From Octopus vulgaris (lineage: Eukaryota), in contig OX597820.1 of assembly GCA_951406725.2 (NCBI GenBank), positions 38,502,001-38,566,000 on the forward strand: 64,000 nt of DNA. Direction: 5' to 3'. Below are positions 1 to 64,000 of this stretch, in pieces. The notes under the pieces were generated by a model. The model made no database searches, was not told where the DNA came from, and saw only the letters and a program-made list of their open reading frames with translations. Within the stretch, counting starts at the first letter, position 1. Each line of letters starts with the position of its first letter. A program made the position numbers and the translations under genes.

Positions 1-559
1 CATAATAATTCATAAAATAGCAGGGTATAGAAACTCAGCAATTTTCAGCCGTGATGAATGGACAAAAGCAATCGTTGCGATTTGTATAAAAATTAAAGAC
101 TGTTAGTTCAACCTTCCTGTTTTATAAGTTTTATATATATATATTTAAAAATGTGTAGAGGTAACACACGAGTAAGTAGATATTTATGAAAAATTAGAAC
201 GAAAATGCTACTTTCTTAAAACTTTCTTCAAACAAATTTTCCTTTAAATAAATACATTAAAAGATGAATGTTTTGGTTTTGTTTTAGATGATTCGGTTTT
301 TGAAAAGCCATATCAAAAATATGTACTAAAATGGAATATGCAAAGAGAAAAAAGAGCTATTAATAAAATTAACATTCATAGTCTACATACATTTTTTCGG
401 CAAGAAACGTGGTGATTTGCGTTAATTCTCGTGGCAGGACAAGTGGATCTGTCTGTGACTGCAAATTACTACTGATTTGGTAAAATAAATATTGTGATGA
501 CCTTTTTTTCTATAGGAGTGGCTGCAGTAGTCGAATAACTAGCAGCAATAATGATAATA

Positions 560-1140
560 GTAGTCGTTGTGGTGAAGTTGTTCCCACTGGGCTTTTAATA
601 GAAATTGGGTTCTTCCACCTTTGTCTTTATTTCTTATGAATAACTTCCATATGTACATGGCTGAGAGATATTTTCCTGCATTCCTGAACCCTAATTTGAG
701 ATTTGTTCCCCGCCATCCTCTGACGTAGACTGTTGTTTTGTGTGTCCAATATATTGCCGTTTGCATCCCGAGCATGTAATTAAGCCAATCAAGTTCTCCG
801 ATGCACATGTAAAATTAGTTTTCATAGTGAAATTATGGCCCTATTCTAAACGGTATTCTGATGATTCTATTATGTTGATACAGATCCCACAGTTGGGTCT
901 CACCCATTATTTTACTGTCGGCTTAGTGGTTATTGTTGAGTGTAGTTTGGCTTGGGTTCAAATCTTTTTCATTGATTTTGATTGTGTCTTACTTTTGATG
1001 ATTGTTTGTGTTTTGAGGATGATTTGATTCATCTTTGGGTCTCTCATGAGTAGAGTTGTGCTGTGGAGTATAGTGTTGGAGGCCTCACTGCTATGTGGGT
1101 TGTGTGTGTGAATGTAAGGCAGGGTTTTCAATTTTTCTTT
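560..1140 (-). mobile_element. Decayed Penelope-like element 3' fragment (GIY-YIG endonuclease remnant)
   Basis: Minus-strand translation around 740-825 reads MKTNFTCASENLIGLITCSGCKRQYIGHT, matching the FTC.S.N.IY.ITC..C.KQYIG.T motif of PLE GIY-YIG domains. It is frameshifted and adjoins (TA)n. Confidence 0.65.
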
Positions 1141-1149
1141 CTTCTTTCG

Positions 1150-1192
<43 letters not shown>

Positions 1193-1346
1193 GATATACG
1201 TTATATGATGTATAAAGACATGTAATATTCAAATATATATCTGTAAATATAAAACCATCCGAATTTCTGAGTACCTCATTTCTTCTAATACAAAATACCT
1301 GTACATCATCTCCAAACTTTCTAATATATATATATGTATACACACA

Positions 1347-1422
<76 letters not shown>

Positions 1423-1430
1423 CAGACACA

Positions 1431-1726
1431 TACGCGCGATGTGGTACACCAAAGAAACCGTAATTTTGCAATATTATTTTATTCACATAATTTTAATATG
1501 ATTATACTTTATCGTCTTCGGAGTAGTCATCATTTGAAAAAATGGCTTGTTCGAAGGAATCCTGGTAGTCTAGTGTAGTGGTGACTTTTAATATCATTAT
1601 TTCTTCACCTCTTTCACATCTTTAAAACGTTTTCCTTTAACGACTTTTTCATTCGGAGGAACAAAATACGTTGCAGAGAGCAAGATGGGGGTGAATAAGG
1701 AGGGTGAGTAAACGGGTTTGTGCCAT
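1431..1726 (-). mobile_element. Decayed mariner, 3' part (interrupted by the Gypsy element)
   Basis: Minus strand gives HPPYSPHLALCN (the mariner HPPYSPDLAPxD motif) and KGKRFKDVKEVKK. Continues at 7852. Confidence 0.7.
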
Positions 1727-2479
1727 TGTAGCAATAACCATTTTAGCCATTTTGAAATGTGGCGCGAATTGGCAATATGACGTAATGTCTTTGCTGAAGA
1801 ACTATCATTTTCGTTTTTTTTCCATTGGTTAATATAACTGCTCATATAAAGATTCTAGAAGTTTCGAAAAGAATGTTTGTCCTGAATTTCGATTCTTTTT
1901 GGTCAGGTTGAGCAGTTATAAAAACCCTAGATTTGGGGAGAGACTTTAGTGTTCGTTGGTGTCACATAACTCCACGTCACTCACTCTTTTGGAGGCATCG
2001 GTAAAATTTATGCCATGTCCGAGTTAATCACAAATCTATTTTGATTTGTTGGTTAACGTATTAGATAGAAAGAAGAAATTAGCTAAGGAAATTATAGTCG
2101 TTTTTTCTCCACAACGAAGTTATCTTTCTTACTGTAAAAAAATATAAAATGTTATATTTCTATAATAAAAAATAATTAAAGAGAATATGTTTCTCTTCAC
2201 GTTTGTTTTTCAACTGAGCATAGATAAATATGCATTTCTGTAATCTTTGATTTATGTTTCTTATAGCGGTTTAAAGGACACGATTAAAATATTCAACATA
2301 CATGGTCGTTGATGTAGCGTTCCATGCGTATATGTCTCTATAACTGCAGTGAGGGTTTTATATATAATGATAACACTTCAGTATAAGTGACGTTGAATCG
2401 TTATATTCTCCCTTACTCAGAGAAAAGCCTAAATAAATAATATAACCTAAGAGAAAGCTTAAGGTAGAATAACCGAAAA
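1727..2479 (+). repeat. 5' LTR
   Basis: Begins TGTAGCAATAACC. Direct repeat of 7077-7838 with roughly 20 substitutions and a few indels by eye. Confidence 0.93.
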
Positions 2480-2480
2480 G

Positions 2481-2523
2481 TGGTGACCCCGACTAAAACA
2501 GCCATAGGAAAACCCGACGTGAT
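2481..2523 (+). promoter_or_regulatory. Primer binding site complementary to the tRNA-Trp 3' end (split/partly duplicated)
   Basis: TGGTGACCCCGAC (2481-2493) and CCCGACGTGAT (2513-2523) together give TGGTGACCCCGACGTGAT, the reverse complement of the eukaryotic tRNA-Trp 3' end. Confidence 0.85.
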
Positions 2524-2845
2524 AGCCTATAGGAAAACCTATAGAAATAAATTTTTTAAATAAAAAAAAAATTATAAACACCGACAAACTGGTGGAAAAA
2601 TTAATAATCTAATAAACATAAATTACAGAATTATTGCATAAATACTTTATTAACAAATAGTTAGAAGTAAGTTGAAACAAGAACGCTGAAGAAGAAACTT
2701 TAGAAAGAAAATTTTAGCTGCACTTTCTAGCAATATGAAAATTATATTTTGAGCTGTTAAAAGCTTAATAACATAACGAAAAAAATATGTTTCCTTTGAG
2801 AAAATATTCATACATATAATGGAGCAGAATTTAAAATAATTTGAG

Positions 2846-3662
2846 ATGTCATATTTCGATAGAAATTACACACAAGCTTCTGTTAATGTATTGCCTAGTC
2901 ACCCGTGGACTGGAGACACCGTAATTTAGTTGGCACAACTGGAGGCAAGCTTTAAAGCTAACAAATTTACAAGTGAAGAACAGAAATACAATATAATGCT
3001 CAGCAATTTACCTCCACCTCTAAGTAATGAAATTAGAGATTTGCTACTAAACCCTATAAAACCAGTTTCTTATTGTTCCATTAAAGAAGAAATATTGAAA
3101 CGAGCATCAAATTCGAAACAAAAAGAATTTGCGAAGTTATTCAACAATGAAGAGTTGGGTAATAAAAAAACCCACACAACTTCTGCGAAGGATGAATGAA
3201 CTTCTGAGAAATCAGCAGATAGAATAATCTTATCTCAAAGAAGTGTTTTTCAGTAAATTGCCATATAAAACTCAAACTTTGCTTTCGGCCGTTAAAAGCC
3301 AAAACTCCATTCAACAGTTGGCAGATTTAGCAGACGGTATTCTGGAATTATCGTCCAAAGAAACTGTAAGTGCAATTCCATCTATTTCGAATGAAATACA
3401 GGAATTAAAAAATTGTTATGAAAAACAATTTGAATTATTAACAAAAAAAATAGAGAGTTTGCAACACGAAAGAAATAGTCGCTCAGCTCAATGAAAGAAT
3501 ACAAGATGGCGCAGGAGATTAAGGAGCCCTAGTTTAAAAAGAAACGCCATATGTTGGTACCATACAAAATTTGGAAACAAATCATTCAAATGTATTAAAC
3601 CTTGTGCATTTGATTTCCTAAACAAAAAAAAAGGAAAATTCGGGAAACTTCTGAACCACAGA
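2846..3662 (+). pseudogene. gag: Gypsy gag, disrupted
   Basis: ATG at 2846 is in frame with ORF 2930-3199 across a TAG at 2927. Frameshift near 3170 into the 3243 frame. [18 protein letters not shown] (CHCC) knuckle at about 3551-3606. Confidence 0.85.
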
Positions 3663-6600
3663 TTGGATGCGACGAAATCTGTGGATAACATCATAAAAAG
3701 TCGCGTATTTTTCGTCTATGACTTAAACTCAAAAGAAAGGTTTTTAGTTGATACAGGAGCAGCTTGTTCAATTTGGCCTGTAAAGCTTTTAAAACAAAAA
3801 ACCAAACCTGTATATTTGACTCTTCAAGCAGTTAATCAATCTGAAATCCAAACATTTGAAGAGATTGGCTTAACTCTAGATATAAATTTAAGAAGAGAAT
3901 ATAAATGGATCTTCATAGTAGCAGATTTACCATATCCAATATTAGGAGGGGATTGTTTGGCACACTACCATTTAATGGTAGATGTTAAAAAACAAAAATT
4001 GATAGACACAGAAACTTCATTAAAAATTCAAGGAATGAGATGCAGAAAAAGCACAGTTAGTCCATTGTATTTCATAGCGTCCTCGGAAAATAGATATCAC
4101 AGGATTTTGAAGAATTATCCGAATATCACGAAACAATTAGCTCTAAATACCAAGTGTGTGCATTCGGTAGAACATCACATCGTCACACAAGGACCACCAA
4201 GTTTTTCTAAGCCGAGAAGATTATCTCCTGAAAACTTGAAGGCAGAATTTCGGCATATGATGGATCTAGGTATAATCCGTCCTTCCAGTAGTAGCTGGTC
4301 AACACCATTAGTTATGGTAAAGAAAAATCTTATAGACTGGCGACCTTGTGGAGACTTCAGGCAACTTAATGCAAAAACAAAAGCAGACAAATATCCGATA
4401 CCCCACATTATGGACTTTGCAACTTCTTTGAGTGGTTGTACTATTTTTTCAAAAATTGATTTAGTCAGAGCATACAATCAAATTCCTGTTGCAGAAAATG
4501 ATATACCGACGACAACGATTACCACTCCATTTGGTTTATTTGAATTTCTTCGCATGCCTTTCGGATTGAGGAACGCAGCAAACACTTTCCAAAGATTTAT
4601 GGACGAAGTAACAAGAAATTTACCTTACGTATTTGCTTATATAGATGATATTCTCATTGCTAGTCCAGCAGAAGAAGCACATGAAGAACATTTAAAGAAA
4701 TTTTCGAAAGATTGACGAATTTTGGCATTGTGATAAATCCATCAAAGTGTGTTTTTGGTGAACCCACTATATCTTTTCTGGATCATCTTATAGATAAAGA
4801 TGAAATTCGACCATTACCAGAAAAAATTGAAGCAATAAAAAACTTTCCTGTACCGAAGACTTTAAAGAAACTCAGAGAATTTTTAGGGATAGTTAATTTT
4901 TACAGAAAGTTTATTCCTAAAGTCACTGAAACCCTATATCCCTTAACTGGGCTATTAAAAAATAGAAAGAAAAAAAATGAAGCCATAACTTTAAAAGAAA
5001 CAGAATTACAAGCTTTTAGAAAAATTAAAGAGAAACTGTGTAAACCAACACTTTTAAACCATCAGGTTCCTGAAGCAAAATTATCATTGATAGTTGATGT
5101 TTCAGATGTTTGAATCGGTGGCGTTCTACAGCAATTTCATTGTAATTCCTGGCAACCATTAGCATTTTTTTCAAAAAAATTCAAAGCACCAGAAACTAAA
5201 TACAGTGTGTACGGCAGAGAATTGTTGGCAGCTTATTTGTCAATTAAACACTTCAGACATCTTCTTGAAGGTAGGTCATTTACTTTATTCACTGACCATA
5301 AACCATTAACATATGCGTTAAAAAGTTCTTCGGAGAAGTATTCTCCTAGAGAAATTAGACACCTTGATTTTATTTCACAATTTACTGCGGATATACGTTA
5401 TATCAAGGGTGTTGAAAATTCAGCAGCAGATGCACTTTCTAGAATGAATGTAGATGCATTAAACTCATTAAACACTATAAATTTGGAACAAATGTCTAAG
5501 GATCAAATTGCAGATAAAGAACTTTCTTTATATAAAAATTCCAATTCAACTTCTTTAAAATTTAAAATGTTGCTGATCCATTCGTGTAATTCACATATTT
5601 GGTGTGATATTTCTACAGTTTTTTCGAGACCATTTGAGCCAGAAAAGCATAGAAAAAAAGTTTTTTCTAGCTTACATAATTTATCTCATCCAGGTATAAA
5701 AGCTTCATTGAAGTTGATATCAAGTCGTTTTGTTTGGCTTGGTATGAATAAAGATATTCGTTCTTGGGTAACGTCATGTATGAAATGTCAAAAATCAAAA
5801 GTACAGCGTCATATCAAAGCACCATTAGGCACATTTGCAAATCCAGATGCGAGATTCCAACATATCCACATCGATATAGTTGGACCATTAACTCCATGTG
5901 AGGATAATATCTATTTGTTGACGTGTATCGATCGCTTTTCGAGATGGCCGGAGGCTTATCCGATAAAAGACGTATCTGCAGTAACTATAGCCAAAACCTT
6001 ATTTACCAATTGGATGTCTAGATTTGGCATAGCAAACACAGTGACAACAGATCGTGATAGACAATTTGAGTCTAGCCTGTTCGCAGAATTCAATAAATTG
6101 TTGGGGATTAATAGAATTCGTACAACTTCATACAACCCACAATCTAACGGAATGATAGAAAGGTTCCATAGGCAGTTGAAATCTTCATTAAGAACTTATG
6201 ATACTAACAGTTGGTTAGAAGCCTTACCAGTCGTATTATTAGGAATTAGAACTGCTGTTAAAGAAAATATACAATATTCTACTGCTGAACTTTTGTACGG
6301 AACAACATTAACTCTACCTGGTCAAATATTCGAAGAAACCAATTCTTTTAATGGAGATGTTAATGATTATGTAACTCGTCTTAAGAGATTTCTTACTGAT
6401 ATTCCTTCTTTTACAAGAAAATTGCAAAATGTTAAAAGCTTTGTTCCTTCTGATATAAATTCTTGGACACATGTATTTGTACGTAACGATGCTGCTCATA
6501 ATTCACTGAAATATAAATACACCGGACCTTTTAAAGTCTTGTCAGTTAGAGACAAAACTATGACTTTGGAGATAAATGGCAAAAAAGAAATTGTCAGTGT

Positions 6601-6819
6601 CGACAGAGTAAAAAAAGCTTATTTCGACCACCATTCATGTCATGAAAAAGAAGATATGAGCAATACATATCAACATAACTTGAAACAAAATGATATTCAA
6701 AGAAACAAATCCAATGTTAATGGAAAAAAAAGTCAATTTTGAAATTACCTACATATGTGAAAAAGACTAGAAGTGGCAGAATGGTACATTTTCCAAAAAA
6801 ACTTTCTCAGTTTGTTTGA
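3663..6819 (+). pseudogene. pol: Gypsy pol (protease, RT, RNase H, integrase), disrupted
   Basis: [10 protein letters not shown] protease; [14 protein letters not shown] and YIDD RT; TDHKPL and ADALSR RNase H; HNLSHPG..CMKC, HIDIVGP, IERFHRQLK and YTGPF integrase; terminal TRSGRMVHFP. Frameshift ~4712, stop 5111, frameshift ~6730. Confidence 0.95.
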
Positions 6820-7061
6820 AGATTTTCAAAAAGTTTTGTTTATATTCCTGGATTATATATATAAAAAAAATTTCCAGTGAAATGAAATGAACTGTATATG
6901 AACATTATAATTGTAAGCCGTATTGGAAAGGCTAATTTCATATGTTTAACATGTAAATTATAAGTGCATTTGTATATATTGATATGTTGTAACCATTAAT
7001 TCAAATGTATAAAAAAAAATATGTATTACGAATTTCCTTTCACAAAATTTTAACAATTTTT

Positions 7062-7076
7062 CTGGCGAGAGGCTGA
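7062..7076 (+). promoter_or_regulatory. Polypurine tract (degenerate)
   Basis: CTGGCGAGAGGCTGA lies immediately before the TGTAG start of the 3' LTR. Confidence 0.6.
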
Positions 7077-7851
7077 TGTAGAAATAACCATTTTAGCCAT
7101 TTTGAAATGTGGCGCGAATTGGCAATATGACGTAATGTCTTTACCGAAGAATTATCATTTTAGTTTTTTTCCAATTGGTTAATATAACTGCTCATATAAA
7201 GATTCTAGAAGTTTCGAAAAGAATGTTTGTCCTGAATTTCGATTCTTTTTGGTCAGGTTGAGCAGTTTATAAAAACCCTGGATTTGGGGAGAGACTTTAG
7301 TGTTCGTTGGTGTCACATAACTCCACGTCACTCACTCTTTTGGAGGCATCGGTAAAATTTATGCCATGTCCGAGTTAATCACAAATCTATTTTGATTTGT
7401 TGGTTAACGTATTAGAATAGAAAGAAGAAATTAGCTAAGGAAATTATAGTCGTTTTTCTCCACGACGAAGTTATCTTTCTTACTGTAAAAAAATATAAAA
7501 TGTTATATTTCTATAATAAAAAATAATTAAAAAGAATATATTTCTCTACACGTTTGTTTTTCAACTGAGCATAGATAAATATGCATTTCTGTAATCTTTG
7601 AATTATGTTTCTTATAGCGGTTTAAAGGACACGATTAAAATATTCAACATACATGGTCGTTGATGTAGCGTTCCATGCGTATATGTCTCTATGGCGTTAT
7701 AACTGTAGTTAGGGTTTTATATATAATGATAATACTTTAGTATAAGTGACGTTGAATCATTATATTCTCCCTTAGTCAGAGAAAAGCCCAAATAAATAAT
7801 ATAACCTAAGAGAAAGCTTAAGGTAGAATAACCGAAAACCGCCGTAGGAAA
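7077..7851 (+). repeat. 3' LTR (plus 13-nt extension before the TSD)
   Basis: TGTAGAAATAACC...AACCGAAAA matches the 5' LTR up to 7838, followed by CCGCCGTAGGAAA and then CCAT. Confidence 0.9.
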
Positions 7852-8450
7852 CCATTTTTTTCAAGGATTATCTCACACTCAAATTGGTGTGTGCAGCTGC
7901 ATTTCCGCGTGGAAAAAAAACACTCTCCTCTTTGGCAATGGTCGAGACATTTTCGTTTCACTGCTTCTCGTAAACGCTTCAGAACTGCAAAGTATAATGT
8001 CTAGTTAACAGTTGAACGAGGAGGAACAAATTCTGTGTAGACAATTCCTTTCGCATAGATGAAACAAATCAACATTATGTTGACATTAGACTTCGCTCGA
8101 CGAACTTTTGGGCGGGATGTGGCATTGTAATATTGAATGCTTCCATTGACTTGATTGCTGTTGCTTTCCGGGTCGTCACCCTAGCCCAAGCTCTCCCTGA
8201 ACGAAGTCGTTATTGGAGCGACCTAAAGCGTGAAAACCACTCGTAAATTGTATTTTGCTCATGGAAGCGTCTTTATAAGTAGTGTGAAGTATGACAACTG
8301 TTTAGACCGACGTGTTCCCAAACAGAAAGCAGAATTTCACGGAAGCACACTGTCCCTTTCATCCATTTCAATATATATACTGATATATTGTAGGAAGCTA
8401 CAAAACCGAGGTATCTATCTTGCATTTCGATTACATATATATATAGTATA
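7852..8450 (-). mobile_element. Decayed mariner, remainder upstream of the Gypsy insertion
   Basis: Rejoining at CCAT restores aaaaatggcacaaacc (KNGTNPFTHPPYSP). The rest is highly degraded and the boundary is approximate. Confidence 0.5.
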
Positions 8451-10625
8451 TCATCTAAGTGATATTAGCCAATTGTAAACTTCCATATAAGGAAGGAAAC
8501 CGTTTTGCGGTAGCTCTGTCAAAATGTCCTCTTTGATCTTTTTGTCATAGTTGTTTTCTGCCTGGGTATACCGTGTGATATGCGCAGTAGTTAGTCACTT
8601 TTTATTTTCATTTTATTTTTATTTTCAATTTATTTTCGTTTCTTCTCGGTTTTCTTGTTTCTTCATTCATTATATTTTCTTCCTTTTTAAACTAATTTAT
8701 TTCAATACTTTTTGTTTCATCTGCATCATATAGAAACTCTTAAAATCGTTTTGTGGCTCTCTTACACACCTTGAATCTATGTTTTATGCATGTGATCAGA
8801 TAACCGCATTCGAAAAAATCAGTGTTGTTGACCTTGATATATTTGTGAAACGTTCTTAATTAACTTTAGCTGTTTTCTATTAAGATGTTTCATCTTGAAG
8901 TTTGTCTTTTGTGGTCTCCTATTATCTTCTTTACAATTTTTCGGTAATCTTAACAACTGAGAGTAGCCTAGGTGTTTCCAATATAGTTAGGTTTTCTCTA
9001 TATTAAAGATGTTTCTTACTGGTAATAGAGATAATTGATGTATTGAGGGTTGGTTGTTGATACTGGCTTAAAGTATACTGGATAGAGCTTAATGTATGCT
9101 ATAAATTGAACAGAACATGACCTCCAGTCATCTGAACTTCCAATGTCAGTGACTGTTTTAATGAAAATATTATATCAATATATTAACATTACAATGCAAT
9201 AATAGAACGTTATTTCTTTCTCTTGTTTGAGGACTACAGAGTTTAGCAAACTCGTTCGATTATTCATACTCCTCACCTGTACGTCGAATTTTCTACTTTT
9301 CGAAGGTAGATATACAGTTATGACGACCTGTTCTTGACAGAAATTGCAACATTAGATTTACCGATAGTATTAGAAACGACCTTCATCACGTCTTTTAACT
9401 ATTTTCAAAAAAGTCAACATTAAATTGACATTCTTCACAGTAAACTGTAATTGCTTTCTGTAAGTCAAGTAAACGGGTATGGCGCAAACAGAGAAAATAA
9501 AACCACTTTATGAACGTTATAACCTTTAGGATATATGCTCTTGCTTGTTATAATGTATCTAACCCTTTCGTTTTTCGGACGATATACAATGCCCGCTTCA
9601 CTTACTGCAATGGATGTTTAAAATGGAATGCTTTCAAAGGAAAAAACAAGCACTTACATTAAAACCGCCAATAGTACAAAGGGAATATTAACTAGTGTTA
9701 TGCACCCTATAATTCGAAATAGCTACGCCGGTTACAAAATATTTTCATTAACCTGATGGCATCTCTAATCCTATTTGAAGAACTGTAAAAATCCCCGTCC
9801 CAAACTTGACTTATCTGCTTGTCAAAATACGAGTCATCTATCATCTTTCCGAAGACTTTCATTGTACTCGGAGCTACATTGTGCACTTACGAATCTAATA
9901 TGCTTCAGTAAATAGGGTTTAACAAAGGAACACGGCGTGTACCACAAACATGTACGTGGGCCTCAGATTTAATACTTTCAGGATCAGATATAATAATCTA
10001 TTTTTTAATATTTGCTTTTATTACGGTAACATCATCATGTATTACCTTATTTTCAATGTAGTATTGTAATCATTATATCCAATTCGTCTTATCAGTGCAT
10101 TCGACATTTTCACCAACTATCTCCTCAAAACATTTGTTTCTTCAATTTTCAGTTTTATGCTATCATTTGCTCTCTTCGATTTGAGTGAAATAGACGATTT
10201 TGCTTTTTCGTCTAATTGTATTTTCTGGTTTTCTGCTGCTTTTGATTTTAATCGCTGCTTTATGTCGCAATTCACGGCCTCAATTTCCCCAGAAATTTAC
10301 TGTTCTGTGTTTTCTTCTAGTTTACCTAAAGAGTAAAGATCATTCCTCATGAAGTACATAAATAGTTTATACTACAAGGCTCAAAAGTTTTGGGGACTGG
10401 ACTAAGTCGATTATTAATGGACACCAAAGTTGATGTGCTACTTATTTCATTGGCACTGAAAAGATGAAACACAAGCTTTTACTAGGAAGATTTTGAACTC
10501 ACAATATTATGACGGATGAAATGCTGCTTAGCAATTCTATTGCACGATAACGACTCTGGCAGCTCTCTGCCACGTATACACACATACATACATGCATGCA
10601 TGCATAAATACATACATACATACAT

Positions 10626-10740
<115 letters not shown>

Positions 10741-12054
10741 GGAGAGTTTGTATGAGTGTGAGTGCGTTTGTTCCTTATGCATTCCAAAACCAAAACTGAT
10801 TTTCATGTAGGGGGTATTAAAAGATTCAGTAAACTTTGCGCTACGAACCAAACTATATTTTCATTCACATATTTGCACTACAAAAATTTAACATTATCAT
10901 CTTTATTTTAGTCACCTATCGTAAACGACATTTTATATCACCATCACAACGGCAATGACCACATTTTCTATATTAGTGTGTTCGCACGTTCGTTACCTAA
11001 GTTAGGTCGATAATTGACAAGTATATGTCAGTGGCTTCGTATGTCTCTGACACACACGCACACACACCTAAAGACAGAGACAGGGACACACTCGGCGGCA
11101 GAGATAGGCTTCAAGTGTGCGTTAATGTGTGTGTCTCTTAAGTTATGTAACTTCCCTTCCCACCAACAGTGAAACGCGCCGATATTGAAAGTTTACTTGC
11201 GACCTAGACTTCAAACAAAAAACAACGTTCACTTTCAAGTAGTACCAAAATGAAGATTTGGCTGATTTAACACCACTCACAATACTCGCAAATACATCTG
11301 GAAAAAAATTTTATTCTGGTTATTTTAAGAAATTCGGAAAATTGCCGAAGTAGAAAGCCTCAGCATGTCTCTTTCAATATAATTACAGAAATGTTATTCT
11401 GCTCCTTCTAATCAGTTTCAAGATATTTTTAACAGTCCTTGTATTCTTCATCACTGTGAGTTTCAATGACGCACAACCTTTTTTACTGCGTTACTCGGTA
11501 TTTATTCTCCAGACTTTAACGATACACAGTTTAAAAATATATTGTAATGACAAATTGATTTATATCTTGCTACACAGAACCTTCGGCAAATATTTTTAAT
11601 TAACGCTCGCAAGAACAGCATCATCCTTTTTATACACTTGGTTCAGCGTTCGTTTCAAAATTGTAAAATAGATTATTTTTGTATGAAAAAATGAATTGTG
11701 CCTTCTGAATTTTCTTGGACTTTCACTTTCTTTGCCGTGACATTCATTCAATTGTGAATTTGATAACATTTAGTACATGTTCTAAATAAATGTTGGCTTT
11801 CTGTACTGTCTTACATTGGTGATGCACACTAACTTTTACTAAATTGGTGACTTACCATTTTTATAGCATAACTGTACTGCAAAATGTATGTTTTGCACCT
11901 ATATTGACAACATTTCGTTTCGCTTAACTTCGTTTGTGTACGTTTTGCTTTCTTCAATATTATCTTTTGTATGAGTGTGTGTGTGTTTGTTCCTGCGTTC
12001 ATTACGTCTATAGTAAACTATAGTAAAGAACATTTTACGCTGTTTTTACACGAG

Positions 12055-12290
12055 TCCACATCTAATGAAGTAGCCATACTTATGGTAGGTGATCGTATTG
12101 ATATTCTCATTCGTGTTCGAGATAACAATCTTAAACGTGTTTCACATACTTATCCATCTTATGATGTTCTCCAGTAAACTCTTATTCTGTGGAATGGACA
12201 AGATGGATATTATTTCAATATTCCTCGGATTGAACCGGTAAAAGGATAGACAATTACAAATAAAAGGGTGTCGTCAAATTACTTCTATTA
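12055..12290 (+). mobile_element. Helitron RepHel N-terminal fragment
   Basis: TSNEVAILMVGDRIDILIRVRDNNLKRVSHTYPSYDVLQ*TLILWNGQDGYYFNIP matches the recalled EVA..VGD...RDI......L.RI...H.SYD.LQYPL.F..G.DGY motif of Helitrons. Confidence 0.75.
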
Positions 12291-12327
12291 TTATCAACTG
12301 ATGTTAAGACCAAAACAATCAAATCTT

Positions 12328-12525
12328 TTCTACTATAAGCACAAGGCCTGAAATTTCGGGGGAGGGGACCAGTCGATTACATCGACCACAGTGTCTCAAT
12401 GGTATTTAATTCACCGACTCCGAAAGAATGAAAGGCAAAGGTGACCCTGGTGGCGTTTGAAGACAGGCGAAATACCGCTCAAGCATTTTGCCCGGCATGC
12501 TAACAACTCTGTCAGCTCGCCACTT
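12328..12525 (-). mobile_element. tRNA-derived SINE, family 1
   Basis: Reverse complement of the GGCGGCGAGCTGGCAGAA...GTCGACTTTGCCTTTCATCC...GGCCTTGTG type also seen at 31572 and 45402. Confidence 0.75.
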
Positions 12526-13085
12526 TCCAGGACAATCAAATCAAATCAATTACACATGTCAAATAAACTTTATTTTCATTTATATATTTCTAAGTTATCT
12601 AAATAACCAGTTCTAGTTATTGCAACTACACTTCTCTACGACGACCAGGTTTCATTTAAAAAATGAACCAAACTTACGAAGTGTTGCATTCTGAGAGTGA
12701 CGATGTGTGAATAATGAAAGTAATGTTTCTCCAAATTAGTCACGTCTGTTATAATAATGAAAGCTGTCTGTTATCTATCTACCAAATAAACTGTTTTTCA
12801 CTCAACAGCTCTTTCTTACAATTAAAATAACCTCGGCATCTAGGTTGTGACCTCGGAGAATATTTTGATTTGCTCCTAATGTATCACTTTCGTCCGATGT
12901 TTCACACATGTGTAGAATTCTACTCAGGCGAACATTTCTGAAAATGTACACAAATATTGTATTAAAATTAGCTACACCCAACAAAATTCCATTAAAAGAC
13001 ATCTATTTTTTTATATATTATGAGGAAATAGAGACTCTCCCTCTCTCACACAGAGAATAGATGTATGCCCATGTATTTATAGGCG

Positions 13086-13162
13086 AAGGTCAAGAATACG
13101 CACTCCCGGTGTTTAGGGTTAGGGTCACTCCGAAAACGGGTGGTGTGCGTATTCTTTACCTT
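13086..13162. mobile_element. Small MITE-like hairpin with internal TTAGGG repeats
   Basis: AAGGTCAAGAATACGCAC ... GTGCGTATTCTTTACCTT inverted arms flank GTTTAGGGTTAGGGT. Confidence 0.5.
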
Positions 13163-14457
13163 GACCGATTTATGTACGTGTATATGTAAGATAATGTGTG
13201 TGTGTGTGTGAGATTGTGTGTGAGTGCCACAACACACAACTTCACTCACTCATTCTCTCTCTCACACACACTCGTCCATTTCATATGCACGTACATCTTA
13301 CATTTTCTCCTCTTTTTTGCTTTCTCCTCTCACTTCAAAGCAAATGTGCCTTTTCACTTTATGCTGTCTTTTAATGTCTGCTCTCTTCAAAACATGCAGA
13401 AATTAAGACAATTCTACGGAAATTAACAAACAATCATATGATCCCATATATGTCGAGTTAGCAACTTTGCATTTTCAAATGAAAGAATGCCATAAAATAA
13501 CTTCCTTTCACACACACACACACCAGGTAAAACCTCTGTGCGAATTACGTTAATTCTTGCAGTGTGTGCGTGCAAATTTACTGCTGAAATTCAATTGAAA
13601 TTATCTTTATCTATCGAGTAATTTGTGCTAGTGATGAGCATATTTAAGTATCTGATCTTGGATATAAACGTAAAAGAAAGTTTTCCCAGAAATTCTATTC
13701 AATTTTGTCCTTTACCTCTTCTTTCTAGCATGTCCGAAGTGACATTCCCCCCACCGTTATTTTTTTCCTAAATTTCTTCCGATTCCTGTGTTTGCGATGC
13801 CGGATATTACGATTTCACCAACAAAACACGTTCTCAATATTTTAATTTTCTACCTCTCCATGCCAAATTCAGTTATTACTTTTTTCAAATTTTTCTGTTT
13901 GGTAATTCATGAAGAAAAAATAGAGAGTACAACACTTTAAGAATTCTAACCGTCACAATATCACTTTCTAAAAGCTATACACTCCCAATATTTACACTCT
14001 TAGCTTTTTTGGAAGCAGGGAAGTTTCTTCGGAAATAAAGTCGTTTACGTGTTGTTTCTAGCATGTCGGGTTTTCCAGTGGTGGTCTGGTATTTTTTAAG
14101 TCTACTATTTCAGTAGAATTTTACGCATGCGGGAAACATAAGACAAAAATGAAAGATTGGCAAAGTTTAGCTTTTTGAAAGCTGGTAGGTAATGGATACG
14201 CGAGGTGGGGAAGGGGCATTGAGTGTTTTTTAAAGACAAATTAAACTATATATATTCGTAATCTCTGTATTTTTCTATGTAAATTGAAAAAGTTACAATT
14301 AAGAAATTGCGGTGGGGATAGAGGGAAATTGAAATTGTGAAAACGTGATTTCTGGACAACATCGTATTAAATTCCTTTTATACAATGAAACAATATATAG
14401 TTACTGATCCTTCTTGTGAACAGAAAGCACTTTCCTGCGAGCCCATGCAAATTGTAT

Positions 14458-14534
<77 letters not shown>

Positions 14535-15648
14535 AGACTGTGTCTGTTTGCCCCACAAAACATATTTGAAACACCATCTCATTTATAAGCGTTGGTGTTT
14601 TGTCCATTTTCGCATTTTAGCTATGGTGATGATATTGATAATAGTGGGACCAGAGTTAAAGTTCGTAGATTTCAATTAATCGACACCTTTCTCTCTCCCT
14701 CTATCTCTCTCTAATGACTGCCGCAAGTACAAATAAAAAAAAAACATCCTGGGGTCAATACGTCTAACTAAAATTTTTTCAAGGCAGTGTCCCAGCATTG
14801 TCACCATCTAATGACTGAAACAAGCAAAAGATGAAAAGAAATAAAATATAAAAGAAAATCTTAAGTGTGGATGTTTTGTCCACTTCCACCAGCAGAGATC
14901 TGTCTGTCTCACTCTTTCTGTCCCTCTAAAAGCACACACACACACACGCAAGTACGCGCATACCCCCACATATATATGTATATTATTTCGTGTTTCAGAT
15001 ATTCCTATTCTTCTAACATCTCCGTTCAGATATAAGTATAGAAATTTCTTTCACATAAGCAGTGACTATCTGACTGTAAATCCATACGCACACAGACACA
15101 AAATCACAGCGGAGCGAAGATATATCGACACACCGGAAAAAAGACAATCAACAAAGCCTTGTCCTGCATTCCTGTAACATACCGTCGGAATTTCAGCAAA
15201 AACACTGACGCCATTCAGTATTTGTACATTCATTTCACTACAACTTACTGATATTCCTTATCAAAATCATTTCTGATTCCCTTCAGCTATTCTTCTATAT
15301 GATATACCTATTTTCCTTGCATGACTGTCATACAGCGTCCGAATTTCATTTCACTATTATTTACTGATATTTATTATTAAAAAAAATATCTCATAAAAGA
15401 AGACCGTCACAAAAGGAACACAAAAAAACCCCATTATTTACCCTTATATTAATAATATAAGGGTAAATAATTATTAATTTCAAAATCAACAATTATTTGC
15501 GGATAAATTTCGGTATGGTTATAAAGGTTATATATATATATATATATATATAACGGGAAGCTTTATGAAAATAGACAAAAGACGAAGGCTGGTGGAAAAC
15601 AAACAAACAATTGTATTAGTATGGCGCTCAGGAAATATAAATAAAACA

Positions 15649-15689
15649 AGTCTTTAACGTTTCGAGCCTACGCTCTTCAACAGAAAGAT
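15649..15689 (-). ncRNA. Minimal type I hammerhead-like motif (degenerate)
   Basis: Minus strand: TCTTT CTGTTGA A GAGC GTAG GCTC GAAAC GTT AAAGA. Stems I and II pair; core A6 is mutated. Confidence 0.55.
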
Positions 15690-15841
15690 ACACAGAGAGA
15701 AAAAAAACACAGAAAGAAGGGGATAATAAAACGAATGGTTTACACCTCGTAGCTTACTGGTAAAGGACGGTCATTCTCAGAGTGATCGTTTGGTATATAA
15801 CAAATGAAAGACAGAAGAAGGAATATATGAAAATTTATTAT

Positions 15842-15950
15842 TAATCACGACAATTGTTTCGACACATCTAGCATGGATTCCTCTTTGGTGGAACAATCAA
15901 CAACTCGTTCAGGAATATCCGGTTGTGTAGATGTATCTTGTCGGCTGATA
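15842..15950 (-). ncRNA. Degenerate type I hammerhead with long helix II, in the PLE pLTR
   Basis: Minus strand: CCGACAA GATACATCTA...TAGATGTGTC GAAAC AATT GTC. Confidence 0.55.
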
Positions 15951-17019
15951 AATAAATAAAAAGAACGCGTTACAATGACGGTTCCACAATGTAACTTACC
16001 GTTTTTTAGTGAGAAAAACGGCCAGACGGAGAAAAAATCTTCATATATATATATGTAGAAGATTAAGAATAAAATTGCAGATAAGAAAAAGAGAAACGAA
16101 TACGTAATCCAGCGAGAAAAGTATTGAAAATAACCGTTAATAGGTAGGGATGTTTAAAAGCCCTCGGGCAAGCTGCATGGCATGAGTACACACGCTCATA
16201 CAAGCATCAGCAAAAATGTGAGCATATGCACACGCAAGGTTTGATGCACTCATGATACCAAAGTGAGTTAATTATTTACTTGGTGTTTATAAGTATGGGG
16301 AGATTTAAAGTAAACTCAAGTCATTCATAACTTAAAGTAAATTAATTTAAATTAAGTTAATGATTACTCAACATTCATTCTCACTGCATTGTGTAAAAAT
16401 ACATTTATATGCATGTAGTCATCTCGATAGTCGTTCAAAAATTCTATTAATTATCTTCCCGTTAGTCCACAGAATAGATAGAGATTCCTCGGAGCAGAGA
16501 TGACATCTTCTGGAAATTATATTGTATGGCTTTGCATGTCTAAATATGGACCAATTAATGTTGCACTTCGTTTTATCCCCCTTCAATCACCATATAAAAT
16601 CTCCCAAAGATTTTAAATGTCTCTTATTTATCGATTTAAAGCTGGCAACAGGTTTACGATAACCATTATTAAATGAATCAGCCGTTTTCCCAATCTTGAC
16701 ATAGGTTTCTCCCCTTGTGTGTACGGTTCATTTATATACAAGATATGCATTCGTGCAGAGATTCATCAAGGGACATTTAGATTTATCACTGCATGGGCAT
16801 TTATCGTATTTATTTGTATATAAAGTAGTCCCGACTCCATTTACCGGCGTTGTTACCGTGTTAGTTGTATCATGAGTATTTCTACTACAACAAATTGGTC
16901 GAAGTTGATGTTTATCAATGCGGTTCACATTTCCTTAGTTGGTATTTACATGCAAATATTTGCTAGATCCATTGGGTGGGTTATTGAAACATTACCACAT
17001 TTTGCTATTGTTTATGCTA

Positions 17020-18310
17020 CGAGGGGCGTTCAATAAGTAATGCCCCTGATCCACTTTCCATAGCAGTAGAGCAACGAAACTTGGAACAGTTATTAGTCTT
17101 TTTCTACATAGGAACCACCCAGAGTTACGCATTTCTCCCATCGTTTGATGCAGCTCTGAAGACCGTTTTTGTAGAAGACCCCAGCTTGGTCCTCCAACCA
17201 CGACGTGACTTCAGAAATCAAGGCTGCATCATCTGGGAAACGCTTTCCTTTCAAAAACAACTTCATGGCTGGGAAGAGGTGAAAATCAGAGGGTGCAAGG
17301 TCAGGAGAGTAGGGGGGATGGGGGATGAGTTCATAGCCACACGCCTGTGCTTCTGATCTGGCGACACGCGAGTTGTGGATCGGAGCGTTGTCCTGCAGGA
17401 GGAGGATGCCTTTGCTGATCTTGCCCCGCCTCTTGATTTTGATAGCTTCTCTTAATTTCCTCAAAAGTGAAGCATAATAGGCTCCTGTAATTGTGGCACC
17501 ATTTGCCAGGAAATCTGTCTTCATTACTCCGTCCTGGTCCCAGAAGACTGTAAGCATGACCTTGCCAGCGGAGGGCTGCACCCTTGCCTTCTTTGGAGGA
17601 GGTGAGTCACGGTGCTTCCACTGCATTGACTGGGCTTTGGTCTCTGGATCATAGTGATGGACCCAGGTTTTATCCTATGCAATCAGTCTTTTGAAAAATT
17701 TTGACTCATCTTCTTGGCACATCTCCAAATACATCCTCGAGCAATCGACGCGTTCTTGCTCCTGGAAAGGTGTAAGCAACCTGGGAATACATCTGGCAGA
17801 CACCTTTTGCATATGCAAATGGTCATGAATGATAGTTTCCACAGACCCGGTACTAATCTTGACCTCATGGGCTATTTGGCAAATAGTTATGCGTCGATCT
17901 TCCAAAATGGCAGCCTCAACTTGACAGACAGATGCCTTATCAATGGCAGAAGGGGGCGACCAGATCTGGGAGCTGTTTCCACAGAGTTCCGACCATGCTT
18001 GAATTCACGATGCCAGCGTTTTACAAGGTCATATGATGGGCATCATCACCATAAGTTACTTTCATTTCATCAAAAGTCTCCCGTGGTGTGCGTCCTTTCA
18101 AATACAAAAACCGGATCACCGCTCGACACTCAGCATGCTCCATTTCACACTTGACTCAGTTCAAACACCTGTAAATCAAAAACCACAATTAGTTCAGAGC
18201 TGTAATTTGCCACTTAATCTATAGAGATATGAATAATTGCACATGCAAAATTGCAGCTAGATCAAACAACTGCAAGTGGGTCAGAGGCATTACTTATTGA
18301 ACGCCCCTCG
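17020..18310 (-). mobile_element. Complete mariner (DD34D) DNA transposon, 1291 bp
   Basis: TIRs CGAGGGGCGTTCAATAAGTAATGCC / GGCATTACTTATTGAACGCCCCTCG, with TA duplications at 17018-19 and 18311-12. Confidence 0.95.
17093..18143 (-). pseudogene. Mariner transposase, disrupted
   Basis: MEHAECRAVIRFL start; DKTWVHHYDPE, LLQDNAP and HPPYSPDLAPSDFHLF motifs. Stop at 17675 and a frameshift near 18040. Confidence 0.92.
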
Positions 18311-19458
18311 TATGCATAAACTGCTCTAAATTAGCGGAGTTGGCGTAGGTTACCTCGACGGTGTCTCGATTGAAAATAGCATGATACCGATTAGATTTAG
18401 GAAAACACTTGTTCAAAACAGCAAAAACATTTCTAGCTATCCTGGTTGAAACATGCAAACAGAAAATTGGGTTCAATCAGATGACATCCTGATTCCTATA
18501 TCTGTTGTTAGGTTTATTTTTATCGAGTGCGTTGTACAGGATTAGAACAAGGAGTTGAATTATTATGTCGCATGTGTTCTATCAGTTTTCTTTGGTAGTT
18601 CATTGACATGACCAGTTTTTTCTGGCATGTATTCTTTATCCGACTGATTTCTCAAAAGGTAACGTTGTGGTGGTATATGATGTGCATCGCAGTTGTAGGA
18701 ATTACCAGTGTTGCTTATGTCTGCTTCTTGTATATATTGAATTTCCTCACCGTGCCGAGCCCTAGCTAGAGCATCATTATAATAAGATGCATGAGATTCG
18801 AAACATTTATTGTTAGAAGATAATGTAGAGATTATAGTAGAAATATTCTTAACTAGTCCCCGTATAATCAAGGGTGGATGGTTGGATGCTACGTTAAAGT
18901 ACTTAATATGATCATTCGGTTTATAAGATGGTTCAAATAATGCAGCATCAAGACAGAAGTTTGCATCAAGAAAATTCACTCTATGATAATCTTTACCTAT
19001 AGTAATGTTTAGTCCTAAATTTGTGAAAGAAAGTCTAAATAAAGTTTTCCTATGCCTTTCTAACTGTGGTTTACTACATCTGACTAGAAAAAATAAGGCG
19101 TCTTCCCTTATACAGACTCCCTGTTACTTCCGGAAATGAAGACTGGATTAATGAAAGGATATATATTCCGACTAGGTTACTAGCCTGAGCAGAACCATGT
19201 GAGACCATTGCTATTTCAAAAGCATTTTCCCTATCTAATCTACTACATTTTGTACCATCAAAATCTACTAGAGTGGCTTGCGTAGCAAGTATAATATCTA
19301 TTTTGCGTCAGGACAAATCGGATTTTTTCATGCTAAAATTCAGGGCTTGATTAAGAACGATCGGGTTGATAGTGGCATACTAGCTCCCGATATCAAGTTG
19401 CAAGAATTTACTAGTTTTGTTAATAATTTCTCGTATATTCCGTCTTCTGTCTTTCATC

Positions 19459-19498
<40 letters not shown>

Positions 19499-19511
19499 GT
19501 ATATGTATATA

Positions 19512-19609
19512 TGCTTGTTTGCCATATTCGAATATAAACAAGCACATACACATACACACACACGCGGAGACATACATTAAATACACGCGTAATTATGTAT
19601 GTATGTATG

Positions 19610-19653
<44 letters not shown>

Positions 19654-19755
19654 CATACATACATACATACATACTTACACGTGTATTTAATGTATGTGTC
19701 CGCGTGTGTGTGTATGTGTATGTGCTTGTTTATGTTCGTATGTGGCAAATAAGCA
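19512..19755. repeat. Imperfect palindrome centred on (TATG)n(TA)n(CATA)n
   Basis: TGCTTGTTTGCCATATTCGAATATAAACAAGCACATACAC... is mirrored by ...GTGTATGTGCTTGTTTATGTTCGTATGTGGCAAATAAGCA. Confidence 0.85.
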
Positions 19756-19935
19756 CACGTACATTTACGATGTGGGAAACCGAAATCAAATATGAGGAAA
19801 GTATTTTTTGATAAAAACTACTAACGAAAGCAAATATAACCGTAATGGAGAAACTACTAATTTGATTAAAAGTTCTGCTGTATTTGAAGCACAAAACAAG
19901 TTTCGGGGAATAAACATGTATTTTACATAAACTGA

Positions 19936-20083
<148 letters not shown>

Positions 20084-20366
20084 GTAGTAGGTTCATGAAA
20101 TAAGACGATAAAAATATTTTTTATTACTTTCTAAGTAAATAGATGAAAAACATTAGAAGTAAAGAATTCAGTTTATTGATAATATAGTTCTAAAATACAT
20201 TTCTCATTTGTTGCATGAATAGACCATTTGATATGACATATACAGCCTCTAGCTAATTGCATTACGAGCACATGAATTGATGTTTAGACTTGTATGCATA
20301 ACAGTGATGCGGACGAGAATGGTGGTGGTGGTGGTGGTGATGGTGGTGATGGTAATAGTTCTCTTG

Positions 20367-20401
<35 letters not shown>

Positions 20402-20560
20402 TAATGATGATGACGATGATGATGAGGACAATGGTGATGATAACCTCAACATTATTATCCTCACAATCAGTAACACCATCACTACCATCATGATCTTCTT
20501 CATTTTCATTATGCTCCACCTTTAATTGCAGTCATCATCATCATCATCATCATCATCATC

Positions 20561-20815
20561 AATTGGGTTGAACCAGAGGACATCCTGATTCTTATATCTG
20601 TTTTTAGATTTGTTTGATCGCGTGTATTGTAAAGGATTGGAACAAGCAGTTCAATTATTATGTCGTATGTTTCTATTGAGTTTTCGGTGGTAGTTCATCG
20701 ATGTGCTCAATTCTTTCTCGCCTGTATTGCTTATCCGAGAGATTTCTCAAACACTAACGTTGTGGTGGTATACGATGTGCATCGCAGTTGTAGGAATGAC
20801 CAGTATTGCTTATGG
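20561..20815 (-). mobile_element. Second internal fragment of the PLE family at 15720-19440
   Basis: Colinear with 18465-18720 (AATTGGGTT..ACATCCTGATTC..TAACGTTGTGGTGGTATA..TGTGCATCGCAGTTGTAGGAAT). Confidence 0.8.
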
Positions 20816-20940
20816 CTCATCGTCATCATCATCATCGTCATCTTCATCGCCATCATCATCGTCGTCATCGTCATAGTCACCATCTTCATCGTCGTAAACG
20901 TCATCATCGTCGTCATCATCGTCATCGTCATCATTATCAT

Positions 20941-20975
<35 letters not shown>

Positions 20976-21058
20976 ATACCACCACTGCCACCACCACCAC
21001 CACCATCATCATCATCATAATCATAACAACCACTACCACCACCACCACCACCACCACC

Positions 21059-21092
<34 letters not shown>

Positions 21093-21190
21093 TCATCATA
21101 ATCATAACAACCACTACTACCAGCACCACCACCGCCGCCGCCATCATCATCATCATCATCATCATCATCACCGTTATTGTGATCGTCATC
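20816..21190. repeat. (CAT/CAC/CGT)n trinucleotide array
   Basis: Degenerate trinucleotide repeat that produces the poly-His/Ile/Met pseudo-ORFs. Confidence 0.95.
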
Positions 21191-23866
21191 TCTTTGATTA
21201 CAATCAAGGTCAACTAATCAATATTACCACAGTGATCATCATAAACGTCACATTAATTATAATTTTGTATAGAGAATCATTAACATCAGCGTCATGATAG
21301 TTGTCATCGATTTCGTCAGTGTTATAAATAGCTATAGCACTATCAACATAAACAACACACTATAAGTAACTCCACCACCATCACAACAACCATCGCCACA
21401 ACCACCACAACCATCATCGTTGTGTTCGCTACCGTCGTATTGTTTATCATCGTCGCTTTCATCCACTCCTCGTCGTCGTCATCATCATCATCATCTCCAT
21501 TTATATACTTTGGTGGATGTGTTATTGCTGAAATACCAGCCATATTAACGTCTAACATTGAGATTCATTAGTATGCCTCGATGTTAAAAACATTTTAGTC
21601 GGCTGAGAAAATAGGTAGTGACGAATATTAATTCCAGGCAATCTACTTAGATGATCACACGCATGCACGCACGCACACACACACACACACACACACATAC
21701 ATACACACACACAAACACACACACACACACACAGTCACACACACACACACTCACACTATCCACATTTCCATGCGTTACACATTGAAAATACATTATGCTG
21801 TTTGACATTGGATCATTCAAAAGCATAAGTCACCTGTTCCCTTTCTCATTGCTGAATCGCTCATTTCGTTTGTATGGTTTGTGATATAGAGCAAAGAATG
21901 CATTATCTCGCGAAGGAAAATGTTAGGGACATGAGATTTATACAGATTTCAATAATTCGTCACGAAAGTACACTCACATCTCATGAAATCCTTTTACCAT
22001 GCTCCTGTTGGTTAAGGAAATAATTGAATCTAGTCGTTTTCTTCTAGGAGACCATCAGTTCCCTCTAGCAGCAGACTTTCCCACTAAAGTTGGACTTCTC
22101 TTTAGAGAAAATAGTTGCCTCTTCAGAGAAGTTCGGCTCCTCCTGGCCCTTCTTATTGGTTTCTGTCAAAGTTGATGGCCATTCTGGAGGATGTGTCTTC
22201 TCCCCGCTTCCCATGTTCCTTTAAACATTTCCTGTAGTTTTACAAGTATCCCTTATCCCAATCTCTTACCCATAATTTAGCTGTTCTACATTACCCACAG
22301 AAGACGAACTCTTACGAGAAAAAATCTCATACATCTGTTTCCACGGACATACTCTCACTAGATTTGCTGCAGTCGATTCTTTCCTCCTTCCATCAATTCA
22401 TCAGTCATTGCTGGTTACAGCCGGGGTATTAAAGTTCTCTGTTTTCTGTTTAGTTTCTGGTTTTAATAATGAGAGGGCGATACGTTCCAGCGCCTACTGA
22501 AATTCCACCTACAGCTGTCGTTTGCGCCGGACCGTTCTGCTCTGATGCTAATTATCTCCGTCAATAATCCGTCCTGAGACGTGTTGGCTATTGCAAAAGG
22601 ACACGATCTTAGGCCATTTTGCAGTCATATAAAATTGTTAGGAACCTACCTAACGTATGAACCTACCTGATCACATGCCTCCAAAACATTACAACGTTGC
22701 TTATCACATACAACTTTTGTGCAACTTAATCTCTTATACCGAATGCCTTGACACCAGTTTTTGGATAGCTGTCGTGCGTATAGATTAAAGAATGAAAATA
22801 ATGTACGATATTGATCTCACTTACTTTATGTTTGAGTTTTTCCCCTCCAAATGTCGGTGGAGGTTGTCTCCCCTTTTTGGATGGTGCAGAGACTAGCAGG
22901 TATGCTGGATTTCTTTATTCACATTCCTTAATCGTAATTTGCATGAGAGAAGCAATAGTCTGTATGACATAGCATTGCTATGCAATCTTACAATTAAGTG
23001 TCTCATATCAAAGGTTCTTATCTTTAAAAGTACATTTACAAACGACAGAGTGTGACCTGCATTCGAAGCACACTCATATTAATGTTATTCTTGAATTTTT
23101 TGCTGCTGTTGTTTTGGTGGAGGTGGTGGTGTTCGTTGTCTTTGTGGTGTTTTTGTCAACGAGTTATTTACATTATTCCTGTCCAACTCTTAAATTTCAT
23201 TAGCATGTTTTATGTTTTCGCTTATCAAACAATTCACATATGTTTTGCAGTTTTTCTTATTTTTAGCCGTGCTATACCAAAGTTCTGAACAATATTATTG
23301 TTCTTTGTTAGAAGGCATTCTTTTCTTTTTTTCCTCTCATGTCGAATATTTGTGTTTTTTAATTTCCTTTTGTTTCATTTGCGTTTGCGATCAGTTATGT
23401 TTTATTCATGTTTCCTAGCGGCGTGATTGGCCATTTTGTTTAATATGGCCATTTTTGATAAGATCGAACGATAAGATAAGTGTCAAAAAGAGACGAAATT
23501 TTAACGTCTGACACAAAATGGGACCCATTCCGCATTGTTGAGTAATCCTTACTCGTGAATTATCCAAATTTAAAAGTTCTCTCATGTACAACTGGTAAAA
23601 ATGATCATGTTTGGAATGACAGACACAAGACGTTCGTTATTTGATAGGATGATACGGTTCTCATAAAGTAGAGAATGCAAGAAATTTCAAGTTTACAGAA
23701 ACATGCGGTATAGAAACAAAAGTAATCGAGAAAGGAATAGAGGTGTAACAACGTTATGAAATATATGTATGTAAACATGCATCTACGTATATATATGTAT
23801 GTATATATAAGCATAAAAATATATATGTATACACACACACACAAATATATATATATATATATATAT

Positions 23867-24160
23867 GGAGGCGCAATGGCCCACTTGTTAGGGCAGTGGA
23901 CTCGCGGCTGTAGGATCGTGGTTTCGATTCCCAAACCGGGCCGGGCGTTATGAGCGTTTATTGATTGAAAACATCTAAAGCTCCACGATGCTCCGGCAGG
24001 AAGAAGGGGCAATCCCTGCTGTACTCTTTCGCCACAAATTTCTCTCACTCTTTCTTATGTTGGCCTGCTCGCTTAGCCAGCAGTAACGTCATTTGAAGGC
24101 TAAAACAATGACGCCAGCGATATGTACCAATATCTGACAGTCTGGTCGGTCACGGTGATC

Positions 24161-24164
<4 letters not shown>
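23867..24164 (+). mobile_element. tRNA-derived SINE, family 2
   Basis: GGAGGCGCAATGGCCC head with A-box-like and GGTTTCGATTCC B-box-like motifs. Homologous to 25819-26128 and 62919-63262. Confidence 0.85.
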
Positions 24165-24199
<35 letters not shown>

Positions 24200-24295
24200 T
24201 ATAATAATAATAACAACAACAACAACAACAATAATAATGATAACAACAACAGCAACAACAACAACAGCAATAATAATAATAATAATAATAATAAT

Positions 24296-25340
24296 AGCGC
24301 AGTCTATTAAGGAGACGAGAAAACATAATAATATTCTGGAACGGAAAAAAAGAAATGAAGTTCAGCGAAAGAAATCCTTCGAGCTAGAGACGAAGTATAG
24401 AGTAAAGAGAAAAGGAATCAAGTTGTGATTGAGGAATTAAAACAGAGGTTGAAAGCTAAAGCACTTAAACTCGGGAGATATGAACAGATATTTGAACAGT
24501 ATAGATTAAACAGACTTTTCGAACAAAATCAGAAACGAGTCTATCAGGAACTGGATGGGTAAGAAAAAAGTGTGAAAAAGCCGTGCCGGATGCTGGAGAA
24601 AGCAAAAGATTCTGATCAAACATATGGTCTCAGAAGAAACAACACGAAACTAAAGCAGAGTGGTTAAAGACACTGAAAGAGGAGAGTAGAAAATATCAGC
24701 AGGAAGATTTGAGAACAACTGATATGATTAGAGAGCAGTGCAGGAAAATTTCTAAATGGAAAGCCCCTAGTCCAGATGGAGTTCAGGGCGTTTGGGAAAA
24801 AGGAAGAACGGTATTTTGCCAGAAGGACCGAAGAAAAGCGAATGCGACTGGAAATTTTCAACCAATAACTTGTTTACCACTGATGTGGAAACTGATGATG
24901 AGCATCATATCAAACAGCAGCTATAAGTACCGAGATGAGAACGAACAACTACCAGTGGAACAAAAAGGGGTATAGACATAACAGCAGAGGGATGACCGAT
25001 CAATTACTAATCGATAAGACTATCCTGACCAATTGCTAGAAGAGACACAAAAATTTGGCGATGGCATGGGTGAACTACAGGAAAACATATGATATGGTTG
25101 CACACTCGTGGATTATTGAATGCTTTAAGCTCCTTAAGTTATCCCACAATATCCTGAAGTTAATACAAAACTCAATGACAACGTGGCGAACTGAACTCAA
25201 AACATGGGTAGATAAGCTAGAAGAGGTAAATTTCAAAAGAGGAACCTTTCATATGGACAGCCTGTCGCCTCTCCCATTTTTTGTCTGCTTGTTGCAACTA
25301 ACAAGCGTCTATAGAAAGATGCGTGTTGGATACATGCTAG
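24296..25340 (+). mobile_element. Dong/R4-clade non-LTR retrotransposon RT fragment, decayed
   Basis: WKAPSPDGVQG, NFQPITCLPLMWKLM, LPVEQKG, DQLLIDK, MAWVNYRKTYDMVAHSWI and RGTFHMDSLSPL motifs. Abuts a (TAA/CAA)n tract, the known Dong target type. Confidence 0.85.
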
Positions 25341-25411
25341 CCAGGGTCTGCACATATACATACGTACACATATAAATACATACACAAACAAATATATATA
25401 TATATATATAT

Positions 25412-25726
25412 TACGGAGATGTTCTTGCAGAGCGAGTGACTTGAACAGAGATGGTGTGCTGAATGAAAAATAATTGCAGCGTGGAAGGTGTTTATATTCC
25501 ATTTAAAAACACATAACAGCTGTTAGATTCACTTCAATATTTAAATTTAATTTGTCACAATATTTTCGTTGCTTTAAAACCGCAGCACAGAATTTTATCA
25601 GTGAATAGTTCGCGGTTTCAAAGCGACGAAAATATTGTGACAAATTAAATTTAAATATTGAAGTGAGTCTAACGGTTTTTTGTGTTTCAAATGGTTTATA
25701 AACACCTTCCACGTTGTAATTGTTTC

Positions 25727-25730
<4 letters not shown>
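25412..25730 (-). mobile_element. Fold-back pLTR-like module with degenerate hammerhead-like core
   Basis: Arms ~25472-25583 and ~25612-25721 are reverse complements with a 28-nt spacer. Minus strand TTCA CTGATAA...CGAAA ATAT TG TGAC. Flanked by (TA)n. Confidence 0.6.
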
Positions 25731-25793
<63 letters not shown>

Positions 25794-25818
25794 GTTCATA
25801 TATATATGTATATATATA

Positions 25819-26124
25819 TCACTTCACTTGATCACTTGACCGACCAGACCATCAGATATTTTTACACATCGCTGGTCACAATGCGTTCGCATTGTTTTAG
25901 CCTTCGAACGACGCCACCCCGCTGGCTAAGCGAGCAGGCCAACAGAAGAAAGAGAGAGAAAAAGAGTGGTGAAAGAGTACAGCAGGGATCACCACCCCCT
26001 GCCGGAGGTTCGTGGAGCTTTTTTAGGCGTTTTCGCTCAATAAACACTCACAACGCCCGGTCTGAGAAACGAAACTGCGATCCTACGACCGCCAGTCCGC
26101 TGCCCTAACCACTAGGCCATTGCG

Positions 26125-26128
<4 letters not shown>
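25819..26128 (-). mobile_element. tRNA-derived SINE, family 2
   Basis: Reverse complement of the 23867 family (ends GGCCATTGCGCCTC). Confidence 0.85.
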
Positions 26129-26198
<70 letters not shown>

Positions 26199-26310
26199 CA
26201 ATATATATATATATATATTTATGTACTTAGATATTGCACTCACATATACACACGCCTTGCTACATGAACACACACACATACACACACACACACACATATA
26301 TATATATATT

Positions 26311-27060
26311 TAAGTAAAAAAACAGAGTTGAACGCAGATGTTATTCAAATTCTTTTACTTTCGACATATGTTTCCAAGACTACATTGGTTTTATTCCAAA
26401 GGAATAAACGGTGTAAAATAACACACTTATAGAGTGATCTTACAAATGTAAGCACTGGCAGAAACACACCTTTAGCTCATGCAAGTGATTTATACCAGCC
26501 TGTATAGTTTGAACATTTAATTCACCTGGAACTTTACTTCAATAGAGAAATCTACCTCCAAGCCTTTAAACAGTTTTTCAACCAACATATCCCTCTATAT
26601 TTCTCCTTTATTTGTTCTCTACTTATTATTCCTTTACTCCTTCTCTTTCTATGGTCTACCTTGGACGTCAGATCTACTAACGGCTACTTTTTAAAAAAAC
26701 TTAATAGCGTTCTGTTTATCAAATATGCAGTCATCAAAATTGTTATAATGTCTTGTTGAGATGGGTTCTCTTTCTTTTCTGATGAGTAGATTACATTATT
26801 TTACACAGTTTATTCCTTTGGAATAAAATCAGTGCTGTCTTCGAAACATATGTCGAAAGTAAAAGAATTTGACGAACATCTACGTTCAACTCCATTTATT
26901 TACTTATACTAAACAAATTACTGGACATTAACCCGGAGTTTCTACCTTTGAATAGGTCGCTACATCCTTGTTCCTTGCGTGAATTTTGCTACCCTGGTAA
27001 CCGTTTATTGAATTTTCCGTGTTAATTATAAATAAAGTATAATTCATTCATCCATTTATA
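26311..27060 (+). mobile_element. Severely 5'-truncated PLE: inverted pLTR piece + last codons of the ORF + pLTR
   Basis: 26311-26421 is the reverse complement of 26796-26906. YKCKHWQKHTFSSCK* at ~26441-26488 parallels the RCPHWRRYTYLAFK* end of the 27942 ORF. 26930-27025 matches 54120-54220 in reverse. Confidence 0.8.
26772..26861 (+). ncRNA. Type I hammerhead ribozyme motif
   Basis: CTTTT CTGATGA GTAGAT...GTCTTC GAAAC ATAT GTC GAAAG: canonical core, palindromic stem III loop, stem I pairs. Confidence 0.8.
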
Positions 27061-27142
27061 TATATAATAATAATATTAGGGCGTATATTCAAAATTACCG
27101 GGAAAAATTAGATTTAAGATTAAATCAAATTTCACAGTATAA

Positions 27143-27871
27143 ATATAAATTAAATTAGAGATAAAACCACTATAAGCAAATCAAACAGTGAAAGACATAA
27201 ACCAAAACATGAAAATAAATATAATTAAGATAATATACAAAATAAATAAAATATAAAATTTAAAAATTTAAATTATTTAAATTTAAAACTTAAAATTTAT
27301 ATTAATAAATTTTTATATTTTTATATTTTTTAAATTTTAAATTGGTAAATTTTTAAACTTCTGATTTTTTAAATTTTTTAATTAATTTTTTTTATTCATA
27401 TATACTATCAAAACGTATTAAAAAGTTTAATATAATATAATAAGTAAAACCACTACGTAGTGGTTTACTTGTTATATTATATTAAACTTTTTAATACGGT
27501 TTGATAATATATCCTTAAAATCCTTTAAAATGTTTTAGCCCGAAGGCCGCGGCCATGCTGGGGCAAGTGGTTTTACTTATTATATTATATTAAACTTTTT
27601 AATACTTTTTGATAGTATATATAAAAAAAATAATAAAAAAATAAAAAAATAAAAAAATTAAATGTTGAAAATTTATAAAATTAAAATTTAAAAAATATAA
27701 AAATATAAAAATTTATAAATATAAATTTTAAATTTAAAATTTAAATAATTTAAATTTTAAATTGTATATTAAAATTTTAATTGTATATTATATTAATTTT
27801 ATTTATTTTTATGTTTTGGTTTATGTCTTTCACTGTTTGATTTGCCTAATAGTGGTTTTATCTCTAATTTA

Positions 27872-27879
<8 letters not shown>
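27143..27879. repeat. Nested AT-rich fold-back
   Basis: Left arm 27143-27454 pairs with 27566-27879 and, at its inner end, also with 27459-27512. GC-rich filler at 27531-27565. Confidence 0.85.
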
Positions 27880-27902
<23 letters not shown>

Positions 27903-27941
27903 ACATTATTGGTGAATTGAAGAAATGGAGCTGAACGCAGA

Positions 27942-30512
27942 TTGAACAGAAATCGTTTTATTTCATTCTACACGTGTTTCGAAAGGCACAAATTACCAAA
28001 ATCCGATGGAATAATGGGACCATATTGTGTCTTTCTCTTCAGGAAGAAAATAGGAAATCCGTTGGAAAAACAAAAACAGAACAGAGGCGGAGCAAAAACG
28101 AAGTCACCCAGGAGAAATGCCCACCTCAGATACCTAGATAAAATTACCAAGGACATTAATAGAACGGACGGAGTCCTGGTCCAGTCCGACAAGACCAGGA
28201 ACACATACAAGATGCCCATTAAGCAGTACCTAGATTTACTCGGTAAAGAGATCAAGAAAAATTATAGAAAAACCAATTGGAGTACCCTGAGGAAGGTAAA
28301 CTTGGAAATTAAGGAAATAATATTTAAACACCGAATTCAAATGAGAACTCAGCCGCTTAGCCCTAAGCAACCCAGATTTATAGTGAAGGACCATAAACCG
28401 AACTTCCACACCAACCCAGCGCTAAGACTCATATGCCCTGCTAGATCTGATATCGGGATAATCAGTAAGTACATTTTAGATAAATATATCCCTAGTTTAG
28501 TAAACAAGCTGAAGCTCAGCCTCTGGGCCAACTCCTCGCAGGTAGTGAAGTGGTTCTCTTCCATCCCCAATAAGAACCGTACTAGGTTCATTCAGTTTGA
28601 TATCGCCAGCTTCTACCCCTCGATTAACCCTAGTGTGCTAAATAAGGCCCTCTGGCATGCTCACAACAAGGCTGGCCTCACCAGAGAAGAGATAGATATC
28701 ATTTTAGTAGCCAGGAAATCGTTTATTAAGTTTGATAATAAGTTGTGGATCCGTAAAGATACTCCCAATGAATTTGATGTGCCTATGGGTAGTTCGGATA
28801 GTGCGCAGATAGCCGATTTGGTCGGAATATATATTCTCTACGAATTGTCCGACCAATTCCCGGAGATCGCGGGCGGCCTGTATCGTGACGATTGTCTGTT
28901 TTACCTGCAAAACACCACGAACAGAATAGTGCAGAAAACTAAGAGCAGGTTAGCTAGGTTTTTTAATAGAATGGGCATGAGTATAGTTTTTGATAATGAA
29001 CTCACCAAGGCCAATTTCCTAGACGTTACACTTAACCTTAATAGCGACTCATACTGCCCTTACCATAAGCCTTCCACTAATTTGAAGTATGTCAGTGTCT
29101 TCTCAAATCATGCCAAAACCGTAACAGACAATTTGGTTAAAAACATCTCTCTAAGATTGTCTGGCTTGTCCGCCAGTGCCGATATTTTTATGCAGAAAGC
29201 GGAATTTTATAACGCCGCACTATCCAAGGCCGGTTATAGGCAGAAGGTAATTTATATTGATCCGGCCCTTCCGATGCCATCATTCGGTCATCAGGATAGG
29301 GCCGTATATAATAACATTAACATTTTAAGTAAGGACGGGAGCGCGGTGGATGCCGGGGTAGTCGCTCCCGCATTTAATTTAGCGAACAAGGATAATTATC
29401 GGTCCGGGAAGTCTTACACTAACCCAAGACCCGTCATTCATCCGATAATCACCCACCCGAATGCGAGAGCTGGCGTCCCGATCCATCACACTGATAGGAA
29501 TAAGCATATATGGTTTGTAATCCCCTTTGGTAAGCAGATTAGAACTAACCTCCCCCTCATGTTTAGACAAGCCATCGCCAATAACTTCCCCAGAAATTCC
29601 AAATATTACTCCACGGTTAACTCGCATAAAGTTAGGATAGCTTTCTCCAACACTAAAAACCTCGCCCAGATAATCGCCTCCCATAATAATAGGCTACTTA
29701 CTAAGACCCTATCACCTTTTTCCGGAGGCACAGCCTCTTCCGCTCCCGGTTTAATGCTCAGTAGGAATAATTATAGTAGTAATAATGATATGAGAGCCAG
29801 TACAGTGACACATAATCTCAGCTCCAGCCAGGGAGTACCCACTAGGGGTATAGTTATAAATAGGGGTGTTGTGGTTGACGGTAACAATGGGAGTAGGGTA
29901 GAGAGCCCCAATAGCATCCCCAGCATCATTTCCCGCAATAGCAGCACCACGGGCAGTAGCAATGACAGCACTTTGATAGATAGTGGAGAATCAGGGGTTA
30001 TTCCTATAGTTAATAGTGACGTAGTGGAAAATAGAGTAGTAAGCGGCTGCAGGTCTCGGAACGAATATAGTGACAGGAACGCAGTTCTAATTTCAGAAAC
30101 TAATCCTAGCAGAATTAGATTCACGTCGGCGAACTCCAAGATCAAAAACGCCGTCTACCAATGCAAGGTTTACACGGACTCAGATGTCTTCACTTATGTA
30201 GGGGCCTCATCCTCAAGATTGTCTTTGCGTGTCTCCAACCATTACGCAACTTTTCGGGACATGAACAAGCGCCAGACCACGGGACTCAGTAAGCTAATAT
30301 GGCGACTGAAGGATACGAACTTAAGCTACAGGCTGGAATGGTCAATTTTGTCGGTGGCCCTCCCATTTGATAGGGGCAGAAGGCAGTGCAACCTTTGTGT
30401 CTCCGAACTCTTCCATATTTTGTTTGCCAGAGGCCGGATGGTAAACGGGCTTTTACAGTCGGCTTTTCGATGCCCCCATTGGCGGCGTTACACTTATCTG
30501 GCTTTTAAATAG
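27942..30512 (+). CDS. PLE reverse transcriptase - GIY-YIG endonuclease (first ~53 codons come from the antisense pLTR; true ORF is 5'-truncated at ~28100)
   Basis: SDKT, KDHKPNF...RLICP, QFDIASFYPSI, FDVPMGSSDSAQIADLVG, GLYRDD, NFLDVTLNL, YHKP..LKYV...SNH; AVYQCKV...YVGAS....RVSNH; C-terminal CNLC..E...CPH. No internal stops. Confidence 0.92.
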   Translation: MNRNRFISFYTCFERHKLPKSDGIMGPYCVFLFRKKIGNPLEKQKQNRGGAKTKSPRRNAHLRYLDKITKDINRTDGVLVQSDKTRNTYKMPIKQYLDLLGKEIKKNYRKTNWSTLRKVNLEIKEIIFKHRIQMRTQPLSPKQPRFIVKDHKPNFHTNPALRLICPARSDIGIISKYILDKYIPSLVNKLKLSLWANSSQVVKWFSSIPNKNRTRFIQFDIASFYPSINPSVLNKALWHAHNKAGLTREEIDIILVARKSFIKFDNKLWIRKDTPNEFDVPMGSSDSAQIADLVGIYILYELSDQFPEIAGGLYRDDCLFYLQNTTNRIVQKTKSRLARFFNRMGMSIVFDNELTKANFLDVTLNLNSDSYCPYHKPSTNLKYVSVFSNHAKTVTDNLVKNISLRLSGLSASADIFMQKAEFYNAALSKAGYRQKVIYIDPALPMPSFGHQDRAVYNNINILSKDGSAVDAGVVAPAFNLANKDNYRSGKSYTNPRPVIHPIITHPNARAGVPIHHTDRNKHIWFVIPFGKQIRTNLPLMFRQAIANNFPRNSKYYSTVNSHKVRIAFSNTKNLAQIIASHNNRLLTKTLSPFSGGTASSAPGLMLSRNNYSSNNDMRASTVTHNLSSSQGVPTRGIVINRGVVVDGNNGSRVESPNSIPSIISRNSSTTGSSNDSTLIDSGESGVIPIVNSDVVENRVVSGCRSRNEYSDRNAVLISETNPSRIRFTSANSKIKNAVYQCKVYTDSDVFTYVGASSSRLSLRVSNHYATFRDMNKRQTTGLSKLIWRLKDTNLSYRLEWSILSVALPFDRGRRQCNLCVSELFHILFARGRMVNGLLQSAFRCPHWRRYTYLAFK
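27961..28050 (-). ncRNA. Type I hammerhead motif (inverted pLTR copy)
   Basis: Reverse complement of 31101-31190. Confidence 0.78.
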
Positions 30513-31100
30513 CGTTTATAAATAATACCGGCACCCATAGCCCTTGGTAACAAATTCTGAAATAGCCTTTAAGATATCTACGATTAACCACTGCAAGGGG
30601 AATTACTCCTGTAAGATAAACGGGGCTTGGTTTTTTCACAGCGGGGGGTTCCCTTGACAAGGCAGGCTTAGATGAGAACACACACACACATAAAACATGA
30701 TATATATATTTTTTTCTGCCACCCAACGGTCATCACGGCAGTAGCCACTGACAGCCGAACGATCAAACGCACACACGTACACAAAAAATGTTTTCTACCC
30801 CTACGCCAACACACACGTATATAGAACAGTATACACACACACACGTCTCTAAGTAGATTTTTTCTCGCCCCTTATAAAACATCCAATATTCCTTAAATAG
30901 TTAGAACTTTATTCTCGGTCACAAAGAACATCTACGCCCCCTCACCCACATGATTGACCGATGCCTGACCCGTTGAATTCTTCAGCCACCGGTTCTCAAC
31001 ATACACTGATAAACAGTTTCGCCATGGGCTCTTAGGAGCATAGTTCGATTTGTTTTTGCTCCGCCTCTGTTCTGTTTTTGTTTTTCCAACGGATTTCCTA

Positions 31101-31190
31101 TTTTCTTCCTGAAGAGAAAGACACAATATGGTCCCATTATTCCATCGGATTTTGGTAATTTGTGCCTTTCGAAACACGTGTAGAATGAAA
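31101..31190 (+). ncRNA. Type I hammerhead ribozyme motif in the pLTR
   Basis: TTTCTTC CTGAAGA GAAAGACACAA...TTGTGCCTTTC GAAAC ACGT GTA GAATGAAA: canonical core, 10/11-bp helix II base, palindromic stem III loop. Confidence 0.82.
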
Positions 31191-31396
31191 TAAAACGATT
31201 TCTGTTCAATCTGCGTTCAGCTCCATTTCTTCAATTCACCAATAATGTTCTAATTTCAATTATCCGCACCAACGCACGGTTGCAACACCATATGGTTGTA
31301 CCTCCAACCGTGCTGTTTTACTGCTGTGATTTTTGCTACTAAGGTATCGGTTAAACTTTTGATTAATCTACTACAAGATTATTCATCTTTCTATTT

Positions 31397-31466
<70 letters not shown>

Positions 31467-31487
31467 TATATACATATATATATATAC

Positions 31488-31561
<74 letters not shown>

Positions 31562-31571
31562 TCATATATCA

Positions 31572-31790
31572 AGGCGGCGAGCTGTCAGAACCGCTAGCTC
31601 ACCGGATAAAATGATTAGCGGTGTAGGTCCATCTTTAGTTTCTGATTTCAATTTCCGCGGAGGTTGACTTTGCCTTACCATTCAACCTTTCGTGTTCGAT
31701 AAAATAAGTTCCAGTTTAACACTTGGGTCTATGGAATCGAGTTACTCCAACCCCGCAATTGCTGGCCTTGTGCCAAAATTTGAAACCAGT
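31572..31790 (+). mobile_element. tRNA-derived SINE, family 1
   Basis: AGGCGGCGAGCTGTCAGAA head, GTTGACTTTGCCTT core and GGCCTTGTGCCAAAATTTGAAACC tail. Confidence 0.8.
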
Positions 31791-32752
31791 ATATATTTAG
31801 TTACCTTTTAGTTATTTTGGTTACCGCTTTTGTTACCTCATAATTTGTCTTCAGCAAATTATGAGTGGTGATTCTTGCACATCCTAATGGATTCTGCGAT
31901 CGAATGCAAACCATGTGACAGTGAAGCGAAATTCCTAGTCAAACAGCTAGTATTGTACCCAACGATAAGCAGATAATGGTAAAATAAAGCATAAATGCAC
32001 TAATAAAGCACTGAAAAGCACGGTACAGCAATTTACACATTTTATGAAATAGTTTCCCTATAATCTATGGAAGACGCATTTATATCAGCAACATGGCTAA
32101 TGCAGTATTTATACTACACAATACACTCCTAATACTGTACAAACAATTTCACAAGTAATAATTCCATCAACAACAAGAAATAGCAAAACAAACCCTAATT
32201 TATGAAAAGCAGATCGTTGCGTCTCTGTGCTGGCTTTTAGTAACAATATGTAGCCTGTTAGAAATCAATAAAAATAATAGCAGTTGGACGGACAATCACA
32301 TCGCTTTCACTGTGTTGTCAAAGCATGTTGTATAATAACATGACCCTGATATTTTAAGACATCACATGTTCGATATTATTCTATCGCCAATTATTTGAAG
32401 CAACTCGTACTGAATGCAGGATATTCATTCCCTCTTGTTGTAAATGCTGTTTTGCCTGCCGCCATTGATGGAGTCCCTTTAGTTTAGATGGAACACTTTC
32501 AGATAATGCAGTTGATTTGTATTACATTGGCGGTATAAAAGTTACGTGCTTTAATCCTTCGTTTCATAATTAAGTGCTTCCATGATGAATTGCATGGTGC
32601 AATATTTTGGATTTCGGACAATTCTTTTCTATATCAACCTAAAGTTGAACAATATATTTTTAAGTAAAATTTGTTAGACAGAATCCAGTACATATACATA
32701 CATACATACATACATACATACATACATACATACATACATACATACAAATATA

Positions 32753-32793
<41 letters not shown>

Positions 32794-32919
32794 CTATGTA
32801 TATATATATATATATGTATATATATATAAATAAACATAGATATATACATATATATATATATACATATACATATATATATACATATATATATATATACATA
32901 TACATATATATACATATAC

Positions 32920-32952
<33 letters not shown>

Positions 32953-32982
32953 CACATATGTATATATATATATATTATATAT

Positions 32983-33679
32983 ATAATTAATTAATAAGGG
33001 TGAGAGAATTAGATACTAATTTAATAGTATATCTATTCTACACCAAGTGGCCTAGTGCTCCGAGAAACCTGGATTATTATAATATTTTATAATATATTAT
33101 AATATTTTTACAAAATAAATATAAGAGAGTGATCACTATATGGCTCACTCTAGCACCAGTTAATCCAAAAGGTTTCAACCACAAAAATACATGTTTCCCA
33201 TGAAAGTCAGTACGATTGTTAGCTCACACGGACAGGGCAAATAAAAAATAACAAAATACAGATTATTTTGGGACAATTGTTTCGCTATTAATGAATTAAA
33301 TGTAATTTTACTTACAATAAAATCCACTTGTAGCTCTTCAGCCAAAACTATCTGGATGAAATCCACTCAATCACACGCCAGATTTTACCATAACGATAAA
33401 TACGCGTGTGGTTCAATTGATTACATCCGACGTTATAATTCAAATGCCCCAACTAACAGCGCGCCAAATTTTCACGGAAAACAAATACAGCATTTAGAAA
33501 TAAATGCAGCATAATTATAATTAATTAATAAGGGTGAGAGAATTAGATACTAATTTAATAGTATATCTATTCTACACCAAGTGGCCTACATGGGAAACAT
33601 GTATTTTTGTGGTTGAAACCTTTTGGATTAACTGGTGCTAGAGTGAGCCATATAGTGATCACTCTCTTATATTTATTTT
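32983..33679 (-). mobile_element. ORF-less hammerhead-containing module (retrozyme-like / pLTR-only)
   Basis: 72-bp direct repeat 32983-33054 / 33517-33588 (period 534); 91-bp inverted repeat 33112-33202 / 33589-33679; internal hammerhead; (TA)n-type tracts on both sides. Confidence 0.8.
33266..33347 (-). ncRNA. Type I hammerhead ribozyme motif, canonical
   Basis: Minus strand: TTTTGG CTGAAGA GCTA-(43 nt)-TAGC GAAAC AATT GTC CCAAAA. All core bases are intact and stem I is 6 bp. Confidence 0.88.
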
Positions 33680-33706
33680 ATATTATATATATACATATAC
33701 ATATAC

Positions 33707-33781
<75 letters not shown>

Positions 33782-33789
33782 AATCCGGC

Positions 33790-34120
33790 AACGCGGTATA
33801 GTCTTGCTCAGGAGCCCAACTTAACGGTTAGAGTATTCGGCTCCTGATCCTAAAATTGGTGTGTGTGATACCGGCGGCGCGTAGTGTCTTTGAGTAAGAC
33901 ACCTTATTTCACGTTGCTCCATTCCACTCGCCTGCCGAATATGATTTATACTGTAACTGAAAGGCCTAACCGCGTAACATTCTTTGTCATTTCGAATCTC
34001 CCCAAGAAATACGTCAAGGCTATTCCTGTCTGCTGAGTACTCAATACACTTACATGTTAATTTCACGAGCAGCTATTCCGTTAATCTGGTCAACTTGAAC
34101 TTCCGTCGCCGTGACCGCCG
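33790..34120 (+). mobile_element. Decayed SINE
   Basis: GTGTCTTTGAGTAAGACACCTTATTTCACGTTGCTCCATTCCACTC core. Tail CACTTACATGTTAATTTCACGAGCAG is shared with 63176-63205. Confidence 0.65.
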
Positions 34121-36660
34121 GAATAATATACAAACAAGGCACAATTCTATTTTAAGCGATTTTCAGTAAAATGTCCATTATTATTATGCAAAACTTCATT
34201 CAGTAAAATGACCGTCATTCTCATGCAAATCATTAAACATCGACACCTCCTCAATCTGCACAGCGCAAAATATCATTATTATAGGGAAAAGTGTGTGACG
34301 GTCTAGGATTAGTGACATGGTTTTGATAGAATATAGACAGATGAAAGACGATGTAATGGAGGGCAGTAGACAAGGCCCCTCTTTTCATATTCTAGCAGCT
34401 ATACATATATACTCGCAAGCGAACGTAGTTGTGAAGACAGAAGGAAAAAATATAACATCGCACGACGTAGGCTCGATGATGAGAACAGCCTTTACAATAA
34501 TAACATTAAACGAACATACAATACAATCGGGCACCCATAGTCATGCATACACAGCTCAGGGATAATTTTCAAATGTGAGAGTTGAGAAATCTATTCATAC
34601 ACAAATACCCAACCAACGATCATACCGATCTGCCAACAGACGTCCTAAGTTACTCTCATATACCTACGGGCGCAATATATTCGGTTTCTGTAAGACTTTG
34701 GCGTGCTCATATATTTGTATTTGAATACGCAATATTACATTATCTAAATTCTTTGGAGCCTGCACGTTTGTAGGTATACCCTGTCCATGGCCATATCTTA
34801 CACACCTTGTATTTCGCACTACGGGTAACATTATATATGTCCAAAATCATTACTCAAGGTTTCGTATATCTTTGCTCACACAATGTTCAGTGGAACAAAG
34901 TGTGGACAACAGGGTAAAAATAAAAATGTATTCGTACATAGGGTGTGACTAATCAATATTCTTGTTGATAATCCCTTCAGAACAGCGTAGCTTTGGCCAT
35001 TGTGTTAATTTCGATGTCAGCTGCATTTTAGCACTTCTCATTCATGCTAAGGTTGTTTCCGATCCTGTAATTGAGGAATTTTCAACTTTTATGGTATGTC
35101 CATCATTTCAGTGATTCGTCTCCCGTGCTCCATAGTCTTATCATAAAATTATTGATGTATTCATGCAAGTATATTCATGCAGTGTATACCTAAGGCATAA
35201 TCCTCATTTGCTTTCAAGTTACATCAATGGAGTTCGGACTTGGGGTCGTCAGAAATCGGCACAATGCCGAACATCGTTGGTGTAATCTGTCATGTCGTAT
35301 TGGGTTCTTCTCATATCGTTGGTGTTTGCGATACGAGCCCGGAAAGGCGTATTACGTATAATATAGAGAAACATATTTCCGTTTTACACGATAATTCATA
35401 ATTTAGGTACCTGTAAAGTGATAACATTGCTATTTGTAGAATTAATGCCACTGAAATTATCAGAAGAATTGACACAGTTTTGTTATCATCAGAACTAATT
35501 CACATTACCGCATTATCAGCTGAATCCATACACTTGCGTTGGCTGTAATTTCAGCCGAGATATTTTAATATACCATTAGGTGCATATATGAGAAGTAATT
35601 TTGTTTTCTAGTATAGCTCTCCTTCCTCCTTCTTCTCAAGCATTATTGAAAATAGCTATAATCAAAGCAGCGATAACTGTGAGCATCTCGACTTTTAAAA
35701 ATGTACATTACGTATATCTAGGGCTAAATTATACTATATATACAAGCTTCCTTTTATTAATATGTCAACAGAAGAAAGTATGCTGCGAAGAATATTACAC
35801 TTATGTTTATTCTTTACTCTAGAATAAAGGTATGCGTATGTGTAACATCTAATACGGACATATTGCATGTTTCGTTTCTTAAGATGTGTCTTGCTTTAGT
35901 TGACCTTCCTTATAGGAATATTTATACATAAGTTTTATTATTTATCTTCGAATAAGATATAGTAGCACAGGAGCGTGAAGTAGAGTTTCCGCCTCCTACC
36001 CTGTCAGTATGTGTGTGTATGTATGTGCGTGTGTCTGTGTGTACGTATATGCATATAGATGTAATGTGCATATTTATTTGCATTTATAGATTACATATTG
36101 AAGAGAATGGAAATATGGGACTTCTTTCTAGAAGCAACTATTATGGATTACTGCAAAGGATTTTACCACGGATTTATATTATTTTTTCAAAATTTTTACC
36201 AATGCACATCTATAGCAGTAATGTTTTTAAACAACCACTTTGTCATATATTTTTAAATAGCATCTCTCTCATTCGATTGAGTACACGGAAATTCATCCTT
36301 TTCTCTGACGAGTGGGTGTATTACCTAATAATAATTATCAATTTTGGGTTTCATTTCGAAGGGTAATACGTCCATGAAAGGATCGTAAGATATCTCAAAC
36401 ATTTTAAATAATCATACTTTATATATTTATTTATTAATACACTATTAATTATATTATGGACGTTTATCTTCTGTGATTTTTTTAACGTAATTTTTCTTGC
36501 TCTTACGTTATAATATATAATCGCTCTTATTAAATCTCTAAATACCATTACGGTTTTAGACATTTCCGTACCAAGAGCACTTATTCGAAAAGTTCAGTAT
36601 ACTGTATTGTCATTTTATATATTGGATTAACTACACACACACACACATATATATATATAT

Positions 36661-36860
36661 AGGCGTAGGAGTGGTTGTGTGGTAAGTAGCTATAGGCGTA
36701 TGAGTTGCAGTGTGGTAAGTAGCTTGCTTATGAACCACATGGTTCCGGGTTCAGTCCCACTGCGTAGAACCTCGGGCAAGCGTCTTCTACTATAGCTCCG
36801 GGCCGACCAAAGCCTTGTGAGTGGATTTAGTAGACGGAAACTGAAAGACGCCCGTCGTAT
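36661..36860 (+). mobile_element. tRNA-derived SINE, family 3, with duplicated 5' end
   Basis: AGGCGTAGGAGTGGTTGTGTGGTAAGTAGCT occurs twice, followed by GGTTCAGTCCC B-box-like motif and ...GACGGAAACTGAAAGACGCCCGTCGTAT tail. Confidence 0.85.
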
Positions 36861-37661
36861 ATATGTGTATATATATATATAAGTATAAAATGCTAAAATA
36901 ATTTTATCATGAAGAACATTTTAGTACCGGTTTCCGTCTTGTCTTCTTCTTCTTCTTCTTCGTAACCGTTATCCATGTTTTAGATGTGAATACTAGTATG
37001 ATATAAAAGTAACCGTCCCTTAGGCAATTACATCATAAACACTGAAATGCTAGGTCTTCAGATGAAATTATTAATTCAATTTTCTATTATTTACAAATAC
37101 CAATTGGTTGACGTTATATGATAGGACTGTATACAAGCTTACGAGAAAATTCTTTAAAAAGTAGATAAGAAAAACACTATTATTTTTACTTTATCAGTGA
37201 AATAGAGATATTTGCCCGAAGAAAAGGAAAGTCTAACATTCTAATTTGCTATAGATCATAAAAGATTCTAAGTTGACATTGATAAATAGTTTAGTGGGCA
37301 GTAGTAGTGAGAGCAGGTTGCAAATTGCTTAGCAAAAAGCAGTCGTAAATACTTACACCCTCATTCACGCTCACTTACACTTTCACTCGCCCATCTACAT
37401 AAACAAAACGCTTTTTATTTATGCACACTTTCTCAGAAAAGTATACATACTTAAGTCTAAGTATAAACATTTAACCGTCTACCAAAGGTAAGGTAAATTC
37501 AAATACGCGCCTGCATGCATATACACAGTTCATATCTACCTCAGTATATCTGGGAAGTGACAGATAGGCGCCCTACTCGAAAGAAACTGCGAATTGGGTC
37601 TGTTATTAATTCTGGTTTGATTATTAATTCATGTACTTGGACATGAGTTATATCCTTGCTC

Positions 37662-37710
<49 letters not shown>

Positions 37711-37714
<4 letters not shown>

Positions 37715-37986
37715 ATGTTACATTACTCGGTAGTCAAGATAAACCTCTGAGTTTCAGATGCCGAAGTGGAAATCCACAACACCATCTCTTCGGTTATCTG
37801 GCTATTTGAAAACGTTTTCAAATAGCCAGATAACCGAAGAGATGGTGTTGTGGATTTCCACTTCGGCATCTGAAACTCAGAGTTTTATCTTGACTACCGA
37901 GTAATGTAACATATTGTATAGATAAATTTCCTCTATTTACATAATATTGAGGTCTCTTTCTTTCTTTTGTTATCTTACCGTTTTAT

Positions 37987-37990
<4 letters not shown>
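37711..37990 (+). mobile_element. Zero-spacer 206-bp palindrome plus tail; pLTR-like module with hammerhead variant
   Basis: 37711-37813 is the reverse complement of 37814-37916 (one mismatch seen). AGATAA CCGAAGA GATG...CATCT GAAAC TCAGA GTT TTATCT at 37828-37890. Embedded in (TA)n. Confidence 0.85.
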
Positions 37991-38034
<44 letters not shown>

Positions 38035-41000
38035 GTATGTGTGTGTGTGTGTAATACAATCTAAATAATGAGATGTTATATAGTGCGGACAGAGTAATTT
38101 TATACGATCGTTAATCGTAAAGTTTCTATAACCTATAGTTATAAATAATTTGCTATAGTCTTCTTTTTTTTATGAACTATGAGTCAATTGAAAGAATGCA
38201 AACGAGTATTACTTACAATTTCAAGGGTAGAACGGTTTTAATAAGAATTACCGATGTTAAATGTTTCTTGGTTTTAAGGGATTAAGTATATCTGTTTTAG
38301 ATTAAGTAGTTTATTGATATCTAATAAAATATTTGTTTAGCATAATTAATATTCTTCCCTTTTTGTTTTCATTATAAGAAGGCACTGATGCTTTGATGTC
38401 CCTGTATTTTGTTGTGTTTTGTAGACAAAGTATCAAGATTAAATAAGTAATTACCTAGTCTAGGTAAATTATTTTGTATTTTTCCCCTGAAAATTGTGTG
38501 TAATCATAACTCCATTTAAAGGAAATATAACTACGTTCTATGTAATAAAGGGTGATGTAATGAAATTTCATCTTCAGATAATATTGTGTGCTAAACAGCA
38601 CGCATTAAAGGGACATGTGGGAGTCGTTCTAAAGTTACAATATAAGCCTACATTTTTTAAAGCTGATTCACCTTTAAAAGGCTCTGAAATTATATGGTTA
38701 TCTTATGTTTCTACTATGTTAAGGTTATTATTGATATTATTTACGTTATCTTCTTTTCCCTTACATTTTTCCTTTTTATATTTGATTTCTGATATTGCTA
38801 TACACAAAGTTAAATTGTAAAATGTTTGATTTCAACTGTAGTAGATAATTTTCACTTTATTTAGCATGAGAATAATAAATATTAATTTTTTCCGTTATGT
38901 TATTATCTTGGTATACACAACAAGCATATTTTATATTGTGATCCTTTCTTACACTCTCATCAGTGCTATAGCTATTGCAAAGGGTTGTGGACGTATGCTT
39001 TGGTTTAGCCTTATTATTTTGAGTATTTTTAATGTTATCTGGCTTTATGCCGAAATTTGAAACCAATATTTTGAATGTCTTACATTTTATCTCTATCCAA
39101 ATTAGTTAGATAAGTCAGATGAGAGTTTAGTTTCTTGTGTGTTTGTGTGTGTGTGTGTGTGTTACTCTGCAACAATTTTTCATTTTACATAGAATGGTTC
39201 GTCAAAACATTCTATAATATTCCAATATTTGGTTTTATAAAGTAAGAAATTCTAAGCCTGATACATGTGGTTAGGATCAAACTTTCTACTTAATATATAA
39301 AGTAAATTTTATATATACTTCTAATAATGATCTTTTTGCATATGATGAATTAAATCATGTTCCTTTTTCTCGTGATAATCTGTTTTTCGTACGTGGTACT
39401 TCATTGGTGACACATTCTAATTACCCTTAGTAGTCTATTTGAAGAGGTTCTGTAAGAGTTATCAGTTTTAGCTATGTCAGTATGGATTAATTTACCTCTT
39501 ATTCAAGTTTGAAATTAGACATTTTAATACGAATATTAAGTGTGTTATGGGCCTGTGATTTAAACATTATTAGATAATTGCTTTCACTTTGTTTTCTTAC
39601 TTTTTAACTCTGTGGTTACTTGCACATTGACTCTCGAGATATTTATATCCACTGATTTCGTTTGTTATTTTGTTCATTTCTCTGACCGTCAGTAGAATTA
39701 TAAGTTTTCATTTTTTGGTAATATCCGGATTCTTGAGTGTTGTCTTTATTCCTGAATCTATTCCTAGTTACATTTCATCGTGGTAATTATATTAACTTCT
39801 ATTATATTTGAATTACCCCTATTCGTTTTCTTCGTAACAATTTTACCTTTTGAAAGCTGAATTAAGGAAATGTGTGGATTACTGGTATTTTTCGTATGTT
39901 TATGTACATAATTTACGCTAAATTTAGAATTACTTGTGTCAATGGACCTTATTTTTAAAATCAGTTTTCAATAAAGCATAATTTGAATATGAAGTTATTA
40001 CTAAATACTTCTATGTCAGAGAACAGAATGGATATTCTGAGAGGAATATTTTTTACAAGGTTGTTTACATTTTTTAGCATGTAACGTGTTGGACGCTTTT
40101 CAAGTCTAAGTTGAGAACGAAAATGAGCACATTTTTAAAATTCTTGCTGAAAGCACTAGAGTTGAATTCTTAAACAAGATTAATAGTTGTTTTCTTTTTT
40201 TACAGAATCTCTTTGGGGCAGTTTGATCAATATAATTTAATCACAAAAATGGGTCATCCGTATATTTTCCTCCAAAAGTTCCGAAAAACTGATTTCGCCT
40301 TACGTAGCAGGAAGAGTCCAACAATATCTATTAATTGTGAACAGTCCGAAATAGACTTCAGATATATTGTGTGTTCATAAGACTCCGTTACATTGGATAT
40401 TCTTCTAGAAATTATAATGTTTTCTTCTTTACTAGTATTTCCCATTTCAGAATCGAATATCAGTCCTTTGTTCAGAAGATTTGTTATATCGAAACGTAAT
40501 AGTTATCAATATCAAATATTTCTACGGAAGAAGTACGTTGTCCTTTTGTTTTCAGTTTTCAAAGCTTCTAAACCATCCTTGTACATCATCACTGTATTCC
40601 CATAAACAAAGTTTAATATTTTCATTTATTTTAGAGATAATCTTTGCTAATTTATTCGATGGTCTATTATGATGGACATATAAACTTGAAGAAAGTATCG
40701 TTTTAAGGTTCTCTTTGTAGTCTGTCTAATTTCATTTATGTAGGTACAAAAGGTTCATTTATACAAGCTAATCCTATTTAATTAGGATAGAGCATCCTTA
40801 GTCGTTAATACTATCTAAGATTTATTACTTTTTTCTGTAGTTCTGAAATTTCTGGTGGATGAAGTTATTATAATTATAAGCCATGCAGTATACATTTCCA
40901 GTTTTATCGAGATGTAGAAGTAGATTTTCGTATTTTCGTTGTTTCAATATCTTTGGTAATCCTCTCCAGGTGTTGCTGAAATTTACAATTAAATTTTCTT

Positions 41001-41399
41001 TAATTGAACGATTTTAAATCAGATTCATGTGACCTTCCTCACACTGCATGAGTTAATGGCAGGGTGGTGGATTTCAGAACGAGTAATTCTAAAACATTTT
41101 TCTTTCGAAATTTAGTGTTTCTTAGGTAATCACAACTTGTTATCAAGAAAGGAAACCCTCTGCTTCATTCGTCAAATAAAATAATTAATTTTGTTGTAAT
41201 ATTTCCGGCATCATTATCGACTAGGTATTGGTATGGTGTCTAAAGACGTTCCCAAATCACTTGAGATTAACTGTATGTTACAATTACATCTTCCGTGAGA
41301 AAGAAATGCTGTTTCACATGAGATAGCGTAATCGGTAATCATCTCGTAGGTCAGACGATCACTGTAGTAGGAATTACAACATACGTTTAATATGCTCAG

Positions 41400-42110
41400 A
41401 CATACTGTAAAAGTGACTTAAATCGATTCTCTACAATCATGTCCAAAGAAAACAGCACCGAATGAAAAGGCGAGTTTCCATTCTCAAGCTATGATTACAA
41501 CAGAGACAATCAATTCTATATATTTGGTGGGATGTGAAAGATAGTATTTATCATGAAGTATTGAGCCACGTCATCGATGGCAATAATTGCACAATTATTT
41601 GTAGAAAAATCACCCTGTCCTATAGAATATATTGCTCCTACGCGATAATGCAATATCGAAACCCAGTATAACCATCACGACTATCAGTTTGGTAAGGGTA
41701 CACCAGGCACATGCATCACATATCATGCATCTCATATCAAGATAAACATTGCATGACCTTCCAGGTGGAGCCCAGTTAGTATTTTCTTCAGGTTCAGTAG
41801 CCAATGCCACTCAAAAAGTCCCTGATGTGTGATATTGATGCGTGAGCCAGGAAAAGATAATGACTCATTATGGGAGACCGGACTCGTCCTACTCTTCAAC
41901 TTTCTATTACACCATCTGATTATCCTCTTTGCTGTTCAGCGCAACAGTATTTAAAGAAAAAGCAGTTTATTAATCGTGAAAATGTTACATATGATACTGA
42001 GTTTTCCTTTGATCAGAATTTGAAGAATTGTAAGCCTGAAGCTTAAATATTTCCTATGTCGATGTAATTATGTTATCAAAAACGGGGGAAATGTTATCTT
42101 GATAAATATA
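41400..42110 (+). mobile_element. Highly decayed mariner remnant interrupted by a Dong-like 3' end
   Basis: IWWDVKDSIYHEVL at ~41522 and TPSDYPL at ~41908. 41650-41826 is the reverse complement of 43160-43350. Confidence 0.5.
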
Positions 42111-42163
42111 CTAATTAACACTAAAGATTCATTTCTATCTTTCGCAAGCTTTTCTTTCTAAAC

Positions 42164-42269
<106 letters not shown>

Positions 42270-42970
42270 GCCAAAAATATCAGAAATAGAAATAGAACAT
42301 TTAAAAGAAAAAATACATCAGGAAAATGTAGATAGAAGCCACACCACAATGCCCAATAATATAAACACTGAAACAGTAAAACACGAAGACAAACGTAACA
42401 TTTCCAACAAAAACGATGTAAACAAAAAACAACAAACCCAGACCGTAAGGATGCATAATAATACACGACAAACAGCAAGCCAAAACACGACAAACAAACA
42501 TACAAATGAGAAAGTAAGTGACACAAATCTAAAACCTGGAAAAAACGAAGGGGAGCCTAATGATTATGATACTATAAAAAATAAAATAATCAAAGAACTG
42601 AAATCCACAGAACTTAAAATGGACCACCTACCATACCCCCCAAAAATCAATATAGACAAAAGAACAATACCAATTATAAACAGCATAAATCTAGCCGTCA
42701 CGGAACTAATAGCCACTGAAACAAAAAGCGATATCACGGAGCTAAATGATTTAGTATACGCAGCAGCCACTGCAGCCACAAAAGAAGCTGGATTACTCAC
42801 TCAAACCCATCCAAACAGGTGTACCACCACCCAAACAAACCGTGTGGATAAATAACATCCAAAACAAAATACAAAAAATGAGAAAAGATCTGTCGATTCT
42901 TAATGAAATCAGTAGACAATCAACGCTACTGAGCAAACAAACTTTGATGGCATGAACTGCTCTATCAGTC
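42270..42970 (+). mobile_element. Dong/R4-like element: N-terminal ORF region joined to the 3' terminus, within (TAA)n
   Basis: ITELNDLVYAAATAA and PWINNIQNKIQKMRKDLSILNEI resemble the R4/Dong pre-RT region. Ends CTTTGATGGCATGAACTGCTCTATCAGTC(AAT)n. Confidence 0.65.
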
Positions 42971-42995
42971 AATAATAATAATAATAATAATAATA

Positions 42996-43386
42996 AATGC
43001 CCTGATGCAGTACAGGGCAGTGGCTCTCATTGCTTCTGATCTTAATTGATTGGAAGTTTTATCATGTACATAGCCATGTGTTGAGAGGAATTCTTTGGGG
43101 TTTGGATAATTCACTATTGAAAATATGGATGTTTTGTTTAACATCCTTGCATAACCCTTATTCAGGGACCTTTTGAGCGGGATGGGCTACTGAGTCTGAA
43201 GAAAATTCTAACCAGGCCCCACCTGCAATGTCATGTGCTGTTTATCTTGATATGAGATCACTATGTCACGCACGTATGGTTGTGATGCATGTGCTTGGTG
43301 TACTCTTATCAGACGGGTGGTCATAATGGGTATACTGGGTTTTATATATTTTACCTCAGTGTCACTTCGATGGCATGCACTCACTC

Positions 43387-43387
<1 letters not shown>
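42996..43387 (+). mobile_element. Dong-like 3' end inserted in (AAT)n
   Basis: Flanked by (AAT)n on both sides; terminus CTTCGATGGCATGCACTCACTC is shared with 42942-42970. Another copy lies inverted at 41650-41826. Confidence 0.6.
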
Positions 43388-43453
<66 letters not shown>

Positions 43454-43921
43454 TTAATAATAATAATAGTAATAATAGTAATGATATGTAGATAGATATA
43501 AATATAAACAGATAGATATATATGTAAATGTGTTTGAGAGTGTATGTGCGAGCGCGCGAACATGAATTGAAATCTGCATAGATGTCTTCCTTGGTGTATT
43601 CTACTCAACACTTCATTCCCACCCGAACCATACGTACATACATACATACATGCAAAAAGACACATGCACACAACTATACACATATACACGTACTCTTAGT
43701 ATCCTTTCTCTCTGAATAGATGCCAGTAAAAAAAAAAAACTGTCAGGTTTATGACGTCAACTGCCACATTAATTTAATGACAAGACAAGTCGGTAGGCGT
43801 TTGCTTGAAAGAAACTAGAGAAACTGCGTTGATATACCAACACAGTGCTGCAGGCTGCGTACTCTATTCAAATATTTCAGAGATAGATAAGAACTGTTCA
43901 TGCAAACTAGCAGACAGACAG

Positions 43922-44009
<88 letters not shown>

Positions 44010-44034
44010 ACGTATATATATATACATATATATG

Positions 44035-44134
<100 letters not shown>

Positions 44135-45011
44135 CGTATGTGCGTGTGCCTCTGTGTGTGTATACATTCTCATATTAAAAACAAAATGGCGTAAATACAT
44201 TTGAACACCTACTTAAATATTCACATTAAACATCGCGATATAACATATATACAAAACACACAGAGAATCTATCCACACATGTATATGTGTATATGCATAT
44301 ATATATAATGTGTGTGTGTGTGTGTGTGTATATTATATATGTATATATTTATATATATGTTTTATTGCACATAATTATAAATATCTATCAAAAGTACGCG
44401 TTTGTGCTTCTTTAACCGAGTGTGTGTCTTTGTATGTGTGCAGGCGCTACGTCAATGTGTATCCAGACTACAAATTGATGAATATGTCATTACAACATTT
44501 CCTGAACTTGATACAATAATGGAATATATTTGAGTAATTCGAGGTGAGAAGGAATAAGTGGATAAAGGAATTGACGAATGAATGAATAAATGAATAGAAT
44601 ATTCCTATATTTTCTATTAACACACAAAATTACAAATAAAACAGTTTGTAGAGTCGTTTAAGTAAACACAATCAAAAGTTTCTGTAATGGATGAACCCTT
44701 CAGGTTATACATACTCTAAAGATTGACTGAAACAAAACGAGGAAGTATCAAATAAAAATCTTCGACTTAGTTTGTATTTGTTTGTATCTTTATTTGTTTG
44801 TTTCTATAACTTACCATCGTCAGTGCTCCTCCGGCGGGCATAATATATGTGCAATGTTTATATATAACAAGATTTACCATTGTACTAAAGCTTGTATCAC
44901 ATAAACACGTATATATTAAAAATGTATGCATACCTTTGCTACTCTTGGCTGAATGCATGATTGCATTAATGTAGTATATATGTACAGGTGTATGTATGCA
45001 TATATATATAT

Positions 45012-45061
<50 letters not shown>

Positions 45062-45401
45062 GTTGTGTGTGTGCATGCGTTTGCAGATATACTTCCATAT
45101 ATCTGTGAATATAAAATTACATATTGCATACACACAAACATACACACACACGCACACGAGCACACACAAGCGGGCGCACACACACACATATATATATATA
45201 TATAACATGATAATTCGGATACCCAATTTTATTATTGTATTCTCGAGAAAAGCAAAACTTGTTTTATTCTTCCAACCAACCATTTCAATTACTAAAGACT
45301 GGAACGAAACTAATAGAATTTATTTTGCTCTGAATATAACCCAAAAGTGTAAAAACTTTTGTGTTCTATGACGTGATATTCATAGAAACTAATGATATTG
45401 A

Positions 45402-45636
45402 AGGCGGCGAGGTGGCAGAAACCTTAGCGTGCCGAGCGAAATATTTTATCGGTATTTCGTCTGCCGTTACGTTCTGAGTTCAAATTTCGTCGAGGTCGAC
45501 TTTGCCTTTTATCCTTTTGGGGTCGATAAATTAAGCACCAGTTACACACTGGGGTCGATGTAATAGACTTAATTCCTTTATCTGTCCTTGTTTGTACCCT
45601 CAATGTTTAGCCCCTTGTGGGCTATAAAGAAATAAG
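45402..45636 (+). mobile_element. tRNA-derived SINE, family 1
   Basis: AGGCGGCGAGGTGGCAGAA...GAGTTCAAATT...GTCGACTTTGCCTTT...GTCGATAAATTAAGCACCAG. Confidence 0.85.
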
Positions 45637-45649
45637 GAACTATTGATAT

Positions 45650-45933
45650 TCGTTTCAAATTGTGACGCAAGGCCATCATTTTCGGGGAAGGAGTAACGAT
45701 GAACGGCAAAGTCGATCTAAGCGGAATTTGAACTTAGGAGGTAAAGTCAGACGAAATGCTGCCAAACATTTTGCTCGCCGTATAAAACATTCTGCCATCG
45801 TTGTAGGTCGTTGCCCTGAAATATGTTAAAACATTGTTAATATATATTCTCAATTCTTGAAGAGCAACACTTTACTATTCTTTGCTCATTAAAGAACGTC
45901 TTTTGACAAGTGCATTGTATGTAGAACGGAAAA

Positions 45934-45979
<46 letters not shown>

Positions 45980-46665
45980 ATATTAATAATAATAATAATC
46001 ATTTCTACTTAATGCTCAAGGGCTGAAATTTTGGGAGCAGGTGGGGGGAGAGTCAGTTATATCGATCCCAGTGTTTCATTGGTACTTAATTTATCGACTC
46101 TGAAAGGTTGGAAAGCAAAGTCGCCGCCGAAAAGATGAAAGGCAAAGTCGTCCTCGACGGACGAAATTATGCTAACTATTTTGTTTTGGCGTGCTCCGAT
46201 TGAGCCAGCTCCCCACCTTACGGCAACAAAGAATAATAATAAATTCTGAGCAGTTGTGTTAGATTAGAAATTACTAATTAAATTGAAGTCATTGTTTTGC
46301 AGAATCGCTTTACCATAGGAAAATATCCCTAATCCAATCCAAAGTACGACAGCGTTTTCCTTGTAATATATTGCAGCATCCCTTGAGTACTGAGCTGCTG
46401 CTTTCGCGGAGTCGTTAAATTGTTTGAAAAAATGCTTTATGGTATTGTACCTACTCTTTAAGCTAGGTGTTAAATTGACATTAAATTTTCCCCTTGTAAT
46501 TAACAAAATAATAGTGGTTTCAAATTTTGGCACAGAGTCAGCAATTTCGGGAGAGCTCAGCAGTTATTTATTTTATCAACTCGAAAGGGCGAAATACAGA
46601 TCATCCTCGACGGAATTTGAACAGCATTTGTCCCGTGTGCTAACGATCTCCCAATTTCCCACCTT
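45650..46665 (-). mobile_element. Cluster of three decayed family-1 SINE copies (about 45650-45800, 46000-46220, 46515-46665)
   Basis: Repeated GGCAAAGTCG..C..CGGAATTTGAAC and TTTCAAATTTTGGCACA segments. Confidence 0.65.
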
Positions 46666-47779
46666 AGACACAGTTAAATGTCCTTTATCATATAGTCTAA
46701 TACTTAACTCAATATCAAAGACTAACTTCTACCTTGAAAATTGTTGCATTTTTGCCAGAATGAAAATAAACAATATTTTAATGACAATTCTGATACAAAT
46801 ACTAGTAATTATATTAACGATAATAGTAACATTTAGTTGCATATACAAAGGACCATAAATATGAGGGAGTTTCAGTCAATATACTTGCTTATAGTGTCTC
46901 AATTGTAGTGCAGTTTATCGAACATGGAATAATATATAAGCTATTTTGAACACCTCGGGATTCGAACATAGAAATACATATGACATGAAATACATATACA
47001 CAAAACCCTACACAAACATAATGGAAAAACATAGCTATTTCTTTTTAGCAAGTTCAATATAAGCTCGTCCTTATGCAGTCATAGTATAGAGGCGAATATT
47101 TTAAGGTTTCATAAATTTATTACAATTTCTTGTCTCTCACCATATTGCCCGGTCCCTCCATGATATAAAAATTCTACTATAATTAGAACGGCTATGAAAC
47201 ATTTCCATCTTCAAATCGGTTCTTCATTATTTTCATCGTGTACTCATCAAGCAATCTGTTAAGAATCGAGTGCCCCATTCCATTCGAAAGTAATTTTACT
47301 TGCAGTCCTGTCATAAACTTATGAAATATACATGTATTCAGGTATATATTTCTGTCCGCATATATATACAGTGTGTCCCAGAATTAACTATCTCTTTCAG
47401 TAGTGAAATCGGAAATTGTTAACTATGTATTAAACATGTATAATTTTTTTAATTTTCTTCATAAGTTTTAGAATGTTTATATTATTTAAAACAATTTTCA
47501 TTTCATTTCTATTGGATCCCACTTATCTGTCCACGACAGCTTTTTTGTCCTTTGGCTGTAATCATTTTCTCTACTTCCATCCCCAGGATAAAGCAATAGT
47601 TTAGCTGAACTGAAATGCTTCAAAAAATGTTCTGTAGTCCGAGGTGGGGATTTTATAATTTGCAGGGATAACGTTTAAGTGTATGACGTATAAATCTACT
47701 TCTTTTGGTATCATAATTAAGTAATAAGCACAAAATTCTGTCAGTTTTTTTAAAAAACTTAACCTATTTCACTGAAATA

Positions 47780-48986
47780 TTGCGTCATCTCATACATAAT
47801 GCGGTTTTTATATACTTTTAATTTTCAAAATTAAAATAAACAATTGCGTTTTTTAAATCTAAAATATACTCTATTTCATTTTCTACAACGCTCTTCCATC
47901 TATCTGATCCTTCTTCCAAAATTCACTTTCCGTAACGAAAAATACTCCTGCAGTACTGTTCTGATCACACTTACTGAATTCATATTATTTTTCCCGTCCA
48001 TAAAATTTTGAAGACTGTGAAATAAATGATAATCAGATGGAGAATATCCGGCAAATATGGTGGGTGGGGCGTCGTTTTCCTTTCAAACTGCTCTAGCCTT
48101 TGGAATGTCATCCTCGCTGCACGTGGCCGAACATTATCTTGATGGAAGAACACCTTTCGTCTTGAAACTAAAGATGGTCATTTTTCTTCTAGCACCGACT
48201 TAACCCGCTCGAGCTGCTCGCAGTAGATCTCCTTCCTTTGTTATCTTTCGGTTTGAATGTAAAAGTTCAAATTGGACGAAACAGATAGCAACACCTAACG
48301 TGGTTGAAGACCTTCTTTAGCCTGGGGTGCCGGTGTTTCTCACTGTCTTCGACACTTGACATTTTGAGATCCCATTTCTTCTCACCAGTCACTATTCGGG
48401 CCAAAACAGATTTATTCTTGAGACGAAACAGCAACCAAGAACACACATTCACTCTTTGAATGCGAATAGACTCGGCAAGTTTGTGAAAAATCCATTGACC
48501 CAATTTGCAGACTTCTCCGATGGTACGCAGGTGTCGATGGTTGAGTGTCCAAATCTAAGCTTCTCTGCTAATTCCTCAACAATTACGATGGAATTTTGTT
48601 CCATCAGGTTTTTCAGGAGGACCTCGTCGAGCTCTGTAGATCTTCCAGGACGAGGTTCGTCTTCTAGGCTGCAGATTCTGACTCGGAATTTCTGGAACCA
48701 CTGTTTACACTTACTTACGCTTATTGTCCGATTCCCGTATACTGCATTAATATTCCTCACGCTTACTGTGGCGTAGTTGCCTTTATTGAACTCATAAAGT
48801 AAAATATACCGAATAGGCTTCTTTGTCACATTATAGCTTTGAAAAAATAAGTGTTTAAATCAAACTGCTTTCTTCAAAACTTGCACTAAGAATAAGGATA
48901 AGGTAAAATTATGACCTGCCTTTATAGCATGTTGATGCAGGTAGTTTATCCCGTCCTCACTTCGCATTATTTATAGGATGACACAA
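47780..48986 (-). mobile_element. Complete but decayed mariner
   Basis: TIRs TTGCGTCATCTCATACATAATGCG / CGCATTATTTATAGGATGACACAA with TA flanks. IRYILLYEFNKG..WFQKF..LEDEPRPGR, RIVTGEKKW, HQDNVRP, HPPYLPD and SDYHLFHSLQNF motifs, with frameshifts. Confidence 0.9.
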
Positions 48987-49051
48987 TACATAGGTATAGC
49001 TAATTCTGAGGCACCTGTATATGATATACATACATATATATATATATATAC

Positions 49052-49130
<79 letters not shown>

Positions 49131-50307
49131 AGTGTGTATGTGTAAAGAGTGAGAATAAAAGTGAGAATATAACTTCAAGATAGCCGCAGAGATAGGGATA
49201 TTGGTTGCGAGTGAAACGCGTTAATGATAAATTCTGGAGATGATAACGATACGAAATATATAGGAATCGTAAACACATACATAACTAGATATATACAGCG
49301 TAATATCTCCCTTATGTATAGAAATATAATCGATTCCTATCTCAACAAGTCCGTAAACTGCAGAGGAAATGATCAAACACTATTCTTATAAGCAGAAACA
49401 TTGTTGAAAATAAAAGCCATGTTCGAATGCAATGCAAATATGATTTGTATGTGTGTTTGATGATCTTAAAGCGTTTCAAAATGTTAAATATTAAAGGCCG
49501 ATTATTTCTATGTTTATAGGCATATGAACAATGATACATTCTAGTGAATATATTTCAACGACCGTCATCACGCCTGGCTGGTCATAGGTTTAGCAAAATG
49601 TACACATATTAATATTATATGCAGTGTGGGAAAATGTGTCACATTTAGAAACGTATCATGTAACCCGTATATTTCAACTCCTGTTTCTTCATTTAGTCAT
49701 CGAATGTTTATTAGGGTGACGATGGTACTTTCTCGGAAGCTTAAAGTCTGAAATTATCTTCAGGCCTTTAGCTTCCCAATAAAATGTGAATATTTTCAAA
49801 AAGAAAATGTACGTAAATAGTTTCAATAATTCGTCTATGTTATCCATGTTGTGTATCCAAGTCAAGTAGTCCTGGATCTCTTGTATTGAAAGAAATATCG
49901 CAGTTAGATAAAAACTGGCATTATCGAGGTGATATATAATCAGTTTCACAAGAACAAACATTCAAATATTCATGAAATAATCTTACATACATGTATAAAA
50001 AAACGCATGCATATACGTATATGAACATGTATACATGTGTGTACACACTAAACCAAATGCACACATATGTATATGAATTATTAAAATGGCTACACGCAAT
50101 TAAACGCCAAAAGGCAGAAATACAATGGTCACTAAAAGCGATTAAGTGTACATGTTAGTACCAGCTTTACTAGAATTAAAAGTCAAAACAACTCTAATCT
50201 TCGAAAAGAGCCTTTTCTGATCCATAGAGCGCTGTGTATTGACTGACGTATATATATGTGTGTGTGTGTAGAAAGAGAGAGGGAGAGAGAGTGAGAGTGA
50301 GAGAGAG

Positions 50308-50871
50308 AGAAATGATACATTTCTAAATCTCTCAGGGAGATTTATGCAGTTGTAACACGATAAAGTGATGGTATGTTGTCAACTTAATGTGACAGTCCTA
50401 TGAATGGGAATAATACTACTACTATTTAGCCCTAAGAAGAACCGCTTCCTGTCGGCCTTGACACATTTCTTGTGACCTTATGTTTAGAAAGGGGGAGATA
50501 AGCACCTCCACCCAGCAAAGCCGGCATCCAGAGACTCACTTCTGAGTCATTGCTCGTCATCAGTCCGGAGTAGCATGGCTCTGCTAGATGTCGATGCCCA
50601 TCTGCTCCTGTAAATATATAATAATTCAAGTGAAATACATTCACTGATTTCGAAAATAGAAGCGGTGCTTCCTAGGGCTAGCAGTAATATTATTCCCATT
50701 CATGGAACTGTAACATTAAGTTCACAACATACCAACACTTTATCATGTTACTACTGTATAAATCTCTCTGAGAGATTTAGAAATGTATTATTTCTATTTT
50801 CGAAATCAGTGAATGTATTTCACTTGAATTATTATATATTTACAGAGGCAGATGGGCATCGACAACTAGCA
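50308..50871 (-). mobile_element. ORF-less ~350-nt unit with permuted inverted duplication and hammerhead-like motif
   Basis: A (50308-50448), X, B (50582-50661), then revcomp(A) 50659-50795 and revcomp(B) 50792-50871. Minus strand TCCGGA CTGATGA C GAG CAATGA CTC AGAAG TGA GTC TCTGGA at 50527-50569. Confidence 0.7.
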
Positions 50872-50959
50872 AGGCACACACTTTTGTTGTTTTTTGAAGA
50901 ATTCTAGGCGATTGTTGTGCGAAGCCGCTATTGTTAGATGGTAGTGAATAATTGAAAAG

Positions 50960-51711
50960 ATGAAAAGTTATGCGGATACTACTGGAAATCGAGTTTCCCT
51001 GGACCCACGTGCACTGAAGCCGGAGATGATTCAGTGGAATAAGGAGTTGATATAAAAAGATTATGGTATGGCAAAGAAAGAAGGGTCAAATGTGAAAATG
51101 TCCCTACCAGAGGAGGAAAAATTGAAAATGGAGCGGAAGACGGCTATATTCAGAACATTTTCGAATGAAAATAGAAGAATAGAACACGCGCCGCAGGAAG
51201 AGGTAGAAGAAATCTCAGAAGAATAAATAGGAGACAGCGTGACGTTCTTTAGATGAGGAAAGAGATATGCGTCGATAATTGTAACCTTTGTATCAGAAGA
51301 GGAGGCTAAAAAACCGACAACAGGCTGATACAGGGAGAAAAATGGACGTTGATGCTGAACTGTTTGGGCAAAAGAATCGTTAGAATTAGGGTGGGAAGAA
51401 TCCCACCGTCGACAGACCCAGAATGAATAATAGCAGCAATTTTTAATTCGGAGCTGAGGAAGAAAAGCGAAGACCTAAAAATTGGCATGATAAGCCTAAC
51501 GTAACAAATGAAATCTTGGGGCTACGGATTAGAGATAATCTGTGCAGTGAGCTCGGAATATTATGATGAAATGCCAGAAACTTTGGAACTACCAAATGAA
51601 GAAAAACTGGAGATAATGTTGGAGGGGAGACCCCAGAAGTGTTACAGATGTGGTGAAAGAGGTCACTTGAGAAAGAAATGCCCTAGAGCAGCAGTGGAAA
51701 TAGTGGAGTAG
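50960..51711 (+). pseudogene. L1/Tx1-like LINE ORF1 remnant with CCHC zinc knuckle
   Basis: MKSYADT start and EGRPQKCYRCGERGHLRKKCP knuckle; multiple stops; purine-rich strand bias. Confidence 0.65.
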
Positions 51712-52010
51712 AGTATTCAGGAGAATATAGAAGGCAGAACATGACGGAAACTTTGCGGAGGTGAAAGCCAGAAAAATGGTTTGAGGGTCGGCACAATTTT
51801 ACTATTATGACTCCAACACCTTAACCACTAAATCAGGCGCTACCACACTCGTTGACTTTACTAGTTTCAAAAATGGTGTAACGAATTCAAAATTTGGAAA
51901 CTCTTGTTAACTGAATTAGAGATGTTTTGTGTGCTTCATATCTATAATACTATCTTTATTCTCTTAACTGGTGGAATACCATCCTACTCGTTGAACTTCA
52001 TAACACACAG

Positions 52011-52744
52011 ATTTATGCTACTGTACTTGAGTGACCGTTGCACATCTTAAGATTGTAGAAGCTTAACGAGTACTGTCGAGCGATTTACGATAAGAATATT
52101 GCACTCCAAAAGAAATGTTTTTCACAGGGACTGTCTCCCAGAAACATTTATTCACTATCTAAAAACGTTTTCCTGGAGGTTGTCATAGTAAAAGAAAAAC
52201 CGAAAGAGAATGCCTTTCTATACGCCTCCATGACATTGTTCCTTTCAAGGTTGCTGTTTTTGGATCTCATTTCCGCGATTAACTTTAATAAGCACTCTTA
52301 CTCTCACCCGCTGCAATCTAAGCTGGATAAAGGTGTACGTCTATCTTAGATCTCTCGTAGTAACTTTATATTTTCGAAAAACCTAACAACCTATACGAGA
52401 TAGACAGGGATATTCATATTGAATCATTAATTAATTTTATCACAGATAAATATCGGAAGTGAGACCTAGATATTCGCGTATCTTTACGCCTACACGGTAC
52501 ATCCCTCTCCAAAAGCTTAGCATAGATAGACCTGGATGTCTAGCTAAAAGGGAACTTGATATGTACGATAAATCCAAATGTAGACTAACTAACACGTCTA
52601 AAACGGAGCTATGTTTTACTAGGCCGAGCTCCGTTTTAGAAAATATTTTAAAGTATATTGCTAATAAAATTTATGCTACTGCACTTGAGTGACCGTTGCA
52701 CATCTTAAGATTGTAGAAGCTTAACGAGTACTGTCGAGCGATTT
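52011..52744. repeat. 76-bp direct repeat (52011-52086, 52669-52744)
   Basis: ATTTATGCTACTG(T/C)ACTTGAGTGACCGTTGCACATCTTAAGATTGTAGAAGCTTAACGAGTACTGTCGAGCGATTT occurs twice with one mismatch. Confidence 0.9.
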
Positions 52745-53020
52745 TTACTATGGATTTCTCGGTGAAGTTGTGAATCGAATCTATCAGTAATAAACATAAC
52801 ATAATTTGATATTAAAATAAAAATAACATAATTTGACATTATGGTTTGTATGTGTCGATATCTGAATGCCAGCCTGCGCAATGCATTCGAATTTGCATGT
52901 CAGTTTGTAACCATTCATGAACAAGAAATAAGCCCCATTATATATGCACATAACAATGCTGTTATTTAGCGACGGATTTATTTGGACCCAAAGATATAAC
53001 ACCGATAATATATGCGATCT

Positions 53021-53055
<35 letters not shown>

Positions 53056-53058
53056 CTG

Positions 53059-53131
<73 letters not shown>

Positions 53132-53981
53132 CTGTATGTATATGTACAGTCCAAAATTATATGATTATCCTACTTACTGTAACATAGGTCAACATTTCAC
53201 TTGATATGAACTCAGGAATACGGTGTGTGAATTTCCTTGATCTCTTGGCTTAGTTTCAAAGTTCTATCTTCGTGACACTGTGATGTATAGATGCATGCAT
53301 CAGAAACGGTAAGTAATTTGAAATTGTTAGTGGCGATGAGAAAATGCAATATAACAAAAAAATCAAAAATCAAAAGGGATGGAAATAAGTACAATTTAAA
53401 ACTCTTATTTTCTAGGTCGCATTTTCATTTCTTTGCAGGCTTTCTTCAAAGTAAACACGCTAATGTTGGTATCATATGTCTAACAATTTATTATCTTTTA
53501 TTTTATATGTTTTCTTTTACTGAAACACTTTGCTGAATTTTGCTGCAGGAAAACATTTGAAGTTTCATGTAGAAAATATGAATGTGGAAAATGGCAGAAG
53601 CCCAGTCGTTACTAAAGTGACAAAAGGTGAAAATCAGCACCAGTGCTATTTTCTTTTTTAAACTGCGAATAACCACCTTAATAACTTATAATTTTCCCTT
53701 TACCATTTTACAAAATCAGCAACTGATGCCTATGATATTTTCGATACACTGACAAGGAGAGTTCAATTAATCCCTAGGCAACGCAGGAAGTGTCACTGAT
53801 GAGAATTAATTCAATCCGAAATCGTTGATGATCTTACACTTCTCGCTTGATGTAGGGAAGTTATTCTACATTGTTAGTGAATAGATAAGTGCTTTGCCCT
53901 TGGCTAAGAGTTGTTTTGACTCATATTTTTAACAATGCTGTTGCTTATCTGCGAATTTACTCACTTTAGTGATGATTATAT

Positions 53982-54074
<93 letters not shown>

Positions 54075-54109
54075 TAGATAGTTAGATAGATAGATAGATG
54101 TGTGTGGTT

Positions 54110-55684
<1,575 letters not shown>

Positions 55685-56004
55685 GAAAGTTGGTTTGTGA
55701 AAGCACGTGGTTGAATATATAGAAAATAGTAAAAAGTGAAAAACTACAGAAGGCTTAAAGGTTAAAATATATATATATATTTGCGTCAATATGTCTGAAG
55801 AATATTAAAAAATTTTCTCTTTACAATGACATAGTTTAGAAGAAAGACCGGTTTCGCGTTTAGCTTTTCAAATTTCTTACGACGTTATGTTTATGTTGAA
55901 TAGAGTTATCGTTATGTTTAACATAACGATAACTCTATTCAACATAAACATAACGTCGTAAGAAATTTGAAAAGCTAAACGCGAAACCGGTCTTTCTTCT
56001 AAAG

Positions 56005-58862
56005 CAGGGGTCTCCAAAGTTTTCCAGCGGAGGGCCACATTGCTGAATTTTTAAAGCTAAGGGGGCCAAGGTTCTAAATTATTTATTTTACCAAAATAAT
56101 ATAAATAAATAGTGAATTAATAATTAAAAAAGGTTATTTATTCAGTACATAATCACAATGTATATAATATCAGTAACAATTAACATGTTTTTTTTTAACT
56201 TTGATCAATAGGGGAAACATGAAATTGTTTCATTTCTGACAAAATTTTGTCCAACTGAGGTTCAAAATGAGTGGTTCCAATAACAAGCAATGCATTTAAA
56301 TGTTCATCAGACAATTGTGATCAGTAGCAGGATTTTGTGTATTTCATCTTTGAAAAAGTCTTCTCACACAAATATGTGGTGCCAAAAACTGAAATGAATT
56401 CACAGGCAAACCTCCTTAAATGAAGAAATTGGTCGGATGGAAGGCATTTGTAGAATTCAATCAAATTTCCCTCTTTATATTTGTCCTTCAGGATGTCATT
56501 GGATTGCAAATCAATAACTTCCATTTGTAACTCAGAAGGTAAGTCTCCAATAACAGAGTTAAATGGATTTTCAAAAATTCTTAGTTTTGAAGAACATGCA
56601 TCAAGATCAGAAAAACGTTCTTCAAACTGTTGTTTCAAAGCTAAAATGACATCTTGAGCAAACAAGTTTGGAAATGGAGTGGCAGCTTCCTGTCTATATT
56701 TGTCACATCGTGAAAAATGAGTAAAGCAGCTTCTTGTTAACTGACTTTCAAATAGTATTAATTTCTTACGAAAAGCTTTCACCTTTGAGTACAAATCACA
56801 GATGAGTGAAGTTTCACCTTGTATCCGTAGGTTGAAATCATTGAGATGCATAGTTAAATCGGCTGAAAATGCTAATTTCCAGAGCCATTCACTGTCTTTG
56901 AGCAACACCTGTGAATGGTTTTTCTCATTTAAAAATATTTCAATTTCAGTTCGAAGCTCAAAAAATCTAGCCAGAATTTTTCCATAGCTAAGCCATCTTA
57001 CTGAAGTATAGTAAGGTAGGTCCGGAAACTCAGCATTCATTTCCTCCAAGAAATCACGAAATTGGCGATGTTTGAGTCCATGAGATCTTATGTAGTTAAC
57101 AGTGGAAATCACAGGATCTAATACAGATGATAAATCAAGATGCTTTCCACACAGTGCTTGCTGATGAAGAATACAATGCAATACCAAAGGTTTCAATCCA
57201 CCGGAATTCTCAATTACTTTGTTAATTTGCCCAACTAAGCCCTTTTTGGTTCCACACATATTTCTGCCACCATCTGTTGTTATGCATTTTAGTTTTTTCC
57301 ATTCCAAATTATACTCAGCCACTGACTTTTCCACTTCTCTAAAAATATCTATGCCTGTTGTTGTTCCATGCATGCTGTGCACAGATACAAGTTCCTCAGT
57401 AATCTCAAAATTGGCATTTATTCCTCTGATGAACAATAACAATTGGGATGTGTCTGATACATCAATTGACTCATCAAGTGCAACAGAAAAGCATACAAAC
57501 TTGCTGGCTTTGTCTTTTAGCTGTGACTTAAAATTTATTTCAATATGTTCAACCCTACGAGCAACAGTGTTCGCAGAAAGACTAATTGCGGAAAATAAAT
57601 CTACGTTTTCTGGACACATTTCCTTAGCTACCTCATTCAAGCACTTTTTAATAAGTTCACCATCTGTAAATGGCTTACCTTTCTTCGCCAAAAGGTTAGC
57701 AACATGGAAGCTTGCTCTTGTTGCTCTCTCTTTTTCTACAGCCTTCTTCTTGAAAACAAACTGCATTGATGATAAATTCTTCTTTAATTTGTCAAATTTC
57801 TCTTTACGTAGCTGTCCAATGAATTGGTAGTACTGTGATGAATGCTTTTTTTCATAATGTCTCCGAATGTTGTACTCTTTAAGTACTGCAATTGTGTCGG
57901 TGCATATAACGCATAGTGCCTTGTTGTTTGACTCTATGACAAAATAGTCTATGTTCCATTGTTCCTTAAAAACTCTACACTCAGAGTCGATTTTTCGTTT
58001 TCTTCCTTGAGCTAACATTTTTACCATGGGTCGACAGATTTTGCTCGACGATATATGTAAAAGGACGAAACAAGTAAAAACAATATTCACAGGTCACTCG
58101 ATACGTGCATTCACTTCGGCAGCGACGACGACAAATGACTCACACTTGTGCACAACGAAAACGCCAAGTCTGTGCTGACTGACGGAATGCGCATCGAACT
58201 TTACTCCACGCTGATTGGCGACTGCACCAGGATTAGAAACCACCACACAACGTCAGGCTCAACCCTCTCTATTCATCGCTCGTGAGATGTAGGTAACATC
58301 GATAAATCGATATTTGTCTTCTTTTATTATACTAGGCACGGGACTTTTATTAACGTCATACTTGTCGTATCTGCTCTCTCGACAGTTGACGGAATAGGTT
58401 GACTTTTCTGCGACATCAATAAAGCTAGAAATTGAATCTCTGCTTCATTGTAAGCAGCACCATCCATCTCACTGACAATCGCCTATTATCTAAGATGAAT
58501 GATAGGTAGCTCCATAGCGAAGTTAATTCATTTTATGGTGGTTCTGATGGGTCAGTTAAAACGGGGGGAGTGGAAAAGAACCTATATTTACACTAAAGTT
58601 TAGTGTATAAATTTTTAATTCGCCGGCGCAATTTAAAGATATTAATTGATGGCAAATCAATTAGCGTCGTCTTGCGTCTATTTGCTGTACTATATTTGTC
58701 AAACGTATTAAAAGGGGTGTAAAGTATATTTGTTTTTGTATGATTTCGGCAAGGCTTGTTTTTCGACATTTGTTTTATAATTTTGGAGGACAGCTCGGCG
58801 GGCCGGATTAAAAACCTTGGCGGGCCGAATCCGGCCCGCGGGCCGTACTTTGGAGACCCCTG
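56005..58862 (-). mobile_element. Complete hAT (Charlie group; SPIN/OposCharlie1-like) DNA transposon, 2858 bp
   Basis: TIRs CAGGGGTCTCCAAAGT / ACTTTGGAGACCCCTG; 8-bp TSD TTCTAAAG / TTCTAAAC; GGCCCGCGGGCC subterminal motifs. Confidence 0.96.
56195..58027 (-). CDS. hAT transposase (GTF2IRD2/SPIN-like), ~610 codons, one premature TGA at 56321
   Basis: RKRKIDSECRVFKEQW, BED-like CVIC..RRHYEKKH, ALDESID, TTDGG, HCILHQ, VRWLS and FGTTYLCEKTFS motifs. The frame continues *SQLSDEHL...SPIDQS* to 56195, implying CGA>TGA in RSxL. Confidence 0.92.
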
Positions 58863-58981
58863 TTCTAAACTATGTCATTGTAAGGAAAAACAATTTTTAA
58901 TATTCTTCAGACATATTGACGCAAATATATATATAATTTTTAACCTTTAAGCCTTCTGTAGTTTTTTCACTTTTTACTATT

Positions 58982-59016
<35 letters not shown>

Positions 59017-60095
59017 GGCACTTAAATTGTAAGGCACCGTGCCGGGTCAAAAGTAAGCTGCATACACAGCAACTATAGAGGAATACAAGCGTCGGTACCG
59101 ACGTACACTCCGAAAGATATCCAGGTTGATGGTTCATTGCATGGTGTAGATTCTTTAATTGCAGAGTGAAGACATGTGTGCATACGTACACACGAGTGTG
59201 AATACGGAGTGAATTCATTGAAAGTATAATTTATATATATTTGCCTAGTGTCTTTGTTTTCATGATCGGGTTGCATATGTGTAGGTGTGTATTAGTGCGT
59301 GCACATGCCTGAATGGACGTTCATGCCAATTTACTTTATTTTGGGGATGTTTTTTATAACTCTCTCCATATTTCATTCTAATAAATCAAGAGATTCAATG
59401 GAAATATCTGCCTACGTACGATACTTCACAACCACATATATGAACTGTTTATAAACACACACACGTACACACACTCTTCAACACACAAACGCCCATACAC
59501 GATCGTGCAGACACAAAAATCACACGCACAAAACACAAAGTGTTCTGTTTACGATCTAAATGTATGTTTACTAACGTGCTAGTATTTTTACAAATGTAAC
59601 ATGCATGACAATGTATGTCTACCGATATACATGTCTAAAAATATTTCCTCTGCTGGGGATAACAGGGGCGTCGTAACATGCTCTAGGCGGTATCTAATAT
59701 TCAGTGTTTATGACCAAATTTAATATCGAGATGGATATGAAGCGTGACACGCATCATTGAAACAACTATGCACATGCGTTTAGATTTGTATACTATCTCG
59801 ATCGATCTCATTCAACTACATCTTATAGTAATGAAACTACTAGAATACCAGCTGAAAGAATAGAGAGCCATTGGGAAGAATATAATGATGGGAAACATTC
59901 GCCGGTTCTTTATAAGCATACTAAACTCAAGCAGGAAGACATGCCTTATTTTCGACTCAAATACGTTCTCAATTCCACATCAATGAATTTGAATTCAAAG
60001 TGTATAGATCCGCAACAAAATTCTAAATACCGGAAATTGTTAACGTACCAATTAGTGCTATCCAGCACACTTCTCATATATATATATGTATATAA

Positions 60096-60188
<93 letters not shown>

Positions 60189-60692
60189 CATATATATATG
60201 CTAGACCACTGGTGTGAAGTCGATGTTAATTACATTAATATCTAATTTCTCACCATCATTTTAAATTTGAATTTAAATTAATACGTTCTCTAACCGGCAA
60301 AGGCCACTGCAGTAAAGTATTATCTGCAGCATCAGTTTTTCCGTTAATTTAGCGCCCCAGAACGAGGACATTTGAAATAGTAACCACGAGTGTAACGGGT
60401 AGAACTTTTTACAGGTCTGACTTTGTGCAGACGTCCTAGTATGCAGTCCTGCAAATTATATTCATCTGGACGCTCGCACCGATGATCTACGGAATTTACG
60501 TAATTAAAATTGTGTAATATGTTAATAGTGAAACATGTATGCGAATAATCCATATTTTTATTACTTTTTCTTTTGTCTTGCTCGAATACGTTTTTGTTGT
60601 TTTGCTAAACTTTTCTTGAGAACATTTCTTATTTGTAAGACCATAGCGGATCCATTTCTAGCATAAGGGTGTCCACACTGGTTTACCTCTAC

Positions 60693-60742
<50 letters not shown>

Positions 60743-60744
60743 CT

Positions 60745-60845
60745 GTAAATGTAATATGTGACAATTATTCGGTAGCCATATTAAAACTCCGAGTTTCGGA
60801 TGTCAGGGTGGAAATTCACGCCGCATTCTCTTCAGTAATCCGGCC
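60745..60845 (-). ncRNA. pLTR fragment with type I hammerhead motif (related to the 37711 module)
   Basis: Minus strand: ATTA CTGAAGA GAATG...CATCC GAAAC TCGGA GTT TTAAT. Homologous to 37720-37800 and adjoins (TA)n. Confidence 0.65.
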
Positions 60846-61258
60846 TTAGGAAAAAATGCTATGAAGATTTATGCTAATAACACTCATGTACGCTCGATCA
60901 AACGATATCAAACATAACATAAAAGAAACAGCATTTCCGAATTTATATGGACAACTAATTCCGTATCCCTCCATCAATTCACCGTGTGCGTCACGGGATA
61001 GTACCGCAGAAAAACTACAATTTGCATTTTTCAAATTTATAATCTTGAATAGCATTCTGACGAAGGATAGCATTCTGACGAATTCTAATCCCAAAACGGG
61101 TGTATGTTATTTTTTATTTCTGTTTTTGCCTATGTGAGTTACGAGTATTGCTGCCTGTGGAGATATATTGTAGTAGAGGAATTATTAGTTTTGACTGCTA
61201 TTTCTAAATTTCGGTATGTGGTGAAGCAACTTTTTGCTGACCCCTTAATTATGTTTAT

Positions 61259-61303
<45 letters not shown>

Positions 61304-61344
61304 GGTATACACACACAAAAACACACTCACAAACACACACACAT

Positions 61345-61391
<47 letters not shown>

Positions 61392-62918
61392 CGTGTGTAT
61401 GTATGTATGCATGTATATACATAAGGTATTAAATTATGTCCCAACATCCATAAAGCTATAGTCCTCTCATATGTCAACCATAAGATTTCTCAGTTGCCTG
61501 TGTTGTAAAGAAATCTCTACATTTACTTGCTAATTTCCAGTAGAAAGCTCAGTTTATATTGTAACGTTCGATACAAATATGGCAATTATATGTATGACAT
61601 GTATAACTGCATTTCTATGTATAGGAAGGAATAATGTAGAGTTTTTGTTGAATCTAAGAGATTTGATGTAGTTCCAAACTGCGTCACAAAGTTCTGTTAC
61701 TAAGCTGTGTACGTGATCAATACTAATTATATTTCAATAGTAAGCCCAGTCTATATGCAAATTGGTTTAGCAGAATTGTACTGGTAAACATTATGTGCAT
61801 CGGGTCCAGTTTAAACACGAAGAAATAATCTTTAATGATGAATCAGAGGATTCAATGTTTGAGATACTCCATCACCTTACAAAAATGATATCGTCTATAA
61901 TTTGAATATTTTATCCCATTCGTATTTTTTAATAACAAACACACACATAATATATATGTACTTTTTCTGCTTTTACAGCAGTAACTGTCTCAGCTTTATA
62001 TTCATATTACAAAAGCTTGACGCGCGCATATCTCTGTGAAATACTGTCCTGAGGTAGAAGTAAATGAGACACGCAGATTCCAATCCAGAAAGCCATTAAC
62101 CATCAAAGCCAAAGCCGAATATATAACTAGAAACAACTTACCGACAAACCATCCCAGTTCCCAAAATCAAAACCGAATAATAATGTTGACCGCTGTATAA
62201 AAGCAATTTCCATAAATAAATATCAGATCTCAATAACTCCAGCAATGGATTGTATGTCTGGAATAGATGACAATAAAGAGAGAATACCTGTGACGATTTC
62301 TAACTAGTTTGTTGTCAGATGCAACCGATTCTATACAAATTCTTAATCAATAGTTGATTTATTTTCTATTTCAGTATCTAATCAGCTTCCAACATCGTTA
62401 TCGATTAATTGCAAAAATAAATTATGCATTATTGTTTCTTTTGTTCGTTTGTATATTTCTTTACGCATTGAAATACGCCGATATATCAAATGATATTAGT
62501 TTACTTTCGAAGTACCTTAGACTAATTCCAAGTCTATCACCAGGGAATGTAACAAATAACATAGATATAGGGGTAAGGAATAAATAGTACGCTGTTATTA
62601 GGGTAGGCATGATTGTTTTTTATATATCCTAAGTATACATAAACAAACATTTGCAAATAACCATACATTTATTTGCTAGAGTGATCCTCCAATGTAAACA
62701 ATATTCACACGATAACGCAGTTATAGATTAACAAATTGTAAGCCGCCATGGCACAAGTAAAAGTAATGACTTCAATTGCATACATATGTTCCACGTTTTG
62801 GGATCAGTCTTATGAGCTATACATATATGAATCGATTCAATTCTGTCAGCAATATCTGCACTCACGCACACGCACACACACGTACAGACACATACACGCA
62901 TGCATACATTTATATAGT

Positions 62919-63262
62919 GGAGGCGCAATGTCCCACTGGTTAGGGCAGCGGACTCGCCGTCATAGGATCGCGGTTTTGATTCCCAGAACGGGCGTTGTGA
63001 GTGTTTATTGAGTGAAAGCACCTAAAGCTCCACGAGGGACCAGCATGGGATGGTGCCGTACCCTGCTGTAGTTTTTCACGACAACTTTCCCTCACTCCTT
63101 CTTCTTTCGAAGGACCAGCCTTATCCGACTCACCCCGAAAACATTAAGGGTACACGTGTCTGTGGAGTGTTCAGCCACTTGCACGTTAATTTCACAAGCA
63201 GGCTGTTCCTTTGATCAGATCAACTGAAACCTTCCTCGTCGTACTGCTACGACACCCGCCCC
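62919..63262 (+). mobile_element. tRNA-derived SINE, family-2 head with a different tail
   Basis: GGAGGCGCAATGTCCCACTGGTTAGGGCAGCGGACTCGC head; tail shared with 33960-34120. Confidence 0.8.
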
Positions 63263-63561
63263 CATATATATATATGGGGCAAAGACATAATTTCGGCTTC
63301 TAGACATTTTGTCTACGCCATGTTTTCTTCACTTTTTTAAAAATTGTATGCCCTTGCTTTTTACTATGAAGATGAAGAACTTTATTCTCGCATTTGCTTA
63401 TTGACAGCGTTTTGGTAACCGATCGGAAACGGCCGTAACTTATGTTATTTCACCTATTTTATGACATGCTTTGTATTAAAATATAAGCTATAAATGTGGT
63501 CTAATCGATGTGTTTGTTAATCTGTGGTTTTCTCCATTTTCTTATTATATATACACATGCA

Positions 63562-63633
<72 letters not shown>

Positions 63634-63744
63634 TAAATTTTAAATGAGGGTGAAAATTGGATATTAATTTGATTAACATCCATTTAAAACCTGTGGTCTT
63701 GCATATTAAAATCTGAAGATTTAAAATACTGTCAAAGAAAGGCC

Positions 63745-64000
63745 CCTTTCATTCATGAATGACCATGGGACTGCACCTAGAAAGTGCCCCTTCGAGGCAC
63801 ATGTCTGGGTAGTTTGTTTTCATAGAAAAACAGCTGTCGCCCATGCATACCATTCTCTCCTCTCTACACCAACGATGTTTACTAGGGAACGGCAAAGGCT
63901 TATATAGCTTGTCATCAATGACGTTGCAACTTATTTCTTCAACGGAATGAAATGGAGGAACGTGAAATAAAGTATTTTGCTCAAGAACACGATACGCAAC
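63745..64000 (-). mobile_element. SINE running off the window end
   Basis: GGAACGTGAAATAAAGTATTTTGCTCAAGAACAC is the reverse complement of the core seen at 33885-33920. Confidence 0.6.

What the first reader, a model, noticed from the sequence alone, without database searches (positions are those of the whole stretch)
32983..33679. Protein-free 534-nt unit with a perfect hammerhead, terminal direct repeats and a 5' inversion (retrozyme-like)
Seen: identical 72-bp direct repeats 534 bp apart, an exact 91-bp inversion, a canonical hammerhead (TTTTGG CTGAAGA GCTA..TAGC GAAAC AATT GTC CCAAAA) and no ORF remnant. The unit's end directly precedes its start. Inference: it was reverse-transcribed from a tandem or circular non-coding RNA by PLE machinery, as proposed for metazoan non-LTR retrozymes. 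Identical repeats imply a recent insertion.
Basis: partly seen in the sequence, partly recalled or inferred. Interest (0 to 1): 0.72.

Follow-up and report, generated by a model that had tools for sequence, protein, structure and literature searches.

The report
Hammerhead retrozyme with two-armed insertions
This is one of more than 800 young genomic insertions of a protein-free 534-base repeat that carries a conserved hammerhead-ribozyme fold and is likely pasted into TA microsatellites by borrowed Penelope-type retrotransposon enzymes; it is a new member of a known class, and its very regular two-armed insertions make the copying mechanism testable.

Summary
In detail: an exact 73-bp repeat at period 534, an exact 91-bp inversion, a type I hammerhead on the minus strand, no ORF. 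The unit is a young dispersed family (811 exact junctions of one end with (TA)n), often in head-to-tail arrays (longest arm 16 pieces); no sampled locus joins it to a coding sequence. The 'terminal repeat' is a truncated second unit, and the 'inversion' is a second arm. Arms end at two fixed sites 127 nt apart (A, B): of 98 two-armed loci 93 pair A+B, none A+A or B+B. Hydra-type Penelope-like elements here, one 1.6 kb away, show the same anatomy but share no sequence with the unit; one sister-family locus is a head-to-head Hydra/retrozyme chimera. Both arms usually carry one haplotype (47 of 53), and most private variants are fixed across arrays (17 of 25), which favours a unit-length, possibly circular template; 8 of 25 do not fit. 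Cleavage, expression, circularity and the exact helper are untested. Verdict: new member of the animal non-LTR retrozymes. This scan noted like families before, on other DNA of this and other genomes.

The parts
32982..33515 (-). one full 534-nt non-coding unit (unit positions 1-534 on the hammerhead strand), 3' part of arm A
   Evidence: one letter from a natural majority-type unit
33516..33588 (-).
   Evidence: 424 exact B/(TA) junctions genome-wide, reversed control 0
33266..33347 (-). type I hammerhead motif: stem I, CUGAAGA core, stem II with a long structured loop, GAAA, 2-bp stem III with palindromic loop; predicted cut between 33272 and 33271
   Evidence: core canonical in 179 of 195 units
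32985..33111 (-). 127-nt 'tail' between end B and end A, present at the outer end of arm A only
32982..32990 (-). fixed 3' end A, joined to (TA)n
   Evidence: 811 exact A/(TA) junctions genome-wide, reversed control 0
32689..32981 (.). TA-rich microsatellite, left target flank
33680..33777 (.). TA-rich microsatellite, right target flank (no target duplication can be read in it)
27902..31400 (+). neighbouring, separate Hydra-type Penelope-like element (family 'H1'), candidate helper class: 5'-truncated RT + GIY-YIG frame to 30512, hammerhead motif 31109-31182, end A' at 31400, inverted arm about 27902-28100 ending at B'. No sequence shared with the unit
60201..60695 (+). older sister-family copy (about 540-nt period, about 60% like the unit) with its own hammerhead motif at 60479-60539

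Best explanation
This is a young insertion of a protein-free, hammerhead-bearing 534-nt repeat family (an animal non-LTR retrozyme) that is likely copied from its RNA and inserted in trans by the RT-endonuclease of a Hydra-type Penelope-like element. Shown: the family, its arrays, the two fixed 3' ends, the A+B pairing, the (TA)n target, and the same anatomy in coding Hydra-type elements. Inferred: arrays are transcribed on the hammerhead strand; the helper nicks both strands of (TA)n; one strand primes at site A and the other at site B, as a rule on the same RNA or on RNAs of one source; both copies run 5'-ward over unit borders and past the ribozyme site, stop at scattered places and are joined head to head. 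Inferred with less support (about 55%): the hammerhead cuts multimers to unit length, these are closed to circles, and rolling copying of one circle makes the uniform arrays; otherwise the template is an uncut linear multimer.
For: 1305 candidates, arrays at period 533-535. 170 distinct loci: 93 A+B, 0 A+A, 0 B+B, 5 two-armed with one odd end, 45 one-armed A, 23 one-armed B, 3 complex, 1 cut by the fetch. 811 and 424 exact end/(TA) junctions. H1 loci: 11 of 30 show A'+B' on opposite strands, none a like pair; tails 150 nt (H1), 155 (H2), 66 (H3) against 127. Purified Penelope-like protein cuts and extends both strands and starts at two internal sites that bound the tail (PMC11167929); Hydra elements carry hammerheads and target (TA)n (PMC8557442). 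L115: one arm is the 3' part of an H2-lineage Hydra element ending at its A end in (TA)n, the other a sister retrozyme ending at B, no TA between. Arms identical at diagnostic sites in 47 of 53 informative loci, permuted mean 10%, maximum 24.5% in 2000; the window's own letter at position 384 is in both of its arms and in none of 500 matches elsewhere. 17 of 25 locus-private multi-unit variants are in every covering unit; L366 (18 pieces) and L375 (14 pieces) show no unit-level substitution. As a circle the unit folds at z -6.5 with hammerhead stems I and II formed (60 shuffles). Sister families of about 500 and 540 nt are also tandem and keep the hammerhead stems by compensatory change.
Against: No Hydra element with sequence like the unit was found, and no chimera of the 534 unit itself with coding sequence, so the helper family is not identified. 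The clean chimera is 1 of 30 sister loci and could be a deletion joining two neighbours; a second candidate (L112) has an old, interrupted PLE arm and is unreadable. 8 of 25 private variants sit in only some units, some in the same order in both arms (L047, L066), and L374 has nine unit-level differences: one monomer circle cannot give these. 5' ends do not gather at the predicted cut (2 of 264 at 243-248, 3.0 expected). In vitro, ribozyme cutting was not needed for insertion, uncut RNA was the main template, and the two strands did not differ in start site (PMC11167929). Only 1 of 9 Xenopus retrozyme dimers cleaved in vitro (bioRxiv 10.64898/2026.07.22.740005). 14 of 195 units carry a U4C core change. 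Uniform arrays may partly reflect assembly polishing (not tested).
Confidence: 0.8

Rival explanations
1. Same helper and two-site priming, but the template is always an uncut linear multimer transcribed from an existing array; the hammerhead is a passenger or works at another step, and no circle is involved.
For: Variants in the second-last unit of both arms and not in the last (L047, L066); unit-level variants that recur within arrays (L044, L057, L063, L374); arm 5' ends lie within 50 nt of each other (modulo 534) in 32 of 93 loci, p 3e-4; uncut RNA is the main template in vitro (PMC11167929).
Against: A new variant must pass from one unit to all units of arrays of up to 16; 17 of 25 private variants did, on both arms in several loci. 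Linear copying alone would only shorten arrays, so it needs added local homogenisation. Stems and core are kept over families 60-70% alike.
Confidence: 0.4
2. The second arm is not primed separately on RNA but made by fold-back: the first cDNA loops on itself and is copied back to site A or B, where the endonuclease resolves it.
For: 10 of 93 junctions are near-perfect palindromes (offset within 5 nt) and 40 of 93 show an overlap of 2 nt or more; shared haplotypes and mirrored variants follow at once; self-priming was proposed for Penelope palindromes (PMC3846280).
Against: It gives no reason for strict A+B pairing; it cannot give arms of different haplotype (L241) or the Hydra/retrozyme chimera L115; both strands are extended on RNA in vitro (PMC11167929).
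Confidence: 0.2
3. The unit is only the terminal repeat (pLTR) of an autonomous Penelope-like element not yet sampled, and these are its truncated copies.
For: Xenopus retrozymes match PLE pLTRs in 24 of 57 families (bioRxiv 10.64898/2026.07.22.740005); my probes covered six Hydra-type proteins only, and some 170 of more than 800 loci.
Against: Unit follows unit with no coding part in 98 of 167 loci; in H1, H2 and H3 end A runs on into the next coding unit, here into the next unit; two older sister families are also tandem and not joined to coding sequence in sense.
Confidence: 0.07
4. A satellite spread by DNA-level processes (unequal exchange, extrachromosomal DNA circles) with no reverse transcription.
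For: Tandem arrays; some unit-level patterns look like local duplication (L063, L044).
Against: Polarity (fixed 3' ends, scattered 5' ends on the ribozyme strand), dispersal over many contigs, (TA)n targeting and A+B arms shared with coding PLEs.
Confidence: 0.03

Closest known systems
Animal non-LTR retrozymes (Cervera and de la Pena 2020, PMC7229834: passages and parts 2-4 of 6 read; Li, Clavereau, Pollet, bioRxiv 10.64898/2026.07.22.740005: parts 1-3 of 5 read, supplements not seen)
   Same: Non-coding tandem units, one type I hammerhead each, low GC, no LTR features, strongly self-paired predicted circle that leaves the hammerhead free, co-occurrence with PLEs.
   Different: 534 nt (170-400 nt in the 2020 paper, within 51-972 in the 2026 preprint); dispersed two-armed insertions with fixed A/B ends in (TA)n are not described in the parts read ('inverted' 0 occurrences in the 2020 main text); no parent pLTR found here; circles and cleavage were shown there, untested here.
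Hydra clade of EN+ Penelope-like elements (Craig et al. 2021, PMC8557442: passages, section 11, two supplement rows read)
   Same: Hammerhead in the terminal region, (TA)n target, partial tandems, inverted 5'-truncated arm, tail on one end only. Hydra-1_Obim is listed with (TA)n preference.
   Different: The unit has no ORF; tail 127 nt against the 30-40 bp described; no sequence shared with the Hydra-type families sampled.
Poseidon PLE of Anolis, in vitro mechanism (Frangieh et al. 2024, PMC11167929: parts 1-2 of 4 read)
   Same: Both strands of AT-rich DNA cut and extended; two internal start sites bounding the tail; no ends at the ribozyme cut.
   Different: There the two strands did not differ in start site; here genomic arms pair A with B in 93 of 93 standard cases.
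Non-autonomous Chlamys PLEs such as MRC1 (PMC8557442, passage)
   Same: Non-coding, pLTR-forming, multicopy head-to-tail insertions.
   Different: They resemble their autonomous partners at the 3' end, and most Chlamys lack canonical hammerheads.

Membership tests
Animal non-LTR retrozyme | Tandem units with a type I hammerhead in each | tested here: met
   core canonical in 179 of 195 units; covariation
Animal non-LTR retrozyme | [quoted passage not shown] 'active' criterion) | tested here: met
   met by the family (e.g. L044, L063, L366); the window copy has one complete hammerhead only
Animal non-LTR retrozyme | No protein coding | tested here: met
   (longest stop-free 89 codons); no Hydra coding junction
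Animal non-LTR retrozyme | No LTR, PBS, PPT or 4-bp duplication as in plant LTR retrozymes | tested here: inconclusive
   the repeats are partial units, not LTRs; PBS/PPT not searched; a duplication cannot be read in (TA)n
Animal non-LTR retrozyme | Low GC, highly self-paired predicted circle | tested here: met
   169 G+C of 534 letters; circular fold -143.9 against -105.1 +/- 6.0, z -6.5
Animal non-LTR retrozyme | Self-cleavage | not testable with these tools
   bench test needed
Animal non-LTR retrozyme | Expression as a circular monomer RNA | not testable with these tools
   only assembled contigs were available; genomic evidence is mixed
PLE-mobilised element | Fixed 3' ends, variable 5' truncation, partial tandems, inverted arm, tail on one end | tested here: met
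PLE-mobilised element | 3' sequence shared with an autonomous partner | tested here: not met
   no significant match to H1 (best E 7.2) or to the 3' regions of the other sampled families beyond AT-rich noise; not all families were sampled
Autonomous PLE | RT + GIY-YIG ORF | tested here: not met
Hydra clade (neighbour H1 and relatives) | C-terminal endonuclease, DKT motif, CxxC and CxH at the end, hammerhead, (TA)n target | tested here: met
   motif scan, frame, ends; motifs from PMC8557442 section 11. No Pfam or PDB match; no tree against reference sequences was built
Hydra clade (neighbour H1 and relatives) | RWK motif and CxCX5C linker | tested here: inconclusive
   H1 and H2 read RWL and lack the linker; H3, H4 and H5 have the linker

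The most novel reading that the evidence does not exclude
A long-lived, parent-free lineage of ribozyme RNAs (successive families of about 500, 540 and 534 nt) rides Hydra proteins without sharing their sequence. The helper is an asymmetric two-site machine: one active site always starts at A, the other at B, normally on one circular RNA that both roll around, now and then on two different RNAs, which gives helper/retrozyme chimeras. That would be genomic proof of the circular intermediate and of how retrozymes board Penelope-like elements.
Probability: 0.3. Interest if true: 0.65.

Novelty: new member of a known kind. Interest (0 to 1): 0.42.

Why it matters
Retrozymes are known, and PLEs are their proposed helpers, but the support in the papers read is co-occurrence and terminal similarity. 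This family is young, abundant and sits beside young Hydra-type elements, so it gives defined reagents for three open questions: which enzyme mobilises retrozymes, whether the template is a circle or an uncut multimer, and how Penelope tails and inverted arms arise. The strict A+B pairing is a rule that an in vitro assay must reproduce and that the one published assay did not show. It is not a new kind of system.

Tried and rejected
Expression: no RNA holder listed (20 of 21 rows hold the stretch, none on record as RNA). Contigs of runs guessed to be RNA cover the unit and H1 and not the unique stretch 31911-32865, and one contig of 565 letters covers the unit once round; contigs cannot tell a circle from a tandem or RNA from DNA, so none of this is used as evidence. 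A-to-I editing signature: A>G over T>C was 16 to 3 in the first 40 loci (p 3e-4) but 8 to 6 among private multi-unit variants of 116 loci (p 0.3), with no clear neighbour preference: dropped. L195 first looked like the parent (97% unit copies near a Hydra ORF); the copies are a separate insertion beyond the element's 3' region and a TA-rich tract. L141 likewise. L065 abuts sequence like the H5 end but appears to lie inside that AT-rich element. L112 rejected as a clean chimera. Classical L1-type twin priming: it would put the 5' end of arm A at site B; the ends are scattered. Shared docking hairpins at A and B (lead from e1-8836906): hairpins precede unit A, unit B, H1 A and H2 A, but no common fold or sequence was evident in 8 ends. 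Pfam accession recalled for a PLE domain was not in the library. Rfam, Pfam and PDB gave nothing for the hammerhead or H1. Literature searches: retrozyme + hammerhead + Penelope-like (21 papers); octopus + Penelope + hammerhead (5, none on this); Penelope + pLTR + chimeric + inverted + template switching, 4 of 5 terms (10); retrozyme + twin priming (0). Subscription papers and the preprint's supplements were not seen and may hold like families. No earlier scan finding matched this sequence.

Full report
Observation. The window holds an exact 73-bp direct repeat at period 534 (32982-33054 = 33516-33588), an exact 91-bp inverted copy (33589-33679 of 33112-33202) and no coding frame of note, all between TA-rich microsatellites. 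The minus strand carries a type I hammerhead at 33347-33266 that folds better than 200 of 200 shuffles (z -3.7). Rfam does not report it. I number the unit 1-534 on the hammerhead strand; the predicted cut follows position 244.

Family. The own-genome search gave 1305 candidates; the 40 scored held 182 matches, many head to tail at period 533-535. Patterns spanning an end and the TA flank match 811 times (end A, about position 531-534) and 424 times (end B, about 404), reversed controls 0. The host is a 2.8-Gb genome; that it is an octopus is my inference from size and repeats, and earlier scan notes say the same. I fetched 175 loci (the window and 39 by similarity, 80 listed A ends plus 15 later stretches, 40 listed B ends), dropped 5 duplicates and tallied 170: 93 two-armed A+B, 0 A+A, 0 B+B, 5 two-armed with one odd end, 45 one-armed A, 23 one-armed B, 3 complex, 1 cut by the fetch. 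Arms under 24 nt count as absent; several one-armed loci show such stubs. An arm of two or more pieces stands in 98 of 167 loci, the longest with 16. The 5' ends are scattered: 2 of 264 at 243-248 (3.0 expected), both in L363, where one arm begins exactly at 245.

Ribozyme. Of 195 full hammerhead regions, 179 keep the canonical core and vary only at the free position 7; 14 carry U4C and 2 a change in GAAAC. Two older sister families, about 70% and 60% alike, with periods near 500 and 540 nt, are also tandem. Over 7 sequences from these families 92% of cells pair and all 6 pairs of stem I change on both sides; slid controls fall to 24-49% (the structure was drawn from the unit, and 7 related rows are few). 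As a circle the unit folds at z -6.5 and leaves stems I and II formed. Cutting is not shown.

Helper. A Penelope-like element lies at 27902-31400: a 5'-truncated RT plus GIY-YIG frame, a hammerhead motif and an inverted arm. More than 100 of the 150 copies scored have an identical endonuclease domain, and many have an open 899-codon frame. It and five further families have the DKT, CxxC and CxH motifs in part or whole that PMC8557442 gives for Hydra (section 11), which targets (TA)n and is listed for Octopus. H1 also has two ends 150 nt apart, paired A'+B' in 11 of 30 loci and never alike; 15 showed one end and 4 none within the 3.3-kb loci. The unit shares no sequence with these families, and no unit locus is joined to Hydra coding sequence: 5 of 119 loci had any hit, the nearest 703 nt off, and none appeared at the 5' ends checked later. 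In the 540-nt sister family, 1 of 30 loci (L115) is a head-to-head chimera of an H2-lineage 3' part ending at its A end and a retrozyme arm ending at B, with no TA between. This is the most direct hint of trans-mobilisation, but it is a single case and concerns the sister family.

Template. The two arms of a locus match at diagnostic sites in 47 of 53 informative loci (6 mismatches in 1442 comparisons; permuted mean 10%). Of 25 variants private to one locus and present in two or more units, 17 are in every covering unit and 8 in some. The long arrays L366 and L375 show no unit-level substitution, L374 shows nine. Fixed private variants need a step from one unit to many, which rolling copying of a circle gives most simply, as proposed in PMC7229834. 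Partial variants, two of them in the same order in both arms, need a multi-unit template, several templates or later exchange. PMC11167929 found uncut RNA to be the main template and two internal start sites bounding the tail. I put the circle at about 55%.

Comparison and verdict. It works like a Penelope-mobilised element and meets every sequence-level feature of animal non-LTR retrozymes that I could test; cleavage and circular RNA need the bench. It differs from the parts of the papers I read in its 127-nt tail, its strict A+B pairing and the lack of a parent terminal repeat, against the pLTR origin argued in bioRxiv 10.64898/2026.07.22.740005. Searches for the two-armed pattern in retrozymes found nothing, within the limits of the library. 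The scan noted like families before; those notes are not independent support. New member of a known kind; interest 0.42.

Noticed in passing
window 37778-37849: The Rfam mir-9 match (both strands, just above the cut-off) is a perfect palindrome at the head-to-head junction of two arms of the H3 Penelope-like 3' region: very likely a false microRNA.
   Followed up: partly
window 27902-31400: Young Hydra-type element H1: 899-codon frame in full copies, tandem period about 3624, 150-nt tail, no CxCX5C linker, no Pfam or PDB match.
   Followed up: yes
L115:716-1985 (G000:C8): Head-to-head chimera of an H2-lineage Hydra 3' part (end A) and a 540-nt sister retrozyme (end B).
   Followed up: yes
L363:4848-5430 (G000:C2): Both arms stop at the predicted ribozyme cut (positions 245 and 248); the only such case among 264 ends, not above chance.
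   Followed up: partly
window 26779-26854, 55438-55514, 60479-60539: Further hammerhead motifs of older PLE or retrozyme families; several families here read CCGA in place of CUGA in the core (H2, H3, the 540-nt family, 14 of 195 units).
   Followed up: partly
L192, L195 (family H4): Young GC-richer Hydra-type family whose 3' region holds long microsatellites and in which my pattern found no canonical hammerhead.
   Followed up: no
window 27100-27880: AT-rich fold-back element whose ends resemble the 3' end of Hydra-type family H5 (L190); possibly another non-autonomous passenger.
   Followed up: no
window 18563-19123 and 54784-55449 (minus): Decayed Hydra-type RT and endonuclease remnants, used as probes.
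   Followed up: partly
window 3495-6742, 17093-18004, 56321-58093: Frames that read like a gypsy-type pol, a mariner transposase and a hAT-type transposase; labels from recall, no search run.
   Followed up: no
L214, L267, L269 (G000:C1): One insertion with the same flank at three places: carried along by segmental duplication; one of the three has a unit fewer.
   Followed up: no
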